Both the position numbers and the translations under genes were made by a program. A stretch of 64,000 nucleotides of DNA. It comes from an uncultured bacterium (GTDB taxonomy: Bacteria; Eisenbacteria; RBG-16-71-46; CAIMUX01). The notes beneath the pieces were generated by a model. It saw only the letters and a program-made list of their open reading frames with translations, made no database searches and was not told where the DNA came from. Below, piece after piece: positions 1-64,000 of the stretch. The stretch covers positions 74,389 through 138,388 of the forward strand of contig CAYJLF010000004.1 of NCBI GenBank assembly GCA_964371055.1, in the 5' to 3' direction. Within the stretch, counting starts at the first letter, position 1. Each line of letters begins with the position of its first letter.

Positions 1-285
1 TTGCGCTCGCTGTAAGCCGTGTCCGCGGGGCCGGTCGCGAGACGATCCAACGTGGTCGGCGCCGACGGCACGAACGTTGTGTCTCCACGACCGAAGGCGT
101 GACAGGCAGTACGGATCGCATCAGGTCGCCTTCGAGACAGGGGACGACGTCTGGGACGCACGTGAGTCGTCTTAGGGTTCGCGGGCCACTTAGGTTGAGG
201 GAGTTCCGTCGGTCAACCTTAAGCACGGCGCCCCGGACAGTCCCCTCAGCGTGGCCGGTCGCTACCGGCTGATCCAGGCCCCCGG

Positions 286-1170
286 CTACGTGCCCTTGGG
301 GCCTGGACTCGTTTCCGCCAGTTCGCGGAGACGGAACCTGGATGAGGCGGCAAACCAGGAGTCCGGGGCGTCCCGGGCCAACTGCTCGAAGATCCGGCGC
401 GCCTCCTTCGCTTTACCCTCTCCCAGCCGGGCCAGCCCGAGGATGTACCGGGCCTCGACGGATCTCGGGTGTTCCCGGAAGTCGCGCAACCAGCGCTCCA
501 GCTCCTGGCGGGCCCGTCCGGCCTCCTGTCCGCTCCTGACTTGCGCGGCCGCCCGGTCCAGGCGAGCGTCGGCCGCGAGCTCGGAGGGAAGGGATTTCGC
601 CTGCAGCAGGGTGTCGAGTTGGGCGACCGCCTCGGTGTCCCGACGGTTGCGGGCGAGGACCGTTGCGTACTCGAACCGCAAGCGGTGGTCGGCCGGGGCG
701 CTCGCGATCTGCTCCCCCATCCCCCGGAGTTCGGACTCCCCCGCCAGCACCTCTTCGAGGATCGGGACGAAGGCATCGGGTCCGGAATAGCCACGGACCC
801 GGTGCCGCAACGAGCCATCGGGGTTCAAAAAGAGGATGGTCGGATACGACCGGACTCCGAAACGGGCCGCGATCTCCACCTCCACCTCGGCATTGACCTT
901 GACGTTCACCATGCGATCCGTCAGGGCCACGACGCGCCCGTCCCGATACGTCTTCTGATCCAGGACCCGGCACCAGTGGCACCAGGTCGTGAAGAGATCG
1001 ACCATGATGTACTTCTGTTCGGTCCGGGCTTCTTCCAGCGCGTGCGTGTACGATCCGGTCCAGCGGATGCCGGGAGGTTCCGCCGCCGGGACGTTGCCTG
1101 CCGCCAGCACGGCGGCCAGGAGGAGGGCAGGGGGAACGAGACGCCCGCGAAGGGGACCCGGTCGGATCAA
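286..1170 (-). CDS. Exported thioredoxin-fold protein with C-terminal TPR-like repeats
   Basis: Signal-like N-terminus, FTTWCHWC CxxC motif, FGVRSYPT cis-Pro loop, helical repeats. Inferred TTG start overlaps the trxA stop (TTGA). Confidence 0.8.
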   Translation of the reverse strand: MIRPGPLRGRLVPPALLLAAVLAAGNVPAAEPPGIRWTGSYTHALEEARTEQKYIMVDLFTTWCHWCRVLDQKTYRDGRVVALTDRMVNVKVNAEVEVEIAARFGVRSYPTILFLNPDGSLRHRVRGYSGPDAFVPILEEVLAGESELRGMGEQIASAPADHRLRFEYATVLARNRRDTEAVAQLDTLLQAKSLPSELAADARLDRAAAQVRSGQEAGRARQELERWLRDFREHPRSVEARYILGLARLGEGKAKEARRIFEQLARDAPDSWFAASSRFRLRELAETSPGPKGT

Positions 1171-1505
1171 GGGCGCACTCCGACGGCCTTCTCGATCTCC
1201 TGCAGCAGAGCATCCTTGCTCTGCGGCCGTCCGATGATCTGACCACGGGGCTCTCCCCCGCTGAACAGGATCAGGGTCGGGATGCTCTGAATCCCGAACT
1301 GCCTGGTCACGACCGGATTCGAGTCCACGTCCAGCTTCAGGACTTTGAGTTTGCCCGCCAGCTCCGCAGAGACCTGGTCCAGGGTGGGGGCCAGCGCGCG
1401 ACAGGGCCCGCACCAGTCGGCCCAGAAGTCGACCAGAACCGGCAGGTCGCTGCGGAGCACGTCCGCGTCGAAGGTGTGATCGGTGGTGGCGGCGGCGTGC
1501 GACAT
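1167..1505 (-). CDS. trxA: Thioredoxin
   Basis: VDFWADWCGPC motif, FGIQSIPTL, 112 aa, GGAGGA RBS. Confidence 0.95.
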   Translation of the reverse strand: MSHAAATTDHTFDADVLRSDLPVLVDFWADWCGPCRALAPTLDQVSAELAGKLKVLKLDVDSNPVVTRQFGIQSIPTLILFSGGEPRGQIIGRPQSKDALLQEIEKAVGVRP

Positions 1506-1514
1506 GAGTCCTCC

Positions 1515-2483
1515 TCAACGGTCGGGACGAACGGCGCCGGCGCGGGATCCCGCCATGCCGGACGCGACCAGGAGCATCTCGAGCGCGACGGCGTCCTGCC
1601 GTCCGGGGATCAACCCGCTCTTGATGCCGAACTCCAGATCATAGGATGCGAGCAGTAGGCTTCGCAGTTGGGACGATCCCGGTCCGGCCGCCAGACCATC
1701 CCGGGCGGTCTTCTGCAGCAGCCACTGCAGGCGCAGCACCGCCTCGGTCGCCTGGATCGCTCCCCACTGGCGGAGAGCGTCGGCCGTTCGTCCCTCGGAC
1801 GCGGCGCGGCAGAGCTCCCACCCCGAACCGAGCTCGCCCCGGTGAACCAGCGCCGCCAGGGTCGCGGCCGTGACTTCCTCCCCCGGGCCGACCGCCGCCT
1901 CCAGCTTGTCGAGCTCGCGGGAGAGCTCCTGCAGGTTCGGCCCGATGCGGGCGAGGAGAAGGCGTCCGGCATCCGCCAGAAGCGCGATGCGTCGCCGCCC
2001 CGCTTCGGTCATAAGCCAGCGCAGCGCGTCGGCCGGCCGCGGGTGGTCCACCACCACGACCTGGCAGGCGGACAGCAACGCGCGGGTGAACTCGTTCTTC
2101 CGTTCCAGCTCCCCCGGATTCAGTCCGGTCAGAGCGACAAAGGTCGACCCCGGAGTTCCACCGCAGAGCCGATCGAGGAGTTCTTTGCGGTCGGCGGCGC
2201 CGGCCCGGCCGCAGCGCTCGGGGTCGTGCAGGGTGATCAGCCGCTCGCTGGTGAAGAGGCCGACGCTGGCGAGCGACCTCGCGACTTCGGCCAGCGAACA
2301 CTCGCCGCCGTAGAAGCGATCCTGGCCCAGGCGAGCCCCGTCTCCCGTCCCCAGCACCGCCTCGCGGATGCGCGCGAGCGCGGCGTCCCGCAGCAGCGAC
2401 TCCGGTCCCGCCAGCAGGTAGGCTCCGGCCGCCTTGCCATCAAAGCGCCGGGCCCAGTCGGCGTATCTCAGCGGCGCTTTCAT
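1515..2483 (-). CDS. holA: DNA polymerase III delta subunit
   Basis: YLLAGPE, SVGLF..ERL, LSRELDKL, DLEFGIKSG motifs; follows lptE as is usual. Confidence 0.85.
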   Translation of the reverse strand: MKAPLRYADWARRFDGKAAGAYLLAGPESLLRDAALARIREAVLGTGDGARLGQDRFYGGECSLAEVARSLASVGLFTSERLITLHDPERCGRAGAADRKELLDRLCGGTPGSTFVALTGLNPGELERKNEFTRALLSACQVVVVDHPRPADALRWLMTEAGRRRIALLADAGRLLLARIGPNLQELSRELDKLEAAVGPGEEVTAATLAALVHRGELGSGWELCRAASEGRTADALRQWGAIQATEAVLRLQWLLQKTARDGLAAGPGSSQLRSLLLASYDLEFGIKSGLIPGRQDAVALEMLLVASGMAGSRAGAVRPDR

Positions 2484-2520
2484 CGATCAATCCATCCTTG
2501 CGCCGGGACGCGGCCGGCCC

Positions 2521-3084
2521 CTACCACTGCTCCAGCGTGCGGGTGACGATCTCCCCCGCCAGCGTCCGCAACGCATCTTCGCGCGCGGCCGCTTCCGTCG
2601 TCAGGAGGATCGACTCACTCGTCGGGGCCCAGACCGAGCTGCGGGTGAGCTGATCGTCTTTCCAGAGTTCGCGATTCTTGACCTGGTCTTTCATCTCGAC
2701 CGCGAGGGCGATGACCACGACATAGTCCCGGGGCGACTGGTCGGGGCCGTAGTTGTTCACCCGGTTCTCGTAGCGCACGATCCGTCCGCTCAGAAGGGCA
2801 TCCGCGCGCGACTCCGGCGCCAGCTTGAGGCGTCCGTCTTTCACGAACCGGTCCAGGACCGCCGTGGTGGCCTCCTGGTCCAGAGCGGGCTCGAGCGTCT
2901 CGTTGGCGAAGTTCGGGATGGCGACCGTCTTGATGTGGGAGGGAAGGTTGCTGCCGCTGAAGGAGTATGCGCAGCCGAAGAGCAGAATCGCCGGGAGGAC
3001 CACCCTCGCGCGGCGCCAGCCGACGCCGAGCGTATTTCCCGAGACGCGTCGCGTCCCGCACCGGTTCCGGCCTGTTCTTCTCAA
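2521..3084 (-). CDS. lptE: LptE family LPS assembly lipoprotein (start may be further in)
   Basis: Lipobox LFGC-AYSF, LPSHIKTVAIPNFANET; lptE-holA synteny. Confidence 0.8.
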   Translation of the reverse strand: MRRTGRNRCGTRRVSGNTLGVGWRRARVVLPAILLFGCAYSFSGSNLPSHIKTVAIPNFANETLEPALDQEATTAVLDRFVKDGRLKLAPESRADALLSGRIVRYENRVNNYGPDQSPRDYVVVIALAVEMKDQVKNRELWKDDQLTRSSVWAPTSESILLTTEAAAREDALRTLAGEIVTRTLEQW

Positions 3085-3164
3085 TCCGCCTCCCCTCTGC
3101 TCGACGGAGTATAGGAGGCGCTCGGGGCGCGGGCAACCGCCGGTCGTCGCCGCGCGGAAACGGC

Positions 3165-4583
3165 CTACCCGATGGTGTGGGCCTCGTGCAGGTCGTGGTG
3201 CTTCATCCGGTAGCGGAGCTTGTCGCGCTTGATCTGGAGGATTTCCGCCGCGCGGCTCTGGTTCCAGCCGGCCGCCTCGACCGCTCGCAGGAGGAGACCC
3301 TTCTCCACGCGATCGAGCAGCTCCTCGAACGGGATGCCCGATTCGTCGACCGCTCCTTCCACCAGGACCCGCTGCAGGAGCTCCAGGAGTCCCTCGGCGC
3401 GCGTCGCGCCCTGGACCCGCCCCAGGTGGAGCTGGTCCCCCTCGATCGCGTCGCCGTCTTCGAGCAGGACCGTGCGTTCGATCACGTTGCGCAGCTCCCG
3501 GATGTTCCCCGGCCAGGAGTACTCGACCAGTCTCCCCTCCGCTTCCGGAGTGAGACGCTGGAACCGCTTGCTGAACGTCTGCGCGTAGTGCGCCACGTAG
3601 TGCCCGGCGATGACCGGGATGTCCTCGCGACGGTCGCGCAGGGCCGGCATGTGGATCGGAACCACCATCAGACGGTAGAAGAGGTCCTCCCGGAACCGCC
3701 CCTGTCGGACCGCCAGGCCCAGGTCCTGGTTGGTCGCGCTGATCACGCGCACCCCGACCCGGATGTCGCGCGTCCCGCCGACCCGGCGAAAGGTCATGCT
3801 CTCGAGCACCTTCAGCATCTTGACCTGCAAGTTCACCGGCATCTCGCCGACCTCGTCGAGAAAGAGCGTGCCGCCGTCCGCCAGCTCCAGCAGGCCGAGC
3901 TTCTGCGTGCGCGCGTCGGTGAACGCGCCCCGCTCATGGCCGAAGAGCTCTGACTCGAGCAGCTCCGGGGGAATCGCGGCGCAGTTGATTTCGAGAAAGG
4001 GACGGGCCGACCGGGGAGACTCGGCGTGAATCAGGTTCGCGATGATCTGCTTGCCGGTGCCGCTCTCTCCGGTGATGAGGACGCTGGTGCCGTCGCTGCG
4101 CGCCACCTTTTCGGCCACGTCGTAGACCCGCAGGATCGCCGGCGACGTCCCGCGCACGAAGGCGCGGGTGAAGCGATCCCGCTCGACCCGGCGATGGTGC
4201 TCGAGTTCCCGGCGGATCGAGGCCGACTCGAGCGCCTTGTGACAAATGACCCGGAGCTGCTCCAGGTTCACCGGCTTGGTCAGGTAGTCGCAGGCTCCCT
4301 GCTTCATCGCCTGCACCGCCGTCTCGACTTCCGCAAACGCGGTCATAAGCACGACCGGGAGATCGGGCACGCGTTCCTTGAACCGCGCCAGCAGCTGGAT
4401 GCCGGTCGTATCCGGCAGGCGCAGGTCGAGGATCGCCAGGTCCGGCGCATGCTCATCGAACAGAGCGGTCGCGCGCGCGCCGTCCCCCGCCGTGCTCACT
4501 TCGTAGCCGTCGGCGGTGAGGCTCTTGTCGAGAAAGTGCCGGATCGACTCCTGGTCATCGACGATCAGAATGGACGCTGGCAT
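3165..4583 (-). CDS. Sigma54-dependent response regulator (REC-AAA+-Fis HTH)
   Basis: ILIVDD and LDLRLP receiver, GESGTGK, GAFTDA, FLDEVGE, C-terminal HTH. Confidence 0.95.
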   Translation of the reverse strand: MPASILIVDDQESIRHFLDKSLTADGYEVSTAGDGARATALFDEHAPDLAILDLRLPDTTGIQLLARFKERVPDLPVVLMTAFAEVETAVQAMKQGACDYLTKPVNLEQLRVICHKALESASIRRELEHHRRVERDRFTRAFVRGTSPAILRVYDVAEKVARSDGTSVLITGESGTGKQIIANLIHAESPRSARPFLEINCAAIPPELLESELFGHERGAFTDARTQKLGLLELADGGTLFLDEVGEMPVNLQVKMLKVLESMTFRRVGGTRDIRVGVRVISATNQDLGLAVRQGRFREDLFYRLMVVPIHMPALRDRREDIPVIAGHYVAHYAQTFSKRFQRLTPEAEGRLVEYSWPGNIRELRNVIERTVLLEDGDAIEGDQLHLGRVQGATRAEGLLELLQRVLVEGAVDESGIPFEELLDRVEKGLLLRAVEAAGWNQSRAAEILQIKRDKLRYRMKHHDLHEAHTIG

Positions 4584-6354
4584 CAGACCTCTCGGTTTCC
4601 GCGCCGGCCGGAGGGAACTCCGCGGTGGCGGTGGTCCCTTCCCCGGGAGCGCTCGTGAGGAGCAGCTTCCCCTGGTGCTGTTCCACCAGGGCGTGACAGA
4701 GGGCGAGACCGAGACCGCTCCCGCCGTTCTTGGTCGTGAAGAATGGCTCGAAGGCGCGGGCCTCTTGCTCCGCGCTCAGTCCCGGTCCCTGGTCCCGCAC
4801 ATGGAAGACGACGCCGTCGGTCTCCCCGGCGACCGTGGCGGCGGATCCGGGCTCCCACCAGAAATCGACCCGCCCCCCCTCGGCCGAAGCCTCCAGGGCG
4901 TTCTTCGCCAGATTGATCAGGACCTGCGCGGCCCGGTCCGGATCGGCCCAGACCATGAGCGTTTCCGGCCCCGAGGTCCGCCAGGCGATCCTCTTCGCTT
5001 CGACGAGTGGTCCCAGGGCGAGGGTCACCCGCGCCGACAGCTCGCGGCAGGCCACCGGGCTCGGGCTGAGCGGCCGCGGACGCGTGTAGTCGAGGAGATC
5101 GGTCACGATCCGGTCGAGGCGCGCGATCTCGGACCGCAGGATGCGCAGATCCTCACGATCGGCCGGGCCGTCGCCCAGTCGTCCGGAGAGGAATTCGACC
5201 CCCGCCCCGATGCCGGCGAGTGGGTTGCGGATCTCGTGGGCCACGCCGGCGGCGAAACGGCCGATCGCGGCCAGGCGATCGAGGCGACGGATCTCATCCT
5301 CCATCGAACGGATTCCACTGAGGTCCGTGAGGTTCACCACCAGCCCCTGGGTACTCCCCGCTTCGTCCCGAAGTCCCGAGACCGCGGCCCGCACCGGCGC
5401 CGGAGCGTCGCGGGGCCCGAGGGCGAACTCCCGCGGAGGCGGTTCCTCGCCCCGGGCCAGCGCGGCGCGCACGTGCTGGAGGAGAGCGGGGGCGGACCCC
5501 TGGAGGTCGTCGGTGCTCACCGGACCGTTTCGAGCTGCGTCGAGCCCGAGCAGACGGGCCGCGGCCGCGTTGCTGGCCAGGACTTCCCCGGCGCGATCGA
5601 AGGCGATCAGCCCGTCTTCCATCGCCTCGAGCAGTTGCCGCCGCAGCGAGGCCGCCGCTTCCATCTCCTCTCGATGCCAGAGAATCTCGAGGATGGACTC
5701 GACGGTGCGAGCCATTTCGATCGGTTTCCACTCCCGCTCGGCGACATCGGCCGTGGATGGCGTGAGCGCGAGCACACCGATCGGACCTTCGTCATCCGCG
5801 CCGTGCGGGCGCACTCCGATGTCCGCGCCCTCTTCCACCCCACGCCCGTCGAGCGGGAGGACGCTCTGGTAGCGACGCGGGTCCTCGCGCGGCAGCGTGG
5901 CGGCGTCGTCTCCCCCGGGGGCAGCGCGGAGGAGTGGTTCGGCCCACTCGGCCCGCCAGGGGAAACGATCCAGGCGCAGCGGTGCCACCTGCCCGCGCGC
6001 ATGGTGGAAACCGACCCAGGAACCAGACCGCGGCAGGCGCCGCAACAGCAGGATCTCTTCCAGACCGAAGACCTGCCGGAGGTAGCGGACCAGCATTTCG
6101 AGGACGTGCGCGGCGTCGCGCACGCGGAGGAGCGACTCGGTGAACTCCTGCAGCCCGGCGAACCGGATCTGGTCCCGGATGCGCGCGCGGCGCAGCGATT
6201 CGAGGGCGTCGGCCAGGCGAACGATGACCTCCGGCGCCGTCTCAGGGCCGGGAATCGGGAGTCCGGTCAGGGACGGCAGAACAGCCCTGAGCTCCTCCAT
6301 GCGCTCCGCGGCGGCGGACCATCGCCCTCGCCCGGAGACCGTGCGTGCCGGCAT
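4555..6354 (-). CDS. Soluble sensor histidine kinase (GAF-like, PAS, HisKA, HATPase)
   Basis: AHEIRNPL H-box, NLAKNA, DQGPG, PFFTTK, GSGLGL; no obvious TM segment. Confidence 0.92.
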   Translation of the reverse strand: MPARTVSGRGRWSAAAERMEELRAVLPSLTGLPIPGPETAPEVIVRLADALESLRRARIRDQIRFAGLQEFTESLLRVRDAAHVLEMLVRYLRQVFGLEEILLLRRLPRSGSWVGFHHARGQVAPLRLDRFPWRAEWAEPLLRAAPGGDDAATLPREDPRRYQSVLPLDGRGVEEGADIGVRPHGADDEGPIGVLALTPSTADVAEREWKPIEMARTVESILEILWHREEMEAAASLRRQLLEAMEDGLIAFDRAGEVLASNAAAARLLGLDAARNGPVSTDDLQGSAPALLQHVRAALARGEEPPPREFALGPRDAPAPVRAAVSGLRDEAGSTQGLVVNLTDLSGIRSMEDEIRRLDRLAAIGRFAAGVAHEIRNPLAGIGAGVEFLSGRLGDGPADREDLRILRSEIARLDRIVTDLLDYTRPRPLSPSPVACRELSARVTLALGPLVEAKRIAWRTSGPETLMVWADPDRAAQVLINLAKNALEASAEGGRVDFWWEPGSAATVAGETDGVVFHVRDQGPGLSAEQEARAFEPFFTTKNGGSGLGLALCHALVEQHQGKLLLTSAPGEGTTATAEFPPAGAETERSDASVHSDRR

Positions 6355-6454
6355 CCCGCTCCCCCCTGGGGCCCCCTCTGGGGCATTTCACCCACTCCTC
6401 GTTTTCGTTGCCCGGGGGGGATGGCTTGAGGCAAAACGGGGAAGGCGAAAGGGA

Positions 6455-7519
6455 TCAGGCGGGTCCCACGTGGGCGAAGAGCGAGGGGTGTTCCCGCACC
6501 CAGGCGATGATCCGGTCGACGCCATCGGCGGGAGAGATCTCGGGCTTCCAGCCCAGCTCCCGGCCCGCCTTCCGAATGTCGCTGACGTAGACCTTCTGAT
6601 CGCTGGGGCGCCAGGGGCCCGTCCCCGCGACCACGGGTCGTCCCAGCGCAGTCTCGAGGCGGGTGAGCAGCTGGCGCAGCGACAGGGTGAACTCCGGTCC
6701 CCCGCCGAGGTTGTAGACCCCGACCCGAGGGCCGCGCTCGAGGAAGGCCTCGTAGGCGCGCACGAGGTCCCCGACCCAGAGCACGTCGCGGACCTGCTTG
6801 CCGTCGCCGAAAACGGTGAGCGGCGCGCCGCGGAGGGCCGCGATGACGAACCACGCCACCCAACCCTGGTCCTCGAGCCCGAACTGGTGCGTGCCGTAGA
6901 TGCAGGACATCCGGAAGACACCGGTCTGGAGGCCATAGAGGTGTCCGTAGTCCTGAACGTAGAGATCTCCCGTCAGCTTGGAGCAGCCGTACGGCGTGTG
7001 CTCGCACAGGTCGAGCCCGAACTGTTCCGGCACCCCGTGGGCGTGCGAGGGACCAAACGCGTACGCGTCTTCTCCTTCGACGATCGGGATCAGGTTGACG
7101 TTGTCCCCGTAGACCTTGTTCGTGGAGCAGTAGAGCACCGAGGCGCGGCGCCCGGTGCGCCGGACCGCCTCGAGGACCCGAAAGGTGCCCACGGCGTTGG
7201 TCTCGAAGTCGGTCGCCGGATCGGTGGTGGAGACCGTCACGGCCGTCTGCGCGGCGCAGTGCAGGATAGCCTCGACCCCGTCCACCGCCGCCTCCACGTC
7301 TGCCGCCACGCGCACATCCCCCTCGTGCCGCTCGATCGCCGGGACGGCGCCAAGCCGCTCCCAGTTGTGCCGGGCGTTGGGATCGGCGCGATGCAGCAGA
7401 CGGCCGCGGGACAGGTTGTCGAGGATGCGCACCTGCCATCCCCGCTCGGCGAAGTGGAGAGCCGCGTGCGAGCCGATGAACCCGGCGCCGCCGGTGATCA
7501 GGATGCGTGGCATGGACAA
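6455..7519 (-). CDS. NAD-dependent epimerase, CDP-paratose 2-epimerase-like
   Basis: ITGGAGFIGS, STNKVYG, TPYGCSK, FRMSCIYG, EDQGWVAWF. Confidence 0.9.
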   Translation of the reverse strand: MSMPRILITGGAGFIGSHAALHFAERGWQVRILDNLSRGRLLHRADPNARHNWERLGAVPAIERHEGDVRVAADVEAAVDGVEAILHCAAQTAVTVSTTDPATDFETNAVGTFRVLEAVRRTGRRASVLYCSTNKVYGDNVNLIPIVEGEDAYAFGPSHAHGVPEQFGLDLCEHTPYGCSKLTGDLYVQDYGHLYGLQTGVFRMSCIYGTHQFGLEDQGWVAWFVIAALRGAPLTVFGDGKQVRDVLWVGDLVRAYEAFLERGPRVGVYNLGGGPEFTLSLRQLLTRLETALGRPVVAGTGPWRPSDQKVYVSDIRKAGRELGWKPEISPADGVDRIIAWVREHPSLFAHVGPA

Positions 7520-7693
7520 CTCCTTCTCGATCCCGCACCTCGCGGAACCGCGCCGAAACAGGACGGACGCATGGCAAACCCTTCCGGTGGAGCGCCGGCG
7601 GAGCCGGGCAGAGCCGACCTTTCAGACTTCAGAAAGTACTTCAAATACAGCTCGTTACACATTGTCTGGTAAGATTTTATGATGTCTGCCAAT

Positions 7694-8806
7694 TTATGTC
7701 ATGCTCCATTGGCGGATCGTCTCGATGACGTGTTCCTGTTGTGCCTCGGTCATTTCGGGATAGACAGGGAGCGAGAGGCTTTCCTTCGCGGCCCGTTCCG
7801 AGACGGGGAGGGATCCGGCCGGAACCCCGAGCGGGGCGAAGCAGGGCTGCAGGTGCAGTGGAATCGGGTAGTAGATCGCCGTTCCGATGCCGCTGTCGCG
7901 CAGCTGGGCCTGGAGGGCGTCCCGGCGTCCTTCCGGCACCCGGATGGTGTACTGGTTCCAGACGTGGCGACCGAGTCCAAGATCGACCGGCAGGACGACT
8001 CCGTCGAGTCCGGCCAGTCCTTCCTGGTAGCGCCGGGCATGTGCGGCGCGTGCGTCCGACCAGCGGTCCAGGTGCTCCAGTTTCACGCCGAGGACCGCAG
8101 CCTGGAGAGAGTCGAGGCGGGAGTTGAACCCGATCCTTTCGTGCAGGTAGGTCTGCCGTGCGCCGTGTACCCGGAGCATCCGCACCCTCTCCCCGAGATC
8201 GTCGCGACGACTCGTCACGAGACCGCCGTCCCCCGCTCCGCCGAGGTTCTTCGAGGGGTAGAAGGAGAAGCAGCCCAAATCGCCGATCCCGCCGACCGGC
8301 GTGTCTCCCCAGGTCGCCCCGATCGCCTGGGCGGCGTCCTCCACCACCGGGATTCCCCGCCGGCCGCAAAGGTCGAGGATGGGAGCCATGTCCGCGGTCT
8401 GTCCGAAGAGATGGACCGGCATGACCGCGCGGGTCCGCGGAGTCAGAGCCGCCTCCAAGAGAGTCGGGTCGAGGTTGAAGCTCCGCTCCTCGATGTCGAC
8501 GAAGACGGGCCGCGCCCCGGCGTTCGAGACGGCGCCGGCCGTCGCGAAGAAGCTGTAGGTCGGAACGACGACCTCGTCGCCCGGGCCGATCTCCAGGGCC
8601 CGGAGGGCCACCAGGATGGCGTCGGTTCCCGAGGCGACACCGATGGAGTGCGGAACCTGGAGATAGTGCGCCAGTCGGTCCTCGAGGTCCCGGACGGCCG
8701 GCCCGAGAATCCACTGTCCGCCCAGAAGCACCCGCTCGACCGCCGCGAGCAGAGGCTCGCGGATCGACTCGGTCTGCGCCCTGACGTCGAGAAGCGGAAC
8801 CTTCAT
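7694..8806 (-). CDS. DegT/DnrJ/EryC1/StrS aminotransferase (WbpE-like)
   Basis: SGTDA, PVHLFGQ, EDAAQA, SFYPSKNLG; start MKVPLLD. Confidence 0.95.
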   Translation of the reverse strand: MKVPLLDVRAQTESIREPLLAAVERVLLGGQWILGPAVRDLEDRLAHYLQVPHSIGVASGTDAILVALRALEIGPGDEVVVPTYSFFATAGAVSNAGARPVFVDIEERSFNLDPTLLEAALTPRTRAVMPVHLFGQTADMAPILDLCGRRGIPVVEDAAQAIGATWGDTPVGGIGDLGCFSFYPSKNLGGAGDGGLVTSRRDDLGERVRMLRVHGARQTYLHERIGFNSRLDSLQAAVLGVKLEHLDRWSDARAAHARRYQEGLAGLDGVVLPVDLGLGRHVWNQYTIRVPEGRRDALQAQLRDSGIGTAIYYPIPLHLQPCFAPLGVPAGSLPVSERAAKESLSLPVYPEMTEAQQEHVIETIRQWSMT

Positions 8807-8838
8807 TTCGGCCAAAACCTCCTCCTTTCGCTCATGGG

Positions 8839-9597
8839 TTACTCCGGCCAGCCCTGGTTCTCCAGGAGTTGCTCCGCCGGCACCTCGCGCAGCACGCGGG
8901 CCGGACTGCCCAGAAGCACCATCCTCGGTGGAGCGTCCTTCGTCAGCACCGCGCCGGCCGCGACCAGCGCATCCGCACCGACGGTCAGCCCCGGCAGGAT
9001 CACGGCGCCGGCGCCGATCCGCCCGCCCCGTCTCACGGTGACTCCCTTGAAGTGCTGGAACCGCTCCTCGGTGCGTCCGATGAAGCGGTCGTTGGTCGTG
9101 GTCACCTGGGGCGCGATGAAGACCCGGTCTTCCAGCACGGAATAGGCAGTGATGTAGGCCTCGGTCTCCAGTTTGCAGTAGCGTCCGACCTGGCAGTCGT
9201 TCTCGATCACGACGCCGCGTCCCACGATGGTGAACGCGCCCACCGTCACCCGCTCCCGGACGCTCGCCTGGTCGGCCACCAGGACGTTGGCGCCGAGCGA
9301 CGCACCCCGGTAGATCGTCGCCCCGGTCCCCACCAGTGAGCCTGCTCCAATCTGCGCCGGCGGCAGGTCCTGGGAAGGCTTGAGGATGCTGTTGACGGCC
9401 CGCAATGGCCATTTGCCGATGGAGACGAAGTCGTCCAGGCGCACTTCGGCACCCACGACGGTCCCCGCGCGCAGGACGACATGGTGGCCGATCCGGCAGT
9501 CGCGTCCGATCGAGACACCCTCCTCGATCACGACGCCGAAGCCGAGTTGTGTGCCTTCACCGACCTCGGCGGATGTGGCGATCCAGCGGTCGCTCAT
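8839..9597 (-). CDS. Hexapeptide-repeat sugar N-acetyltransferase (WbpD-like)
   Basis: Left-handed beta-helix repeats, VFIAP..TTND, GSPARVLR. Confidence 0.9.
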   Translation of the reverse strand: MSDRWIATSAEVGEGTQLGFGVVIEEGVSIGRDCRIGHHVVLRAGTVVGAEVRLDDFVSIGKWPLRAVNSILKPSQDLPPAQIGAGSLVGTGATIYRGASLGANVLVADQASVRERVTVGAFTIVGRGVVIENDCQVGRYCKLETEAYITAYSVLEDRVFIAPQVTTTNDRFIGRTEERFQHFKGVTVRRGGRIGAGAVILPGLTVGADALVAAGAVLTKDAPPRMVLLGSPARVLREVPAEQLLENQGWPE

Positions 9598-9649
9598 GCT
9601 GCTCCTTCCCGGCTGATCCCGCCTCGACCTCGCTTGCAGGCCCCGTCCA

Positions 9650-10417
9650 TCATCGTCCAGCTCCGAAGAGAAACGCGCCGAACGCCGCGAGCAGGGCGCC
9701 GGCGACGGTGTTCGCGAAGTTCAACAGACCGTGCGGCAGAGCCCGTCGGCCCCGGGATCCGGCCAGGCTTTCCAGCAGGTTGCCGACAAAACCGGCCAGG
9801 GCCACGGCGACGAACCCGCGACCGTCGAGAAGACCGACCGCCAGGGCTGCCGCCGCGATCGCGGTCGATGCGCCCAGCCCAGCCAGGAGCCCCTCGATCG
9901 ACACCGCCCCCTGCGTGCCGACCGGCACCGGGCGCAGGGTGGGCAGGAGCACCGTCCGCCGACCCCAGAGTTGGCCGATTTCGGAACTGGCCGTATCCGA
10001 GGCGGCGGTCGCGAAACTGCCGGCGAACGCGGCCCACCAGAGCGGATCTCCGCTCCCCGGCGCCGGCCCTCCCTGCGCCGCCGCGCGAGCGATCAGGAGG
10101 AGAAGGCCCGTCCCGCAGTTGGCCGCCACGTGGGGAGCTCCCCGCCGTCCTCCCTGCGCCTCGGCCACGCCGCGCCCCTCCTTGATGGAGTACCCGAGGC
10201 GCGTCAGCAGCGTCCCGAGGAGGAAGAACCAGAAGAGCACGATGAACCCGGCGCCGCCTCCGAGGTAGAGCACGACGGCGCCCAGGGGGACTCCGGCGAT
10301 AAACGCGGAACGTCGGACGAGGCGTAATACCCAGGCCGCGCCCCCGACGACGAGCGGGATCCCGATCGCCCAGGCGAGCGGAGCCGGTGGCTGAAGATGA
10401 CCGATCCACTCAGGCAT
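9650..10417 (-). CDS. DUF92 (TMEM19/VTE6-like) membrane protein
   Basis: GYSIK..GVAEAQGGRRG..VAAN, ASDTASSEIG, VPVGTQGAVSIEG, ESLAG. Confidence 0.88.
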   Translation of the reverse strand: MPEWIGHLQPPAPLAWAIGIPLVVGGAAWVLRLVRRSAFIAGVPLGAVVLYLGGGAGFIVLFWFFLLGTLLTRLGYSIKEGRGVAEAQGGRRGAPHVAANCGTGLLLLIARAAAQGGPAPGSGDPLWWAAFAGSFATAASDTASSEIGQLWGRRTVLLPTLRPVPVGTQGAVSIEGLLAGLGASTAIAAAALAVGLLDGRGFVAVALAGFVGNLLESLAGSRGRRALPHGLLNFANTVAGALLAAFGAFLFGAGR

Positions 10418-11417
10418 GGGCCGTCTCGACCCAGGATCGCACGCCGGCAGCCCACTCGACCGTGGCGTCCAGCGCGGGGTCGAAGGGGGTGGGGTCGTAC
10501 CCAAGATCTCGCTTCGCGGCGGAGGTGTCATACGACCAGTGGCAGCGGTAGACGGCGGCGACTCCCCGCGTCAGATCGGGCGCACGTCCGGTGCCGGCCG
10601 CTCGACGCTCGAGAAACCCGCCGAGCGCCTCCGCCAACCCGATCGGCAGGTGAGGCACGCCCCCTCGGCGCCCGAGTCGGCGCTGAACCCCGGCGACCAG
10701 GCTGTTGAGCGCAATGTTCTCGCCCCCGAGGATGTAGGAACGTCCCGGCACGGCGCGGTCCAAAGCAAGCAGGTGTCCCCGAGCCACGTCCGGCAGGTAG
10801 GCGAAGTTCCAGACCTGGCCGCCCTGGCCGATAAGGCCGGGGAATCGGCGACGCGCGATCATCCATATCATCTTCCCGACGAGATTGCCCGCCGTCCGCT
10901 CCCCCGGCCCGAAGATGACCCCGGGATAGAGCGTCACAATCGGGGCTCCCTTCGCCAGCCACCGGTCGGTCACTTGGTCCGCCAGGTACTTGGTCCGCTC
11001 ATAGTCATTCCGAAAAGTCGATCGTTCCGCCCGGTCCGCCTCGGTGATCGGAGCGGCCGTCGGGGAGGGTCCAAGGCTCATGAAGCTGGAGGTGTGGATC
11101 ACCTTCTGCACGCCGACGCGGACGCAGGTGGCGACGAGCTCATCCCAGGCCTGGACGTTGACGCGGTCGAAGATCGAGGGATCCGCCGCCCACGTCCTGA
11201 CGCAGGCCGCGGAGTGGATCACGGCCCGGTGCCGGTGCAGGATCTCGGCCGGGGGCGGTCCTTCGGCCAGGTCGCCCTGGCACCACTCCAGCCGCGGATC
11301 GGGGGTGGTTTCCGGGGGGCGCCGGGCCAGGACGGTGACCTGGTGACCGGCGGCCAGGAGGGCGGAGCGGAGGGCGCTTCCCAGGTACCCCGTGCCTCCG
11401 GTCAGGAAAACCTTCAT
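10410..11417 (-). CDS. Extended SDR, dihydroflavonol reductase / farnesol dehydrogenase-like
   Basis: TGGTGYLG, HTSS, YERTK catalytic motif, LYPGVIFGPG. Confidence 0.88.
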   Translation of the reverse strand: MKVFLTGGTGYLGSALRSALLAAGHQVTVLARRPPETTPDPRLEWCQGDLAEGPPPAEILHRHRAVIHSAACVRTWAADPSIFDRVNVQAWDELVATCVRVGVQKVIHTSSFMSLGPSPTAAPITEADRAERSTFRNDYERTKYLADQVTDRWLAKGAPIVTLYPGVIFGPGERTAGNLVGKMIWMIARRRFPGLIGQGGQVWNFAYLPDVARGHLLALDRAVPGRSYILGGENIALNSLVAGVQRRLGRRGGVPHLPIGLAEALGGFLERRAAGTGRAPDLTRGVAAVYRCHWSYDTSAAKRDLGYDPTPFDPALDATVEWAAGVRSWVETAHA

Positions 11418-11603
11418 CCCTACCTCCCCTTGGCCTCCGATTCCCGGGTGACGATAACGAAAGTGACGGAACGGCGCAATGCAACGGGAACGCGGTGGCC
11501 GAACCCGGCGTATCAGTCTCTACCCTGTGGTAGAGTCAGGCTGATCGGCGGAAGACGGGCCAGCGGCAGAGACCCGGCTGCGCCGCCGGAACAAGGAGCG
11601 GAA

Positions 11604-13265
11604 ATGAAAAGCAGACGGATCTTCTATTGGGCCTCGGGCGTTGCCATCGTGGCCGTGCTCCTCGCCGGGTTTACCTTCCTCGGCAGCGTCCTGGCCTATG
11701 CCAAGAGCGGGTACGGCCAATTCGACGTCTTCACCCAGGTCCTCAAATACATCAACGACAACTACGTCGAGGATGTCGACGGCGAGAAGCTCATGGACGG
11801 AGCGATCGCCGGCATGCTGGAGAAGCTCGACCCGCACTCCACCTATCTCGACGGCGAGCGCAATCGCCGGATGCAGGAGCGGAACCGGGGCAACTTCGAC
11901 GGGATTGGCATTTCCTTCGCGCTGGTGGATGGGAACCTGACGGTCATCTCGGCGATCGAGGGAACGCCCTCGCACAAGCTGGGCCTCCGTCCGGGCGACA
12001 TCATCACCCACATCGACTCGAAATCGGCGAAGGGGATCAAGGAAGACGAGGTCTTCGACCGGCTGCGCGGACCGCGCGGCAGCACCGTCCACATCACGGT
12101 GCGGCGCGAAGGGGTCCGCGACCCGATGGAGTACGACATCATTCGCGACCAGATTCCGATCTTCAGCGTGCCGTACGCCTTCATGCTGCGGCCCGGCATC
12201 GGCTACGTCCGGATGATCCGGTTCAGCGCCACCACGAGCGATGAGCTGACCGAGGCGCTGGAGAAGCTGAAGCGGGAAGGGATGGAGCGCTTGATCCTCG
12301 ACCTGCGCGGCAACGCCGGCGGGTATCTCAATGAAGCGATCGCCGTGTCCGACATGTTCCTTCCCTCCGGCAAGAAGATCGTCTACACCCGCGGCCGGCT
12401 CCCCGACTCGAACGAGGATTACTACTCCACCGGCCGGGGCCGGCACCAGGACTACCCGCTCATCGTCATGGTCGACCATGGGAGCGCATCCGCTTCCGAG
12501 ATCGTCAGCGGAGCCGTGCAGGACTGGGACCGCGGGCTCGTGATAGGAGAGACTACGTTCGGAAAGGGGCTGGTCCAGCGGCAGTATCCGCTGCGCAACG
12601 GAGGCGCGCTTCTCCTGACCGTGGCGCGTTACTACACCCCGTCCGGCCGACTGATCCAGCGTGACTTCGCCGACCGGGACGCCTATCTCGCGCCCGATTT
12701 CGCCGAGGACGAGGATCCTCCCGCTCCGGATGGAGACGGCGAGGCGGGCGGAGACGCTGACAGCGCCAGCGCGAGGCCGGAGTATCACACCAGTGCCGGC
12801 CGGATCGTCTACGGCGGAGGCGGCATCGCTCCGGATTATCGGACCACGAAGCGCTGGCCCTACCCCCGTCTCCAGCAGGAGTTGGACCGGAATCGCGCCT
12901 ACTTCGAGTTCGCCTCGCACTATCTGGGCGGAAAGGACCTGAAGTTCTCCCAGTTCGGTCAGTTCGAGCAGGAGGTCACCGTCGGTCCGGATCTGGTGAA
13001 CGAGTTCCGGTCGTTCCTCGACCGCAAGAAGCTGGCCTATGACCCCGACTCCCTGCGCGCGCAGGACGAGCAGGTCCGTCGGTCGATCAAGGCCGAGCTG
13101 GCCCGCTCGCTCTTTGGCGAGAACGAGCGGTACCGGGTCTTCATTCAGGCTGACCCGGCCCTGGAAGAGGCCCTCGGATACTTCCCGGTGGCGGCGGAGA
13201 TGCTGGCGGCGGACAACACGCGCGGGTCATCGCCCAAAGACGGCGGCAGCGGCCGGCGGCGCTGA
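11604..13265 (+). CDS. ctpA: S41 family C-terminal processing peptidase with PDZ domain
   Basis: LDPHS, DLRGNAGG, SASASEIV, TFGKGLVQ, RYYTPSGR; AAGGAG RBS. Confidence 0.93.
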   Translation: MKSRRIFYWASGVAIVAVLLAGFTFLGSVLAYAKSGYGQFDVFTQVLKYINDNYVEDVDGEKLMDGAIAGMLEKLDPHSTYLDGERNRRMQERNRGNFDGIGISFALVDGNLTVISAIEGTPSHKLGLRPGDIITHIDSKSAKGIKEDEVFDRLRGPRGSTVHITVRREGVRDPMEYDIIRDQIPIFSVPYAFMLRPGIGYVRMIRFSATTSDELTEALEKLKREGMERLILDLRGNAGGYLNEAIAVSDMFLPSGKKIVYTRGRLPDSNEDYYSTGRGRHQDYPLIVMVDHGSASASEIVSGAVQDWDRGLVIGETTFGKGLVQRQYPLRNGGALLLTVARYYTPSGRLIQRDFADRDAYLAPDFAEDEDPPAPDGDGEAGGDADSASARPEYHTSAGRIVYGGGGIAPDYRTTKRWPYPRLQQELDRNRAYFEFASHYLGGKDLKFSQFGQFEQEVTVGPDLVNEFRSFLDRKKLAYDPDSLRAQDEQVRRSIKAELARSLFGENERYRVFIQADPALEEALGYFPVAAEMLAADNTRGSSPKDGGSGRRR

Positions 13266-13299
13266 TCGATACCCTGACGCCGGGGTTCCTGAACAAGTG

Positions 13300-13333
13300 A
13301 ACGCCGCGGACCCCTGAGGGATCCGCGGCGTTT
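13300..13333. terminator. Stem-loop between convergent genes, probable intrinsic terminator
   Basis: AACGCCGCGGA...TCCGCGGCGTT inverted repeat followed by a short T run. Confidence 0.65.
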
Positions 13334-13397
13334 CGTCCTCGTCTGCACTTCCGGAGGGCCGGCTCCGGGAGCCGGCGCGCCGGTCTCCCCTCTTTTC

Positions 13398-15893
13398 TTA
13401 CGGGCTCTCCGTCCGGGCGCTCACGATGTTGGAGTCGGTCGAGAGGCGGGACAGCGATTCGAGCGCTCGATCGTAGGTCACCACCTTGAAGAAGTACCGG
13501 GTCGTGTCTCCCTGCGCGAGGTAGAGGGTGTGGCTCGTCTGCTCCCGCTGTTCGAACGAAACGACGGTGAGCGGGAAACTGGTGCTCGTGGAGCCGCGCA
13601 GGAGCACGTACTCGTCGAAATCGGGCTCGTTGTTCTGGGTCCAGTTGAGCTGGATGCTGGTCGTGGTCGTTGTCCCGACGCTCAGCGTTACCGGCTTCGG
13701 TGGCCGGTTGGCGGTCACGATCGAGCGCTCATCCGAGCCGGCCTTGCCGCCTGCGTCGTCCCGCACGAACACCCGATAGTAGTACCGGGTGTTGTCGTCG
13801 AGCCCCGCGTCGCTGAACGACAGGACGTCCGCTTCCGCGATCGTCCGCACGAGGGTGGAGCTCTCCCCCACCGCGGGAGACTTGTCTCGGTAGAGACGGT
13901 ACTCCTGGAAGTCGTGCGCATCCGACCGGCTCCAGGAGAGTGCGACGGTCGGCGTCAGTCCGCCCGCGACTTCCGTCGGCTGCGCCAGGCTGACGGCCGC
14001 CGGATCGGCGTTCTTGGTCGTGATCTTCAGCTCGTTGCTCCCGGTGGCCTGCCCGCCGTGATCGAGCACGAAGACGCGGTAGTAGTACTCGGTGTTCTCG
14101 ACCAGTCCGGTGTCGAGGTGCGTGGTCTCTTCCGCCTCCGCGAGCGAGACGAGGAGCTCGGAGTCGGGGCCGACGCCGGCCGCGGATGACCGGCGGAGTT
14201 CGTAGCGGTCGAAGTCACGCGCGCCGCTCTCGCTCCAGCTCAGGAGGACCGCGGTCTCCCCCGTCGATCCGGAGCTGCTGAGCGACACGCCGGGCGGGGG
14301 CGGATTCGGGATCACCGTGCTGACGACGTTGCCGGGTGCGGTCAACCCCTGCCCGCCGACCACGTCGACGCGGTAGTAGTAGGTCATCCCTTCTTCGATC
14401 TCGGTCCGGTCGTCATACGACACGGTGCTGATCGAGGTGATCGTGGTCAGCAGGCGCCGCTGTGGGTCGGCGTCGAGCTCGGCCTGCTCGCCGCGCCAGA
14501 TCCGGTACTGCGTGAAGTTCGGCGCCACGCTGCGGCTCCAGGAGAGCGACACGGAGCTCTCCGACACATTGGTCGGCGTTCCCAGCGTCACGGGATCGGG
14601 CACCGGGCCGAAGTTCGGGCGGCCCGACTCCTCGTTGCTGAAGCTGGAAAGGCCGGACGGATCGACGACCTGAATGCGATAGAAGTAGACGCGATTGGGA
14701 TCGAGGCCGGTATCGGTGAGAGTCGTCTGGGTCCGGGCGGAGATCTCCCGCACCTGGACTCGGGTCCGGCTGGTGTCGACGCCGGGCACCTCGGCCCGGA
14801 GGACGCGGTACGAGCTGAAGCGACCCGGGTCCGGCGCCTGGCTCCAGCCGAGCAGGAGCTCCGCCGGTCCCGCGGAAACGATCGGTTCGAGGGTGACGGC
14901 CGGGGGATCGTTCTGCACGGTGAGGCGGCCGGACGCCGGGACGGAGTCCGCCTCGTTGCCGGCCAGGTCGGTGAAGAGCCCCACCACGAGTGCGTCCAGG
15001 AGGGCGAGGTCGGCCGGCACGACGTACCGGAGGGTGTAGATGCCGTCCGAGGCGACCAGGTCCGCGTCCTCTCCGTCGTCCCGGAGTTCAAGGGTCCGGC
15101 CCGACGCGCCCAATCTCACCGCGGCGCGGCCCTGGGTTTCATCGGCGTCGAGTTCAAAGACGATCGCCTGACCGGGAGTCGCCTGCGCAGGGCTGAAGGA
15201 GACCGAGGCGATCGCGGCCCGGGTGTCCAGACGGATCCGGTCGGTGACGACGACGGAAGGGTTGCCGTCGCGGTCGGTGAAGCGGGCGAAGACCTCCTTG
15301 TTCCCGTCTTCGGGGGAGAGCTGCCAGGCCTGCTCGGGGAGGAACGGCTGGACCGGCGCGGATTCGAGGCCGTCGCGGTCGTTGGCGAGCTGGACTCCCC
15401 CGGTCTCCGCCGGCGCATGCAGGGCGAGCAGGACGCTCACCGAGCGGGTCGACTCCCGTCCGCCCGCGACCTGCACTCCGAAGACACCGGGCGTGCCCGA
15501 CACGGCGGCTGATCGCTTCCCTTCCAGACCGTTGTCGAGGACGGCCGCGACGGAAAACGCATACGACGTTCCGTTCACCAGGCCGGACACCAGGGAGGGG
15601 GCCCTGCGGGCGGTGTCGACCGGAGCCGCCTCACCGTCGGCGACCGCGCGGTAGAGTCGGTAGTAGGCGACCCGCCCGACGCCGGAGGAGTCGGAGAGCT
15701 CCCAGGAGAGCTCCGCCTGCCGATTGCCGACGCGAACCTCGGGAGCATTCGGTACCGGTGGTGTCAGACCGCTGACCGACGGGTCGCGCGGATTGACGAC
15801 ATCGGCGAGATCGTGTTCCTCGGTACAACCGGAGGCGCCCAGAAGGTGCGCGCCCAGAAGGAGGACGAGAATCAGGCGTGCGTACATGGCCAC
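13398..15893 (-). CDS. Lipoprotein with multiple fibronectin type III repeats
   Basis: Lipobox ASGC; repeated LSWS...F..Y...D..L....YYYRV units; LRDDG..D..ASDGIY motif. Confidence 0.85.
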   Translation of the reverse strand: MAMYARLILVLLLGAHLLGASGCTEEHDLADVVNPRDPSVSGLTPPVPNAPEVRVGNRQAELSWELSDSSGVGRVAYYRLYRAVADGEAAPVDTARRAPSLVSGLVNGTSYAFSVAAVLDNGLEGKRSAAVSGTPGVFGVQVAGGRESTRSVSVLLALHAPAETGGVQLANDRDGLESAPVQPFLPEQAWQLSPEDGNKEVFARFTDRDGNPSVVVTDRIRLDTRAAIASVSFSPAQATPGQAIVFELDADETQGRAAVRLGASGRTLELRDDGEDADLVASDGIYTLRYVVPADLALLDALVVGLFTDLAGNEADSVPASGRLTVQNDPPAVTLEPIVSAGPAELLLGWSQAPDPGRFSSYRVLRAEVPGVDTSRTRVQVREISARTQTTLTDTGLDPNRVYFYRIQVVDPSGLSSFSNEESGRPNFGPVPDPVTLGTPTNVSESSVSLSWSRSVAPNFTQYRIWRGEQAELDADPQRRLLTTITSISTVSYDDRTEIEEGMTYYYRVDVVGGQGLTAPGNVVSTVIPNPPPPGVSLSSSGSTGETAVLLSWSESGARDFDRYELRRSSAAGVGPDSELLVSLAEAEETTHLDTGLVENTEYYYRVFVLDHGGQATGSNELKITTKNADPAAVSLAQPTEVAGGLTPTVALSWSRSDAHDFQEYRLYRDKSPAVGESSTLVRTIAEADVLSFSDAGLDDNTRYYYRVFVRDDAGGKAGSDERSIVTANRPPKPVTLSVGTTTTTSIQLNWTQNNEPDFDEYVLLRGSTSTSFPLTVVSFEQREQTSHTLYLAQGDTTRYFFKVVTYDRALESLSRLSTDSNIVSARTESP

Positions 15894-15897
15894 CTCC

Positions 15898-16701
15898 TCA
15901 CCAGGTCCAACGCAAGGCGGCCTGGACGGAACCGTCCCGTCCCGGCGTCGCGTTCAGAGCCACGGGAAGGGCGGGGCGCTCGCTTCCCGACGAAAATCCT
16001 CCAACCTGTGCCTCGCCCCCGCCTTGGAAGAAAAGCAGGTCGAGCAGGTTCAGCGAGTAGATCCCCGCCAGCGCGCCCAGGGCGATGCGACGATCGCTCC
16101 ACGCATCATCGGCCCGGGCGGAGGCCCGCGCCATCGCGGCGTAGCGCGTCTCGATCTGATCCAGACTGGTCGCCCGCTCATATTCATGACGCCGGGCATC
16201 GAAATCATCCACCTTGTCCTGATAGCGGCTGTCGAGGATGCCAAAGGCAGCCGCGGCACCGCATGATCCGACGAGGAACAGGGCTCCCTTCCCTTTCGAG
16301 CCGCGGTAGATCTGTCCCCAACCCGGGATCACCGCGCTCCTGAGCAGCGCCCGGGCAGTCGACTTGCGCGAGAGACGCAGATCGAGCGATCGCACCCCCC
16401 CGTCACCCAGGACGACTTCGGACTTCCAGGTTTCGTATCCCGGAAGCCGCGCCTCGACCTGGTAGAGCCCGCTGATCGAGCGATGGAGCGTCCACGGCGT
16501 CATCCCGATCCATTCGTACGGTCCTTTCAGCGTGACGACGACACCTGGCGGATCCGACGTCACGACCAGCGCCGGCGCGTCGGTGGCGGGCACCGGGCTG
16601 GTCTGCGCTCCGGCCGTTCCAGCGCACGACGCGACCAGGCCGACTCCGATGAGGGCGATCGATCGCCACCTCCGGATCCCACGTTCCTCTCTCAGCACCA
16701 T
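15898..16701 (-). CDS. PEGA domain protein with DUF5683-like (SAVIPGWGQ) region
   Basis: VTSDPPGV...GMTP...LPGYETW; RSAVIPGWGQIY. Confidence 0.8.
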   Translation of the reverse strand: MVLREERGIRRWRSIALIGVGLVASCAGTAGAQTSPVPATDAPALVVTSDPPGVVVTLKGPYEWIGMTPWTLHRSISGLYQVEARLPGYETWKSEVVLGDGGVRSLDLRLSRKSTARALLRSAVIPGWGQIYRGSKGKGALFLVGSCGAAAAFGILDSRYQDKVDDFDARRHEYERATSLDQIETRYAAMARASARADDAWSDRRIALGALAGIYSLNLLDLLFFQGGGEAQVGGFSSGSERPALPVALNATPGRDGSVQAALRWTW

Positions 16702-16752
16702 GCCCCGCTCCTTCCCGGCGCGCGCCTCCGTGGCACCGCCATCATCGTCCCG

Positions 16753-18303
16753 TCAACGCGCGACGGCGTGATTCCCGGCAGTTCCGATCGGATCATCGGG
16801 ACCGCCGTCTTCCCTGCCGCCGGCCGCGCTCCATCGCGCCCACTCCTCTTCCTCGAGCAGGCGTCGCGCCCGGAAGACCAGGGCGCCGAGGAATCCGATC
16901 ATCCCGGCCATGTTGAACGCAAAGAACCTGTCGCCGAAGAAGTTCGCCACCATGAGGACGATCACGACCGCCTGGAACGACAGCGCGAGCGCCCGGGGAA
17001 AACCGGGGACCGCCAGGAGAGGCGCGGCCCCGGACAATGCCGCGATGAAGAACCAGAGCAGGAGGATGAGCCCCGGGATCCCCATTTCGGCCGCGGTCTG
17101 CAGGTAGAGGTTATGCAGCGGGCGCGGCCGGCCGAGGTAACGCGCTTCGCCCAACACGCGCGGGCTCTGTGCGTAGCCGACTCCGAGCACCGGGTTGTCC
17201 GCGATCACCTGCAGTCCGGCCCGCCAAAAGTCGATGCGGCCGCCCCCCTCTTCGTTGACCGCATCGAGCCTTCCTTCCTCCGCCGTCACGGCGTCCTCGG
17301 CTCGGGTCACCCGCTCCACCACGTAATCGGGCGCCCAGAGCAGGAACCCGCCGACCAGCAGGCCGAGGAGTACGACCCAGACGATTCCGGCGCGGAACAC
17401 GTGGGCGAGCCCTCCCGCGAGGAAGGCGACGAACGCACCCCGGGACCCGGCGATCGTCAGCGCGGCGGCCGTCGCCACCGCGGAAAAGAAAAGGAGGAGG
17501 CGACGCCACAGACCCGGATAGCGGGCGCCGAGCAGGCCGAGGCCGAACATGGTCGCGGCGGCGAAGTACGCGGCCGCGACGTTGACCTGCCCGACACCGC
17601 CTCCGACGCCGCGTCTCCATCCGTCCCGACTCACTTCGGAGAGCAGACCGGCCAGCCCCGCGGCGGATCCGACGCAGAAGAGGAGCGCGAGCGTACGGAT
17701 CTGCTTCCAGGAGCGTACGTTGCTGTAGACGAGGAAGAAGAGCACAAGCCCGCTGATCGATGCCCAGAAGCTCTGCAGCATCGGCAGGATGGCTTCCCGC
17801 GGGGCGGTCTCCAGCACGATGGGGTGCAGCCAGGCGAAGACCAGCCAGATCAGGAGCGCGATCAGGGGGAGATTGAGCGGCGAGTGATCGAAGACGGGCC
17901 GGCGCGTCGCGACCGATCTGGCGATGGACCCATAGACGAGGGACGCGAAGAGGAGATTCATCGTGTTCAGCATCGGGATCGGCGACTTCGGAAGCCAGAT
18001 GAGGTAGGCAAAGGCCAAGGGTAGCAGCCCGAGAGACCAGTCCGGCCGCGCCAGAAAGACCAACGCCATCACCCCACCCAGGATCATCTTGACGATTCGG
18101 TGGGTCGGCTGGACGTACGTGTAGTTTAGGTAGGCGATCGCGATCACCAAAACGATCGCGGCGAGCCCCAGCAGGAGAGCCATCTTCGCGGCCCGGTGCT
18201 TTTCGAGGTAGGAGAGGTCCGGCTCGCCCAGGCCGAACGATGGCGGAGGCTGCATCGACCTCGGAGGAGGACCGCCGGGCGGCTGAAGGCGCGCCGTCTT
18301 CAT
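16753..18303 (-). CDS. O-antigen ligase / Wzy polymerase family membrane protein
   Basis: Many TM segments, GSRGA, RIDFW, NPVLGVG, HNLYLQTAAEMGIPG; ATGA overlap with the upstream gene. Confidence 0.9.
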   Translation of the reverse strand: MKTARLQPPGGPPPRSMQPPPSFGLGEPDLSYLEKHRAAKMALLLGLAAIVLVIAIAYLNYTYVQPTHRIVKMILGGVMALVFLARPDWSLGLLPLAFAYLIWLPKSPIPMLNTMNLLFASLVYGSIARSVATRRPVFDHSPLNLPLIALLIWLVFAWLHPIVLETAPREAILPMLQSFWASISGLVLFFLVYSNVRSWKQIRTLALLFCVGSAAGLAGLLSEVSRDGWRRGVGGGVGQVNVAAAYFAAATMFGLGLLGARYPGLWRRLLLFFSAVATAAALTIAGSRGAFVAFLAGGLAHVFRAGIVWVVLLGLLVGGFLLWAPDYVVERVTRAEDAVTAEEGRLDAVNEEGGGRIDFWRAGLQVIADNPVLGVGYAQSPRVLGEARYLGRPRPLHNLYLQTAAEMGIPGLILLLWFFIAALSGAAPLLAVPGFPRALALSFQAVVIVLMVANFFGDRFFAFNMAGMIGFLGALVFRARRLLEEEEWARWSAAGGREDGGPDDPIGTAGNHAVAR

Positions 18304-19940
18304 GAACCCACCGTCCGGTCCTCCGCCGCCCGCGAAAGCGTCCCGGCGCCGCGGCGCGACGCCTGGAGGGCGCGTGACTGCAGGAGGGAGGCGGTCTCCT
18401 CCGCCGCGAGCGCCAGGCCCGAAGTCAGCTTGGGGAGGTAGGGACGCCCGCCGGCCGCGAGACCAGCCCGGCGAACCAACGCGGCCGCCTCCTGGAAGAA
18501 ACGGGGATCGCCCGCTCGCGGCGTCTCCCGCGGATCCGTCCAAGCGATCAGCGAGCCCCAGACCAGGACCGACACTTCGCCCGTCAGAAGCTCCAGACCA
18601 AGGGCCAGCGCGGCGTCGCCCAGTCGGGTGCGGGGCGCCACCCCGAGGATGGCGAACGTCTCCTCCCCCGAGCGGAGACCGGCGAAGAGTCGAAAGCCAC
18701 GACCTTCGACCAGGTCGATATTCTCGACGTAGGTCGGAATCAGAGCCAGGCGCTCCGGCGGCTCGGTCAGATCGAGAAAGTGACGATCCCCCGCGAGCGC
18801 GCGCGGGAGCGGATTCGTCGAGGCGAGAGGCGGGAGTTCGGGACTACCCGAGGTCCACGGATCGTATGCGGACCCGTCTTCGCGCCGAACCCAGATCGCC
18901 ACACCCGGGCGGCCCGCGTTTCCCTCCATCCAGTGCGCCAGCTGCTGGGCCGCCCCGGCCGCGGCTCCGCGCGCGGCGTGGTCCGTCAGCGCGGCATGGT
19001 TCCAGGAGTACTGCTCGGAGATCTGCTGGACGCGGAGCGCACGGCGGAGGCGCCGGCGAAGTCCGGGTACGAACCAGAGGGACGCGAGGAGCCCCAGCAG
19101 GATCGGACTTCCCCACTGGAACCAGATCTGTCGTCCGACCGGCGCGTAGCGTTCGAAGAGCTCCCCCAAGAACGCGAGAGTGATCAAGAACACGCCCAGC
19201 ACGAGCAGGACCGCGGAGGCAGACACCGGCCTGCTCCCGACGGGAAGTCGGACCAGGTTGGCATCGCGGCTGCGCCAGGCCGGCCAGGCGGCGATCGTGG
19301 CGGGAACGAGCGCGAGCGAGGCGAGGGCGAGGACCGACAGCGAAACTGCGCCGTAGAGCAGAGTCTGACTGGCAAAGAGGAAGATGCCCAGGGAGGCGAT
19401 GACCAGCCCGGAGGCCGCGTGGCGCAGGATCGGCACATGATCTCGCCGCGCCGCCTCCGCCAGCGCCTGAAACCGGATCACGCCGAACGCGCCTGCCAGC
19501 AGCAAGGCGCCGGCCACGCCGCGGGCGGCCGTGTTGTGCAGCACCAGGTTCGCTCCACCGGCCACGCGGGTGACCTCGGCTGCACCCGGGGCGAACGCCC
19601 CCGCGATGACCAGCCCGGCGCTGATCACCAGAGTGGCGGGAAACACCCCCCACGATCGGTGCAGATCCTCTTCGATCCGGCCGAGGCGCAGACAGAGGAA
19701 CGCCCAGATCGGGATGAGGAGAAGGGTCGAGAGATTCCCGGCGAGCGCGACCCAGGGGTGCGGAGGAGCGAACTCGTCATGGAGAACCAGGGCCAGCGAC
19801 CCAAGCATGAACGCGCCGCAAGTCGCCGCCACGGCAAAGGCCAGACGGCCCCGCGGGGCGCCGCGCCGACTCACGGCCAGTCCGGCGCCGGCCAGGAGGG
19901 TCAGCACGGCCGGCGCGGGTACCCATGGCCACACGTTCAT
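18300..19940 (-). CDS. PrsK-like membrane sensor plus GAF region, lacking the kinase core
   Basis: About 8 TM segments resembling the PEP-CTERM kinase PrsK (ASQTLLYG, SRPVSASAVLLVLGVFL, LRRRLR), then a GAF-like region; no H, N or G boxes. Confidence 0.65.
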   Translation of the reverse strand: MNVWPWVPAPAVLTLLAGAGLAVSRRGAPRGRLAFAVAATCGAFMLGSLALVLHDEFAPPHPWVALAGNLSTLLLIPIWAFLCLRLGRIEEDLHRSWGVFPATLVISAGLVIAGAFAPGAAEVTRVAGGANLVLHNTAARGVAGALLLAGAFGVIRFQALAEAARRDHVPILRHAASGLVIASLGIFLFASQTLLYGAVSLSVLALASLALVPATIAAWPAWRSRDANLVRLPVGSRPVSASAVLLVLGVFLITLAFLGELFERYAPVGRQIWFQWGSPILLGLLASLWFVPGLRRRLRRALRVQQISEQYSWNHAALTDHAARGAAAGAAQQLAHWMEGNAGRPGVAIWVRREDGSAYDPWTSGSPELPPLASTNPLPRALAGDRHFLDLTEPPERLALIPTYVENIDLVEGRGFRLFAGLRSGEETFAILGVAPRTRLGDAALALGLELLTGEVSVLVWGSLIAWTDPRETPRAGDPRFFQEAAALVRRAGLAAGGRPYLPKLTSGLALAAEETASLLQSRALQASRRGAGTLSRAAEDRTVGS

Positions 19941-19950
19941 GACCCGCGCC

Positions 19951-21480
19951 TCAGGACCCCAGGCCTTCCAGCTGCGCGGCCTTGGTGCGGGCCTCGCGGG
20001 TCAGGGGATGGCCGGGGTACCGTTCGTCAAGCAGCTTCAGGATACGGAGGGCACCGCCGGTGTCGCTTAGACGCTGTTCGTGGATCCCCGCCGCCTGGAT
20101 CAGCGCGAGCGGCGACGCCGGGCTGTTCGGGAAGGCCCCGGCCCGCTGGACCAGCGCCTCCGCGACCGAACTCCATTCCTCCAGGCGGAACCGGGCATCC
20201 GCGAGGAGCTCCAGGGCGGTGTAGACTACCTGGGCCTGGGCGGGATCACGCGCCAGTTCGCTCGCGAGTCGTTCGTAGTTCTGTGCCGCCTCGCGCAACG
20301 TCGCCGTCTCTGCCTCGCGATTGTTCGCCCGGGCGTAGATCGCCGCCAGATCGAGCGGCGCTCTGAGGCCGGCCGACGTGCGCGGATAGTCGACCGCCAG
20401 CGCCCGCAGGCGACGGATCGCTTCGCCGGTGTCTCCGGTCTCGAAGGAGAGCCGGGCGGCGAGCGCACGGGCTTCCGATGCGATCGACAGATCGCGCCCA
20501 TGCTCCCGCTCCGCCCGATCGAACTGCGCCTGCGACGAGTCGGCCCGTCCGACCGCCGCGTAGGCGACGCCGAGGCGGAGGATGACCTGTCCCGCGCGCG
20601 GACCGTCTCCGTGCCGCTCCAAGAGTTCGCGGTAGTAGGGAATCGCCCCGCGTGGATCCCCCATCGTGACCTCGTGCAGGAGTCCCTGTGAGTAGAGGAT
20701 TCCTTCCTCGACCGCGGCGGCCTGCGGAAGCGCACGCGCCTCGTCCAGCACGGCGGCCGATTCGGCCGCCCGCCGCTGTCGGGCCAGCACGTCGGCCTTC
20801 TTGACCAGAGCTGCGACCTGCACCGGGGCGCCGGCATGGGCCGCGGCCACCCGGTCGTACCAGGCGATCGCCTCCTCTTGAGCGGCTGCCGCTTCCGCTG
20901 CCCGCCCGGCCGCCACGTAGAGATCCCCCAAGCGTATCGGAACCTCGATCATGGTGGGATCGGGGTGTCCGTCCGACCGTGCGGCCGGGAAGGTCGCCAT
21001 CATCTCCCGATAGAGAGCGGCCAGGGAATCAGGCGACTCGCCGGTCGCCAGCAGATGGCTCAGTTCGCGGTAGAGCTCCATCGCGGCCGCTGCGTCGCCC
21101 CGCAGCCCGGCGCGCTCCGCGGACAGGACGGCGATCGCCTCCTGTCGTTGCCCCTGCTGGAAGAATATGCGCGACGCGCTGCGCGCGGCGGAGAGCCGAA
21201 CGCGCGCGAGGTCGCGGACCGCCGCCGGGTCTCCGGTCGCCGATGACAACGGGTAGCGCTGGAGAATCCTCTGGTACAAAGCGAGGATCTCGTTCCCGGC
21301 TTCGGTTCCTCGCACCGGGTTGAGGCGTCCGCGCCGCTCTTCGACTCCCGCCTTCCACAGCGCCAGCTCCGCCTGGTACCGGGACGAAAGCGGAGACGAA
21401 CCGCATGCCGTCACCAGGACGAGCCCCGCCACCCCCAGCCAGGCGGGGAGCGAGTAGCCGCGCCGGCGGGCCTGACTCAC
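19951..21480 (-). CDS. TPR-repeat lipoprotein of the EPS locus
   Basis: GTG start after GAAGGA, lipobox VTAC, numerous TPR-like helical pairs. Confidence 0.8.
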   Translation of the reverse strand: MSQARRRGYSLPAWLGVAGLVLVTACGSSPLSSRYQAELALWKAGVEERRGRLNPVRGTEAGNEILALYQRILQRYPLSSATGDPAAVRDLARVRLSAARSASRIFFQQGQRQEAIAVLSAERAGLRGDAAAAMELYRELSHLLATGESPDSLAALYREMMATFPAARSDGHPDPTMIEVPIRLGDLYVAAGRAAEAAAAQEEAIAWYDRVAAAHAGAPVQVAALVKKADVLARQRRAAESAAVLDEARALPQAAAVEEGILYSQGLLHEVTMGDPRGAIPYYRELLERHGDGPRAGQVILRLGVAYAAVGRADSSQAQFDRAEREHGRDLSIASEARALAARLSFETGDTGEAIRRLRALAVDYPRTSAGLRAPLDLAAIYARANNREAETATLREAAQNYERLASELARDPAQAQVVYTALELLADARFRLEEWSSVAEALVQRAGAFPNSPASPLALIQAAGIHEQRLSDTGGALRILKLLDERYPGHPLTREARTKAAQLEGLGS

Positions 21481-21488
21481 CGTCCTTC

Positions 21489-22337
21489 TCACGCGTGGCC
21501 TCCTTCCGTCGCCCGGGCGCCGAAGACCCGCACCGCGGAGGCGATCGTGAAATAGTTCACCGCCACATAGACCAGGATGCTGACCAGCACGGTCCATCCC
21601 ACCATCTCCGGCGAGAGCGTGCGAATGATCAGCTCGGTGCGGCGAAGGGCGGCCGCGAGCGGCAGATGCACGGCGTTCGGAATCATGATGATCAGCAGCG
21701 TCGCGACCGGAGCACGCAGTGCCAGGCGGATCGACTCGCGATACGCCTCGCCGACGGATCGTCCATGCTGGAGCAGGAAGAGCGGTCCGTAGATGAGGAG
21801 GGATTCCACCACGACGCCAAAGAGGAACCCTCCGTAGCGAAAGGCGCGGAGGCTGTTTCCCTTGAACGTATCGCTCCCTTCCGGCACCAGGATCGGCACG
21901 AGGAGGAAGAAGAGGGCCGGCAGGAGCGTGATGGGCAGACGCAGCAGGAGCAGTGCGCCCCAGCGGCGCCGCACCGCCGCGACCGGGCCGCTCGGCTCTT
22001 CCCCGGCGGCGTGCCGCCACAGCATGACGAAGGCGATCCCCCAGAGAAGGCTTCCGATCAGCCAGTCGAGGACGAGATTGATCGGGCTGAAGAGCTGCGG
22101 CAAGGCCTCGTAGAGCGTCGGATAGTGGACCACCGCGGGAGTGGCGGCTCCGGCGATCAGTCGGAGCAGGGGCACCATGAACCAGGAAAGGATCGGCCGG
22201 TGAAACTGTGTCAGGAAAAGGAGAAACAGCGCCTGGATCAGGAACATGACCACAAACGGCAGCCAGACGGCTCCTCGTCGCAACGATCGCACGCTCTCGA
22301 TCCAGGCCCAGAGCGTAAGGTTCAGCTGGTTGATCAT
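21489..22337 (-). CDS. Hypothetical multi-pass membrane protein
   Basis: About 6 hydrophobic segments; translationally coupled to the EpsI gene. Confidence 0.75.
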   Translation of the reverse strand: MINQLNLTLWAWIESVRSLRRGAVWLPFVVMFLIQALFLLFLTQFHRPILSWFMVPLLRLIAGAATPAVVHYPTLYEALPQLFSPINLVLDWLIGSLLWGIAFVMLWRHAAGEEPSGPVAAVRRRWGALLLLRLPITLLPALFFLLVPILVPEGSDTFKGNSLRAFRYGGFLFGVVVESLLIYGPLFLLQHGRSVGEAYRESIRLALRAPVATLLIIMIPNAVHLPLAAALRRTELIIRTLSPEMVGWTVLVSILVYVAVNYFTIASAVRVFGARATEGGHA

Positions 22338-22984
22338 CCTCGATCCTCCCTCTCCCCTGCTTCCTCCGGGAAGAACCGCGGCAGGTTGGGCGCCAGGTCA
22401 CCGATGACCTCCTGGATCGCCCGGGCCGCCGCGGCCGGCTCACCCGACTCAATGCTGGATACCCGGATAAATGCTCCGAACGAGCGATTGCTGCGCAGAC
22501 CTTGGAAGAACATGCGGTCCCGCCACCCCTTGACGTCGCTCAGCGTCTGTCCGCCGGCGGTGTACCAGAAGCAGTGCACGAGTTCGCTGCGCGAGCCCTT
22601 GACCGCCCGGAACCGAAGAACCGGCACCGGACCGAGCGCGGTGTCGATAGTCTCCTCGGGCAGATCGGTGATCCCGAAGCCCTGCGAACGGTAGCAGAGC
22701 TGCGGATCGTGCGCGCCGAGGCGGGCATTCTGGAAGTAGACGATGACGACCCAGACGGGCAAGCCATCGGGGCGATCGTAACTCCGGACCAGGTAGTCGT
22801 CCGGATCGAGGTCATCGAGCACGGTCTGGTCCAGGCCGAGGTCGGTCCCCGTCATGCCGGCCAGCTCGAACGGGCACGAGGCGAGGTCGGTCCCCAGGAT
22901 TCGCGCCGGCGGAAAGGCCAGCACATAGCCGGAGAGAAGCGCCAGCAGCCCGAGCGGGAGGAGAACGCGGGGGTTTTTCAGCAT
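22334..22984 (-). CDS. EpsI family protein (exosortase-associated)
   Basis: N-terminal anchor, DDYLVRSY, AHDPQLCY..QGF, FWY, AFIRVS. Confidence 0.88.
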   Translation of the reverse strand: MLKNPRVLLPLGLLALLSGYVLAFPPARILGTDLASCPFELAGMTGTDLGLDQTVLDDLDPDDYLVRSYDRPDGLPVWVVIVYFQNARLGAHDPQLCYRSQGFGITDLPEETIDTALGPVPVLRFRAVKGSRSELVHCFWYTAGGQTLSDVKGWRDRMFFQGLRSNRSFGAFIRVSSIESGEPAAAARAIQEVIGDLAPNLPRFFPEEAGEREDRG

Positions 22985-23844
22985 CGCAGGGCCCTCTTGA
23001 CGATGAGGAGCGCGACGAGCGCGAATCCGTAGAGCACAAAGCCGCCGACGTCGTGGAAGAGGCCGGTGGCGCGTTCGGTGTCCGTCAGGGCGGCATAGAC
23101 GCAGAGCGAGGTGATGCGCACCACGTTGGCCGCGACGGCGACCGGAACCGCCAGGAGAAAGAGGAGCACGCGCCGCCAGGCCGCGCCCTGGCCGAGGTGG
23201 GCGAAGAGCGCCCCCATCGCCATCAGCGCGATCAGCGAGTTGAGGCCGCTGCAGGCCCCCTCGATCGTCATCGTGCCGGACGGGAAGATCAGGTCCATCC
23301 CCTGCCGGGCGACCGCCACCCCCAGGCCCTGCGCGAGTTCGACCGAGCCGAAGGCAGCCAGAGCCTTGAGCCGGAAGCTGACCTGGTTGATGAAGACAGG
23401 AAAAGTCGGCGCCGCGAAGGCGAGGAAGGCGATCGGGAACCACACTTTGCGGAGCATCCCGAGGCCGAACCAACTCCAGACCAGGCCTGCCACCAGAAAG
23501 ATGAAGGAGTAGGACTGGAACATGGCGACATCCCCACGGATGCCGGCGATGTGGAGCAGCGCGGCCGCCGCCACGACGGGGAGACCGGCCCAGGACGGCC
23601 GGTGCGGGGTCGCCGCCAGGGCTTTCCGCATCAGCCAGACCAGCGCGAGGGCGACCGGCGGGATCAGGAATCCGTGGGAGTAGTTGTCGTTGTGCGACCA
23701 GAGGCGCCAGAGGACGGAGAACGTGCGAGCGTACGCGGCGACGGCGAGGACCAGCGCGGCGCCTGCCAGGGCCAGCGCCGGCTGGCGCCACCACGACACG
23801 GCCGCACCGCCGGGGTTCGGGAGACGCTCAGCCCCGTTTCGCAT
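22978..23844 (-). CDS. Exosortase (EpsH family)
   Basis: YSHGFLIP, catalytic ACSGL (Cys), NVVRI (Arg), FHD (His). Confidence 0.93.
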   Translation of the reverse strand: MRNGAERLPNPGGAAVSWWRQPALALAGAALVLAVAAYARTFSVLWRLWSHNDNYSHGFLIPPVALALVWLMRKALAATPHRPSWAGLPVVAAAALLHIAGIRGDVAMFQSYSFIFLVAGLVWSWFGLGMLRKVWFPIAFLAFAAPTFPVFINQVSFRLKALAAFGSVELAQGLGVAVARQGMDLIFPSGTMTIEGACSGLNSLIALMAMGALFAHLGQGAAWRRVLLFLLAVPVAVAANVVRITSLCVYAALTDTERATGLFHDVGGFVLYGFALVALLIVKRALRC

Positions 23845-26059
23845 GCCCGTACCCGTAGTGGCTGTAGGTGTAGTAGTACGGCAGCACTTCAGCGCTGTTG
23901 TTGAGCAACACCCCGGTGACGTTGTCACGGAATTGCCGCTGCAGCTCCAGTCCGCGCCGGGCGGTCTCGCGCGGAGTCTCCCCTGCCTTGATCACGAGCA
24001 GCACGGTATCGACCTCCGGGCCGATGATGAGCGCGTCCGGCACGGGAAGGTTCGGCGGAGAGTCGATCACGATCCGGTCGGCCTCGGTGCGGAGACGCTC
24101 CAGGAGCCATCGGACGCTGGGGAGCGTCACCTGGTCGGTTCCCTTCGACTCCACCTCGGGGATCAGCACGCGGAGGTTGGGCAGGACGAGAGTCTGCAGC
24201 GGATTCCCTTGCCACTCCTGCCGGGAAAGAACAACGCGACCCTCCGACGCGCCCGACGCCGCGGCGTAGGCGGAGAGTGACGGCCGGCGGGTATCGAGGT
24301 CGACCAGGAGCACGCGCTCGTCCGACAGCTCCCGCGCGAGGGCGTGGGCCAGACAGACCGAGGTGGTCGACTTCCCCTCCCCGCGTCGTGAACTGGTGAC
24401 CATGATCGTCCGGGGATTCGAGCCCTCACCGTGCATCAGCGCGAGCACGACTTTCCGAAATTCCTGGAGTCCGGGCGAAGCGTCGAGGAACTCCCGGATG
24501 GCCTGCTGGCCGGCAGCCCCCCGGTCGTCCGTTCCGCCGCCGCGGCGTCCGGCGCGACCGAAGCGGGCGAAGCCCGGCATGTTCGGCACCGCGCCGAGCA
24601 CGCGGAGCCGGAGACCGCGCTCGATGTCGCGCACATCTTTGAACGACGGGTCGTGGTGTTCGAGGAGGAAGACCCCGCCAATGCCGAGGGCAAATCCGGC
24701 CAGCACCGACAGGATGATGATCTGCGTCCGCTTGGGCCGGATCGGCCGGAGAGGATACTGCGCCGGCTCCAGCAACGAGATCTTGTTCCCGATCACGCTG
24801 GCGCCGAAGGCTTCGGAGATCTGCGAGGAGGCCATCTGCATCACGAACGCGTTCTGCAACTGGCGGTACTGGTCCACTTCGCTCTGCAGCCGTTGCAGCT
24901 CGAGATCGGTGCCGGGAACACCCCCGGCGCGCTGGCGGTAGTCGCCCAGGTGGCGGTCGTAGAGCGACACTCGATGGCGCGCGAGGTTCCGTCCCACGAC
25001 GAAGTCAAGGTAAGCGCCGGCCGGCTCGGCGGCCGTCCCGGCCGGGAGCGCGGCTCGGGCCGCCTGGTGGACGGATTCCAGTTTCCGGGCCAGGTTGATC
25101 GCACCTCCCTGGCTCGTGCTGCGTCCCGAGGCCGCGTCCAGCAGCGACTGGCGGACGTAGCTCTCCTCCAGGGCACGGGCTTCGCCCAGGAGGGTCGCCA
25201 CGGCCCGCTCCTCGAGGACGCGTTCGAGCCGCGCCGGATCCTGGCCGGCCTGCCGCAAGCTCGCGGCCTGGCGTCCCATCGAACGCTCCAGCTCCTCCAG
25301 GTCGAGCGCGGCCCGATCCCGGAGGTTCTCCGCCGCCGCCGCCGACGACACCGTGACCAGAGTCGGCGTGGCGCTCCGGGCCGCGGTCCGCTGTTGATAC
25401 TCCTGCAGCGCGGCCTCGGCGATGCGCAAGCGCCGCTGGTACTCCTCGAGCTGGGTCGCGCTGAAGTCTCCCGTGCTCTGGGCCTGCCGGGTCTGTTCCG
25501 ACTTGTTGGCCTCGATGATTCCGGAGGCGATGTTCTGTACCAGGGTGCGGGCCCGTCCCGGGTCGAAGTCGAGCACCGAGATCGTGAAGATGTTCTCGGT
25601 GACGCTGCGCCGGGAGGCGGAGCCGAGTCGGATCCGGTCCCGCAGCCAGTCGCTGACTTTGAGGTCGATCAGGCTCTCCCGGTCGAGGTCGGGGTAGCGA
25701 CTGGCGCTTCGGGTCGCCCATTCGCCGAAGCCGGGATCGTCCCTGAGTCCGGTGATCCGGGCGAGATTCAGCAGAAACGCGTTGTCCTGCACCTGGCTGT
25801 TCAGGCGACTGATCATCTCGCCGATTTCAGGGTTCTGGACGAGCTGCTGGAGTCCGGGCGAGAGCCGCTGCGGGAACTCGACCTTGAGCGTGCACTGGGA
25901 CTGATAGACCGGCTTCATGAGCTTGGGCAGCGTCACGACCCACGCGGTGGCGGCCGCCAGCACGGCCGGCACGATCACGACCCAGCGCCGGCGCCAGAGC
26001 GTGACGAAGACCGACCTGAGGTCGACCGTTTCTTTCATCGGCATCGCCGGTTCCATCAA
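23828..26059 (-). CDS. Wzc-like polysaccharide co-polymerase / tyrosine autokinase
   Basis: Two TM segments around a coiled coil, GEGKST Walker A, VDLDTRRP, IDSPP, Tyr-rich tail PYYYTYSHYGY. Confidence 0.92.
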   Translation of the reverse strand: MMEPAMPMKETVDLRSVFVTLWRRRWVVIVPAVLAAATAWVVTLPKLMKPVYQSQCTLKVEFPQRLSPGLQQLVQNPEIGEMISRLNSQVQDNAFLLNLARITGLRDDPGFGEWATRSASRYPDLDRESLIDLKVSDWLRDRIRLGSASRRSVTENIFTISVLDFDPGRARTLVQNIASGIIEANKSEQTRQAQSTGDFSATQLEEYQRRLRIAEAALQEYQQRTAARSATPTLVTVSSAAAAENLRDRAALDLEELERSMGRQAASLRQAGQDPARLERVLEERAVATLLGEARALEESYVRQSLLDAASGRSTSQGGAINLARKLESVHQAARAALPAGTAAEPAGAYLDFVVGRNLARHRVSLYDRHLGDYRQRAGGVPGTDLELQRLQSEVDQYRQLQNAFVMQMASSQISEAFGASVIGNKISLLEPAQYPLRPIRPKRTQIIILSVLAGFALGIGGVFLLEHHDPSFKDVRDIERGLRLRVLGAVPNMPGFARFGRAGRRGGGTDDRGAAGQQAIREFLDASPGLQEFRKVVLALMHGEGSNPRTIMVTSSRRGEGKSTTSVCLAHALARELSDERVLLVDLDTRRPSLSAYAAASGASEGRVVLSRQEWQGNPLQTLVLPNLRVLIPEVESKGTDQVTLPSVRWLLERLRTEADRIVIDSPPNLPVPDALIIGPEVDTVLLVIKAGETPRETARRGLELQRQFRDNVTGVLLNNSAEVLPYYYTYSHYGYGHAKRG

Positions 26060-26103
26060 GTGCCTCCGGGGTTGTTCCGGTGGGGACCGTGAAGCTGCTT
26101 CGC

Positions 26104-27063
26104 TCAGTCCCCGAGAATGTCGCCGATCAGGAAGAGGTTCAAGACATCACGCGAAACCGAGAGCGCCTCGCGCGACAAGGTCCAGGCGAAGCCGCCCGCG
26201 CCGGTGCCGGACGGCGAGATCACGATGCGATCACCCGGACGAATCTCGGGGCCGCCGCGCCCCTGCTGGATCTCGGCCCTGAGGTCGATGCGCACCCGGA
26301 AAGAAGCGCCGGTGCCGTCGGAGCCGAGGATGTCGATCCGCTTGAGGTCGGCTCCGGGGGTCGTGCCGCCCGCTACGGCGAGCAGTTGCAGGAGGTCCAT
26401 TCCGGGCATGACGCTGTAGACACCGGGCTGGGCGACCTCTCCCAGGACGTAGGCCCCTCCCCCCCCGACGACCTGTCCGGCCCCGCCGGCGCCGCCCGGG
26501 ACGTAGACCACGTCCCCGGGCTGAAGCGCGGGGAGCGCAGTCGTGTTGCCCGACTGGACCGCGCGCGCCACGTCGACACTGATGGTCTCGGGAGTTCCGC
26601 TGTCGCGCTTGCGCAGAATGCGGACGTTCGCGAGGTCGGCCGTGGCATTCAGACCACCCGCGCCGCTGAGCAGATCGATGATACCGGGGATCTCTTCGAA
26701 GGAGTACCGGCCCGGGGTCGCCACCTGGCCGGCGACGTAGACCTGGCGGCTGTTGAACGCGACCACCGAGACCGTGGCCTGAGTGGCGATGCGCAGCGTC
26801 CGGTAGAACTGCGCCTCGAGTTCCCGCGCCAGCTCCGTGGTCGACTTGCCGGCGGCGGGCAGATCGCCGACCGGCGGTACCGTGACGTTTCCGTCGGCGC
26901 GCACCACCACGGTCCGGCTCAGCTCGGGACGTTCCCAGACGCTGATCGACAGCACATCTTCCGCGCCGATGACATACTCCCCCTCCGCTCGCACCTCGCC
27001 GCTGGCAACGAGAGCCGTGAGCACGAGGAGCGCCACAGATAGATTCCGCATCATTCCGTGCAT
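26104..27063 (-). CDS. Wza-like polysaccharide export protein with SLBB domains
   Basis: YVIGAEDVLSISVW, VRADGNVTVP, VAGQVATPG, LGEVAQPGVY. Confidence 0.9.
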   Translation of the reverse strand: MHGMMRNLSVALLVLTALVASGEVRAEGEYVIGAEDVLSISVWERPELSRTVVVRADGNVTVPPVGDLPAAGKSTTELARELEAQFYRTLRIATQATVSVVAFNSRQVYVAGQVATPGRYSFEEIPGIIDLLSGAGGLNATADLANVRILRKRDSGTPETISVDVARAVQSGNTTALPALQPGDVVYVPGGAGGAGQVVGGGGAYVLGEVAQPGVYSVMPGMDLLQLLAVAGGTTPGADLKRIDILGSDGTGASFRVRIDLRAEIQQGRGGPEIRPGDRIVISPSGTGAGGFAWTLSREALSVSRDVLNLFLIGDILGD

Positions 27064-27070
27064 CGTGGTG

Positions 27071-29716
27071 TCATCCCTTCTGGCCGGAAGCGGGCATCCC
27101 TTCCGCCGGTTCGGCCGCCTGGTCCAGGAGATCGGGCAGCGGGTCCGCTCCCCGGAAGAGCCGGAAGAGGGAGAGCCACAGGGTCTCCAGGTCGAGTCGC
27201 GCGCCTCCATAGCGCGCGTAGTAGCCGTCATACAGCTCGTGTCGACTTCGGTCCGCACCATCGACCGCGAGCAGGTCTCCCGGGCCGACCAGCCCGGGGC
27301 GACGCGCGAAAACCCAGGCGCTGGCCCAGTCCTGCCTGTAGCTTGCCTCGCCGATCAGGCGCGCCGACGGGCCGACCAGCCCCATCTCCCCCCGGACGAC
27401 GCTCCAGAGGAGGAGCACCCGATCGAGCCGATAGCGCAGAAGGAGACGCGACAGCCACCGTTGCATTCGACTCTGGCGCCCGCGGACAAGCTCGACATGG
27501 TACGAGACGAACGGCTTGCCGGGCAAGGGGCGCTGACGTCGATCCGTATCCCGCCGATCGATCGGGACCGCCGAGCCATCCCGCCTTCGATCGCTCGTCC
27601 GTCGATTCTGCCCGATCCGCTCTTCCCGCACGAAACGCACGAGGCCCGGACCGCTCAGGCGATAAAGCAGGAAGAGGACACCGGCCAGCGGAGAGAGCAA
27701 GGCGAGAATCACGCCGGCGGTGCCGATTTCCAGGAGGCGGCGGGCCGTGGTCTCGCGCCTCGGCGGGGCCACGCGGGGACCACGCCGTTCCGCCACGAAG
27801 ACCGGCGCCTCGATCGGGAGCGGTTCGGGATCCCGGACGACATACTCCGGCACCAGCTCGCCGAGCGCGTGAACGATCTCGGTCCGATCCGCTCTCACCG
27901 CCATCTCCGCGAGAAGGTCGACTCTGCGCATCACCTCGGCGGGGTCGACCGGATCGAGTTCGACCCGGAAGATCTTCCGGTGCTGGGTGACACGGGTCCG
28001 TTCGTCGTCGGTCAGCAGCTCCTCTTCCAGTTTTTCCCCGGGACGCAGGCCGATGAACTTGATCGCGATATCGATGCCCGGCCGCAGTCCGGAGAGCCGG
28101 ATCAGCTGCTCGGCGAAGTCGAGGATCCGCACCTGCTCGCCCATGTCGAGCACGAAGACATCGCCGCTGGAACCGAAGACCGCCGCCTGGATCACCAGCC
28201 GGCTCGCCTCGGGAATCGTCATGAAGTAGCGGCGCACTTCCGGGTGAGTGACCGTGAGCGGCCCCCCCCGCTCCATCTGGCGCCGGAAGATCGGGATGAC
28301 GCTGCCGTCGCTGCCGAGCACGTTGCCGAACCGCACCGCCACGAAGGTGGTCGTCGCTTCGGACGCCATCGCCTGCAGAACGATCTCGCAGGCACGTTTG
28401 CTCGCCCCCATGACGTTGGAGGGGTTGACCGCCTTGTCGGTCGAGATGAAGACGAACGTCTCCACCCCCGCCGCGGCGGCCGCCCGCGCCGTGTTGCGGG
28501 TGCCGAGGATGTTGTTCAGGAGCGCCTCGCGCGGGGTCCGCTCCAGGAAGTGCACATGCTTGTGCGCCGCGGCGTGGAAGACGAGCTGGGGACGATAGTC
28601 GGCCATGAGCTCCCGCATCCCGGACTCGTCGCGGATGTCCCCCACGACCTGCGTGAGCTGCAGTTCGGGATGCCGTTCTCCCAGATCGAGGCCGAGGTAA
28701 CAGAGCCGGTTCTCACAGTGATCGAGCGCGACCAGCCGCGCCGGCTGGAAGAGCGCCAGCTGGCGGCAGAGCTCCGACCCGATCGAACCTCCGGCCCCGG
28801 TGACGAGTACGGTGCGGTCGCGGACCCGTCCGGCGATTCCCTCGACATCGATCTGGACCGGGTCCCGTCCCAGGAGGTCCTCGATCCGGACCTCACGAAC
28901 CTGTCCCAGGGCCCCCTTGCCCGCGATGAAGTCGGAGAGAGCCGGCACGGTCCGGCACTCGACGCCGGCCTCCTGACAGAAGTGCACCACCTGGCGGACG
29001 AGGTGAGCGGGTGCGGAAGGGGCCGCGATCAGGACCTGGCCGATCCGTTTCTCGGAGATCAGACGCGGTAGATCGAAGGTGGATCCGAGCACCGCGAGGG
29101 TCTCGATTCTTCGGCCACGCAACTGAGGGTCGTCATCGACGAAACCGATCGGAGTACCGGCCGGATGTTCGGCCCGCAGAAGTTCGCGGCAAAGCATCGC
29201 GCCGACTTCGCCCGCTCCTACGATCAGGATCCGGCTGCCACCTCGGCGCGCCGCGCGCCAGCGGGGTGTCCGCACGACGCGCCAGGCCAGGCGGCTCCCC
29301 CCGATGAGGACCGTGGAGAGGATCCAGGTCAGAATGACGACGCTGGAGGGGAAGAGATGTACCTGGGGCACCAGGTTCAGGATGAAGGCGAGGCTGAAGC
29401 CGAGCCCCAGGGTGCGGACCAGCACCAGGAGAGTCGGAACCCCGGCGTACCGCCAGAGCGACCGATTGATCCCCGCCAGGTTCAACAGCAGCAGCATGCC
29501 GGCGGTGTAGAAGAAGGCCGAGCCGGAGTACGACCGGAGGAACCGTTCGGGGATCGCAAAGTCGAAGCGCAGGGCAAGCGCAGCCAGCACGGCGCAATTA
29601 AGCAGCACCGCGTCGGCCGCGTTGATCAGAATCAGCTTAAACCGCGCCTGCACCGCTTCTGCCCTCGGCCCTCCCTGGCGAGATCGTCCCGCACGCAGTA
29701 TCCATCGGCGCTCCAA
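27071..29716 (-). CDS. CapD/PglF-type NDP-sugar 4,6-dehydratase fused to a degenerate sugar-transferase domain
   Basis: GAGGSIGSEL, STDKAVNP, VRFGNVLGS, GLRPGEKL; C-terminal RGEMGLVGP...RPGL. Confidence 0.9.
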   Translation of the reverse strand: MERRWILRAGRSRQGGPRAEAVQARFKLILINAADAVLLNCAVLAALALRFDFAIPERFLRSYSGSAFFYTAGMLLLLNLAGINRSLWRYAGVPTLLVLVRTLGLGFSLAFILNLVPQVHLFPSSVVILTWILSTVLIGGSRLAWRVVRTPRWRAARRGGSRILIVGAGEVGAMLCRELLRAEHPAGTPIGFVDDDPQLRGRRIETLAVLGSTFDLPRLISEKRIGQVLIAAPSAPAHLVRQVVHFCQEAGVECRTVPALSDFIAGKGALGQVREVRIEDLLGRDPVQIDVEGIAGRVRDRTVLVTGAGGSIGSELCRQLALFQPARLVALDHCENRLCYLGLDLGERHPELQLTQVVGDIRDESGMRELMADYRPQLVFHAAAHKHVHFLERTPREALLNNILGTRNTARAAAAAGVETFVFISTDKAVNPSNVMGASKRACEIVLQAMASEATTTFVAVRFGNVLGSDGSVIPIFRRQMERGGPLTVTHPEVRRYFMTIPEASRLVIQAAVFGSSGDVFVLDMGEQVRILDFAEQLIRLSGLRPGIDIAIKFIGLRPGEKLEEELLTDDERTRVTQHRKIFRVELDPVDPAEVMRRVDLLAEMAVRADRTEIVHALGELVPEYVVRDPEPLPIEAPVFVAERRGPRVAPPRRETTARRLLEIGTAGVILALLSPLAGVLFLLYRLSGPGLVRFVREERIGQNRRTSDRRRDGSAVPIDRRDTDRRQRPLPGKPFVSYHVELVRGRQSRMQRWLSRLLLRYRLDRVLLLWSVVRGEMGLVGPSARLIGEASYRQDWASAWVFARRPGLVGPGDLLAVDGADRSRHELYDGYYARYGGARLDLETLWLSLFRLFRGADPLPDLLDQAAEPAEGMPASGQKG

Positions 29717-29772
29717 GGAGCTACAAACAGGAATTCGATGCGTCCGGGGCGTTGGCGACGGGTGGAAGGGCC

Positions 29773-29809
29773 AAAAAGGAGGCCCGCGATCGCCTGGCGA
29801 CCGCGGGCC
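29773..29809 (-). terminator. Intrinsic terminator after the PEP-CTERM gene
   Basis: GGCCCGCGGTCGC-CAG-GCGATCGCGGGCC hairpin followed by TCCTTTTT on the minus strand. Confidence 0.7.
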
Positions 29810-29838
29810 CTTCGCGCATCAGGCCGCGCGCAAATCGA

Positions 29839-30522
29839 TCAGGGGCGGTGCCGCTTCACCCCCCAGGCGGTCAGAAGGACGCCGAGGCCGAGGAGCAACA
29901 GACCGGCGGGCTCCGGGACCGGGGCCACCTCGGACGTCGCCTGGCCATCCATGCGGTAGGAATAGCCCGCCGGGATGCCGTTGCCGGGACGGGAGGTCAG
30001 CCCGGCGAAAGTGAAATAGGTTTCCCCGAGGAGGCTGGGTGCGAACTCCCCTCCCCCGAAACTGCCGGTGGCATTGAGCTGTCCCAGGCCGAGGACCGAG
30101 TTGACGACGACGTCAAACGTGTCGAAGGAGCCGGAGAGCCAGTTGACGCCGTCCACAAACGTTGCGGGAACCGTGCCGTTGGCGGGGTTTATGCCATAGT
30201 CGTATGGGCGGTCGGCGGGACCGGTCGACCGGTAGAGAGCCAGCCCGCCGCCGCTGAAGGAGTAGCGTTTCGTTGATGAGCTCAGAACCGTGACCTGCGA
30301 GAGCGCCAGCCCCGCAATGTGGAACGTGTACGCTTCCTCCGTCAGGTTCACCGGCAGCGAGAAACCGTCCACCACGCCCACCGCCTCGAAGGACTGGATG
30401 TCGCCATTGGTCATCGTGGACCAGGAGAATCCGGTGTAGTCCAGCACCAGAGGAAGGGCGCCGGCCGGCGAGGACATCGCCAGCAGAACGATGGCAGCCA
30501 GGAAGATCCGTTTCATGTCCAT
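29839..30522 (-). CDS. PEP-CTERM sorting domain protein
   Basis: Signal peptide; C-terminal VPEP + TM helix + KRHR. Confidence 0.93.
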   Translation of the reverse strand: MDMKRIFLAAIVLLAMSSPAGALPLVLDYTGFSWSTMTNGDIQSFEAVGVVDGFSLPVNLTEEAYTFHIAGLALSQVTVLSSSTKRYSFSGGGLALYRSTGPADRPYDYGINPANGTVPATFVDGVNWLSGSFDTFDVVVNSVLGLGQLNATGSFGGGEFAPSLLGETYFTFAGLTSRPGNGIPAGYSYRMDGQATSEVAPVPEPAGLLLLGLGVLLTAWGVKRHRP

Positions 30523-30564
30523 ACCTCACCCTCGGCCGTGGAGTAGCCCGGCCGGAGTTGTGCG

Positions 30565-31233
30565 TTACCGCGCATACCGCTTCTTGATCGATCCCCAGGA
30601 GCCGGTCTCGATGGGCGACGGAGCCGGTCCGTAGATCTGCGGATCCCAGGCCAGGTCGTATCCGTCGGGGATGCCAAGCCCAGGATGGTTGCTGACGCCT
30701 CCAAAGAAGGTCCAGCCGTTCGGCTGGTCGAGAAGCGCGAGCCTGGGCCCGCTCGACCAGTCGACCAGACCGCTGACGGTGCCTACTCCGGACACCGTGT
30801 CATAGAAGAGCACGAGCTCGGTGAAATGGCCGAGAAGCTCGAGGGACCCGTCCCCGAAGGTGGCCGGGACCGCGGCATTCGGCGGAAGGGGCGCGTAGTC
30901 CGAGTTCTTGGCCGCGTCGGCCTGGAGCGCGATCTCGCCGCCGGCGTAGGTGATCTCAAGAATCGTGTCGTAGCTCACGACCTGGGTGATCTCGAGATCG
31001 TCCACCAGAACGGTGTATTCGTTGGTCTCAAAGTCGAGCGGCCAGATCGGTTGCGGCTGGATCTCATTGAAACGCATGACGATCGTGACCCTCGTGCCCG
31101 GTTCCGCCGGCGGGCCGTCCAGATACGAGAATCCGGCGAAGTCGAAGAACGGCTCCTCGGCACTGGCCGGCGCGACTGCGACGGCCATGAACAGGATGAT
31201 GCCCGCCATTCCAAGGTAGAAACATGTCTTCAT
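30565..31233 (-). CDS. Secreted protein paralogous to the adjacent PEP-CTERM protein, with a SWGSIKKRY tail
   Basis: GGAGG RBS, signal peptide, motifs shared with 29839..30522 (DFAGFSY, VPATF.DG, GIP.GY). Confidence 0.85.
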   Translation of the reverse strand: MKTCFYLGMAGIILFMAVAVAPASAEEPFFDFAGFSYLDGPPAEPGTRVTIVMRFNEIQPQPIWPLDFETNEYTVLVDDLEITQVVSYDTILEITYAGGEIALQADAAKNSDYAPLPPNAAVPATFGDGSLELLGHFTELVLFYDTVSGVGTVSGLVDWSSGPRLALLDQPNGWTFFGGVSNHPGLGIPDGYDLAWDPQIYGPAPSPIETGSWGSIKKRYAR

Positions 31234-31567
31234 GACAGCACCTCCGCGGGAACACCGTCCCCGCGACACGGCTACCGTTTGCAACCCCCGCTGGATCAAG
31301 CGTATCGCATATGAAGGAATTTGTCTACTATATAGCATTTCACTCTCCGGATGGGCGTATCTTCCCCTCTATCTTGGGGTAGGCCCCTCCGTTCCCCCCT
31401 GTCCGCCACGCACGCCGGTTGACCGCCCGTGGATCGGGAGCGAGAATCCACCGACTTGGTCAGCGTCCCGGCCACCACCGGGGCCGCTGGCACCGTGAGT
31501 CTCATGGCGGCGCCCTCCCGCGGGCGCCGGGACCTCATGGCCGCAAGGCCATGGAAAGGAGAGGACC

Positions 31568-32347
31568 GTGAGCGGCACCGATCGCGAGGGGCGCCCGGGA
31601 GAAGACGGAACCGCTGCCTACCGGCCCCCGACGCCAGGCGATCCGGGGAGGCCGGGCCTCGCCGCCCGCCTGGCAAGGCTCTTCACCTCGCCCCGCACTG
31701 CCTTTCAGCCACCTCTCGGGCGAAGCGTCTGGATCACCGCCCTGATCCTCCTGGCGGCGATGCAGTTCACCCAGGCCATCCTCCTCCGGGACATCACGCG
31801 TGAGCAGGTGATCAGCGGGATCGAGCGGAACGACCGCATCGGCGAGGAACAGAAGGAGTCGATCATCGCGCAGATGGAGACCGGCTACGACGACCCCGGC
31901 CGTTTCGCCTTGCAGGCCCTCTGGGGAGTCATCGGAGCGCTCCTCGTCTCCTACCTGCTGGTGGCGCTGATCTACCACCTGGCGCTCAATTTCGGCCTCG
32001 GAGCCCGTGTCCCCTACGGCGAAGTCCTCGGCGTCGTCACCTTCAGCGCCCTCATCTTCCTGGTGCGGGACGCCCTCCGGCTGCCACTCATGATGTCGAA
32101 GGAGACGCTCTACGTCTTCACCAGTCCCGCCGCCTTCATCGACCCGAACAACCGCCTCTTGCTCACGGTGCTCGATCGCTTCGATCTCTTCGCCCTCTTT
32201 CGCCTGGTCCTTTTGACCTTCGGACTGGCGTCGGTGAGCGGTCTCCCCCCGGCGCGGACGGTCGTCCCGGTGATCGTGATCTGGGTTCTGACGGGGTTGC
32301 TCGTCGTGGGCTTCATGCTCAGCCCGATCGGCAAGATGTTCGGCTGA
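31568..32347 (+). CDS. Yip1 family membrane protein
   Basis: LFTSPRTAF N-terminal motif, about 5 TM segments; GAGG RBS. Confidence 0.8.
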   Translation: MSGTDREGRPGEDGTAAYRPPTPGDPGRPGLAARLARLFTSPRTAFQPPLGRSVWITALILLAAMQFTQAILLRDITREQVISGIERNDRIGEEQKESIIAQMETGYDDPGRFALQALWGVIGALLVSYLLVALIYHLALNFGLGARVPYGEVLGVVTFSALIFLVRDALRLPLMMSKETLYVFTSPAAFIDPNNRLLLTVLDRFDLFALFRLVLLTFGLASVSGLPPARTVVPVIVIWVLTGLLVVGFMLSPIGKMFG

Positions 32348-32409
32348 GTCCAGTGTCCGCCGAACGGACGGACGCAGGCCGGAGCCCGCGGCGCGCCGGG
32401 CCGAGTGTC

Positions 32410-32943
32410 TCAGGAGGAGTCGCGCAGCAGCTTCAGGAAGGTTTCCTGCAGGAGCGCCTTCTCTTCGGCCCCTTCGTGCAGCACCTGGATCGACTTGACC
32501 GCCGAGCCCTCCGCGAGCGCCGCGAGGAAGCCGGCGATCATTTCGCGGACCGGGCCCTCCCGGCGGCCGTGCGCACCCTGGTAAAGCGGGTGAAAGACCA
32601 TCGACGTCGCCTTGTCCCGCACCGCCCGATCGATGGCGGCCCGCACCGCGACTTCGCCGGCACCCGGGATCCAGTTCAGGTCCTGCCCCATGACGGCGGC
32701 GTGGTAGATCCATCGATACCCCAAGGCCGCCCCCCCGGTCGCCACCACGAGGCCGGCTTCGACGGGTCCCTGCCGCACCGCTTCGATCTCGATCTCTTTG
32801 CCGAACCGCTTCTTGATTTCCAGGCCGGGCCCGGAGAGCATCCAGAAGTGGTCGTTGGCCGGAATCACAAGGACCTCTCCCTCGCGGGGCAGATCCGACG
32901 CGGCCAGCCACTCGATTCGCGTGCCCAGGATGCGGAATGCCAT
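32410..32943 (-). CDS. Divergent macro domain protein
   Basis: IPANDHFWM..G, GPVEAG..VATGG..L, WIYHAAVMGQD. Confidence 0.75.
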   Translation of the reverse strand: MAFRILGTRIEWLAASDLPREGEVLVIPANDHFWMLSGPGLEIKKRFGKEIEIEAVRQGPVEAGLVVATGGAALGYRWIYHAAVMGQDLNWIPGAGEVAVRAAIDRAVRDKATSMVFHPLYQGAHGRREGPVREMIAGFLAALAEGSAVKSIQVLHEGAEEKALLQETFLKLLRDSS

Positions 32944-33005
32944 CGCGCCTCCCCGCGCCACCTCCCCGCGCGCGGACGACCGCGTGGCCCGGGAGGTGCG
33001 TTGTC

Positions 33006-34358
33006 GTGATACCGGTGCAGAAAGACCCCGCCCGAGGTGAAGGAGCACTCGTCCTCGCGCTCGGCGCTTCCCTCGCCCTCCTGCTCTGGACGGCGCAGCG
33101 CACGCTCGGCGCAGCAGTGCTCTTCGTGGCCTCCTGGATCCTCGGCAGTGCGTTGCCGGCCGGACCGGCGCGGCGGGCCGCGCGCGCCCTCCTGATTGCC
33201 GTTCTCGTCCTGTGGATTCTCCACCAGGCGCGGTGGGTTGTCTATCCCCTGGTCGCCGGTCTCCTGACCGCCTTCGTGCTCGCCCCGACCGTCGCGGGAT
33301 TGACCCGCCGGGGCTTCCGCCGCCCGTTGGCGATCGCCCTCTGCCTGCTGCCGATCGGGTTGCTGGCGGGCCTGGCCCTCGTCCTCCTGATCCCGGCGCT
33401 GGCCCGGCAGATCGAATTCATCATCAGCCGGCTGCCGGCGATGTACGCGTACGTCTCCGACCATCTCGACGCGCTGCGTGAGGTCGCTGGTCCCGTCGCA
33501 CCGTTCGTGGAGCGGACAGCGGCTCCTGACAGAATCGGCGTCGCGGCCGGGATGGACAGCCTCGCGGCCGGGATGGACAGCCTCGCGGCGTCGGGCGGGG
33601 CGGGGGATGGAACATCCCTCATCGGACAACTCGTCGGCCAGGCGGAGAATCTGCTGCGCGCGGCGCTCGGCCGCCTGTCGGATCTGGGCCGGGGAATCGG
33701 GCGGGCGGCGCAGTGGCTGGGGCTCTTGCTGCTCACACCGATCGTCGCCTGGCACCTGCTGGCCGACCAGGAGCGTCTGCGCGGCACCCTCATGGACTGG
33801 GTCCCGGCGCGGTGGCAGTCGCTGGTGGAGAGACTTTCGCAGGATCTTCAGTCGGCGCTCAGGGTCTACGTCCGCGGCCAGGTGCTGGTCGCCCTGGTCG
33901 AGGCGGTCCTCTTCTCGATCGTCTTCGCCATCGCGGGACTTCCTCAGCCGATCGCGCTCGGCCTGCTGGCCGGCCTCTTCTCCCTCATCCCCATCGTCGG
34001 ATTCGGGCTGACGATCGTCCTGGTGGCGCTCAACACCCTGACGGGGCCCGCTCCGTGGGCTTCCCTGATCAAGGCGGCGATCGGCCTCACGGTGATCAAT
34101 GTCCTCGAAGGGCAGTTCCTCGTTCCGCGCATCCAGGGCACGGGCCTCGGCATCCATCCCCTCGCGGTTCTCCTGGGCGTGCTGCTGTTCGGCACCCTCT
34201 TTGGCTTTGCCGGGATGCTCCTGGCGGTGCCCGCCATGGGAGTCCTGCGGGGCCTTCTCCCGGCCTTCCTCGAGGCGTGGCGGGCGAGTTCCTCCTATCG
34301 CGGCGACGAGGTCTGCTCCGACCCCGGAGAGGAACCGCGGGCGCCGGGCGCCCGCTGA
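33006..34358 (+). CDS. AI-2E family transporter
   Basis: YVRGQ, SLIPIVG, LEGQFLVPRI, GIHPL, FGFAGMLLAVP. Confidence 0.9.
   Translation: MIPVQKDPARGEGALVLALGASLALLLWTAQRTLGAAVLFVASWILGSALPAGPARRAARALLIAVLVLWILHQARWVVYPLVAGLLTAFVLAPTVAGLTRRGFRRPLAIALCLLPIGLLAGLALVLLIPALARQIEFIISRLPAMYAYVSDHLDALREVAGPVAPFVERTAAPDRIGVAAGMDSLAAGMDSLAASGGAGDGTSLIGQLVGQAENLLRAALGRLSDLGRGIGRAAQWLGLLLLTPIVAWHLLADQERLRGTLMDWVPARWQSLVERLSQDLQSALRVYVRGQVLVALVEAVLFSIVFAIAGLPQPIALGLLAGLFSLIPIVGFGLTIVLVALNTLTGPAPWASLIKAAIGLTVINVLEGQFLVPRIQGTGLGIHPLAVLLGVLLFGTLFGFAGMLLAVPAMGVLRGLLPAFLEAWRASSSYRGDEVCSDPGEEPRAPGAR
33541..33589 (+). repeat. In-frame 21-bp tandem repeat, about 2.3 copies
   Basis: TCGCGGCCGGGATGGACAGCC twice plus TCGCGGC; encodes AAGMDSL twice. 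Confidence 0.9.
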
Positions 34359-34434
34359 CCGCGAGCCGGAGTCGGACGAAAGAGGCGGAACGGGCGGAGC
34401 GGCCACGGATCGAGATCCCCTCGATCCCTCGGTG

Positions 34435-34992
34435 TCAGATGTCCTGGCCGCGCGGAACCGGCCGGGGCGGGCCGTGTCGGAAGGGAATCGCCTGCCAGCG
34501 GTCGACCAGGTGCCGGGTGGCTGGAGGCGGCAGGACGGCGGCGGCCAGGGGACGGAGCAGCGGACCGAGCCAGGGAAGCACGCGGGTCTGGGCCAGCGTG
34601 CCGCTTCCGACCGGCGAGACGACCGCCATCGCTCCGGCGAGGACCAGCACCAGGATCAGCCCCCGAACGGCGCCCAGACCGGCTCCGAGAAACCGGCTGA
34701 GTCCGGGGACCTTCTTTCCTTCCCACGCCGACGCGAAGAGCCGTCCGAAGAGCGTGAAGAGGAAAAGCACGAGCACGAGGATCACGGCGAAGACGATCCC
34801 GTACACCACGGATGAACTCTGCAGGAACCCGGGGCCCTGCGCCAGGGCGACGGGGGTGAAGCGAAAGCCTGCGACCGTTCCCGCGACGAGACCCGCGAGG
34901 GCGAAGATTTCCCGGAAGAACCCGTTGCGAACGCCGGCGGCCACGGTGAGCAGAAAGCAGAGGACCAGGGCTACGTCGATGAGAATCGGCAT
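34435..34992 (-). CDS. cvpA: CvpA family protein
   Basis: IDV...GVRNGFFREI, SRFLGAGLGAVRG. Confidence 0.85.
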   Translation of the reverse strand: MPILIDVALVLCFLLTVAAGVRNGFFREIFALAGLVAGTVAGFRFTPVALAQGPGFLQSSSVVYGIVFAVILVLVLFLFTLFGRLFASAWEGKKVPGLSRFLGAGLGAVRGLILVLVLAGAMAVVSPVGSGTLAQTRVLPWLGPLLRPLAAAVLPPPATRHLVDRWQAIPFRHGPPRPVPRGQDI

Positions 34993-35029
34993 GGGACCTC
35001 CCCCGGAGCGACTCGGCTGTCGGACGAAC

Positions 35030-35848
35030 TCAGGATCCGGATCCGTCCCCGATCTGGACCAGGACGGTGTCGCCCTTGCCCGCCCCGAGACGACGTTCGG
35101 CGCGTCCCTCGCGGACGGCGATCTCGAGCAGATCGTGGCTGTTGAAGAGCGCGAGAGTCCGTCCGCGATCCTGGTCGGAATAGGTTCGGGAGATCCGGTC
35201 GACGGCCTTGCCGTTCAGCTCGATGCGCACGCGGCGCCCCCGCACCGTCTCGTCGAACTGCCGCCGGGTGATGTTTGAGACCACGTTGCCGAAGCTGTCG
35301 ATGTGGACGACCTCGCCGCGGATCTGATCGCCCCAGATCCTCGGCCGCGGGGCCTCGAGCTGGACCGGATCGTCGAGCTGTGGCCCGAACTCGGCCGGAT
35401 CGACTCCCCGCGCTAGGTAGGCGGCCACCGGCGCGAAGACGTCCCGCCCGTGAAACGTGTCGCTGATTCCGGGCAGGAGATACCGCGGCTCGGAAATGCG
35501 GCGGATCCGGGCCTCGGGATCGGACTCGAGCAGATGGGTGAAGGCGCCGTTGTCGGGACCGACGAAGAAGTGCTCCCGTCCGGCGACCAAAAGGGGCCGG
35601 CGCTCTCCGCCCACCCCGGGGTCGACGATGACGAGGTGCACGGCCCCGATCGGGAAGTACCGGTAGGCGCTCCCCACGATCAGCGCCGCCTCGAGCACGT
35701 CCTGCGGGGTGATCTGGTGGGTGATGTCGACCAGGGTCGCCTGGGGGAAGATCCGCAGGATCACCCCTTTCATCGTGCCGACGTAGCTGTCCTTCAGTCC
35801 GAAGTCGGTTGTGAGCGTGATCACTCCGCAGGCCGGCAGCATGATCAC
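35030..35848 (-). CDS. SAM hydrolase / SAM-dependent halogenase family (DUF62)
   Basis: ITLTTDFG, VDPGVG, GPDNG, TFHGRDVFAP, IDSFGN. Confidence 0.93.
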   Translation of the reverse strand: MIMLPACGVITLTTDFGLKDSYVGTMKGVILRIFPQATLVDITHQITPQDVLEAALIVGSAYRYFPIGAVHLVIVDPGVGGERRPLLVAGREHFFVGPDNGAFTHLLESDPEARIRRISEPRYLLPGISDTFHGRDVFAPVAAYLARGVDPAEFGPQLDDPVQLEAPRPRIWGDQIRGEVVHIDSFGNVVSNITRRQFDETVRGRRVRIELNGKAVDRISRTYSDQDRGRTLALFNSHDLLEIAVREGRAERRLGAGKGDTVLVQIGDGSGS

Positions 35849-36180
35849 TCGCTCTCCCGCACGCGGCCGGTCGACTCGCCGAGCCAACGCAGAAAGGGCT
35901 CACCGCCGTCACGCACCGGCAGCACGAGAAACTCCGGAATCTCGTAAGGGTGAACACGCAGAAGATGCGCCTTCAGTTCCTCCACGCGCTCTCCCGTCGT
36001 CTTCATCATGAGGAGCATCTCTCCGTCTTCCTCCACGCGCCCGCTCCAGCGGTAGACAGAAACCAGACCGGGAAAACAGGTGACGCAGGCCGCGAGGCGC
36101 GCTTCCACCAGCTCGCGCGCGATCCGGCGCCCCTGCTCGGCGTTGCCGATGGTCGTGAGGACGATGAGAGGTTCCATCAT
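35845..36180 (-). CDS. cutA: Divalent-cation tolerance protein CutA
   Basis: LVEARLAACV, SVYRW, MKTT, HPYEIPE. Confidence 0.93.
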   Translation of the reverse strand: MMEPLIVLTTIGNAEQGRRIARELVEARLAACVTCFPGLVSVYRWSGRVEEDGEMLLMMKTTGERVEELKAHLLRVHPYEIPEFLVLPVRDGGEPFLRWLGESTGRVRESE

Positions 36181-36330
36181 GGCGGGGTTCCTCCGTTGCG
36201 GCGGGAGCATACGGAGGGAGGCCGGCGGGGTCAAGGCGCCTGAGCGGCCGAGGACGGGCAGGTCGACGGGCGCGGCGGATCTTCCGGAGCGAGGAGGGAG
36301 AGGAGCGAAAGGGGGCGCAGAACGGGCAGA

Positions 36331-36366
36331 GAGAAGCGGCCCGATGAATTCACCGGGCCGCCTCTC
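36331..36366 (-). terminator. Stem-loop downstream of the basic small protein gene
   Basis: GAGAGGCGGCCCGGTG-AATT-CATCGGGCCGCTTCTC followed by a pyrimidine tract on the minus strand. Confidence 0.6.
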
Positions 36367-36382
36367 GAGAACCGGTGCCCGC

Positions 36383-36763
36383 TCAGGCGGCCCGCTTGCG
36401 GGTGAAGCGGGTCGTCGCGTACTGCGTCCGGTTGTTCGTCGCCTTCTGCGTGGTGCGACGCGGACGGGGCTTGTTCGTGGTGTAACGCGTGGTCTGCGTC
36501 GAGGTGTAGTTCTTCGCCGTGGCGGGCTTGTACCCGGCCTTCGGGCCGAACTGCTTGGTCTCGGTGTAGTTCTGCTTCCAAGCCGTCCGGAACTGCGTCC
36601 AGTCGACCAGCATGACCTTCTGCGTGGCGGTCGGCTTCCACCAGACCCACGGCACGCCGTTCTTCTGCGCGAAGTTGGTCACGGTGCGGCTCGAGTTGCA
36701 GCCCTTGAGGTTCTTCGCCACGATCTGTCGCGGGTGAACCATGTTGACCTGATACTTGTTCAT
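36383..36763 (-). CDS. Hypothetical highly basic 126-aa protein
   Basis: GGAAGGGGG RBS, strong GC3 codon bias, downstream hairpin. Confidence 0.8.
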   Translation of the reverse strand: MNKYQVNMVHPRQIVAKNLKGCNSSRTVTNFAQKNGVPWVWWKPTATQKVMLVDWTQFRTAWKQNYTETKQFGPKAGYKPATAKNYTSTQTTRYTTNKPRPRRTTQKATNNRTQYATTRFTRKRAA

Positions 36764-36858
36764 CAGAGCACCCCCTTCCGGACTTGCGTCCTTCTGAGGG
36801 ATTCGGTCTCCACCGCGCCGGGCTTGAGCATCTTTCGCGGAAAAAGCCGACCCGGGAC

Positions 36859-38166
36859 TCAGCGGACCCCGCGAAATCGGTACTCCCAGGTCTGCCAGAC
36901 CAGGCGGCTGACCGGTCCCCAGAGCGGAAGAGGGCCGCGCTTCGCCCACCCGGTCGTGTCGCCGCCGGCCAGGCTGAGGGTCTCCGCCGATCCGCCGCCG
37001 GCGAGCCGGAGCGTCAGCAGAGGGCCGGAGGGACGGTCCGAGGAGTCTGGCCACCGCAGCCACTGGAGCGCGGCGAGCGCGGCCACGTCCCGCTCGATCA
37101 TCGCGGCGTCGGCGGGCACCGCACCCGGATCCCGGACCCACCCCTCGGCCGAACGACGGTAGGACCCGCCCGGGCGGGGAGCGAGCAGGCTCACCGTGTC
37201 GATCGCCGCGGCGGCGATCCGCACGAGGTGCCGGTCGGCCAGGCTCGGCCAACCGTCGACGAGCTGGCGAAAGTAGTCGCTGCCGAGGATGGCCGGGAGG
37301 GTCCGTCCGGAGGGACGCACATAGACGCCGCGCCCGTCCGGGGTGGTCCTCCCTACGCTTACCGTCTCTGCGCGATCGCCCTGGTAGAGGATCCAGATCA
37401 CGCGCGGCGCGTCGAGTCCGTGCTCGGTTGGATCGCTCTCTGGCCGCGGGAATCCGATCAGGTTCGGCCCCCGAAGCTGCTGGACCACCTGGTTGATCCG
37501 CAGCGGATCGAGCTGAAGCCCCGCGGGCTCGCGGGCTACCCAGCGCTCGGCCCCGAGGCGGCGGGCACGCAGGGATCGCGCCCCCGCCCGGACCTCGATC
37601 GAGTCGGGAGGACCGGCGCGAAGCGGCGCCGGCACCGGATCGCGCAGCGTGAAGTCGGCCGGGGCGAAAAACTTCCCCACCGTGAACTCGTCCAGCACGA
37701 CGACGGGCGCCCCCGCACCTTCGAGGGCGCCGTAGACCTGGCCGCCGACCGGAGTCGGGTCGCCGATCCGCAGCGACCAGAGACGTCCGTCAGCATCGGT
37801 GATCGCGACCCCGCGCCGCGGCGGGGTCAGGCCGAACGCCGGCCCGACTTCGTCCGGGAGGACCCGCAGCGCGGCGATCGACCGCGCTTGGCGGCGCACT
37901 TCCTCGACGAAGAGCGGATCGGCCCGGTCGTGGAACGGATGGATGACCCAGTAGTCCTCTCCCCGACGCGTCACCACCAGGCTGTCGCCCCCGCTCGTGA
38001 AGACGAGCCGATCCAGGGCGGCGAACTCGGGCCCGGCGGAGATCCGTGCCGCAGGCAGGGTCTCGGCGGTGGGCCGGCGGCCCCGCGTGGCCCAGACGAC
38101 GGCCAGGGCCAACCCGACCAGCAGAACGGCGCGGGTCACGGCGGTGCGGGTCACGCGCAGGCTCAT
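36859..38166 (-). CDS. DUF4340 domain protein
   Basis: N-terminal anchor, repeated FGLTPP / HGLDAP ... IGDPTP units; last gene of a Gld-like ABC operon. Confidence 0.8.
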   Translation of the reverse strand: MSLRVTRTAVTRAVLLVGLALAVVWATRGRRPTAETLPAARISAGPEFAALDRLVFTSGGDSLVVTRRGEDYWVIHPFHDRADPLFVEEVRRQARSIAALRVLPDEVGPAFGLTPPRRGVAITDADGRLWSLRIGDPTPVGGQVYGALEGAGAPVVVLDEFTVGKFFAPADFTLRDPVPAPLRAGPPDSIEVRAGARSLRARRLGAERWVAREPAGLQLDPLRINQVVQQLRGPNLIGFPRPESDPTEHGLDAPRVIWILYQGDRAETVSVGRTTPDGRGVYVRPSGRTLPAILGSDYFRQLVDGWPSLADRHLVRIAAAAIDTVSLLAPRPGGSYRRSAEGWVRDPGAVPADAAMIERDVAALAALQWLRWPDSSDRPSGPLLTLRLAGGGSAETLSLAGGDTTGWAKRGPLPLWGPVSRLVWQTWEYRFRGVR

Positions 38167-39695
38167 CGTCGCCGCAGCCAGACCAGGAGGCCGAGGGCGA
38201 AGAGCGCGAACGGAAGAAGGATCTGCACGACGGTGAAGATGACCCGGAACCCGGTCAGCCCCACCCGCAGCGGGGTGCCGCCGGCATCGATGGGCGGAAA
38301 GGTCAGCGGGTACTCCACCTCCGCCAGCCAGGAGATGGCGCGGACCGTGAACTGGGCGTTGCCGTAGAGGCCGATCGTGTCATCGCGCAGGAGATCGCTG
38401 TCGCCCACGACGAGCAGGCGCGCGGCGCTCTTTTCGGGAATCGCTCGATCGTTCGTCTCCGGCCCCGGCGGAACGGGCCACTCGAGAGCCACGCCGAGCG
38501 GCTGGATCCCGGAGAGAGAGCGGTCGGCGCCCACGGCACCCTCCCCCTCGACCAGAAGCCGCGCGCTGGGAGCGCTCTTCAGGACATCGCCTCCCGCTGT
38601 CCCCAGGATCGGCGCCGCCTGCAGTCCGACGCGGGTCGCGCCGCGCAGCACGATCGCCGAAGTCAAACCGTGACTGATCGGGTGCTCTCCGAGCGACTGC
38701 ACCGCGATCGTCTCCGGGCCCAGGCCGACCGACCGGGTCAGCGGTCCGTCATCCCGAATGCGCCGCCCGTCGACCTGGATCCCACGTCCGTCGATCAGCT
38801 GCTCGAGGCCGGTGGGACGCTCGGGGTCGACGAAGACACCCAGGCGACCGCCGCGGTCGAGGAAACGGCCGATCGATCCGATCTCGCCCGGCAGCAACGG
38901 CACGGCCGGACCCGTCACGAGAAGCACGCGCAGACCCGGCGGCGGCTCGGCGAGATCGGCCAGGGCGATCCGGCGTGGCGACAGCCCGGACCGCTCCAGC
39001 ACCCGCCGCAGCTCCGAGAACCCCGCCCTGCCTCCTCCGGTCTCGCCATGCCCCTCCAGGAGACCGACGATCGGCCGCCGCGGATCGCGCACGCGCAGGA
39101 TCGCGCTCGTCAGTTCGGATTCCGACAGCTCGCTCACGATCTCGCGGACCGAGTCGGACCGCACCAGGATCCCATTCGTGAATTCGATTCCGAGGGACCG
39201 GGCCAGCTCCGGCTCCCGCTCCGGGTCGAGTCGCCGCGTGCGGATGCCTCGTCCTTCACTCCGGTAGATGCGGAGAATCGAGGCGGCCTGAGAGGCGGCG
39301 GGGGCCGACTCCCGATAGACCGCGATCAGCTCGACCTCGGCCCCCGGATGGGCGAGGGCTTCGCGGGAGATATCGCTCAGGCTGTTCAGGCCCCGTCGCG
39401 AGAGATCGACCCGCGTCTCCCGCTGGGCGAGGCCGACCGCGAGGACCATGAGCACCGCGCCCAGGAGGACGAGCGTGAGGAAAGGGCCGGGCTCGGCGAC
39501 ACGCTGCATCCGCCGCAGAAAGCGGATGGAGGAACGCCAGCTGCGGACCAGGGCCCAGGCGAGACCGGTCAGGCCGGCGACGGTCAGCAGACGCGGCAGG
39601 TACGTCTCTGTCCCCGCGACCGACGCGACGAGGCCGGCGCCGACGAGGAGCGCGACACTCAGGCCGAACCAGGGCAGAGGGCGTCGTTCCTTCAT
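38163..39695 (-). CDS. GldG-like ABC transporter auxiliary protein
   Basis: VDLS...SLS, EGHGE, GGRL.VFVDP, VVGDSD, GN..F, WLRRR. Confidence 0.88.
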   Translation of the reverse strand: MKERRPLPWFGLSVALLVGAGLVASVAGTETYLPRLLTVAGLTGLAWALVRSWRSSIRFLRRMQRVAEPGPFLTLVLLGAVLMVLAVGLAQRETRVDLSRRGLNSLSDISREALAHPGAEVELIAVYRESAPAASQAASILRIYRSEGRGIRTRRLDPEREPELARSLGIEFTNGILVRSDSVREIVSELSESELTSAILRVRDPRRPIVGLLEGHGETGGGRAGFSELRRVLERSGLSPRRIALADLAEPPPGLRVLLVTGPAVPLLPGEIGSIGRFLDRGGRLGVFVDPERPTGLEQLIDGRGIQVDGRRIRDDGPLTRSVGLGPETIAVQSLGEHPISHGLTSAIVLRGATRVGLQAAPILGTAGGDVLKSAPSARLLVEGEGAVGADRSLSGIQPLGVALEWPVPPGPETNDRAIPEKSAARLLVVGDSDLLRDDTIGLYGNAQFTVRAISWLAEVEYPLTFPPIDAGGTPLRVGLTGFRVIFTVVQILLPFALFALGLLVWLRRR

Positions 39696-39703
39696 GTCAG
39701 CGC

Positions 39704-40489
39704 CTATCCCTGCCAGCGCACGAGGTCGAGTCCCCGCAGCGCGGCGGCCGACAGGAGCAGGATCGCACCCAGGAAGAAGGCCACGTGACCGAGGTCGAGC
39801 GTGCCGCGGGCAAAGTCGGCATACCTCTCCATGACCGAGACGAACGCCACCACGGCGGCACCCGCGTCGCTGGAAGGACGCATCGCCGCCGGTCCGATGG
39901 CGACCGCCAGCAGAGTGCCGAGGCTGAGGACGGCAGCTTCGACCTGGGAGCGGCTGAGAGCCGAGAGGAGGATGCCGACGGCGCAGAACAGCGTGCCCAG
40001 CAGCAGAAGACCGAGCACCCCGGCCGCCGCCGCGCTCCAGTCGGGGGTGGTGACGATGGCCAGCACCACCGCGTGCGGAATCAGGATCGAGAGACAGACC
40101 AGGAGCGCAAGCCAGGCACCGGCGAGCTTTCCCGCGACCACCTCGAAACCCCGGACCGGCTGGCCGAGAAGGAGCTCGAGGGAACCGCTGCGCCGCTCCT
40201 CGGCGAAGCTGCGCATGGTGAGGAGCGGGACGAAGAAGGCCAGAATCGAGCCGAGGTTGAGCAGGAGGGGCTGGATGACCGCGTCGTTGACGTGGATGCC
40301 GACCTGGCCGCCCTGCAGGCGGCCCGACTGCGCGAGATTCAGCAACGCCTCGCGGTACTGAAACAGCAGGCTCACGAGGAGCATTCCCGCGACCAGCCAG
40401 AAGGTCCCGATCACCAGGTATCCGGCGGGGGAATCGAACAGCGCCCGCACCTCGCGCCGGGCGATCCGGCCGACCAGGGACACGCTCAT
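39704..40489 (-). CDS. GldF-like ABC-2 permease
   Basis: FDSPAGY, PLLTMRSFAEERRSGSLELL. Confidence 0.9.
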   Translation of the reverse strand: MSVSLVGRIARREVRALFDSPAGYLVIGTFWLVAGMLLVSLLFQYREALLNLAQSGRLQGGQVGIHVNDAVIQPLLLNLGSILAFFVPLLTMRSFAEERRSGSLELLLGQPVRGFEVVAGKLAGAWLALLVCLSILIPHAVVLAIVTTPDWSAAAAGVLGLLLLGTLFCAVGILLSALSRSQVEAAVLSLGTLLAVAIGPAAMRPSSDAGAAVVAFVSVMERYADFARGTLDLGHVAFFLGAILLLSAAALRGLDLVRWQG

Positions 40490-41469
40490 CGCTCGTCCTC
40501 CTGCAGGGTCAGGCGGCGGAAGATCGCCTCGAGCCCGGCCGACCCCGTACCCCACTCGAGCAGCTCCCACTCGCGTGCGAGGGAAAGCTCGAGCAGGGCT
40601 CTCGCCTCGGCCCTCGGCAGGCCTCGCCGCAACTCATAGACGCGATGCGGTGAGCTCGCGGTCTCCTGCTCCACGAGTCCGAACCGGGCCGCCTCCTCGC
40701 CGGAAGGTGGATCGGGGCAGCGCAATCGTGCCCACTGTACCGCGACGTTCGTGCCGGCCAGTTCTCCGGGATGTCCCTCGCCCACCGTGCGGCCGCGGCT
40801 CATGATCAGCACCCGGTCGCAGACCTCAAGCGCCTCGGACAGGATGTGCGTGGAGAGGAGGACCGCGCGGGAACGCCCGAGCTCGCGCAGGAGCGCGCGA
40901 AAATCGTGGATCTGGTTCGGATCGAGTCCCGAGGTCGGCTCGTCGAGGATGAGAATGTCCGGGTTTCCCAACAGGGCCTGCGCGAGTCCGACGCGCTGCC
41001 GGTAACCCCGGGAGAGATTGCCGCAGGGGCGGTGACGGACCGCGTCGAGATCCAACTGCGCGATGACCCGCTCCACCTCGTGTCCGGGATCAGGGACCTG
41101 CTTGAGTCCGGCGAAGAAGGCCAGATAGCGCCGGACGGGCATCTCCGCATAGAGGGGAACCGATTCGGGGAGGTACCCGAGCCGCTGCCGCGCCTCCCGC
41201 CCTTCGGCCAGAACGTCGTGCCCGTGCAGGCGGATCGAGCCGGCGTCGGGATACTGGAAGCCGATCAGCATCCGGAGGGCCGTCGACTTGCCGGCTCCGT
41301 TCGGCCCGAGCAGCCCGAGGACCTCACCGCGTCGGACCACGAAGGAGAGATCAGCCACCGCAGGAACCGGGCCATAGGCCTTGCAGAGCCCCGCCGCCTC
41401 CACCAGCAGATCGGCCGCGTCGGCGGGGTTCGGGGCGCCGGTGCCAGGCGCATCGGTGGCGGTTGGCAT
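40486..41469 (-). CDS. GldA-like ABC transporter ATP-binding protein
   Basis: GPNGAGKST, LSRGYRQR, ILDEPTSGLDP, STH. Confidence 0.93.
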   Translation of the reverse strand: MPTATDAPGTGAPNPADAADLLVEAAGLCKAYGPVPAVADLSFVVRRGEVLGLLGPNGAGKSTALRMLIGFQYPDAGSIRLHGHDVLAEGREARQRLGYLPESVPLYAEMPVRRYLAFFAGLKQVPDPGHEVERVIAQLDLDAVRHRPCGNLSRGYRQRVGLAQALLGNPDILILDEPTSGLDPNQIHDFRALLRELGRSRAVLLSTHILSEALEVCDRVLIMSRGRTVGEGHPGELAGTNVAVQWARLRCPDPPSGEEAARFGLVEQETASSPHRVYELRRGLPRAEARALLELSLAREWELLEWGTGSAGLEAIFRRLTLQEDER

Positions 41470-41599
41470 GCTTGTCCGATCCTCCCCGTATCCGGTACGC
41501 TTCCACCATGGACCGCTCAAGAAACGGCGGCCCCCGGCCGATGACAAAGGAAGCCCGCTGTCCTTCGCGGCAGTCTAACGAAGAGGAAGCCCACCGGCA

Positions 41600-42973
41600 A
41601 TGCGACACGACCTGCGGCGGCGTCCGACGACAGCCGTTCCGGCCTGGCGAACTCTGATCCTCGTCGCGGGCTGCCTCAGCTTGTTCCTCCGGCCCGGTCC
41701 GGCGCATGCCCTGGGATCCGGCGAATTCCCCTGCCCCCCTGAGCTGCAGCCCCGGGTCGAGTTCTGGATCCGCATCTTCGCCGAGTTCTCCAAGGACCAG
41801 AGAGTCATCCACGACGGCCGCTACCCCTGGGTGATCTACGAGGTCCTCGACGTGACGGGACTGACCCAGCCGCAGATCAAAGCTCAGGTCGAGCGGAAGC
41901 GGAAGCACTACGCCGCGATCCTCGAGGGCATGGCCGGACGTCCCCCCGCCGCCTATGCGGCCGAAGAGAGGCGTCTGGCGCAGTTGCTGGAGGGGCTTCC
42001 GGAAGGCGCACGGTTCACGAACGCGGGTGGACGCGTGCGCAGCCAGCCCGGCATCCGGGAGCAGTTCCACGCCGGCCTGCAGCGGGCCGGCCGCTATCGA
42101 CATGCCATGGAGGAGATCCTGGCCGCGGCCGCCGTGCCGCCCGAACTCCTGCACCTCCCCCATGTGGAGTCTTCCTTCCACCCGCAAGCGATGTCCAAAG
42201 CCGGAGCGAGCGGGCTCTGGCAGTTCATGCCGGCGACCGGGCGGCGCTTCCTGCGGGTCCAGCCCGATCTCGACGAACGCCTCGACCCGATCCGATCGAC
42301 GGAGGCTGCCGCACGCTATCTCGCGGACGCCCGACAGACCCTGGGGAGCTGGCCGCTGGCCGTCGTCGCGTACAACCACGGAGTGGCGGGGGTGGCCCGC
42401 GCCCGTGGGAAGACGGGCGGCACCGACATCGCGCGCATCCTGCTCGAGTACGACGGCCCCAGCTTCGGGTTCGCCTCGCAGAACTTCTATTGCGAGTTCC
42501 TCGCCGCGATCGAAGTCGGAGAGCATCCCGAGAAGTACTTCGGCGGCGAGGTCGCGTGCGATCTGCCCTGGGTCTACCACGAGTTCGAGCTGCCGCACCA
42601 CGTGCGTTGGAACGCCCTCGCTCGCGGTTTCGGGATCGATTCCGAAGAACTGGCTGCGTTCAATCCCGCCGTCGGCGGCAGCTATCTTCGCGATGCCAGG
42701 CCGTTGCCCCGGGGTTATCGTTTGAGGCTCCCCTCGCTTCGATCGACGGACGCGCACGCCCTCTACGCGGCGCTCCCGGCGTCGGAGAAGCTCGATCGAG
42801 TCCCCGAGACGGATCGCTATCGAGTGCGCTCCGGCGACACCCTCGGCGCGATCGCCCGCCGCCATCGGGTCCGTCTTCCCGCCCTCCTTCGTGCCAACGG
42901 GCTCACCATGAACTCCAAGATCCGTCCGGGTCAGTTGCTGGTCCTGCCGGAGGGATCCTCCGGACGACTTTGA
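41600..42973 (+). CDS. Lytic murein transglycosylase (SLT) with LysM domain, MltD-like
   Basis: HVESSF, GLWQFMP, AYNHG, YRVRSGDTL. Confidence 0.92.
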   Translation: MRHDLRRRPTTAVPAWRTLILVAGCLSLFLRPGPAHALGSGEFPCPPELQPRVEFWIRIFAEFSKDQRVIHDGRYPWVIYEVLDVTGLTQPQIKAQVERKRKHYAAILEGMAGRPPAAYAAEERRLAQLLEGLPEGARFTNAGGRVRSQPGIREQFHAGLQRAGRYRHAMEEILAAAAVPPELLHLPHVESSFHPQAMSKAGASGLWQFMPATGRRFLRVQPDLDERLDPIRSTEAAARYLADARQTLGSWPLAVVAYNHGVAGVARARGKTGGTDIARILLEYDGPSFGFASQNFYCEFLAAIEVGEHPEKYFGGEVACDLPWVYHEFELPHHVRWNALARGFGIDSEELAAFNPAVGGSYLRDARPLPRGYRLRLPSLRSTDAHALYAALPASEKLDRVPETDRYRVRSGDTLGAIARRHRVRLPALLRANGLTMNSKIRPGQLLVLPEGSSGRL

Positions 42974-43159
42974 CCACGCTCCGGATCGCGGGGAGGCCCG
43001 CCGGACCGCCCTGAGGACGATTCCGATCCCGTTGCCTCGCGAGCCGCATCCTCTCCCCTTTTCTCTCAATCTGCCCCCCGGGGTGAACGATAACTCCAAA
43101 GCGGAGCGGCGCTACGCCGAGGCGTCCGCCGCCCGAGGCCCAAAGTTCACCCGGGGGAG

Positions 43160-43651
43160 ATGATGATCGCCCAACTCCTGAATCCGTTCATCGAAAGTGT
43201 GTACTCCCTGTGCTCCACCATGCTGAATTGCGATGTCGAGCGGGGTCAACCCGCCCTCGCCGGCTTCACGCCGGTGCATGGCGACATCACGGCCCTGATC
43301 GGATTGAGCGGCCCGACCCGGGGCACGGTCGCGCTGTCGTTCCCGCACCCCACGGCTCACGCCATGGTCGGGCGTCTCCTGCAGGTCGACGCGGAGGAGG
43401 CGAAGGACAGCGTCTCCGACGGGGTGGCCGAACTCGTCAACATCGTGGCCGGGCGGGCCAAGGCGAAGCTCAGCGAGGCCGGAGGGGAAGTGGTGAATCT
43501 CGGGCTGCCGACCGTCATCCGCGGCGGAAACGAGATCCTGGACTTCCCCCGCCAAAGCACCTGGCTTGACGTGCCCTTTCGCAGCGACCTCGGGCCCTTC
43601 AACCTGAGGGTCTCTTTCGAGCAGCATGCCAACAAGGGGGTCGAAGGATGA
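43160..43651 (+). CDS. cheX: CheX phosphatase
   Basis: NPFI, IGLSG, DGVAELVNIVAG (ExxN), LPTVI. Confidence 0.9.
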   Translation: MMIAQLLNPFIESVYSLCSTMLNCDVERGQPALAGFTPVHGDITALIGLSGPTRGTVALSFPHPTAHAMVGRLLQVDAEEAKDSVSDGVAELVNIVAGRAKAKLSEAGGEVVNLGLPTVIRGGNEILDFPRQSTWLDVPFRSDLGPFNLRVSFEQHANKGVEG

Positions 43652-44013
43652 AGGCTCTGGTCGTGGATGATTCCGCTGTCATGCGGAAGGTCATGGTGGG
43701 CGCCCTGGCGCGCGCGGGGATCGAAGATGTGGCGCAGGCGGCTGACGGCAAGGAGGCGGTCGACGCCGTCATGGCGCAGGAGTTCCACCTCGTCCTCCTC
43801 GATTGGAACATGCCGAACATGCTCGGCATCGATGCCCTGCGTGCGATCCGGGCCGCGGGACGCTCGGTCCCGGTGATCATGGTCACGACCGAGGCGGAGA
43901 AGACGCGAGTGGTCGAGGCGCTGAAGGCCGGAGCCAACAACTACGTGATCAAGCCGTTCGAGCCGGCCGCGATCGTGACGAAGATCCAGGAAACGCTGGC
44001 CAAGGCGGCCTGA
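43648..44013 (+). CDS. cheY: Single-domain response regulator, CheY-like
   Basis: LVVDDS, LDWNMP, MVTTE, YVIKPF. Confidence 0.88.
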   Translation: MKALVVDDSAVMRKVMVGALARAGIEDVAQAADGKEAVDAVMAQEFHLVLLDWNMPNMLGIDALRAIRAAGRSVPVIMVTTEAEKTRVVEALKAGANNYVIKPFEPAAIVTKIQETLAKAA

Positions 44014-44157
44014 CGGCCCGCGCCGCCAAGGGCGAGTCCGGCCCCCGGGCTTTTCTGACCCGGCCGGACCGCCGGCCCCGGCCGTCCCGGGACCTGCAGC
44101 CTCCCGCCTTCGGGAGGCTCTCTCTTCGATCACGCCCCCTGGCCCGTCCGCGCGTGA

Positions 44158-45684
<1,527 letters not shown>

Positions 45685-45688
45685 GACA

Positions 45689-47313
45689 GTTGTGGCACGA
45701 ATTCCGGTGTTGTCCTGAGCTGACGGGACAGCTCCTGGGCCTCCCTCGAGGCGCTGGGTCGTGCCGAGGCACGCAGGTTGATGGGATATCGCCGCGCGCT
45801 GGCTTCAGCCGGCGATGGGCGATGCCGATCGACGTCTGCGTTGCGGATCGGGAACGTGCGCTGACGTGCGCGCCGCCCTTCTCTCAGAACGCGAACCGCC
45901 GATCGTGCGTCGTCTGCCGGTCCCCCAGGGCGAGCGTGCGGACCCTTCGCCAGTAGTATTTCCACCAGACGCCGGGAAGCAGGTGGCGCCGGGGAAAGTA
46001 CCGCTCGCGAAACAGATCGTCCCAGTGGAGGCGCCGATCGAGGATCCCGGCGCGCATGGCGGCGGTCTCCCCCGGTTTCTTCTCCCGCCGTGACTTGATG
46101 TAGTTGCGCCAGACGGTGAAGAGGGCGAGGCGCTCGATCATGGCCTGGCGCCTCTTGCTGAAGGCGATGGTCTCTCGGCGGTGATTGGCTCCGTGGTGGC
46201 GGAGGAGCAGATCGGCGAGGTTGACGGGGAAGAGGGGGTTGGCTCGAGAGCGCGGGTCGGTGGAGGGGGTGACGAGGCGGTGGAGGCGGAGGTGGGGGTA
46301 CTCACGGTGCAGTCGAGAGAAGGAACGTCCGTAGGCCGGGTGATCGTCGCTGTGGAACCAGGCATCGAACCGAGAACGCCGGGCGAGCCGGGCCTCGGCG
46401 GCTCCGGGGCCTGGGCCTGCGCCCTTCTCTCCTGGATCCTCTGCCCGCCCCCACGGCATCTGCCGCCCGACCGTCCGCAGGAGTTCGAGGATCCCCTCCT
46501 CCACCGCCTTCGGATCCGGCCTTCCCAGGGTGGCTTCCAACTCTGCGCGCCGGATCTTCTGCGCCGGCGTCATCGTTCCCTTGCGGCGCAACGGGCTGTC
46601 GGTGAAGTGGTAGAGGAACCAACTCTGGTGACCCGCCGCGAGGTTGAGGTGGCAGGGGAAGAACTGGGAGTACTCGAAGGTCTCGAAGCCGTCGAAGGCG
46701 ATCGGCTCGGTGATGACCTTTCCCTCCAGGATCTGGCGGTGGAAGAGCAGACAGTGTCTTCCGGCGCGGGCGAGGTGTCGGGCGACGGTGGGATGGGAGG
46801 TGCCAAGTTCCCGGGCGATCTGTCGGAGTCCCGCGCCGGCGATGGAGAGAGAAGCGATGCGCGGGAAGAGGTCGGGGCGGTGGAGCCAGTAGGTGGTCTG
46901 GAAGGTTCGGGTGGAGAACCGGCGTTGGCAGTGGCGGCAGCGGAAGCGCTGGATCCGCCGTCCTTCGGAGGCGTTCCACTCCTGGCCGTCGCGGACATAC
47001 TTCCAGGACGGGTCAGGGTGATAGAAAGCGCAGTCTCGGTTCGGGCAGTGAGGTGGGAGGAAGAGACGCGGGCGTCCGCCCGAGCGGCGGGCTGGAGTGG
47101 AGCGACGCGAACGGATGGAGCGTTGGGCCTCGGTCTGGGGCTCCGGGGGAGGTGCGGCCACCGGGCCAGGGTTGTGTCGGCGAGGCGTCATACCCCGCAA
47201 GGGAGCGAGAACCGGGCCGGAGGCGCATGAAGATCGTGCTACGGTTACGACACACGCAACCGCAACGGGAACCGGGAGTTGTCGCCGGGAGTCCCCAGGA
47301 TGCGTGCCACAAC
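45689..47313 (-). mobile_element. IS1-like insertion sequence, 1625 bp
   Basis: Terminal inverted repeats GTTGTGGCACGAATTCCGG / GTTGTGGCACGCATCCTGG (16/19 match) enclosing a transposase ORF. Confidence 0.8.
45884..47200 (-). CDS. IS1-like transposase (Zn ribbon, HTH, RNase H-like core)
   Basis: CPNRDC...RFRCRHC, LRQIARELG HTH, FDGFETF, SDDHPAY, TAAMRAG. Confidence 0.85.
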   Translation of the reverse strand: MRGMTPRRHNPGPVAAPPPEPQTEAQRSIRSRRSTPARRSGGRPRLFLPPHCPNRDCAFYHPDPSWKYVRDGQEWNASEGRRIQRFRCRHCQRRFSTRTFQTTYWLHRPDLFPRIASLSIAGAGLRQIARELGTSHPTVARHLARAGRHCLLFHRQILEGKVITEPIAFDGFETFEYSQFFPCHLNLAAGHQSWFLYHFTDSPLRRKGTMTPAQKIRRAELEATLGRPDPKAVEEGILELLRTVGRQMPWGRAEDPGEKGAGPGPGAAEARLARRSRFDAWFHSDDHPAYGRSFSRLHREYPHLRLHRLVTPSTDPRSRANPLFPVNLADLLLRHHGANHRRETIAFSKRRQAMIERLALFTVWRNYIKSRREKKPGETAAMRAGILDRRLHWDDLFRERYFPRRHLLPGVWWKYYWRRVRTLALGDRQTTHDRRFAF

Positions 47314-49479
47314 CTACCGGTCCGCGATCCAGGCACGATGGAGACCACGATTGCCTGCGGCGTCCTGCGCCCGGATGACGATCCAGGATCCGACCTCTTC
47401 CGGCCGCAGCGCGACCTGACCGCGAAAACGCTCCGCCCGCGTGTCGAGAAGCCCGTCCTCGGGCAGAAGGCGCTGGAACGCCCCGCCGTCGACCGACGCA
47501 TCAACGCGCCGTACGGGGGAAATCGCATCGGTGGCGAGCCCGCTGACCTCGATGAGACGATCGGGCAGGAGGCGGACCTCGATGTCGGACAGAACGGGAG
47601 GAACGCTGTCGACGCGGAACGATGGGGTCAGCCGGCTGTCGGTCAGCGCCTCCTTCACTCCATTCGACGGCGCGTCGGAGACCGTCACCCGGATCTCGTA
47701 CTCGCCGTCCGGCAGTAGTCCCTCGTCCAGCGTCCAGGCGCGGTCCCGCAGATCCCGGGCCAGACGCCGGAAGGCCGTCTCCCCCGCCTCGCGAATTTCC
47801 AGGGTGGTCATGAGCTCGTCTCCGTCCGCGTCGCTGGCGTCCCACACCAGCGACCGGAGGCGGCGCACCCAGCCGGGGACATCCTCGGCCGTCGCCTTCA
47901 CGACACCCGGCGGCGGCAGGTTGTAGTCGATTTCGATGCCGGAGGCGAGGACCTGCGTCAGCCCCCCGCGCGCGGGGTCTCCCCCGAGAAAGGTCGGCTC
48001 GTCCGGGGAGAGCCGGATCTGGCTGAGGACAGGGGGAGTGTTGATCATCGCGGCCGCGATCTCGACCCGGCGCAGCGACCGCGGTTCGCCGCCGGAACTC
48101 TGGAAGGACGCACGCCACTGCAGGCACCGGCCCGGCGGGCTCGAGACCTTCGAGGCGTCACCGTCGCGCTCCGCCGTGGTCCACTCCGACCACGACTCAT
48201 CGGGCTCCGAGGTATACCCGCTCCTCGTCTCGAAGCGCACCCCGTCGAGCGGGAGAGATCCGGTCCAGCGCAGCGCTCCCCAGACCGCCTGATCGCCGGC
48301 ATCGATCACGCGTCCGGTGATCGAGCCCTCTTCGGCCGGTTCCGCCGTCAGTCGGTAGATCCTCCCCGGGTTCCCGGTTCCGGCCCAGATGGCGGATCCC
48401 TGCACCGCGAGTGAGAGAACCTGTTCCTCCTCCGCGCGCCAGACCAGCGAGGCGCGCCCGGCCCGGTCGACCCGGTAGACACCCGCCGCGCCGCTGGTCG
48501 CCACCAGCACCGAACCGTCGGGCTCGATCGCCAGCGCGTGGATCATCTTCTCGGGACAGGTCCAGATCCGGCGCACCTGGCCTCGTGCCTCGAGTCGGTA
48601 GACCGCCGGTTGGGCCGAGGGAGCGACGCCGGACCGAGGATCACGGCCGCCAGGTGCAGCGACATCCGCGCCGGGGCCACTCGAGGCCGCAGGCCCGGGA
48701 TTGGCGGCGAAGACGAGTCCGTCGTTCTCGTTCGCGACCAGGGCGACGATCTCCTCCTCGGCCGCGTCGTACCAGATCCTCGCGCTCTTCCGATCGGGGT
48801 CGATCTCGAGCACCAGCCCGCGTCCGTCCGTGCCCGCCCAGACCCGCCCGGCGGACGAGCCGGCGAGGCAGCGCAACGACAGGTCGGGCGCCTCATAGAC
48901 CACCTCCCCTTCCCCGTCCGCGTTGATCCGATAGAGACGACCGCGGTCACCGGTCGCGGCGAGGATCGTGCCGTCATCGCGCGCCAGGAGCGCCAGCACG
49001 ACCGGCTCGGGAAGGTCGAACAGCGTGGTGGCGCTCGCTCCGGACTCGAGGCGCATGACGGTGCCGACCGGGGCGCCGGCCGCGTGCACGAGACCACGAC
49101 GGTCGACGCAGGCGGCGAAGACCTCCGCGTCGAACAGTTCGCCGAGGCGTTCGGGCTCCTCGTTCTGGCCGGGTCCCTGGCGAAGCACGAGGCCGCCATC
49201 GCCGGTGGCCGCGATGACGCCGCCGCGGCCGTCGGGCACGAGGGTCCAGATCGTCCGCGCGCCGGGATCGGGCGCCGCGATCGGCTTCGGCCCCGGAAAC
49301 GCGAGTCCCTCGCTCGTCACGGTCACCCCGGAGAGCTTCCCCCGGGAGAACTCGTCGTATCCCTCCGCCACAAAGAGACGCGTGCGGGCGGCCCCGGCGT
49401 CCGCCGCGACGAGACAGAGCCAGGCGGCGGCCAAAGCGGCCGGCGCCGATCGAAGCGCGTGGTGCCTGCGTGCGGTCAA
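47314..49479 (-). CDS. Exported beta-propeller protein with C-terminal Ig-like domains
   Basis: Signal peptide, repeated ATG..G..YR blades; inferred TTG start overlaps the S55 gene stop. Confidence 0.75.
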   Translation of the reverse strand: MTARRHHALRSAPAALAAAWLCLVAADAGAARTRLFVAEGYDEFSRGKLSGVTVTSEGLAFPGPKPIAAPDPGARTIWTLVPDGRGGVIAATGDGGLVLRQGPGQNEEPERLGELFDAEVFAACVDRRGLVHAAGAPVGTVMRLESGASATTLFDLPEPVVLALLARDDGTILAATGDRGRLYRINADGEGEVVYEAPDLSLRCLAGSSAGRVWAGTDGRGLVLEIDPDRKSARIWYDAAEEEIVALVANENDGLVFAANPGPAASSGPGADVAAPGGRDPRSGVAPSAQPAVYRLEARGQVRRIWTCPEKMIHALAIEPDGSVLVATSGAAGVYRVDRAGRASLVWRAEEEQVLSLAVQGSAIWAGTGNPGRIYRLTAEPAEEGSITGRVIDAGDQAVWGALRWTGSLPLDGVRFETRSGYTSEPDESWSEWTTAERDGDASKVSSPPGRCLQWRASFQSSGGEPRSLRRVEIAAAMINTPPVLSQIRLSPDEPTFLGGDPARGGLTQVLASGIEIDYNLPPPGVVKATAEDVPGWVRRLRSLVWDASDADGDELMTTLEIREAGETAFRRLARDLRDRAWTLDEGLLPDGEYEIRVTVSDAPSNGVKEALTDSRLTPSFRVDSVPPVLSDIEVRLLPDRLIEVSGLATDAISPVRRVDASVDGGAFQRLLPEDGLLDTRAERFRGQVALRPEEVGSWIVIRAQDAAGNRGLHRAWIADR

Positions 49480-51500
49480 GGGATCACCTCCAGTTCCATC
49501 CATTCCGCCCCGCTCAAGATCCAATCGGTCGCCTGGGAGTGCTCTTCGAGGAGACTTCCCGCGGCGCTGCGAATCATGGCGCGCGCCCCCGTGCTGGTGC
49601 CGGCCGCCGCGAGCGACGGCGGCAGGGAGGAGATCTCCCGGCCGTCGATCACGGCTCCCGCCTCCCGCGACATCACGCGCAACAGCAGCACCTCGCTCCC
49701 GGGGAGGGTCTCGACGAGGGAGACGAGCTGCGCGAGCGAACGCGGAGTGAACCGGCCCGGAGTCCGTTCGCGATCCATCTCCATGACCTCGGCCGCCGAG
49801 GCGGCGAGCAGGCGGATCCGCCGGCCGGCCCACTCGGGCCGGGCGCGGACCTGGAAGACGACGCTCTCGGGATCGGCGCGCCAGGTCTCGAGTCGGGCGG
49901 TGCACCGGATGCTTTCGCCCACGCGCACGCGCGCCCGGTCGGCGCGCAACCCGGTGACGTACGCCTGCGGCTGGCGGCGCTCGGCATCGATTTCGACCGA
50001 CAACGAGTCGAGGCGGGCCCGTTCGAACGGATTGACGAGCAGGAGCGCGGCGGGCAGCGTGGCGGCTCCGGAGAGCCCCAGGGCCGGCACGTCGGTCCGG
50101 ATCATCTCCTCGCGCCGGACGACGCGGCCGCCGTTGTAGTCGACGCGCACCCGGCAGCGGGCCGCGATCTCGCCGGTGTTCCACCCGGTGTGCAGCCAGG
50201 AGTTCGCGATCGTCCAGGGGAGCAGGAAGGCCGTCATCATCCGGTCGCGCGCCACCTGATAGCGATAGACCAGCGGTTCGTCCGCCAGGCCCCGCAGCAC
50301 GACCCGGACGGGAATCATCTCCGGCACTGGTCCGAGCGTGCCGTAGACGCCCGCGCGCCGGTCCTGCCAGATCCCGCCGATCGGCGCGGTGACGCTCCCC
50401 AGCTTGAAGGAGACCTCGACGCTCGGCATCACGGTCAGGATTCTCGCTCGCCAGAGCGGCAGCCCGACCGGCCCGCCGTTCAGCATCGGATGACCGAAGG
50501 CGAAGACGCGATCGCCGTCGACCATGGTCACGGTGCCGATCGCGGCCATCGAGGCGTCGCCCGTGACGAGGCTGATGCCGACTGCGGAACCGGGCTGGAG
50601 CGTGCCGTGGTCGGCATCGCCGCGGCCAGCCTCGCCCGACGCCTCCGTCTCGGCGGAGATCCCGGCGCCGGCCGGCGCGGGGCCGATGCCGGGTTCCAGG
50701 CCGAGTTCGACGAGGGACCCCGACAGTGCCGATAGCACGGGGAGGGCCCAACCGGTCATCGCAACCGGGAGGGTCAGGGGTCGCAGCGAGGCTCCGGCCC
50801 GGTCGCGCTTCGGCTCGACCAGGGGAAGCGGAGACCGATCGGGGATGGTGGCGGGAGAATCCGCGAGTCGATCGAGAAAGCTCGACCATAGGGCCGCGAA
50901 ACGTTCCGGGGCATCGGTCGTGCCGTCCGGCTGACCACCCGTTCCCGCCTGACCGGTGATGGTGCCTGGCCGTCCTGTGGGACGCGCATCCGGTCGAAGG
51001 CTGAGCGGCCCCGCCTCCTGACCGATCGCCTCTTCCGCGGGCAAGTCCGCGTGGAGACCCAGGTCGAGCATCTCCTCGATCGGCGTGATCGCCCCGATCG
51101 GCTCTTTCACCATCGGGTAGGCGAAGGCGACCGCTCCGATCAACCGGCCATCGACGTAGACGGGGCTCCCGCTCATCCCGGCAATGATCCCGGTCCGCCG
51201 GAGTTCCGCCCCCTCGCCCCGGAAGAGGATCAGGCTCCCCTGCGGACGCGATTGGGGCAATACCCCGACGATCTCGACCCCGAACTCCTCGATGGTCTCA
51301 CCGGAGAAGACCGTCCGGCCAACTCCCTTCATGCCGGCGCGGACTTCCGCCAATGGGAGGATCTCGACCGACGCCGAGGCGGTCGACGCGAGGACCCAGA
51401 GGATCCCGACGGCGAGGCTGGACACGACCGAAGCGCCGCGCCGGTCCCGGCGGTCGAGGTCCCCCTCCCGCCTTCGCCGGTTCGATGATCTCTTCAGCAT
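49476..51500 (-). CDS. SpoIVB peptidase S55 domain protein
   Basis: GMKGVGRTVFSG, IAGMSGSPV, IGAVA, AFGHPM. Confidence 0.9.
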   Translation of the reverse strand: MLKRSSNRRRREGDLDRRDRRGASVVSSLAVGILWVLASTASASVEILPLAEVRAGMKGVGRTVFSGETIEEFGVEIVGVLPQSRPQGSLILFRGEGAELRRTGIIAGMSGSPVYVDGRLIGAVAFAYPMVKEPIGAITPIEEMLDLGLHADLPAEEAIGQEAGPLSLRPDARPTGRPGTITGQAGTGGQPDGTTDAPERFAALWSSFLDRLADSPATIPDRSPLPLVEPKRDRAGASLRPLTLPVAMTGWALPVLSALSGSLVELGLEPGIGPAPAGAGISAETEASGEAGRGDADHGTLQPGSAVGISLVTGDASMAAIGTVTMVDGDRVFAFGHPMLNGGPVGLPLWRARILTVMPSVEVSFKLGSVTAPIGGIWQDRRAGVYGTLGPVPEMIPVRVVLRGLADEPLVYRYQVARDRMMTAFLLPWTIANSWLHTGWNTGEIAARCRVRVDYNGGRVVRREEMIRTDVPALGLSGAATLPAALLLVNPFERARLDSLSVEIDAERRQPQAYVTGLRADRARVRVGESIRCTARLETWRADPESVVFQVRARPEWAGRRIRLLAASAAEVMEMDRERTPGRFTPRSLAQLVSLVETLPGSEVLLLRVMSREAGAVIDGREISSLPPSLAAAGTSTGARAMIRSAAGSLLEEHSQATDWILSGAEWMELEVIP

Positions 51501-51754
51501 GAGCCCGCCTCTTTCTCTCCCTGGAGGTTGCGGTCGGCCCGGAAAGCGGCGGTCGGCGCGGACGGATCCTTCCGTGCGCCGCGGGCGGGACCTTTCGGCC
51601 CCGCGGCCGGCGCGATCACGCGCGTTGCCACGCCCCCGCGGTCCTCCTAGAATGCCGCGTCGGCGCGCCGGGATCACGCCCGCGCGTCGCCCGGTTTCCT
51701 CCGTTCCGACGATCGGCACGGACCGGAGTCCGGGGGAGCATACCCGAGGGGACC

Positions 51755-52669
51755 ATGCGCGTAAGCGGTTTTTCCTTCGTCCGGGACGCGGTCCGGCTGC
51801 ACTACCCGGTGGCCGAATCGATCCGGTCGGTCCTGCCGATCGTGGACGAGTTCGTCATCAGCGTGGGCCGTTCCGAGGACGGGACCGCCGAGCGGATCCG
51901 GGCGATCGGCGATCCGAAGGTGCGTTTGATCGAGACCGACTGGGATCCGGCGCTCTTCGTGCACGGGGCGATCAACGCGCACCAGACCAACCTCGCGCTC
52001 GACGCGTGCACCGGTGACTGGGCCGTCTACCTGCAGGCGGACGAGGTCCTGCACGAGGACGATCTACCTCGGCTGCGTCGCGCGATGGAGGAGAATCTCG
52101 ACGACGCGCGCGTCGAGGGACTGCTCTTCGACTACCTTCACTTCTGGGGCGACTTCGGCCTCTATCACTGGACGCGGAACTGGTACCGCCACGAGGTTCG
52201 CGCCGTGCGGAGGATGCCGGGGATGCGTTCCTGGAAGAGCGCGCAGGGATTCAGGGTCGACGGCCGCAAGCCGTATGTGCGCCCGAGCGGAGCGCGGATC
52301 TTCCACTATGGATGGGTGCGTCCGCCGGCCGTCATGAAGAGCAAGCAGGTCGCGCTCGACCGGCTGCATCATCCTGAAGACTGGGTGAGGCGCCGGCACG
52401 CGCAAACCGATCAGACCTTCGACTACGGACCTCTCGATCACCTGCGCCGGTTCGAGGGGACTCACCCCCGCGTCATGCAGGAGTGGATCGCGGCGAAAGA
52501 GTGGAGGGCGGAGGATTACCAGCGTCCGGCGACGCGGCATGAACACAACCGCCTCTCCACCCGGCTTTTGACGTGGATCGAAGATCGCATCCTGCGCCAC
52601 CGGATCGGCGGGTACCGGAACTACGTCCTCCTGCCGGGAGAGAGTCCCGGCGGGCGCGAGAACCGCTAG
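51755..52669 (+). CDS. Glycosyltransferase family 2 protein
   Basis: YPVAESIRS, SEDGT, YLQADE, HYGWVRPP. Confidence 0.88.
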   Translation: MRVSGFSFVRDAVRLHYPVAESIRSVLPIVDEFVISVGRSEDGTAERIRAIGDPKVRLIETDWDPALFVHGAINAHQTNLALDACTGDWAVYLQADEVLHEDDLPRLRRAMEENLDDARVEGLLFDYLHFWGDFGLYHWTRNWYRHEVRAVRRMPGMRSWKSAQGFRVDGRKPYVRPSGARIFHYGWVRPPAVMKSKQVALDRLHHPEDWVRRRHAQTDQTFDYGPLDHLRRFEGTHPRVMQEWIAAKEWRAEDYQRPATRHEHNRLSTRLLTWIEDRILRHRIGGYRNYVLLPGESPGGRENR

Positions 52670-53598
52670 AAAAGGTAGAAGCGAAGACCGACGTTCAGGA
52701 TCGGGCCGCTGAAATCGATCCTCTCCATGCCAAGCGCCCGGACGTTGGGCCGGCCGTCGGCGTCATGGACCGGCACGCCGGAGATCCGCTCCATCTCCAG
52801 GAAAGCGGCCCCGATGATGGTCAGCGGAGTCAGCACGGGGTCCCCGCTCTGATCGACGCCGTCCTGGTCCAGGTCATAGAGGTTCGGTACCCCGTCGTGG
52901 TCGGTGTCCTGGGTCGGCTGGGCGAGATCGGAGATCTGGTAGCTGAACTTGTCCCGCTCGATGTCGAGATAGCGGTAGGCGAGGTCTAGAACGAGCGTCG
53001 TCTTGTCGTTCAGGGTGTACTCGGCGGCCACGACCGCCAGCCCGCCCCAACCGCTTCCTTCGAAGGTCGCCGTCTCGACCCGCTGCGTGCCACCTTCGAC
53101 CCGCCGCACCTCGTGTCGCACCTCGCACTCCGCACTGGTCGTATTGAGCGCCCCGCCGCCGACGCGCAAGCGCATCTTTGGGGTCGGGCGCCACGGCAGA
53201 TCGTAGTCGACCCGGACCTGGTAGTAGGTCGCACTCGGCTTGACGGAGATGACCTCGTCGAAGTCGAGTCCGCTTTCGGCCATCATCGTGCCGCCACCGA
53301 TCGAGAGGTGGATCGGTCCATAGATGCGTGCGCGCAGGTCTCCGGCGAAGTTGAAGCCGACCCCGGGGGCGTCGAGCGTCTTCCAGCCGCGCGGACCAAA
53401 GTAGTCCCGATTGGCTTCGTCGATCCGGTCCTCGACATCGGCGAGGGCGAAGATCCCCCCCCCCGCCGTGCCACCGATCGAGAAGCGGCCGATCGGGTCC
53501 TGCGCCTGGGCGGGAGCGATCCAAGCCAGTCCCGCGGCCCCGAAGCCGAGCGCCGCGAACAACGTGATCAATGCGGGAAACCTGCGGATCCACATCAT
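52666..53598 (-). CDS. Outer membrane beta-barrel protein
   Basis: Signal peptide, alternating beta-strands, C-terminal GLRFYLF. Confidence 0.75.
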   Translation of the reverse strand: MMWIRRFPALITLFAALGFGAAGLAWIAPAQAQDPIGRFSIGGTAGGGIFALADVEDRIDEANRDYFGPRGWKTLDAPGVGFNFAGDLRARIYGPIHLSIGGGTMMAESGLDFDEVISVKPSATYYQVRVDYDLPWRPTPKMRLRVGGGALNTTSAECEVRHEVRRVEGGTQRVETATFEGSGWGGLAVVAAEYTLNDKTTLVLDLAYRYLDIERDKFSYQISDLAQPTQDTDHDGVPNLYDLDQDGVDQSGDPVLTPLTIIGAAFLEMERISGVPVHDADGRPNVRALGMERIDFSGPILNVGLRFYLF

Positions 53599-53708
53599 CG
53601 TCCCACTCCCCCCTACCCTCGGCAGGCCGGTGGCCGCCGTCAGCGGCCGGATCAGCGCGGACGGTAGCACCCGCCAAGACCGGCGTCAACCGGCCCCCCT
53701 CGCCGGAG

Positions 53709-55139
53709 TTACCCGGCGGGCGCCGCTTCCTCGAGCCACTTCCGCAGGCGCTGTGGCACCTCGGCATCGGGCAGAACCCGTTGTTCTCCCGTCGAGAGCT
53801 GCTTGGCCGTCCAGGCCTGGGCCGCGGCTTCGTCCGGGCCCTGGAAAAGGACGAGCGGAATCCCGCGCCGATCGGCCTGCGCGAGTTGCTTCTTCAGTCG
53901 CTCGGGTCGGTACCAGACCTCCGTGTTGATCCCGGCGGCCCGCAGGCGCCCGGTCATGACCAGCGCCGCCGTCTCTGCCTCTGCTCCGAACTGCAGGACG
54001 AGCACCGAGGTTCGCGACGCGGCGCCCCGGGCCTGACCGCTCTGCTCGAGTGCGCTGAAGATCCGGTCGAGTCCGATCGTCGTCCCGACTGCGGGGACCT
54101 CTTCGGGCGAGAAGACGCCGACCAGTCCGTCATAACGCCCTCCCCCGGTCAGACTGCCGATGTGCGGCAGCGACTCCAGGAACGACTCGAAGACCGCCCC
54201 GGTGTAGTAGTCCAGGCCGCGCGCGAGTCCCAGCCGGAACTGATACCGCGGCAGCTCTGCCCCCATCGCCTCCAGGGCGTCCCAGATCGCCAACAGGTCC
54301 GCACACCCCGCTTCGATCCCCGGATCGCCGGGGAGCGCGGCCAAGAGCCCCTCGATCGCCTCTTTCCCGCCGGCGGGACGCCCCAGGAGGTCGAGGATCC
54401 GGCGCCGCGCCGCTGGTTCGATTCCCTCGGCGGCCAGCTCCGCCTCGATTCCGGCCTCCCCCACCTTGTCGATCTTGTCGATCGCCCGGAGGACGGCCGG
54501 CACCGACTCGAGTGGAAGCCCCGCGACACGCACCAGCCCTTCCAGGATCCGTCGATGATTGACGCGCACGCGAAACGGCCCCACCTCGAGCCCGCGCAGG
54601 ACCTCGCCGGTCAGCGCCAGGATCTCCGCGTCGGCGATCAGGCTCGTCTCCCCCACGATGTCGGCGTCGCACTGGTAGAACTCCCGGTACCGCCCCTGGA
54701 TCAGCTGCGGCCGATCGGCCCGCCAGACCGGCTGCATCTGGTACCGCTTGAACGGGCGCGGCAGCGAGGAGTGCTGCGCGATCACACGCGCCAGCGGGAC
54801 GGTGAGGTCATAGCGCAACGCCAGGGTGTGTCCGCCGCGATAGGCGAGGGGGTAGATCAGCTTCTCCCCCTCGACCCCATATTTCCCCAGCAGGATTTCC
54901 AGATACTCGACCGCGGGCGTCTCCAGCGGGGAGAAGCCGTAGCGACCGAAGACCTCGCGCAGATAGCCGAAGATCTCCTCGCGCCGGATCATCTCGGCGG
55001 GGAGAAAGTCGCGCATCCCCCGGAAAGTCCGCGGGTGGATCCGGCCGTCGACCCGCGCCGGCCCCTCGTCGACGGCGTCGTCGCCCGCGTCCCTCGGTTC
55101 GTCGTCCCTCGGTCTGTCGTCCCTCGGTGCCTGGCCCAC
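53709..55139 (-). CDS. hisS: Histidine--tRNA ligase
   Basis: RGMRDF, LRYDLTVP, GRYREFYQCD, RGLDYYTG, GGGRYD. Confidence 0.97.
   Translation of the reverse strand: MGQAPRDDRPRDDEPRDAGDDAVDEGPARVDGRIHPRTFRGMRDFLPAEMIRREEIFGYLREVFGRYGFSPLETPAVEYLEILLGKYGVEGEKLIYPLAYRGGHTLALRYDLTVPLARVIAQHSSLPRPFKRYQMQPVWRADRPQLIQGRYREFYQCDADIVGETSLIADAEILALTGEVLRGLEVGPFRVRVNHRRILEGLVRVAGLPLESVPAVLRAIDKIDKVGEAGIEAELAAEGIEPAARRRILDLLGRPAGGKEAIEGLLAALPGDPGIEAGCADLLAIWDALEAMGAELPRYQFRLGLARGLDYYTGAVFESFLESLPHIGSLTGGGRYDGLVGVFSPEEVPAVGTTIGLDRIFSALEQSGQARGAASRTSVLVLQFGAEAETAALVMTGRLRAAGINTEVWYRPERLKKQLAQADRRGIPLVLFQGPDEAAAQAWTAKQLSTGEQRVLPDAEVPQRLRKWLEEAAPAG
55088..55132. repeat. 15-bp imperfect tandem repeat, 3 copies, in the hisS 5' end
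   Basis: CGTCCCTCGGT core three times; encodes PRDDRPRDDEPRD. Confidence 0.85.
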
Positions 55140-55185
55140 GTCTTCCTCCTCGATCCGCCCCCGGGGCGGTCGTCGCTCGATCCGT

Positions 55186-56898
55186 CTACTCGAGCCCCTC
55201 TCCGAGCGCCGTCTCCGCTGCCGCGACCAGCGCGCCGGAATCGACCAGGCGCTGCATCAGTTCGAGGTCGCGCGGCAGGAACCGATCTTCCTTCAGCATC
55301 GGGATTCCACCCGTTCGCACCGCGTCGCGAGTGGCGGCCAGCCCCGCTCCAAGCCGGCGCGGTCGGCCCAGGACATCCTCCTGCAGATCGAGCCCCTGCA
55401 CCGCCGCGAGGATCTCCAGCGCCAGGACCCGGCGCGTGTTGTCGAGGATGCGGCGCGCCTTGCGCGCGGCCCACAGCCCCATGCTGACATGATCCTCCTG
55501 GTCTCCCGAAGTCGGGATCGAATCGACGGAGGCGGGATGGGCCAGAGTCTTGTTCTCCGAGACGAGCGCCGCGGCCGTGTACTGCGTGATCATGAGGCCC
55601 GTATTGATGCCCGGTTCCCCGCCGGTCAGGTTCGACGGCAGCCCGTAGCTCAGTTCGGCGTTGAGCAGACGATAGAGCCGTCGCTCCGAGATGCTCGCGA
55701 GTTCGGCCAGGGCGATCGACGCGAAGTCGGCCGCCAGCGCCAGCGGCTGGCCGTGGAAATTCCCGCCGGAGAGAGCCCGGACGCCTTCCCGGGTGGAGAA
55801 GAGGAGCGGGTTGTCGGTCACGGCATTGAGCTCCCGGTCGGCGGTCGTCCGCGCAAAGAGAAGCGCATCCCGCGTCGCTCCGTGTACCTGGGGGGCGCAC
55901 CGGAGGCTGTAGGCGTCCTGCACGCGAGGGAGGTGCTCCGTCGACAGGCGGAAGCGGTGCAACGCATCGCGATCGATCCCTTCGGTCGCGAGGGCCGTCG
56001 TCTGAGCATCGACCTCCCGCCCGATCTTCGCCCGCAGGTACTCCAGACGCAGCGGCTCGCCGGTCGGCTCTCCCCCGCGCAGGAGGCGACGCAGGTTCCG
56101 CGCGACCGACTCCTGCCCGGGATGGCCGCGGACCACCTGCAGCCGCGCGTCGAAGGCATCTTCCTCCCCCAGAGTCGCCTCGAGGGTGAGTCCGGCCGCG
56201 AGATCCGCCAGTCGCACCAACGCCCCGGCGTCCTCGAGGAGGAGAACGAGGAGAGCCAGCATGAAACTGGTGCCGTTGGTGAGCGCCATCGCCTCCTTGG
56301 CCTCGAGGCGGAGCGGACGCGGCTGCTCGGACGGAGCGAGGTCGCCGAGCCGGACCGCAACCCCGTCCTTCAGGACGAGTGCGTCCGGCTCTCCCATCAG
56401 GACCGCGCCGACATGCGCGAGTTGCGCCAGATCGCCGCTGGCGCCCAAAGAGCCGATCTCCGGCACCCAGGGGTGGATGCCGCGGTTGAGCAGATCGACC
56501 AACGCCTCCACGAGCGCCGGGCGGACCCCGGAATGGCCCGACGCCAGGCTGTTGGCCCGGACGAGGATCGCCGCTCGCACCGCCTCCTCGGCGAGCGGGG
56601 GGCCGACCGCCGCGGCGTGCGCATCGATGTAGCGCTGTTGGAACTCCTCGATTCTGGCGGCGGGGATCTGGCGATTCTTGAGGACGCCGACGCCGGTGTT
56701 GAAGCCGTAGATCGCCGCGCCCGGGCCGCCGGGGGCGAGCCATTCCCGCTCCACGATCGCCCGCACACGGGCACACTCCTCGATCGACGAGCGCGCGATC
56801 GCCGCGAACGCCCGCTCTCCGCCCTGGCCTCGCGCCACGCGCACCACCTGCTCGCGATCGAGGGAGAATCCATCCAGCTCAACCGTACCGCCCGCCAT
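55186..56898 (-). CDS. hutH: Histidine / aromatic amino acid ammonia-lyase
   Basis: YGFNTG, GASGDL (MIO), KEAMALTNGT, QDAYSLRC, GGNFHG, QEDHVSMG. Confidence 0.88.
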   Translation of the reverse strand: MAGGTVELDGFSLDREQVVRVARGQGGERAFAAIARSSIEECARVRAIVEREWLAPGGPGAAIYGFNTGVGVLKNRQIPAARIEEFQQRYIDAHAAAVGPPLAEEAVRAAILVRANSLASGHSGVRPALVEALVDLLNRGIHPWVPEIGSLGASGDLAQLAHVGAVLMGEPDALVLKDGVAVRLGDLAPSEQPRPLRLEAKEAMALTNGTSFMLALLVLLLEDAGALVRLADLAAGLTLEATLGEEDAFDARLQVVRGHPGQESVARNLRRLLRGGEPTGEPLRLEYLRAKIGREVDAQTTALATEGIDRDALHRFRLSTEHLPRVQDAYSLRCAPQVHGATRDALLFARTTADRELNAVTDNPLLFSTREGVRALSGGNFHGQPLALAADFASIALAELASISERRLYRLLNAELSYGLPSNLTGGEPGINTGLMITQYTAAALVSENKTLAHPASVDSIPTSGDQEDHVSMGLWAARKARRILDNTRRVLALEILAAVQGLDLQEDVLGRPRRLGAGLAATRDAVRTGGIPMLKEDRFLPRDLELMQRLVDSGALVAAAETALGEGLE

Positions 56899-57067
56899 CG
56901 TCTCCACTCCTTCTCCAGCGACCCCCAAGACGGGCGAGGATAGGGATCGAAGGGCCCGCTGTCCACTCGCGGGGTCGATCGGCCGCGCGGCGCGACCCGC
57001 TCGCGGCAGAGGAGTGATCAAGTGGAACTCGAGGCAGCGCACCGGCTGCCGCAAACTCGGAGGCGTC

Positions 57068-58456
57068 TCAGCTCGCCGTCGGCGGGGAGGCTGGTCGCGT
57101 CCGCGCGGGGACCGCGAGGCGGCTGGCCAAGGGGAGGGGCGCCTCGAGAGATCCGCTCTGGATCGTCCAGACCGCTCCGAGGCCGGCCTCGATCCACGCG
57201 CTCTCCTGGCCCGGTCCCAGGCGCCTCGCGAGGCCTCGGAACCAGGGCCCCGGGCCGATCGCGGAGGCGAGCACGACCACCCGGAGGCTCGGTCCATGCA
57301 GGGCGAGCGCCTCGATCAGCATCGGCGTCGGTGCGTCCGCCAGGGCGACGAGTCCAGCCTGGCTGGAGCGGACCAGTTCCTCCAGTCCGCCGGGGCGCGC
57401 CAACTGCTCCGGGGCGACCGTTCCCACCCGTCCGGGCAGGCGGCTCCACTCGTAGCGAGGGAGTGACTCCACGACCCAGGCGATCTCCGGGCGTTCGGTC
57501 GCGCGACGAGCCAGCCAGGCGGCGAGGGCCGTCGTTCCCGGCCAGATCTCTCCTCGTTCGGATCCGTCGGCCGGAGCCAGCATGAGGGTCCAGCCCTCGC
57601 TCTGCGCCTGCAGTTCGTGGAAGAGAGGATCGGGCAGGCCGAGGTCGTACCAGGACGGGATGTCAGCCAGCGCGAGACTGGCGAGCACCCAGTCGCCGTC
57701 GGGGGCACGGTGCCGCACGGACCAGTACGATCCCCCCTCCGGATCGGGAGTGACGTGGACGCGGCGCGCGCGGCCCCGGCGCGCTCGTTCGTCGCTCCCC
57801 CGGCTGGAGGGGGCCAGTTCTTCCGCCCACGCCACGACGGCGCCGGCATCCGCGCCGACGATTTCTTCCAGCCCGGCCCGGTGGAGCACGGCGACGCGCG
57901 CCCCCGGGCCCAGTCGAAGCCTCCAGGCCCCCGGCCGCCGGAGCGCCGCGCGCACCGCATCGCGCCAGCCACGCCCTTTCTGGTCTGCGTCCCCCAGCGC
58001 GACGACCCGGCGGAAGGTCTCGGAAAGACCCGCCGCGCGTTCCTGCTTCTCCAGGAAGAGCTGGGCGGCCGACGGTCCCGCGCCGTCGTCCTCTCCGGTG
58101 GCCGCCATCTCGTCGATCTGCCGCGCTGCCTCCAGCAGGATGCTCTCGGTCGAGGCCTGGATGCGACGGTCGGGCGGGACCGGCCCGGGGGCGAACTCGA
58201 AGGTGCCGTCGCGCCACTGCACCGCCCGCAGCACGATGCTCTCCCCGTCCCGGAGCGTCTCGTCCGTCGCCGAAAGAAGCTGTCCCTCGTGGAACGTGAA
58301 GTAGGCGGTCCCCTCCGGCGTGCGGACCGTCAGGGTTCCGGTCTTTCTGTTCAGCATCAGGAACTGGCAGAGGTCGAAAAGCGAGACCGCGCCGAGGCGC
58401 CCGCCCAGGGCCGGCCACGTGATTCGCTCGCGGGTCGTCATCTCCCCCGGCGCCAT
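57068..58456 (-). CDS. DUF4388 domain fused to a degenerate PilT-like region
   Basis: GRLGAVSLFDLCQFL..NRKTG ... ILLEAARQIDE; C-terminal part aligns by eye with the neighbouring PilT. Confidence 0.75.
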   Translation of the reverse strand: MAPGEMTTRERITWPALGGRLGAVSLFDLCQFLMLNRKTGTLTVRTPEGTAYFTFHEGQLLSATDETLRDGESIVLRAVQWRDGTFEFAPGPVPPDRRIQASTESILLEAARQIDEMAATGEDDGAGPSAAQLFLEKQERAAGLSETFRRVVALGDADQKGRGWRDAVRAALRRPGAWRLRLGPGARVAVLHRAGLEEIVGADAGAVVAWAEELAPSSRGSDERARRGRARRVHVTPDPEGGSYWSVRHRAPDGDWVLASLALADIPSWYDLGLPDPLFHELQAQSEGWTLMLAPADGSERGEIWPGTTALAAWLARRATERPEIAWVVESLPRYEWSRLPGRVGTVAPEQLARPGGLEELVRSSQAGLVALADAPTPMLIEALALHGPSLRVVVLASAIGPGPWFRGLARRLGPGQESAWIEAGLGAVWTIQSGSLEAPLPLASRLAVPARTRPASPPTAS

Positions 58457-58469
58457 CGGATGTCTCCCC

Positions 58470-59549
58470 TCAGGCCGCTTCGGCCTGCGTGCCGCGCTCG
58501 AGGAGCGGGGCGAAGGTCTCTTTCACGTTCGCGGTCAGGTACGCCTCCTGCGGCGTGATCGCGCCGTCCTTCACCATCTGCATCAGGACATTGTCGAGCA
58601 GCAGCATGCCATCTTTGCGTCCGGTCTGCATCAAAGTCGGGATCTGGAAGGTCTTCTTCTCGCGGATCATGGCGGCCACCGCCATGTTTCCGAAGAGCAC
58701 CTCCACCACCGGGACGCGTCCCTGTCCGTCGGCCCGTCGCACGAGGCGTTGGGCGACGACGCCGCGGAGCGATTCGGCGAGCATGGCGCGGATCTGCGCC
58801 TGCTTCTCGTCGGCGAAGGCATCGATGATCCGGTCGATCGTCTGGGCCGCGCTGGCCGTATGCAGGGTCCCCAGCACGAGCTGCCCGGTCTCCGCCGCCG
58901 TGATCGCAAGCTGCATCGTCTCGAGGTCCCGCATCTCGCCGACGAGCACGATGTTCGGATCCTCGCGCAGGGCCGACCGCAGCGCCGCGGAGAAACTGCG
59001 CGCGGAGCGGCCCACTTCCCTCTGGTTCACGAGGCAGTTCAGGTTGGGATGCACATACTCGACCGGATCCTCGATCGTGATGATGTGCTTTCGCTGCGTC
59101 TCGTTGATGTGGTGGAGCAAGGCCGCCAGCGTGGTGCTCTTCCCACTCCCCGGCGGCCCGGTGACGACCACCAGCCCCTTGCGGTACTCGGCGAACCGCC
59201 GGATCTGGTCCGGCAAGCCGAGTTGTTCGAGAGAGAAGATGCGGGTCGGCAGGAGGCGAAACGCGCCGGCGATGCCGCGGATCTGCTCGTAGAGGTTGCA
59301 GCGGACCCGGACCTCGCCCGCGACGTCGTAGGCGAAGTCGATGTCCTTGTCCCGTTCGAACTGAACCCGCTGTTCGGGAGCCATCATCTCGTAGAGGAGC
59401 TGCCGGGCCTGGTCGCCGGTCAGCTCGGGCGCTTCGATGGGCCGGATGTCGCCCTGGACACGGAGCATCGGAGGGGCGCCGGTCGAGATATGGAGATCCG
59501 ACGCGCCCTGCTCCTTGACCATTTTGAAGATTGCGTCGATCCGCGCCAA
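58470..59549 (-). CDS. pilT: Type IV pilus retraction ATPase
   Basis: ASDLH, GPPGSGKSTT, TIEDPVE, LREDPN, GEMRD, AAETG, GTLHT. Confidence 0.95.
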   Translation of the reverse strand: MARIDAIFKMVKEQGASDLHISTGAPPMLRVQGDIRPIEAPELTGDQARQLLYEMMAPEQRVQFERDKDIDFAYDVAGEVRVRCNLYEQIRGIAGAFRLLPTRIFSLEQLGLPDQIRRFAEYRKGLVVVTGPPGSGKSTTLAALLHHINETQRKHIITIEDPVEYVHPNLNCLVNQREVGRSARSFSAALRSALREDPNIVLVGEMRDLETMQLAITAAETGQLVLGTLHTASAAQTIDRIIDAFADEKQAQIRAMLAESLRGVVAQRLVRRADGQGRVPVVEVLFGNMAVAAMIREKKTFQIPTLMQTGRKDGMLLLDNVLMQMVKDGAITPQEAYLTANVKETFAPLLERGTQAEAA

Positions 59550-59705
59550 CCGGCTGTCCTCCCGGAGGTTAGTCGTCCCCTTGACTATCGGCCGAAGTCG
59601 GGGCGGACTGAACCGCGACGGAACAAGCAGTTCGCCCCGCCGGCGGAGGAATCCGGCGGGGCGATTCTGGCGCGCGGGGGAGCGGACCCGCGCCGGGAGG
59701 CCAGG

Positions 59706-60158
59706 CTACTCGAAGTCGTCGAAGCGGGAGAGCTGGACCACACGGCTCTGGAGGAAGCCGCCGACCACTTGGGCCCCCGCGCCGACCCACATCCCTGCCG
59801 CCGGGTTCCAGGTCCGACGGTCTGCGAAGTTGCCAGCGAGAGCGGAGAGCGTCGCCTTGGAGGCGAGGAGCAAACCTTGCGGCTCGATTTCGATGTGCCG
59901 GCCCGCGGCATCCAGATCGACCGTAAGCGTTACCGTCACCGGCTCTTGGAGAGCACCCGCGGGGATCGTGAAAGCGACGCCCGCGGTTTCCACGGAACCT
60001 CCGGCCGGGCCGATCTCCGCCGAGGCCCGGCTCACGGCCAGGAGGCTCGGCGCGACGCCGGAGTCTGTGGGTGCCAGGATCTGCGACGCATCTTCACCGC
60101 AGCCGGAGACCATCCCCGCCACGAGCACGCTGAGTAGGACGACGAAGGTACGAAGCAT
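59706..60158 (-). CDS. Small lipoprotein with a ZU5-like region
   Basis: GGAGG RBS, lipobox VSGC, IGPAGG...IPAGAL...IEPQGL. Confidence 0.75.
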   Translation of the reverse strand: MLRTFVVLLSVLVAGMVSGCGEDASQILAPTDSGVAPSLLAVSRASAEIGPAGGSVETAGVAFTIPAGALQEPVTVTLTVDLDAAGRHIEIEPQGLLLASKATLSALAGNFADRRTWNPAAGMWVGAGAQVVGGFLQSRVVQLSRFDDFE

Positions 60159-60180
60159 GGTTCCTCCCGCCTGGTGAAGT

Positions 60181-60200
60181 CTGTCAACACTGGGTGACAG
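60181..60200. promoter_or_regulatory. Palindromic operator-like site
   Basis: CTGTCA-N8-TGACAG. Confidence 0.5.
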
Positions 60201-60216
60201 TCAAGCGGGATGCCAA
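60201..60216 (-). promoter_or_regulatory. Putative sigma54 promoter of the lipoprotein gene
   Basis: TTGGCATC-CCGC-TTGA versus consensus TGGCACG-N4-TTGC. Confidence 0.55.
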
Positions 60217-60621
60217 GGCCGAGCCGGGGATGGACGGCGGAACGAGGGCGGGACGCACTGCGCTCCACCGTGTTGTGTAACAATGTGTTATGTGCTGTGC
60301 GATCGCGGCGGGAATCGCTCCGGGCCGCTCCTCGCGTGGCGGGGGCAACCCAACTCCCCTTTGTTCGCGGGAGAAACGACGCGCTGGAGCGGGGCTCCGG
60401 GTCGACGTCCACCCGGAACCGCTTGGAAAGAAGAGAGATGTCTGAGCTGGCCGAGCCGAGCCGGGATCGGCGGATTCGCCCACGAAACAAGGCCCCCCGG
60501 CGGGAGCCGGGGGGCCTCTGGGTCCCGCCGTCCGGCAACTCTCGAGGGGCGGATGGATGCCGGAACCTGGCCGGGAACCGTCACACTGGGTCGCCCGTCG
60601 GCGGGCTTCGGAAGATCAGCG

Positions 60622-60669
60622 GCCGGGACCGCGACCGGGGGGCTCTCCGTGACCCGATCGCGTCCCGGC
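60622..60669 (-). terminator. Long GC-rich hairpin immediately after the small ORF
   Basis: GCCGGGACGCGATCGGG...CCCGGTCGCGGTCCCGGC; no U tract. Confidence 0.55.
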
Positions 60670-60675
60670 TTTCCG

Positions 60676-60744
60676 CTACCAGCCAGCCCTGCCCTTGCCG
60701 AGCCAGATGATCGCGAAGACGAAGAGCGATTCGATGATCAACAT
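60676..60744 (-). CDS. 22-aa hydrophobic peptide MLIIESLFVFAIIWLGKGRAGW
   Basis: AGGAGG 6 nt before ATG, GC3-biased codons, upstream sigma54 motif, downstream hairpin. Confidence 0.7.
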   Translation of the reverse strand: MLIIESLFVFAIIWLGKGRAGW

Positions 60745-60811
60745 GAGACACCTCCTGGTTTCGCAACTGCCGCCCCAGCTTGCTGGGAGCGCTCCTGAGT
60801 CGGGGGTGGTA

Positions 60812-60829
60812 ATGCACTCGTCGTGCCAA
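60812..60829 (-). promoter_or_regulatory. Sigma54 (-24/-12) promoter
   Basis: TTGGCACG-ACGA-GTGCAT, one mismatch to consensus; AT-rich upstream region with IHF-like TAACGTATTG at 60866-60875. Confidence 0.75.
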
Positions 60830-61053
60830 GACCGTGGCGAGCTCACATTCCCGGCGCACTAACTCTAACGTATTGTAATATAGTCCATTATGAAGGTAGG
60901 GCCGTGCCGGTCCGCATGGACTCGAATCGCCAACCAGAGACGTCTTTGTCGCATGGACTTGTCACCAGAGTTCGATAGGCGCCTAACTCTCACTTGAGGA
61001 ACATGATACGTGATAGTCACATTTACACGACAATTGTCATGTCGTCGAGTCAC

Positions 61054-62871
61054 TCAGGAGCGCTTATTGTTGTTCGTCCCGCTCCGTCCCGGACGCTCGA
61101 GTCCGTGCTGCTTGATCAGGTTGTGCAGGTGCTGGCGGCTGATCGACAACTCCGCGGCGGCCCGGGTGATGTTCCACTCCCGGCGATCGAGCACTCCGGT
61201 CAGAAGTTCACGCACGAATCGCGTGGCCGCCTCGTCGAGCGAGGTCCCTTCCGGCGTGTGCAGGCCGATCCTCTCCGCCGGGATCTCAGGCAACTGCTCG
61301 CGGACCTGCGCCGCATCGAGCGACTCGCCCGCCGGGACGAGGGCCGCGGCCCCGAAGATGACCGAGCGCAACTGACGGACGTTGCCGGGCCACGATTGCC
61401 GCAAAAGGATGCTCCGGGCGCGCGGCGTGATGCCCTGGATCGGTCGCCGGGCGGCGCGCATCGCCTCCACGAAGAAGTGATCGATGAGCAGGCCCAGATC
61501 ATCTCCCCGCTCTCGCAGCGGCGGGAGGTCGACGCGGACCCCCGCCAGGCGGTAGAAGAGATCCTCCCGAAACTCGCGCCGGCCGATCATCTCCGGCAGG
61601 GAGCGAAGCGTCGCGCTCACGATCCGCACGTCGGTCTGGCGCATTCCCTCCGTCTCTCCGACCCGCCGGAACTCGCCGGTCTCGAGAAAGCGGAGGAGTT
61701 TGGCCTGCAACTCGAGCGAGAGGTCCCCGATCTCGTCGAGGAAGAGGGTTCCGCGGTGCGCCTCTTCCACCAGACCCGGCGTGTCCTTGACCGCGCCCGT
61801 GAACGATCCGCGGGCGTAACCGAACATCTGGCTCTCGAGCAGCGCCGCCGGGATCGCGGCGCAGTTGACCGGCACGAAGGGACCCTCCTGGCGCAGCCCT
61901 TCGTAGTGCAGCGCGCGCGCGACGAGTTCCTTTCCGGTACCGGTCTCTCCGCAGATCAGGACCGGGATGTCGCTGTCCTTGATCAGTCGCACCTTCGCAT
62001 AGAGCGCCTGCATGACCGGCGAGACCCCGACCATGCGCGCGAATCCCGAACTCCGGCGCACCGTGTCGCGGAGCCCCTCGTTCTCCCGCTCCAGCAGCAG
62101 CCGGGTCTCCTCCTCGCGGCGGTGCAGGCGGGCGTTGGCCAGCGCGACGGCGGCGTGCGAGGCGAACGCTTCCAGCACCTCCTGCGCCGCGGCATCCGAT
62201 CTCAGAGTGCGAGCGCGGCTGTCGAGATAGAGGACTCCGACGGCGGCTCCGCGTTCGCGCAGCGGCACGCAGAGCGCCCAGAGGATCCGAAGTTCGTGCA
62301 GGGAACGAGCGGTGCCGAGATCGGCCATCTCGGCCAGGTCGTCCAGGCTGCTGTAGGGAAGGAGCCGGTTCTGCCGCAGGCACTCCCGCGCCAGCGTCTC
62401 CGAAATGCGGGCCGTCTCCGGGTCGATCGAGGCGCCCCCCTGGTCCCGACCGACGACGACGCGAAGCCGGCTCTCCCCCTCCTGCAGCAGGAGCAAGCCG
62501 CGCTCCGAGCCGGCGATGTCGATCGCCGCGTCGAGGATCGCGCCGCAGAGTATCTCAGGATCGAGGATGCCCGACAGATCGCGCGAGAGCTTCAGGACCT
62601 GTCGCAGGCCGTCCAGCTCGGACGTGTCCCGGGCCTGGCCCGGCGCCTGGAGATCGGCCGACAGCAGCAGGCTCCGCTCCGCCGGCGTGGTCCCCTCGCG
62701 CCGGGCATCGATGGCCTGCCGCCGCAACCACGACTCCCGGGAGACCGTGGCGCCTTTCGCGGGAACGGCGTCGCTCTCCGGCGTGGGGTCCAGTCGTGGG
62801 CGCGCCGCGCGCGCCGCCCCCTCATCCGCCCCCGGCGCCAGGTCGCGATCATCTTGCATGGCCAGCTCCAT
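61054..62871 (-). CDS. GAF-domain sigma54-dependent transcriptional activator
   Basis: GAF region (SERGLL...LCVPL...GVLYLD), GETGTGKE, GSFTGA, FLDEIG, WPGNVRQL, Fis HTH. Confidence 0.93.
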   Translation of the reverse strand: MELAMQDDRDLAPGADEGAARAARPRLDPTPESDAVPAKGATVSRESWLRRQAIDARREGTTPAERSLLLSADLQAPGQARDTSELDGLRQVLKLSRDLSGILDPEILCGAILDAAIDIAGSERGLLLLQEGESRLRVVVGRDQGGASIDPETARISETLARECLRQNRLLPYSSLDDLAEMADLGTARSLHELRILWALCVPLRERGAAVGVLYLDSRARTLRSDAAAQEVLEAFASHAAVALANARLHRREEETRLLLERENEGLRDTVRRSSGFARMVGVSPVMQALYAKVRLIKDSDIPVLICGETGTGKELVARALHYEGLRQEGPFVPVNCAAIPAALLESQMFGYARGSFTGAVKDTPGLVEEAHRGTLFLDEIGDLSLELQAKLLRFLETGEFRRVGETEGMRQTDVRIVSATLRSLPEMIGRREFREDLFYRLAGVRVDLPPLRERGDDLGLLIDHFFVEAMRAARRPIQGITPRARSILLRQSWPGNVRQLRSVIFGAAALVPAGESLDAAQVREQLPEIPAERIGLHTPEGTSLDEAATRFVRELLTGVLDRREWNITRAAAELSISRQHLHNLIKQHGLERPGRSGTNNNKRS

Positions 62872-62909
62872 TCTGTTGCTCCCGAGCGGACATAACGCCG
62901 GCCCGGGGA

Positions 62910-64000
62910 TCAGTCCTGTCCCAGATCATCAAGAAACTGCCGGATCGCCGGGCTCTCCAGGAAAAGAGAGGCGGGCGACTCATCGCCGAGCGACTCCACG
63001 ACTGCGGTGAGAACGGAACGGGCGGTCGCGTAGTGCTCCGCGGCCCGCCGCGGCGATCCCGAAAGTCGGAGAGCCTGCGCGAGACGCCAGTGGGCTCGCC
63101 AGGCCAGGAGCCAACGTTCCTGGGACTCGAGCAGCGTCACCGCCCGCTGCAGCCCCGCGGCGGCCTCATCGGTCCTCCCCGCCAGCAACGATCCCTCGCC
63201 GCCGGCGAGAGCCCGCAGACTCGCCGTCAAGGGGGAGATCGGTCCACCGGTGTGATCGAACTCGCTCAGCAACGCCTGGAGTCGATCGCTCTCCCCGGCC
63301 TCCGCCTCGCGCAGCGCCCAGTGCAGCAGGCTCTCCATGGCGTCTTCGCGGCCGCCGGTGGCGGTGAAGCGATCGACGACCTGACGGAAGGCGGCGCGCG
63401 CCTCGGCGGGCCGGCCGAGACCGGCGAGCGCCTCCGCGCGGGTCGCCTCGACCAAGAGGCGGTACCGCGGCACCGCATCGCCGAAACGTTCGAGGACCGC
63501 GTCGGCCTCCCGCAATCCCCGTTCGAGCTGCCCGGAGCGCACGAGGAGGTGGCTGCGATGCACCCCGACCCGGGCCAGCTCCCGCACTTCCCCCGAGAGC
63601 TGGCAGACGCCGGCCAGGTCGTGGTCGACCCGGACCGCACGCCCCAGCCATCCGCGCTCGATCAGAATCAGTCCGAGGTTGTACAGACTGACCGCGGCGC
63701 GATTCCAGACGCCGCGCGTCAGCCAGAATCCGGCGAGGTCCTCCAGCCAGGCCTGGCTTTGCCGCAGGCGTCCTTCCTGGAAGGCGATGCCGCAGAGCAG
63801 GGTCGGGACCACGCCTCGATGCGTGCGGAGCTCCGTCCGATGCACCAGATCCTCGAGCGGCGCCATGGCCGCGCGGGCCGCCTCGATCTCGCCCCGCTGG
63901 AAGCGGGCCAGGCCGAGTCCGTGCAGCGCATAGATGCGGTCCAGCAACGGGAGTTCCTCGGCCCGCGAGGCCGGGACCATCCACCACCGCATCGCCTCTT
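62910..64000 (-). CDS. TPR-repeat protein, C-terminal part (5' end outside the window)
   Basis: Successive TPR-like helices (ALHGLG, SLYNLG, WRAHWRLA); frame open to the window edge. Confidence 0.8.
   Translation of the reverse strand, partial: EAMRWWMVPASRAEELPLLDRIYALHGLGLARFQRGEIEAARAAMAPLEDLVHRTELRTHRGVVPTLLCGIAFQEGRLRQSQAWLEDLAGFWLTRGVWNRAAVSLYNLGLILIERGWLGRAVRVDHDLAGVCQLSGEVRELARVGVHRSHLLVRSGQLERGLREADAVLERFGDAVPRYRLLVEATRAEALAGLGRPAEARAAFRQVVDRFTATGGREDAMESLLHWALREAEAGESDRLQALLSEFDHTGGPISPLTASLRALAGGEGSLLAGRTDEAAAGLQRAVTLLESQERWLLAWRAHWRLAQALRLSGSPRRAAEHYATARSVLTAVVESLGDESPASLFLESPAIRQFLDDLGQD

Follow-up and report, generated by a model that had tools for sequence, protein, structure and literature searches.

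A sigma-54 module of Candidatus Eisenbacteria combining a GRAGW-ended micropeptide with a ZU5-like lipoprotein

This study describes a locus in a 64,000-nucleotide stretch of DNA from an uncultured member of the Eisenbacteria, referred to here as the window. Every unit is on the minus strand, the order being kinase-like/TPR protein, sigma-54 activator, AT-rich spacer, promoter P1, micropeptide, hairpin, promoter P2 and lipoprotein (Table 1). The first-pass annotation had listed four such co-oriented units; every element was found to be present, and the comparison of homologous loci revealed that the four form a real, conserved module. The gene that follows, pilT, is a conserved neighbour and probably lies outside the regulated unit; the loci of family f1 share the gene order pilT-DUF4388-aromatic lyase. 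A GC hairpin between the lipoprotein gene and pilT was also seen by eye, and was not called by the terminator scan.

Table 1. Features of the module and of the neighbouring gene, with their positions in the window
Feature	Position	Strand	Basis and remarks
Kinase-like/TPR protein, C-terminal 362 aa (TPR region)	62910..64000, open at window end	-	TPR_2 and TPR_MalT matches
GAF sigma-54 enhancer-binding protein, 605 aa	61054..62871	-	Pfam GAF_2 104-244, Sigma54_activat 281-447 (E 3.7e-63), AAA_lid_14, HTH_8 554-584
AT-rich spacer	60829..61053	-	50% G+C vs 69% for the window; candidate activator-binding sites
Sigma-54-type promoter P1, TGGCACgacgaGTGCA, TGGCAC-N5-GTGCA	60813..60828	-	Sequence
RBS of the micropeptide, AGGAGGTG	60749..60756	-	Sequence; strong
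Micropeptide gene, 22 aa, including stop	60676..60744	-	Product MLIIESLFVFAIIWLGKGRAGW; ATG at 60744, stop ends 60676
Intrinsic-terminator-like hairpin closing the peptide unit	60490..60517	-	Terminator scan; perfect 12-nt arms 60490-60501 / 60506-60517, then T-rich tail
Sigma-54-like site P2, TGGCATcccgcTTGAC, TGGCAT-N5-TTGAC	60200..60215	-	Sequence
Lipoprotein with ZU5-like domain, 150 aa	59706..60158	-	Lipobox VSGC; Pfam ZU5 E 0.12; alignment with tailed paralogues; family profile search
pilT	58470..59549	-	T2SSE E 2.9e-50

The gene of the TPR protein, which the first-pass annotation had wished to see in full, extends about 2.3 kb past the window end. Its full product, read from the genome, has 1140 residues and comprises a Pkinase domain (residues 41-271) and a MalT-like TPR region (TPR_MalT). 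The catalytic loop reads AQLDLCPDQ here, against [AH][QH]LDLKPxQ in the orthologues. In most homologous loci this gene adjoins that of the activator, in which Pfam found no receiver domain, as previously noted. The activator motifs are intact (Walker A GETGTGKE, GSFTGA loop, Walker B FLDEIG), relatives carry full-length orthologues with 36-56% identity, and the genome encodes two rpoN genes. The spacer between activator and promoter is AT-rich, as had been claimed, and contains TGTCG/CGACA words, small palindromes and a direct repeat of CGCATGGACT. CGACA/TGTCG is enriched ahead of the peptide promoters: the 240-nt upstream regions of 16 of them hold 34 occurrences vs 7.6 expected. The activator may act from these sites on both P1 and P2.

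TGGCAY precedes the peptide's Arg codon by a nearly constant 136-149 nt in most loci. The relaxed promoter pattern has 8 matches in the 5.38-Mb genome vs about 16 by chance (hand estimate), so that the promoter word is not significant by itself; it is through conservation across loci that the unit exceeds chance. Downstream of the activator in homologues, where the first-pass annotation had placed its refutation test, promoter, RBS and short ORF were found again, the micropeptide ORF being present in 14 of the 18 extended loci. The relatives that keep promoter, RBS and an ORF of 19-26 aa are Candidatus Eisenbacteria of four families, in which the kinase-like/TPR, activator and micropeptide genes adjoin one another. 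Independent genome and metagenome scans recovered the ORF again. Seven of the eight distinct metagenome contigs found via the peptide alone carry an activator homologue within about 2.5 kb. In five of them a full-length match lies directly upstream of the peptide; contig L109 has a partial, divergently placed match at the contig end, and L127 a match to the AAA+ region only, downstream of the peptide.

P2 deviates in its -12 element, which is TTGA rather than TTGC. In the window and in L034-L039, L046 and L047, the ATG of the lipoprotein is preceded at 55-75 nt by TGGCAY or TGGCGC, several of these sites having a canonical -12 element, and sigma-54-like sites lie 55-80 nt upstream of four of six tailed lipoprotein genes (locus L167 left out). 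Between the two promoters the peptide unit is closed by its hairpin; at other loci GC hairpins followed by T runs were seen by eye 100-170 nt past the peptide stop, and an Rfam search over the region gave only a terminator-like fragment match. The unit is present in RNA libraries: metatranscriptome contigs of 236-298 nt, from 60450/60525 to 60747/60789 and including the micropeptide ORF, occur in all four RNA runs, and contigs over 59847-60157 of the lipoprotein gene in two of the four, all from one study and from libraries of a kind that can contain DNA. The peptide contigs start 24-47 nt downstream of P1.

The micropeptide family comprises 31 distinct members of 19-26 aa, each with a hydrophobic body, which varies between relatives, and an invariant (G)RAGW-stop. 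The codons of this tail vary (Ala: GCT 9, GCA 8, GCC 10, GCG 9; Arg: five codons). As invariant residues are encoded by varied codons, selection acts on the peptide. Its only positive charges adjoin the C-terminus, and the hydrophobic body suggests membrane insertion. By eye, the family sequences exhibit neither a charged N-region nor a consistent signal-peptidase site, and the micropeptide had no match in the family libraries or literature searched.

The same tail is found on a second scaffold. In the genome, only three GRAGW-stop ORFs resemble real genes: the micropeptide and two lipoproteins ending in HFS.Y..GRAGW. Larger paralogues of the window lipoprotein end in HFS-x-Y-x-GRAGW, which is a ZU5 autoproteolysis motif followed by the tail of the peptide. 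Of 157 family proteins, 69 have RAGW as their end and a further 20 a variant with W, and HFS occurs within the last 30 residues of 134; a Pfam ZU5 match was obtained for 29 of 56 members (best E 6.6e-7). The AF2 model of a tailed paralogue (pLDDT 84.4) exhibits an ordered strand after HFS, and aligns with the ankyrin ZU5 (VIA Z 12.5), GAIN domains (Z 8.5-9.3) and the NLRP1 FIIND (Z 7.4). The ZU5 domain of ZO-1 aligns to model residues 86-198 when alone and to residue 207 with its bound partner peptide; the strand after HFS and the tail therefore fill the place that a partner peptide takes in trans in ZO-1. The window lipoprotein, which has RFD in place of HFS, stops 2-3 residues past the HFS position. 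It therefore has no tail and ends at the point where ZO-1 is completed in trans. Both classes of GRAGW protein, micropeptide and tailed lipoprotein, occur in families f1, f3, f4 and f7, and both are absent from family f2 (0/15).

For the module as a whole we infer a function that we favour tentatively, at somewhat less than even confidence: one activator would drive both promoters, and a membrane peptide would provide in trans the tail that is missing from a truncated ZU5 lipoprotein. The module would be a lineage-specific sigma-54 regulon unit of some Candidatus Eisenbacteria, with an activator probably gated by its own GAF domain and by the adjoining kinase-like/TPR protein. Bound to the TGTCG/CGACA-rich sites of the spacer, this activator would switch on both neighbouring promoters. 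P1 would give a short stand-alone transcript for the 22-aa hydrophobic, probably membrane-embedded peptide with its GRAGW-COOH end, and P2 a small lipoprotein whose ZU5 domain ends just past the position of the HFS-x-Y-x-GRAGW of the paralogues. In the resulting split ZU5 module, the lipoprotein could be tethered to the membrane or completed there. The paralogues carry their tail in cis, and autoproteolysis at HF|S may release it.

Several observations strain this split-module reading. Positive charges favour the cytoplasmic side of a membrane (positive-inside rule), and the C-proximal charges of the micropeptide therefore favour a cytoplasmic tail, against a periplasmic lipoprotein domain. 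The co-occurrence of the two partners is not strict: L046, L047 and L049 have a tail-less lipoprotein without an adjacent peptide, and L033, L040, L041 and L043 a peptide with no lipoprotein detected nearby. The module lipoproteins of family f3 keep HFS and the full last strand (HFSxYRIxLxE), and are thus not truncated like that of the window. The canonical GC at -12 is missing from P2 of the window. In genus g8, arrays of two or three peptide genes lie about 280 nt upstream of genes for an ECF sigma factor and a CarboxypepD_reg-VWA-YfbK_C protein, with no adjoining lipoprotein and far from the TPR protein.

Alternatively, the GRAGW end could be a regulatory ligand that binds either the kinase-like protein, at its TPR domain, or the activator, at its GAF domain, and closes a feedback loop. 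It would act while in the membrane or once released and imported, in the manner of RRNPP peptides or of feedback regulators that are small membrane proteins. TPR domains are known to bind C-terminal peptides. The adjacency of the TPR, activator and peptide genes in four families points in this direction, the invariant pentapeptide and the multi-copy arrays fit a dosage-dependent ligand, a cytoplasmic tail would share the compartment of the TPR and GAF domains, and Opp-like binding proteins are encoded in the genome. We nevertheless consider this reading unlikely. The tail has not diversified between lineages and is invariant across four families, the peptide lacks both a signal-peptide N-region and a cleavage site, and no exporter, processing protease or Opp-type importer was found among the annotated flanking genes, nor an Opp-like binding-protein gene on the contig of the window. 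Exported lipoproteins end in the same tail, and five f17 genomes with tailed lipoproteins gave kinase-domain matches only, with no orthologue of the TPR protein, which weakens the idea that this protein senses the peptide; the g8 arrays likewise lie far from it. The first-pass annotation had drawn an analogy to RRNPP systems, whose TPR receptors respond to secreted peptides. These findings weaken that analogy, as does the kinase-like and MalT/STAND-like nature of a protein that is neither an HTH nor a phosphatase receptor, and leave the earlier interpretation partly supported overall.

The occurrence of GRAGW on two unrelated scaffolds, almost always at the very C-terminus, could also indicate a tag whose reader is some machine of the envelope, for instance a PDZ-type protease, sorting factor or receptor. 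In that case the micropeptide would be a membrane-bound activator or competitor of this machine, for example relaying the sigma-54 signal to the ECF system of g8, whose peptide arrays would fit this role, and the existence of tailed lipoproteins without the module regulators agrees with it. No candidate reader protein was found, and the two carriers face the same compartment conflict as in the split-module reading; we rate such a tag as distinctly improbable. A membrane-active stress peptide, type I toxin-like or membrane-modulating and induced by the activator, would account for the small size, hydrophobic body, own promoter and terminator, and tandem copies. It would reduce the tail to an interfacial anchor, whose needs are exceeded by five invariant residues common to a lipoprotein family, and the Rfam result offers only the terminator-like fragment; we regard it as very improbable. 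Least probable is that R-A-G-W-stop stalls the ribosome to control downstream expression: R-A-G equals the first three residues of SecM RAGP, and RAPP-like motifs occur near the C-termini of the small membrane or secretory arrest peptides described in PMC12992588, but the A-site residue would be Trp rather than Pro or Gly, and changes in the last motif residues abolished or weakened arrest in the cases described there. Moreover, past the ORF come 100-170 nt and a terminator belonging to it, the following gene is read from a separate promoter, peptide copies occur in tandem, strong arrest would be costly in the at least 69 full-length lipoproteins with this ending, and a chain of 19-22 aa would lie wholly within the exit tunnel and experience no releasing pulling force.

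With regard to known systems, the activator resembles the NorR/NifA-type GAF enhancer-binding proteins (PspF being a receiver-less case) in its order of GAF, AAA+ sigma-54 interaction domain and HTH_8, and in having putative target promoters that adjoin its gene, with repeated words upstream. Its best NCBIfam similarity is to NorR, below the cut-off, and no NCBIfam equivalog reaches the cut-off. It differs in its partner, which is a kinase-like/TPR protein and not a sensor kinase, and in its putative targets, the genes of a micropeptide and of a ZU5 lipoprotein. RRNPP signalling (Rap-Phr, PlcR-PapR, AimR-AimP, Rgg-SHP) likewise places a TPR protein beside a tiny peptide gene, and the short hydrophobic peptide with a conserved C-terminus adds to the likeness. 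The differences lie in the kinase-like and MalT-like TPR protein, a peptide without a signal N-region, a tail that is invariant across families and shared by lipoproteins, tailed proteins that occur without the TPR protein, and a diderm host outside the Firmicutes. MgrB, a small membrane protein, feeds back on its own regulator PhoQ; the present peptide is similarly very small and hydrophobic and would be transcribed under a neighbouring regulator, whereas the module has no membrane-bound sensor and there is no sequence relationship. The RAPP/RAGP arrest peptides are also small and hydrophobic with R-A-G near the C-terminus, whereas the peptide described here ends in Trp-stop instead of Pro, is encoded on a terminated transcript of its own, exists in multiple copies and shares its motif with full-length lipoproteins.

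The autoproteolytic ZU5/GAIN/FIIND domains share the ZU5 fold and the HFS that is invariant at the domain end in the lipoprotein family. As described in PMC3210808, the cleavage site of PIDD, HF/S, directly follows its ZU5 domains, and its fragments remain associated. In the ZO-1 ZU5-peptide complex, the alignment ranges indicate an in-trans origin for the strand that follows the cut site. The proteins of the present family are small bacterial lipoproteins of 150-320 aa with predicted cleavage, the window copy having RFD, and about ten residues ending in GRAGW follow the cut site instead of a UPA, death or 7TM domain. The bacterial ZU5 domains described in PMC3482391 belong to polymorphic toxins and large surface proteins, and differ from the present form. 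The first-pass annotation knew of no described system with its layout of TPR protein, activator, micropeptide and lipoprotein, and no such layout, with two sigma-54 promoters and a GRAGW-ended peptide, was found in the family libraries or papers searched. What is new here is the ZU5 fold of the lipoprotein, together with larger paralogues that carry the GRAGW tail of the peptide.

This analysis indicated that the regulatory half of the module is of a known kind, namely a GAF-type enhancer-binding protein serving adjacent sigma-54 promoters. Its output half, as far as the sequences tell, appears to be new: a micropeptide that is conserved only in a tail which ZU5 paralogues carry in cis, and that seems to be co-regulated with a ZU5 lipoprotein lacking this tail. 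ORF calls and domain matches placed all four units, which the first-pass annotation had described as co-oriented, on the minus strand, and the AT-rich spacer, the near-consensus sigma-54 promoter (P1, before the micropeptide), the 22-aa ORF and the hairpin that it had reported were all found in place. Of the second sigma-54-like promoter (P2, before the lipoprotein), the -24 element and the conserved position stood, whereas the -12 element in the window deviates; relatives carry canonical forms at this position, such as TGGCAYCGAAGCTGCC and TGGCGC-N5-TTGC.

Features of the module in the window, listed in the order of transcription
Feature	Position	Strand	Remarks
TPR ORF	62910..64000, continues past window end	minus	ORF call
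Activator, 605 aa	61054..62871	minus	GAF_2, Sigma54_activat (PF00158) E 3.7e-63, AAA_lid_14, HTH_8 554-584
Spacer, 225 nt	5' of P1, 3' of activator	minus	50% G+C vs 69% for the window
P1 TGGCACgacgaGTGCA	60828..60813	minus	TGGCAC-N5-GTGCA, 68 nt before ATG
Micropeptide ORF, 22 codons, MLIIESLFVFAIIWLGKGRAGW	60744..60676	minus	3' of RBS AGGAGGTG
Hairpin, perfect 12-bp, T-rich tail	60517..60490	minus	terminator-type, after micropeptide ORF
P2 TGGCATcccgcTTGAC	60215..60200	minus	-24 TGGCAT present, -12 reads TTGA
Lipoprotein, 150 aa	60158..59706	minus	then pilT

With regard to the regulators, the Pfam domains of the activator are confined to those in the table and include no receiver domain, as first noted. 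Its Walker A (GETGTGKE) and Walker B (FLDEIG) motifs are intact, and the GAFTGA loop that contacts sigma-54 reads GSFTGA, one conservative change. Full-length orthologues with 36-56% identity were found among the 40 related genomes searched. The 5.4-Mb genome contains 37 Sigma54_activat matches, 31 of them strong (E below 1e-50), and two sigma-54 genes (Sigma54_DBD), both outside the window (C8:103706-104173 and C9:120131-120598). The TPR gene was recovered at full length from the genome and encodes 1140 aa, of which residues 41-271 form a Pkinase domain; its TPR region is MalT-like. In genome coordinates the window corresponds to C4:74389-138388. Pfam detected no HTH in this protein; the TPR region is fused to the Pkinase-like domain instead, so the RRNPP-type receptor suggested by the first-pass annotation was not borne out. 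The catalytic loop reads AQLDLCPDQ in this genome and [AH][QH]LDLKPxQ in the orthologues. As the catalytic-loop Asn is replaced by Gln in all orthologues, and the Lys by Cys in this genome, the protein may be an atypical kinase or a pseudokinase. This kinase-like/STAND-like TPR protein probably gates the activator.

The surroundings of these genes recur in part. Beyond the window end, 5' of the kinase-like/TPR gene, lie genes for a 600-aa protein with FG-GAP repeats, an 839-aa protein named subtilase-like by eye from its translation, and a GT2-like glycosyltransferase (L105:12739-17897); a glycosyltransferase-like ORF and an ORF of ~600 aa adjoin the activator again in three other loci (L044, L145, L163). 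On the lipoprotein side, pilT, the gene for a 462-aa DUF4388 protein and that for an aromatic amino acid lyase (window 55186-59549) keep their order beside the module in loci of the Eisenbacteria family coded f1. The Pfam match of the lyase (703 aa) begins only at residue 146.

The micropeptide family comprises 31 distinct sequences, each consisting of Met, a body of 13-19 residues that are mostly hydrophobic and often include an early GG, and (G)RAGW-stop; two further sequences that passed the filter (33 in all) were judged by eye to be non-members (L116, L132). The body of the peptide varies freely and R-A-G-W is invariant, being followed directly by the stop codon in all 31 peptides save one that continues for two more residues. 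The codons of the tail vary as well: Ala is encoded by GCT 9, GCA 8, GCC 10 and GCG 9 times and Arg by five codons, counted over 36 sequences that include the two probable chance ORFs, and all three stop codons are used. As the tail is invariant while its codons vary, selection acts on the amino-acid sequence of the peptide and not on an RNA element. The peptides lack a charged N-region, and no small-x-small site recurs consistently in front of GRAGW. A strong RBS precedes every copy, and a GC hairpin with a T run, located by scan in the window and by eye elsewhere, follows most copies after 100-170 nt, which suggests that the micropeptide gene is a stand-alone short transcription unit. The 100-170-nt region before the terminator (60518-60675 in the window) has long hairpins common to close relatives, for instance L042 and L043, and GCCG directly follows the stop codon in many copies; the transcripts could have a second, RNA-level function. 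No known RNA family was found by Rfam in 59500-61200, where a 28-nt terminator-like fragment remained below the gathering score.

Homologous loci bear out the expected promoter, RBS and short ORF downstream of the activator. The pattern TGGCAY-N5-NTGC plus RBS plus a 19-26-aa ORF ending RAGW-stop occurs within 1.5 kb downstream of the activator in 8 of 30 loci (seven relatives and the window's own locus), and a second such site precedes the gene for a lipoprotein of ~155 aa in five of the seven relatives. Without the promoter requirement, the motif scan raised the number of peptide loci to 13; with 19-kb flanks, 14 of 18 loci contain the peptide ORF, sometimes in 2-3 copies, and in most loci TGGCAY lies 136-149 nt before the Arg codon. 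When the strict promoter-plus-tail pattern was run against 185,579 species, each represented by a single genome, 35 loci were obtained, of which 28 had no hydrophobic ORF and were discarded as chance; four of the seven real loci belong to Candidatus Eisenbacteria, and L064, L084 and L067, having identical peptide sequences, were equated with contigs of the phylum genomes G004 and G021. A looser pattern matched 18 of 206 Eisenbacteria genomes before inspection. After inspection, true peptides were present in 8 of 12 f1 genomes, in addition to the window's own, and in 5 of 6 genomes of family f3, with none in the 15 f2 genomes or elsewhere in this 206-genome scan; the peptides of G008 (f1), G015 (f4) and G037 (f7) were located by other routes. 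The matches in G074, G082 and G084 were rejected as chance, and two in G006 as lipoprotein C-termini.

A metagenome scan for RBS, ATG and tail only yielded 55 loci, 12 of them real and derived from 8 distinct contigs. Most of the remainder were a 67-aa ORF ending GRAGW that recurs in gut metagenomes (~50% G+C; L110-L114, L117 and about 25 more), which is non-hydrophobic, unrelated and a chance match. In 7 of the 8 distinct contigs, the eighth being just 2.1 kb long, the peptide has an activator homologue no more than about 2.5 kb away. Five of these are full-length and just upstream of the peptide; that of L109 is partial, divergently placed and at a contig end, and that of L127 is AAA+-only and downstream. 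Since these loci were found without using the activator, the sequences confirm the peptide-activator link independently of the activator-led search.

P1 has the sigma-54 hallmarks of GG at -24 and GC at -12, 10 bases apart and before a gene, and it is kept in relatives. As a word alone it is not beyond chance, because the 5.38-Mb genome contains 1 strict and 8 relaxed consensus words where ~16 relaxed words are expected by a hand estimate from base composition; conservation decides. Consensus words are few in a genome with two sigma-54 genes and 31 strong activators, and promoter recognition may therefore differ from the textbook consensus. Sites that are otherwise well placed read TTGA or TTAC for TTGC at -12 in the window P2 (60200-60204), the tailed lipoprotein gene on contig C18 (upstream of 140903), L033, L042 and the peptide arrays of the genus coded g8, with L091-L093 among the loci concerned; these may be a -12 variant that the second RpoN perhaps recognizes. 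For Eisenbacteria, an uncultured phylum, the module offers a first entry point to sigma-54 regulation and to these apparent promoter variants. Within 240 nt on the 5' side of 16 peptide promoters, the word CGACA/TGTCG was counted 34 times, where shuffled sequences gave 7.6 (z about 10); enrichment extended to GCGAC and TGACA, and by eye the CGACA/TGTCG-type words are often arranged as small palindromes. This enrichment is supportive of activator sites without being decisive, as the shuffles preserve base composition only and the 16 loci are mutually related. The NifA-type TGT-N10-ACA was rejected as the upstream activating site, with just 2 occurrences upstream of the same promoters.

Metatranscriptomes gave modest support for expression; it is modest because the contigs show neither strand nor ends and RNA libraries can contain DNA. 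In four runs of one study, contigs of 236-298 nt with 0-6 differences span the micropeptide unit (60525-60781, 60548-60783, 60533-60789 and 60450-60747), so that they take in the leader, the ORF and the downstream sequence as far as the hairpin or slightly beyond it. In two of these runs, contigs of 266-273 nt cover the lipoprotein ORF (59847-60157). The gaps in cover, at 60824-61100 and, apart from a small covered piece, at 60161-60449, do not indicate silence.

Ten ORFs in the genome end RAGW-stop, and besides the peptide only two resemble real genes. These two genes, located on contigs C2 and C18, encode lipoproteins whose C-terminus reads HFS-x-Y-x(2-4)-GRAGW, and all nine database relatives of the C18 protein keep HFS and RAGW. 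The window lipoprotein is homologous to the domain of these tailed paralogues and ends 2-3 residues past the HFS position, where it reads RFD; HFS is present in the paralogues and in the f3 module lipoproteins, which end HFSxYRIxLxE. A profile built from both the tailed and tail-less kinds matched 11968 cluster representatives at E <= 0.001 (1801 at E <= 1e-10), which reveals that small lipoproteins of the ZU5 fold make up a large family, as yet unnamed. RAGW is the C-terminus of 69 of 157 family proteins and a close W-containing variant that of another 20, and HFS lies within the last 30 residues of 134. The Pfam ZU5 model recognizes 29 of the 56 tailed members (E down to 6.6e-7); its match to the window lipoprotein is weak (E 0.12), and the ZU5 assignment of that protein otherwise rests on alignment. 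NCBIfam 'invert_tail' matches (8 of 56, best E 0.0011, below the cut-off) were dismissed as spurious, as they fall in the N-terminal signal/lipobox region (residues 3-41 and 6-43 in the two inspected). No shared regulator or partner was seen around the two tailed lipoprotein genes of the genome when the neighboring ORFs were translated and read by eye. In G006, an identical tailed-lipoprotein sequence occurs at C2:17653-17809 and C7:1000296-1000452, a recent duplication or an assembly duplicate; this genome has the module lipoprotein, and the micropeptide was not detected there.

The structural model of the C18 paralogue, based on a 132-sequence alignment, has a mean pLDDT of 84.4, with residues 90-208 at 94-98, the last block at 88 and a strand at 200-205 after HFS; it supersedes a poor model from 9 sequences (pLDDT 50.6) and the fold matches of the latter. 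Foldseek (E 4.3e-5) returned 14 PDB matches at E <= 0.001, and the 12 listed are all ankyrin ZU5 domains or their spectrin complexes. VIA-align gave Z 12.5 (rmsd 2.6, 119 residues) with ankyrin-B ZU5, 8.8 with UNC5b, 8.5-9.3 with GAIN domains and 7.4 with the NLRP1 FIIND. The tailed lipoproteins are thus predicted to carry a ZU5 beta-sandwich fold. In terms of the first and last aligned residues, the ZO-1 ZU5 domain alone aligns to model residues 86-198 and, with its bound partner peptide, up to 207. According to PMC3210808, PIDD self-cleaves at HF/S right after each ZU5 domain, CARD8 and NLRP1 cleave at SF/S, and the fragments stay associated. Bacterial ZU5 autopeptidase domains are known in polymorphic toxins and large surface proteins, and the available part of PMC3482391, which describes them, makes no mention of the tailed lipoprotein form.

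The two GRAGW classes overlap in distribution. The HFS...RAGW-stop pattern was found in 9 of 12 f1, 4 of 6 f3, 1 of 1 f4, 1 of 1 f7 and 6 of 89 f17 genomes, and f1, f3, f4 and f7 hold both the micropeptide and tailed lipoproteins; it was absent from the 15 f2 genomes and from the rest of the phylum scan, and a reversed-pattern control gave no matches. A sigma-54-like element lies 55-80 nt before the ATG in 4 of 6 tailed lipoprotein genes (L167 excluded; two elements canonical), and module lipoproteins likewise have such an element upstream. The reading we tentatively favour is a split arrangement in which the micropeptide would supply the GRAGW tail in trans to the tail-less ZU5 lipoprotein; it is favoured because of Rosetta-stone logic and the ZO-1 precedent. 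Topology is its main difficulty, as the positive charges on the C-terminal side of the peptide favour a cytoplasmic tail. In addition, the co-occurrence of the peptide and the tail-less lipoprotein is not strict.

Sensing of the micropeptide by the TPR protein, the idea of the first-pass annotation, is unlikely. Five f17 genomes with tailed lipoproteins have only kinase-domain matches to the kinase-like/TPR protein, which end at query residue ~417 (best E 4.8e-24) and leave the TPR region unmatched; the tail is therefore not dependent on that protein. A plausible alternative, if somewhat less probable again, is that a third party reads the tail, for example upstream of the g8 ECF system. In g8 (L106-L108; G010, G007, G012; e.g. 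L107:8460-8890), a single TGGCAC site is followed by an array of 2-3 tandem peptide genes, and some 280 nt further downstream come the genes for an ECF sigma factor and a 969-1058-aa CarboxypepD_reg-VWA-YfbK_C protein; a gene for a class I aminoacyl-tRNA synthetase (tRNA-synt_1 in Pfam) lies opposite the array. More doubtful still, GRAGW-COOH might act as a novel peptide signal of bacteria that arises in two ways: from a decapeptide on ZU5 lipoproteins, freed by self-cleavage at HF|S in the manner of a GAIN Stachel or FIIND fragment, and from the directly translated micropeptide. The kinase-like/TPR protein would sense it and gate the GAF activator, leading to more sigma-54-driven peptide and lipoprotein, and this self-amplifying circuit would report envelope damage or serve cell-cell signalling in a diderm. 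A toxin-like role of the micropeptide seems improbable, and ribosome arrest by RAGW-stop slightly more so, given that the Pro or Gly which RAPP-like peptides have at the A-site (PMC12992588) is missing from the motif, that the gene is separately terminated and present in several copies, and that RAGW also ends many full-length proteins.

The GRAGW micropeptide and tail constitute a component without a match in the family libraries or literature searched. Scans against NCBIfam and Pfam identified no specific family for the micropeptide, the window lipoprotein or the 56 tailed lipoproteins. Searches on GRAGW, RAGW lipoproteins, Eisenbacteria sigma-54 and sigma-54-dependent small membrane proteins retrieved nothing relevant, supplements aside (those of PMC12992588 and PMC3482391 might list related small proteins or ZU5 lipoproteins). 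Within these libraries and searches, the first-pass remark that no described system with this layout is known is supported for the peptide and the tailed lipoproteins. It is rare for a conserved bacterial micropeptide to come with both a clear regulator and a clear candidate partner, and the module offers a testable hypothesis; should the tail prove to be a signal, it would represent a new class of diderm peptide signalling.

Compared with known systems, the micropeptide differs from RAPP-like arrest peptides, whose core, according to PMC12992588, is a C-terminal R-A/G-P-P, RAGP or RAPG with Pro or Gly at the A-site, in ending R-A-G-W-stop. RAPP-like peptides are encoded just upstream of, and co-transcribed with, the regulated gene. 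A terminator hairpin and a separate promoter sit between the micropeptide and the next gene in the window, and in g8 the array and the ECF sigma gene are about 280 nt apart. The kinase-like/TPR protein joins its TPR region to a Pkinase-like domain. In contrast, RRNPP receptors are cytoplasmic TPR proteins fused to an HTH or phosphatase output. RRNPP pro-peptides carry an export signal and mature to a C-terminal oligopeptide. Autoproteolytic release or docking of a tail is known from animal GAIN, FIIND and PIDD proteins, and the HFS motif and GRAGW end of the tailed lipoproteins suggest a similar release or docking of their short tail. A GRAGW signal would be mechanistically parallel to both RRNPP peptides and the tethered agonists of adhesion GPCRs, while being unrelated to either.

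Follow-up and report, generated by a model that had tools for sequence, protein, structure and literature searches.

A tiny reading frame on the minus strand of the window (the whole 64-kb stretch of DNA that was analysed) is strongly supported, by conservation read from sequence, as a real and unannotated protein-coding gene for a 22-residue micro-protein. Judged in the same way, its homologues, which carry the pentapeptide GRAGW at the C-terminal end, are a previously unnamed small-protein family. A 22-codon ORF is meaningless by itself, and the gene is taken as more than chance because the peptide is conserved across genera. The earlier note on this DNA had pointed to an unannotated micro-peptide gene with an expression cassette of its own, and amino-acid conservation, synteny and exact contigs from RNA libraries uphold this, the cassette being of the sigma-54 type. 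The function that we infer, with somewhat better than even confidence, is that of a membrane micro-protein made on induction, the GRAGW tail of which would meet a conserved partner.

The gene, its promoter and its transcript

As listed in Table 1, the frame from ATG to TAG that had been proposed was confirmed in the sequence with its 22 codons, and so was the AGGAGG at good spacing from the start. The gene is single copy, no paralogue being found in the source genome by tblastn and DNA search. The G+C content at the three codon positions (GC1/GC2/GC3) is 0.43/0.43/0.90 in the gene of the window and 0.61/0.48/0.74 in the pooled family. In public protein sets the locus is present only as over-extended "hypothetical" calls, the over-extended form of the ORF having 56 residues. 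These gene calls are wrong, in such a way that they extend N-terminally into the promoter and the 5' UTR; a longer ORF is ruled out by an in-frame stop in 7 of the 20 genes of the family.

Table 1. Features of the micro-protein locus and its neighbours, in window coordinates
Feature	Position	Strand	Details
Ser/Thr protein kinase with C-terminal TPR region, 1183 residues	62910..64000	-	3' part; gene continues past the window end
Sigma-54 enhancer-binding protein, 605 aa	61054..62871	-	GAF, AAA+ Sigma54_activat and HTH_8 domains
Two exact 10-nt direct repeats	60913-60922 and 60950-60959	.	repeat search; candidate activator-binding sites
Sigma-54 promoter TGGCACGACGAGTGCA	60813..60828	-	-24 GG at 60827/60826, -12 GC at 60815/60814
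Small 5' UTR hairpin CCCAG-CAAG-CUGGG	60774..60787	-	5-bp stem, 4-nt loop; MFE and centroid structures
Shine-Dalgarno AGGAGG	60751..60756	-	6 nt 5' of ATG
Micro-protein gene	60676..60744	-	ATG 60744-60742, 22 sense codons, TAG 60678-60676; product MLIIESLFVFAIIWLGKGRAGW
RNA-covered stretch	60525..60783	-	two whole metatranscriptome contigs, 100% identity
Long G+C-rich hairpin	60622..60668 (approx.)	-	directly 3' of the stop codon; fold; not the transcript end
Intrinsic terminator	60482..60518	-	about 13-bp stem, then UUGUUUCGU; terminator scan and fold
Lipoprotein-like gene, 150 residues, MLRTFVVLLSVLVAGMVSGC...	59706..60158	-	no Pfam match; frequent downstream neighbour

The -24/-12-type promoter placed about 70 nt upstream by the earlier note proved to be the sole match to this pattern in the window, where 0.03 were expected from 100 shuffles, and four matches were found in the whole 5.38-Mb genome. 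This genome has two rpoN genes (two Sigma54_DBD matches above the cut-off). The promoter lies 225 nt past the stop codon of the gene for the GAF-type sigma-54 activator, and the predicted transcription start is near 60802. A -24 pentamer was found upstream of 15 of the 20 family genes, as compared with 7% of random 120-nt windows, and the full -24/-12 spacing was kept in nine (background 1%). In the five genes missing a recognisable -24 element, two are the second copies of tandem pairs. No sigma-70-like promoter was detected on either strand across 59500-61500.

Upstream of the promoter, the two direct repeats sit 111-157 nt from the predicted transcription start, and we propose them as candidate binding sites for the activator. 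Palindromes of the TGTC/GACA type, read by eye, were seen at 61025-61042 and also just past the activator stop in most syntenic loci. The 'IHF-like site' that had been proposed is only an A+T-rich stretch (GC 0.545 vs. 0.68 genome-wide) with, by eye, a partial match to the IHF consensus.

The RNA fold was computed over 60802-60482. Both the small 5' UTR hairpin and the long hairpin 3' of the gene, two elements of the original description, are present in this fold, and hairpins of different sequence also lie between the promoter and the Shine-Dalgarno in other loci of the family (read by eye). By contrast, the transcript end put near 60620 was off by about 100-135 nt, and it was rejected because RNA-library contigs run through this point to 60525 and 60548. 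The 3' end is likely at the terminator hairpin and U-tract at 60518-60482, giving a transcript of about 320 nt.

Two contigs from RNA libraries lie wholly inside this predicted transcript: record 2 of run X12 (257 nt, 60525-60781) and record 9 of run X19 (236 nt, 60548-60783), neither with any other letter. Both are unstranded and come from two runs of one study, in which DNA carry-over is possible, and a DNA run also yields a short contig at the micro-protein locus. In the X12 and X19 runs the stretches 60410-60490 and 60815-61300 were without an RNA contig, gaps that are not counted as silence. A DNA run of another study showed a 1-nt insertion behind 60617. We take the RNA-library contigs as a weak hint of expression only.

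A family of micro-proteins across the phylum

Relatives of the gene were located by synteny together with a peptide profile. A DNA similarity search of 40 relatives yielded no more than matches of 18-50 nt at chance level, and the family became visible only via synteny. In this way, 20 genes for GRAGW micro-proteins were found in 17 of the 206 genomes of the phylum, tandem copies among them. No peptide gene was seen in at least four genomes that have a strong match to the activator (G004, G006, G007 and G040), nor in G001, which is 83% complete. As a specificity control, 80 activator loci of other phyla (311 kb) were taken from a profile search with the activator alignment; these are unrelated activators, with no orthologues among the matches listed, and none of the 80 had such an ORF.

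The family peptides are 19-26 residues long and consist of a variable hydrophobic body (13-20 residues) followed by the invariant GRAGW; in the alignment of the 20 homologues, M1 and GRAGW are the only invariant columns. The stop codon comes directly after the W in 18 of the genes, and one or two extra residues follow in the other two. All 20 start with ATG, and within 16 nt of the start a Shine-Dalgarno is found that matches at 6/6 positions in 16 genes and at 5/6 in the other four. The 15 nt encoding GRAGW occur in 11 versions, every difference being synonymous, and in the DNA alignment of the family only the promoter, the Shine-Dalgarno with the ATG and the GRAGW codons are conserved, the UTRs being unalignable between genera. 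Because the changes in the GRAGW codons are all synonymous and the UTRs are not conserved, selection is seen to act on the peptide. Conservation of the frame among relatives, which the earlier note had put forward as a check, is thus found as a peptide kept across genera.

None of the known families that were searched accounts for these peptides. Scanning 10 members against NCBIfam returned no family, the best Pfam match of the peptide had an E of 0.013, far under the cut-offs, and the best match in a profile search of the PDB had an E of 1.4, with no related solved chain. This last search also gave no support to the idea that the tail resembles photosynthetic or respiratory small subunits. 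In Rfam, no family reached its threshold, the best match scoring 20 bits where the gathering score is 40. Our search of the literature found no paper on the GRAGW peptide.

Several families of the phylum share the peptide, its promoter and an arrangement of three genes. In 11 genomes the peptide gene comes straight after the orthologous activator, its stop codon lying 368-558 nt past that of the activator, and a kinase homologue adjoins in all 11 of these syntenic loci. In six genomes the peptide gene is found elsewhere than next to the orthologous activator: ahead of an ECF sigma gene, ahead of an HD-GYP gene or with other genes next to it; in G009, a different, TPR-type activator is 0.9 kb from it. 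In the window, the enhancer-binding protein matches Sigma54_activat (E 3.7e-63), GAF_2 (E 2.2e-12) and HTH_8 (E 4.3e-5) in Pfam, and it is likely that this GAF-type protein activates the sigma-54 promoter of the micro-protein gene. The part of the kinase gene inside the window matches TPR families of Pfam, and the whole ORF shows Pkinase at 84-314 and TPR_MalT/TPR_2 at 881-1029.

The genes downstream of the family loci are varied (lipoprotein, kinase, ECF sigma, HD-GYP and others). In the window, the downstream neighbour is the lipoprotein-like gene, for which matches in a feature atlas score 0.96, one of them being a ZU5 cluster; the protein is possibly ZU5-like. Its homologues lie 0.4-0.5 kb past the peptide gene in G014, G019 and G017 (tblastn), and lipoprotein-like ORFs occupy the corresponding position in G021 and G015.

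A membrane micro-protein and the other readings

In the family peptides, the Kyte-Doolittle hydropathy of the body averages 1.9-2.7, and the body has 0-2 charged residues. The hydrophobic run spans about 14-19 residues, the 14 of the 19-residue member being short for a bilayer. A single-pass membrane microprotein was one of three options offered in the earlier note, and it fits best, with its hydrophobic body and one basic residue near the C-terminus; the membrane location is predicted. The arrest leader, the pheromone precursor and the type I toxin are each less likely than this reading.

We propose that the activator would bind repeats 110-220 nt upstream and open the sigma-54 promoter on a signal sensed by activator and kinase. 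A monocistronic mRNA of about 320 nt would be made and then translated, translation being argued from the Shine-Dalgarno, the ATG and the codon-level conservation. As a single short helix, the peptide would insert into the inner membrane, its only basic residues lying at the cytoplasmic face and the GRAGW tail with them, and there the tail would contact a conserved partner, possibly a part of the signalling module next to the gene, in a feedback, or else a membrane complex. A complex predicted between the TPR region of the kinase (640-1183) and the peptide scored 0.01 against a mark of 0.32, which is evidence neither way.

Small single-helix membrane proteins of the AcrZ, KdpF, MgtS and YohP kind, as described in PMC12648545, PMC11539335 and PMC12719787, offer a close comparison: they have fewer than 50 residues and one hydrophobic helix, are missed by annotation and are often stress-induced, and the GRAGW peptide would be among the shortest of them (19-26 residues). 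Unlike them, it has an invariant C-terminal pentapeptide, a sigma-54 promoter of its own and a dedicated activator-kinase pair adjoining, and in sequence it is related to no family of Pfam or NCBIfam and to no solved chain.

A different view, to which we give rather little credence, is that of a signalling-peptide precursor, in which the hydrophobic part is a leader for export or insertion and a short C-terminal GRAGW product is released for detection by the activator or by the kinase through its TPR region, with auto-induction of its own sigma-54 promoter. In the SHP/Rgg and Phr/Rap pairs, a hydrophobic precursor of around 20 residues has a conserved C-terminal end that is likely the active part, and pheromones usually diversify. 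The GRAGW peptides have this typical size and shape. Their genes also have as neighbour a transcription regulator, probably the one driving their promoter, which depends on the class of the neighbouring activator: a transcription activator gene adjoins in 13 of the 17 genomes, a gene for a TPR-bearing protein in 12, and the non-syntenic loci also adjoin signalling genes (ECF sigma; HD-GYP with MASE9). As compared with these RRNPP pairs of Firmicutes (PMC3150281, PMC5167397 and 10.1101/2020.04.30.069369), a sigma-54 activator of the GAF/AAA+ type and a protein with kinase and TPR regions stand in place of the Rgg/RRNPP receptors, and the host belongs to a high-G+C uncultured lineage and is no Firmicute. 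The tail, far from diversifying, is invariant across at least six families, the full-length activator orthologues of which share only 36-56% identity. The peptides are without the positively charged N-region of Sec signal peptides, and genes for an exporter, a peptidase or an oligopeptide permease were not seen in the stretches examined, in which the annotated genes were those matching window proteins plus selected ORFs. Thus, the invariant tail and the lack of an exporter or processing gene nearby both speak against the pre-peptide releasing a C-terminal signal that the earlier note had suggested.

Another reading, of lower standing, is a stress-induced, membrane-active peptide of the TisB/Ibs or YohP kind, induced through sigma-54, that perturbs the membrane potential and slows growth. 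Type I toxins such as Ibs and TisB are very short hydrophobic peptides with a structured mRNA, as is the case here, and in length and hydrophobicity the peptide is like the smallest known membrane toxins. Regulation would be tight, through an inducible promoter and a Shine-Dalgarno that is partly paired in the predicted fold. Small membrane proteins silencing metabolism under stress are described in PMC12719787. Against this, the gene is single copy in the genome and syntenic across families, being neither patchy nor strain-specific, and it is driven by sigma-54. There is no sign of an antisense partner, with no sigma-70-like promoter on either strand of the region scanned and no Rfam match for an antitoxin RNA, and nonspecific membrane damage needs no invariant soluble pentapeptide. 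The type I toxin-like peptide, the third option, is therefore a poor fit.

We find it quite improbable that the peptide acts in cis as a leader, its RAG-W-stop end stalling the ribosome and controlling read-through into the downstream gene. The invariant R-A-G core, near the C-terminus after a poorly conserved hydrophobic part, resembles the R-A-G-P of SecM and the RAPP-like (RQH) arrest peptides (PMC10987492, PMC10951233 and PMC10951299). The immediate stop codon in 18 of the 20 genes and the whole peptide inside the exit tunnel at termination would also suit it, as would the genes of varied families that follow on the same strand, 70-520 nt away, in most loci. However, the essential proline of RAGP/RAPP is missing, with W in its place in all 20 genes. 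According to PMC10987492, the P91A change in YwcI abolishes arrest, and in monitoring substrates the spacer between the localisation signal and the arrest motif has to exceed 30 residues, as compared with the 19-26 of the entire peptide. The gene is not upstream of sec or yidC, the family of the downstream gene is not conserved, tandem copies exist, and contacts in the tunnel would not predict the conserved hydrophobicity of the variable body. A terminator usually follows: terminator-like hairpins lie 3' of the ORF in 10 of the 17 genomes, and the terminator hairpin of the window stays in the fold whatever stretch of the ORF is kept from pairing. A translation-coupled attenuator, also considered, found no support, the terminator being unaffected by masking the ORF.

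The least credible reading, a chiefly regulatory RNA of about 320 nt that base-pairs or titrates a protein, the ORF being secondary, has in its favour a short, structured, sigma-54-dependent transcript (fold z-score -2.16) with its own promoter and terminator directly beside an activator gene, as in Qrr/LuxO, CrcZ/CbrB and GlmY/GlrR; but those RNAs are non-coding, and it is their sequence and structure that are kept, whereas here the coding frame is conserved, the UTRs cannot be aligned between genera, third positions vary with no amino-acid change, pointing to selection on the peptide, and no Rfam family reaches threshold. A 13-nt perfect complement between the 5' end of the transcript and the stop-codon region of the activator was rejected as a family feature, being missing in the 10 other syntenic loci. 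Between close strains the transcript, UTRs included, is invariant over 230-257 nt, although in the runs concerned the neighbouring contigs show differences of 1.4-6.7%, and this hints at an additional RNA-level role.

Meaning for the phylum

Proteins of around 20 residues fall under annotation cut-offs, and to our knowledge conserved families of this size are almost unknown outside model organisms. The context of the GRAGW gene is unusually complete, with a dedicated sigma-54 promoter, a probable activator and an associated kinase; therefore its regulation is directly testable in a heterologous host, even for organisms that are uncultured.

It is conceivable, if unlikely, that the micro-protein is the dedicated output of a signalling module formed by the kinase-TPR protein, the GAF activator and the peptide, and that its GRAGW tail is also the input of this module, read by the TPR region of the kinase. 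If true, a membrane-anchored or released tail would make a peptide-based feedback or a cell-to-cell circuit in a diderm, uncultured phylum, and, its parts being unrelated to the peptide-sensing systems of Gram-positive bacteria, this would be peptide signalling of a novel type.

That a freely varying helix should carry an invariant tail of five residues points to one specific and conserved molecular contact, and finding this contact could show how a kinase-activator pair of the phylum talks to the membrane.

The micro-protein gene and its neighbours

As listed in the table, the ORF and its AGGAGG are both present on the minus strand, as an earlier note made from the sequence alone had read them, and the promoter which that note placed ahead of them is a sigma-54 -24/-12 element, the only match to this pattern in the 64-kb window (0.03 expected, 100 shuffles) and one of four in the whole 5.38-Mb genome (pattern scan). 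Because of the GC at -12, transcription is predicted to start around 60802. The 5' UTR hairpin and the long 3' hairpin of the note were both recovered in the predicted fold of 60802-60482, and its IHF-like site appears to be just an A+T-rich stretch. In an Rfam scan of the locus no family reached threshold. A perfect 13-nt inverted repeat pairs 60788-60800 with 61052-61064, in such a way that the first bases of the transcript, as RNA, are complementary to the region around the activator stop codon; this complementarity is absent from the 10 other syntenic loci checked.

Features of the micro-protein locus (window coordinates)
Feature	Position	Strand	Basis
Micro-protein ORF MLIIESLFVFAIIWLGKGRAGW, 22 sense codons	ATG 60744 to TAG 60678-60676	-	direct reading
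Shine-Dalgarno AGGAGG	6 nt 5' of ATG	-	direct reading
Sigma-54 -24/-12 promoter TGGCACGACGAGTGCA	60828-60813, 69 nt upstream of ATG	-	pattern match
Predicted transcript fold	60802-60482	-	three features; z-score -2.16
Small 5' hairpin	within the fold of 60802-60482	-	predicted fold
Long hairpin directly 3' of stop codon	~60668-60622	-	predicted fold
Terminator: 13-bp G+C hairpin, then UUGUUUCGU	60518-60482	-	fold and consensus terminator scan
Activator: sigma-54 enhancer-binding protein (GAF, AAA+, HTH_8)	61054-62871	-	domain search
Ser/Thr kinase, 1183 residues, C-terminal TPR region	62910 onward, beyond window edge	-	domain search
Lipoprotein-like gene, 150 residues	59706-60158	-	no Pfam match

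The genome has two rpoN genes (contig positions C8:103706-104173 and C9:120131-120598). Of its three other strict -24/-12 matches (C5:34403, C26:38923 and C9:76480), two lie upstream of ORFs, one for a protein of 270 residues whose N-terminus is signal-like and one for a membrane-like protein of 239 residues, and the third is inside a coding frame.

The activator gene is located upstream, 225 nt from its end to the promoter, and the spacer between them is A+T-richer than the genome (G+C 0.545 vs 0.68), and holds a 10-nt direct repeat in two exact copies, separated by 37 nt, plus short palindromes. Downstream on the same strand are the lipoprotein-like gene, pilT and a DUF4388 gene. Atlas features place the lipoprotein-like protein near ZU5-domain clusters, and it is in Candidatus Eiseniibacteriota and Gemmatimonadota that the Atlas clusters resembling it are most frequent. 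Five genomes (G000, the window's own, G014, G017, G021 and G015) have a lipoprotein-like gene 0.35-0.52 kb past the peptide gene, with partial matches in G019 and G023, and given this recurrence in several genera it may belong to the regulon of the micro-protein.

Relatives in the phylum

DNA similarity searches of the own genome and 40 relatives gave chance-level matches alone, and, as they were uninformative, the best activator matches in the 40 relatives were fetched and the sequence following them was read. Several showed a sigma-54 promoter 213-357 nt after the activator stop, then a Shine-Dalgarno and a short ORF ending in GRAGW-stop. A peptide profile was searched through 206 genomes of the phylum (a set identical to that of the class, and including the unpublished G072, on which no claim depends), and a script looked for the last five residues of the window peptide plus stop over all fetched loci. 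Combined, they yielded 20 genes in 17 genomes, belonging to families f1 (8/13, the window's own genome counted), f3 (5/6), f4 (1/1), f7 (1/1), f8 (1/2) and f11 (1/3), with none in f2 (0/15), f18 (0/41) and f17 (0/89), absence from an incomplete genome being no proof. One weak f17 match, inside a 588-residue open frame and without GRAGW-stop, was dropped as chance. Tandem pairs occur in two genomes of a single genus, and another genome carries two copies separated by 0.5 kb.

In the alignment of the 20 micro-proteins, M1 and G-R-A-G-W are the only invariant positions, identity to the window peptide is 27-48%, and the body before the tail is strongly hydrophobic in all of them (mean Kyte-Doolittle 1.9-2.7, 0-2 charged residues). 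The GRAGW codons appear in 11 different 15-nt versions, all their differences being synonymous, either at third positions or between CGN and AGG for arginine, and are followed by TAG (9), TAA (7), TGA (2) or, in two members that gain one or two residues, a sense codon. Every gene starts with ATG, with a perfect AGGAGG at most 16 nt away in 16 and a 5/6 match in the other four, and the short form is the sole possible ORF in 7/20, due to an in-frame stop directly upstream. GC1/GC2/GC3 are 0.61/0.48/0.74 pooled and 0.43/0.43/0.90 in the window ORF. When 18 transcripts were aligned as DNA, the -24/-12 region, the SD/ATG and the GRAGW codons aligned and the UTRs did not. To gauge chance, activator loci of other phyla were examined as a control, and none of the 80 (311 kb) contained such an ORF. 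Judged from the sequences, this pattern is that of a protein. The frame is kept in relatives, one of the points on which the earlier note had made its proposal depend, with GRAGW retained through synonymous changes only in 20 genes. The core claim of that note, an unannotated micropeptide gene with its own expression signals, is confirmed, and the ORF is very probably a real gene.

In 15 of the 20 genes the -24 pentamer of the window promoter was found at a distance of 50-120 nt ahead of the ATG, vs 7% of random 120-nt windows of the same loci, and in nine of the 20 a correctly spaced -12 GC, vs a background of 1%; two of the five genes without the -24 element are second genes of tandem pairs. 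The peptide gene comes directly after the orthologous activator in 11 genomes (G000, G003, G002, G011, G014, G017, G019, G021, G023, G015 and G037), with 368-558 nt from stop to stop (368-451 nt in ten), and in all 11 a kinase homologue lies beside the pair, on the upstream side next to the activator or on the downstream side next to the peptide gene (Pfam domains checked on three of the 11). In G010 and G012 an ECF sigma gene and a VWA/YfbK gene come after the tandem pair, and the kinase directly follows the orthologous activator; at the fetched loci L117 (6334-6564) and L118 (6924-7152) a single sigma-54-like promoter stands ahead of the tandem copies, and the VWA/YfbK_C gene after the pair and the ECF sigma gene has 1000 residues. 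The G009 gene is 0.9 kb from a divergent activator with TPR repeats in place of GAF, that of G041 has another activator ~1.8 kb downstream, and that of G045 is followed by an HD-GYP/MASE9 gene. TGTC/GACA half-site palindromes, read by eye just past the activator stop in most syntenic loci, are candidate binding sites only. At locus L034 of G006, TGGCA elements resembling sigma-54 sites were seen by eye 150-330 nt past the activator stop; no SD-led hydrophobic ORF was found after the activator orthologue there, perhaps through loss or replacement of the peptide gene.

Public RNA libraries and protein records

Twenty public runs contain part of 59600-62000, and the three RNA libraries among them were compared with the window together with one DNA run (X5) of another study. 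The metatranscriptomes X12 and X19 each gave one whole contig without differences inside the predicted transcript, of 257 nt (60525-60781) and 236 nt (60548-60783), and had no RNA contig at 60410-60490 or 60815-61300. Their remaining pieces carried differences (8 in 273 nt for the X12 piece on the lipoprotein gene) or were short conserved AAA+ domain bits from other organisms. Since these contigs are unstranded and come from one study, DNA may be carried over into RNA libraries and X5 also has a short contig at the locus, they are a hint, not proof, of expression. The same hint shows RNA continuing beyond 60620, near which the earlier note had put the transcript end.

Between 60509 and 60783, a stretch that takes in the UTRs, no substitution was found in the DNA run, which has one 1-nt insertion behind 60617, or in the RNA runs, and flanking contigs of the same runs differ by 1.4-6.7%. 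This invariance may reflect RNA constraint or a strain mixture. A locus acting chiefly as an RNA regulator would fit a transcript kept entire among close strains, and also the 13-nt complement to the activator stop region, but only coding features persist between genera.

No match was obtained in NCBIfam for the 10 members whose length allowed a scan, nothing close to cut-off in Pfam and nothing in a PDB profile search. A profile search of a 5.8-billion-protein collection found nine proteins (P0001-P0009), all ending in GRAGW, unnamed or called 'hypothetical protein' and without Pfam domains. They are N-terminally over-extended calls of the micro-protein ORF, of 43-88 residues from GTG, ATG or TTG starts inside the promoter or 5' UTR (60679-60846 in the window), and the actual product is their last 19-26 residues. 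Among the papers listed, a full-text search with the motif gave only irrelevant work on vertebrate signal peptides and antibodies, and one on sigma-54-linked small hydrophobic peptides gave one unrelated review, so no published description of the family was found by motif or topic.

Possible role of the micro-protein

The expression cassette, the coding conservation and the gene module are direct observations. Building on them, the neighbouring activator, perhaps controlled by the kinase, would open the sigma-54 promoter, giving a monocistronic mRNA of ~320 nt that ends at the terminator; the peptide would insert into the inner membrane, the GRAGW tail and the single arginine (accompanied in some members by a lysine) facing the cytoplasm. 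A tail that never changes, on a helix that varies freely, implies a single conserved contact, and because the genes nearby code for signalling proteins in almost all contexts, a putative role in this signalling, as its effector or as a feedback element, is favoured. The statement as a whole, from the gene and its activator-driven promoter to the membrane peptide, the tail contact and the signalling role, seems to us slightly on the probable side.

A nascent arrest or leader peptide is suggested by analogy, R-A-G being reminiscent of the SecM motif R-A-G-P. The likeness ends at this core, however: in the passages of PMC10987492 on the arrest motif, the proline is essential and the spacer exceeds 30 residues, and the micro-protein has neither. 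Moreover, a crude scan placed terminator-like hairpins after the ORF in 10 of the 17 genomes, the predicted window terminator is unchanged by masking the ORF, and the downstream gene family is not constant among selected ORFs annotated in related loci. A pheromone-like precursor would resemble SHP/Rgg systems in its layout, but the regulators here are of other families, no exporter was seen among the selected ORFs of related loci, and the tail does not vary. A type I toxin or stress peptide could be of this size, but fits poorly with a single-copy gene of deep synteny, under a sigma-54 promoter and with no antisense signal seen in scans of the locus.

With the effector or feedback role as the favoured reading, the ORF is the first to be described from a conserved micro-protein family that is under sigma-54 control and linked to an activator-kinase module.
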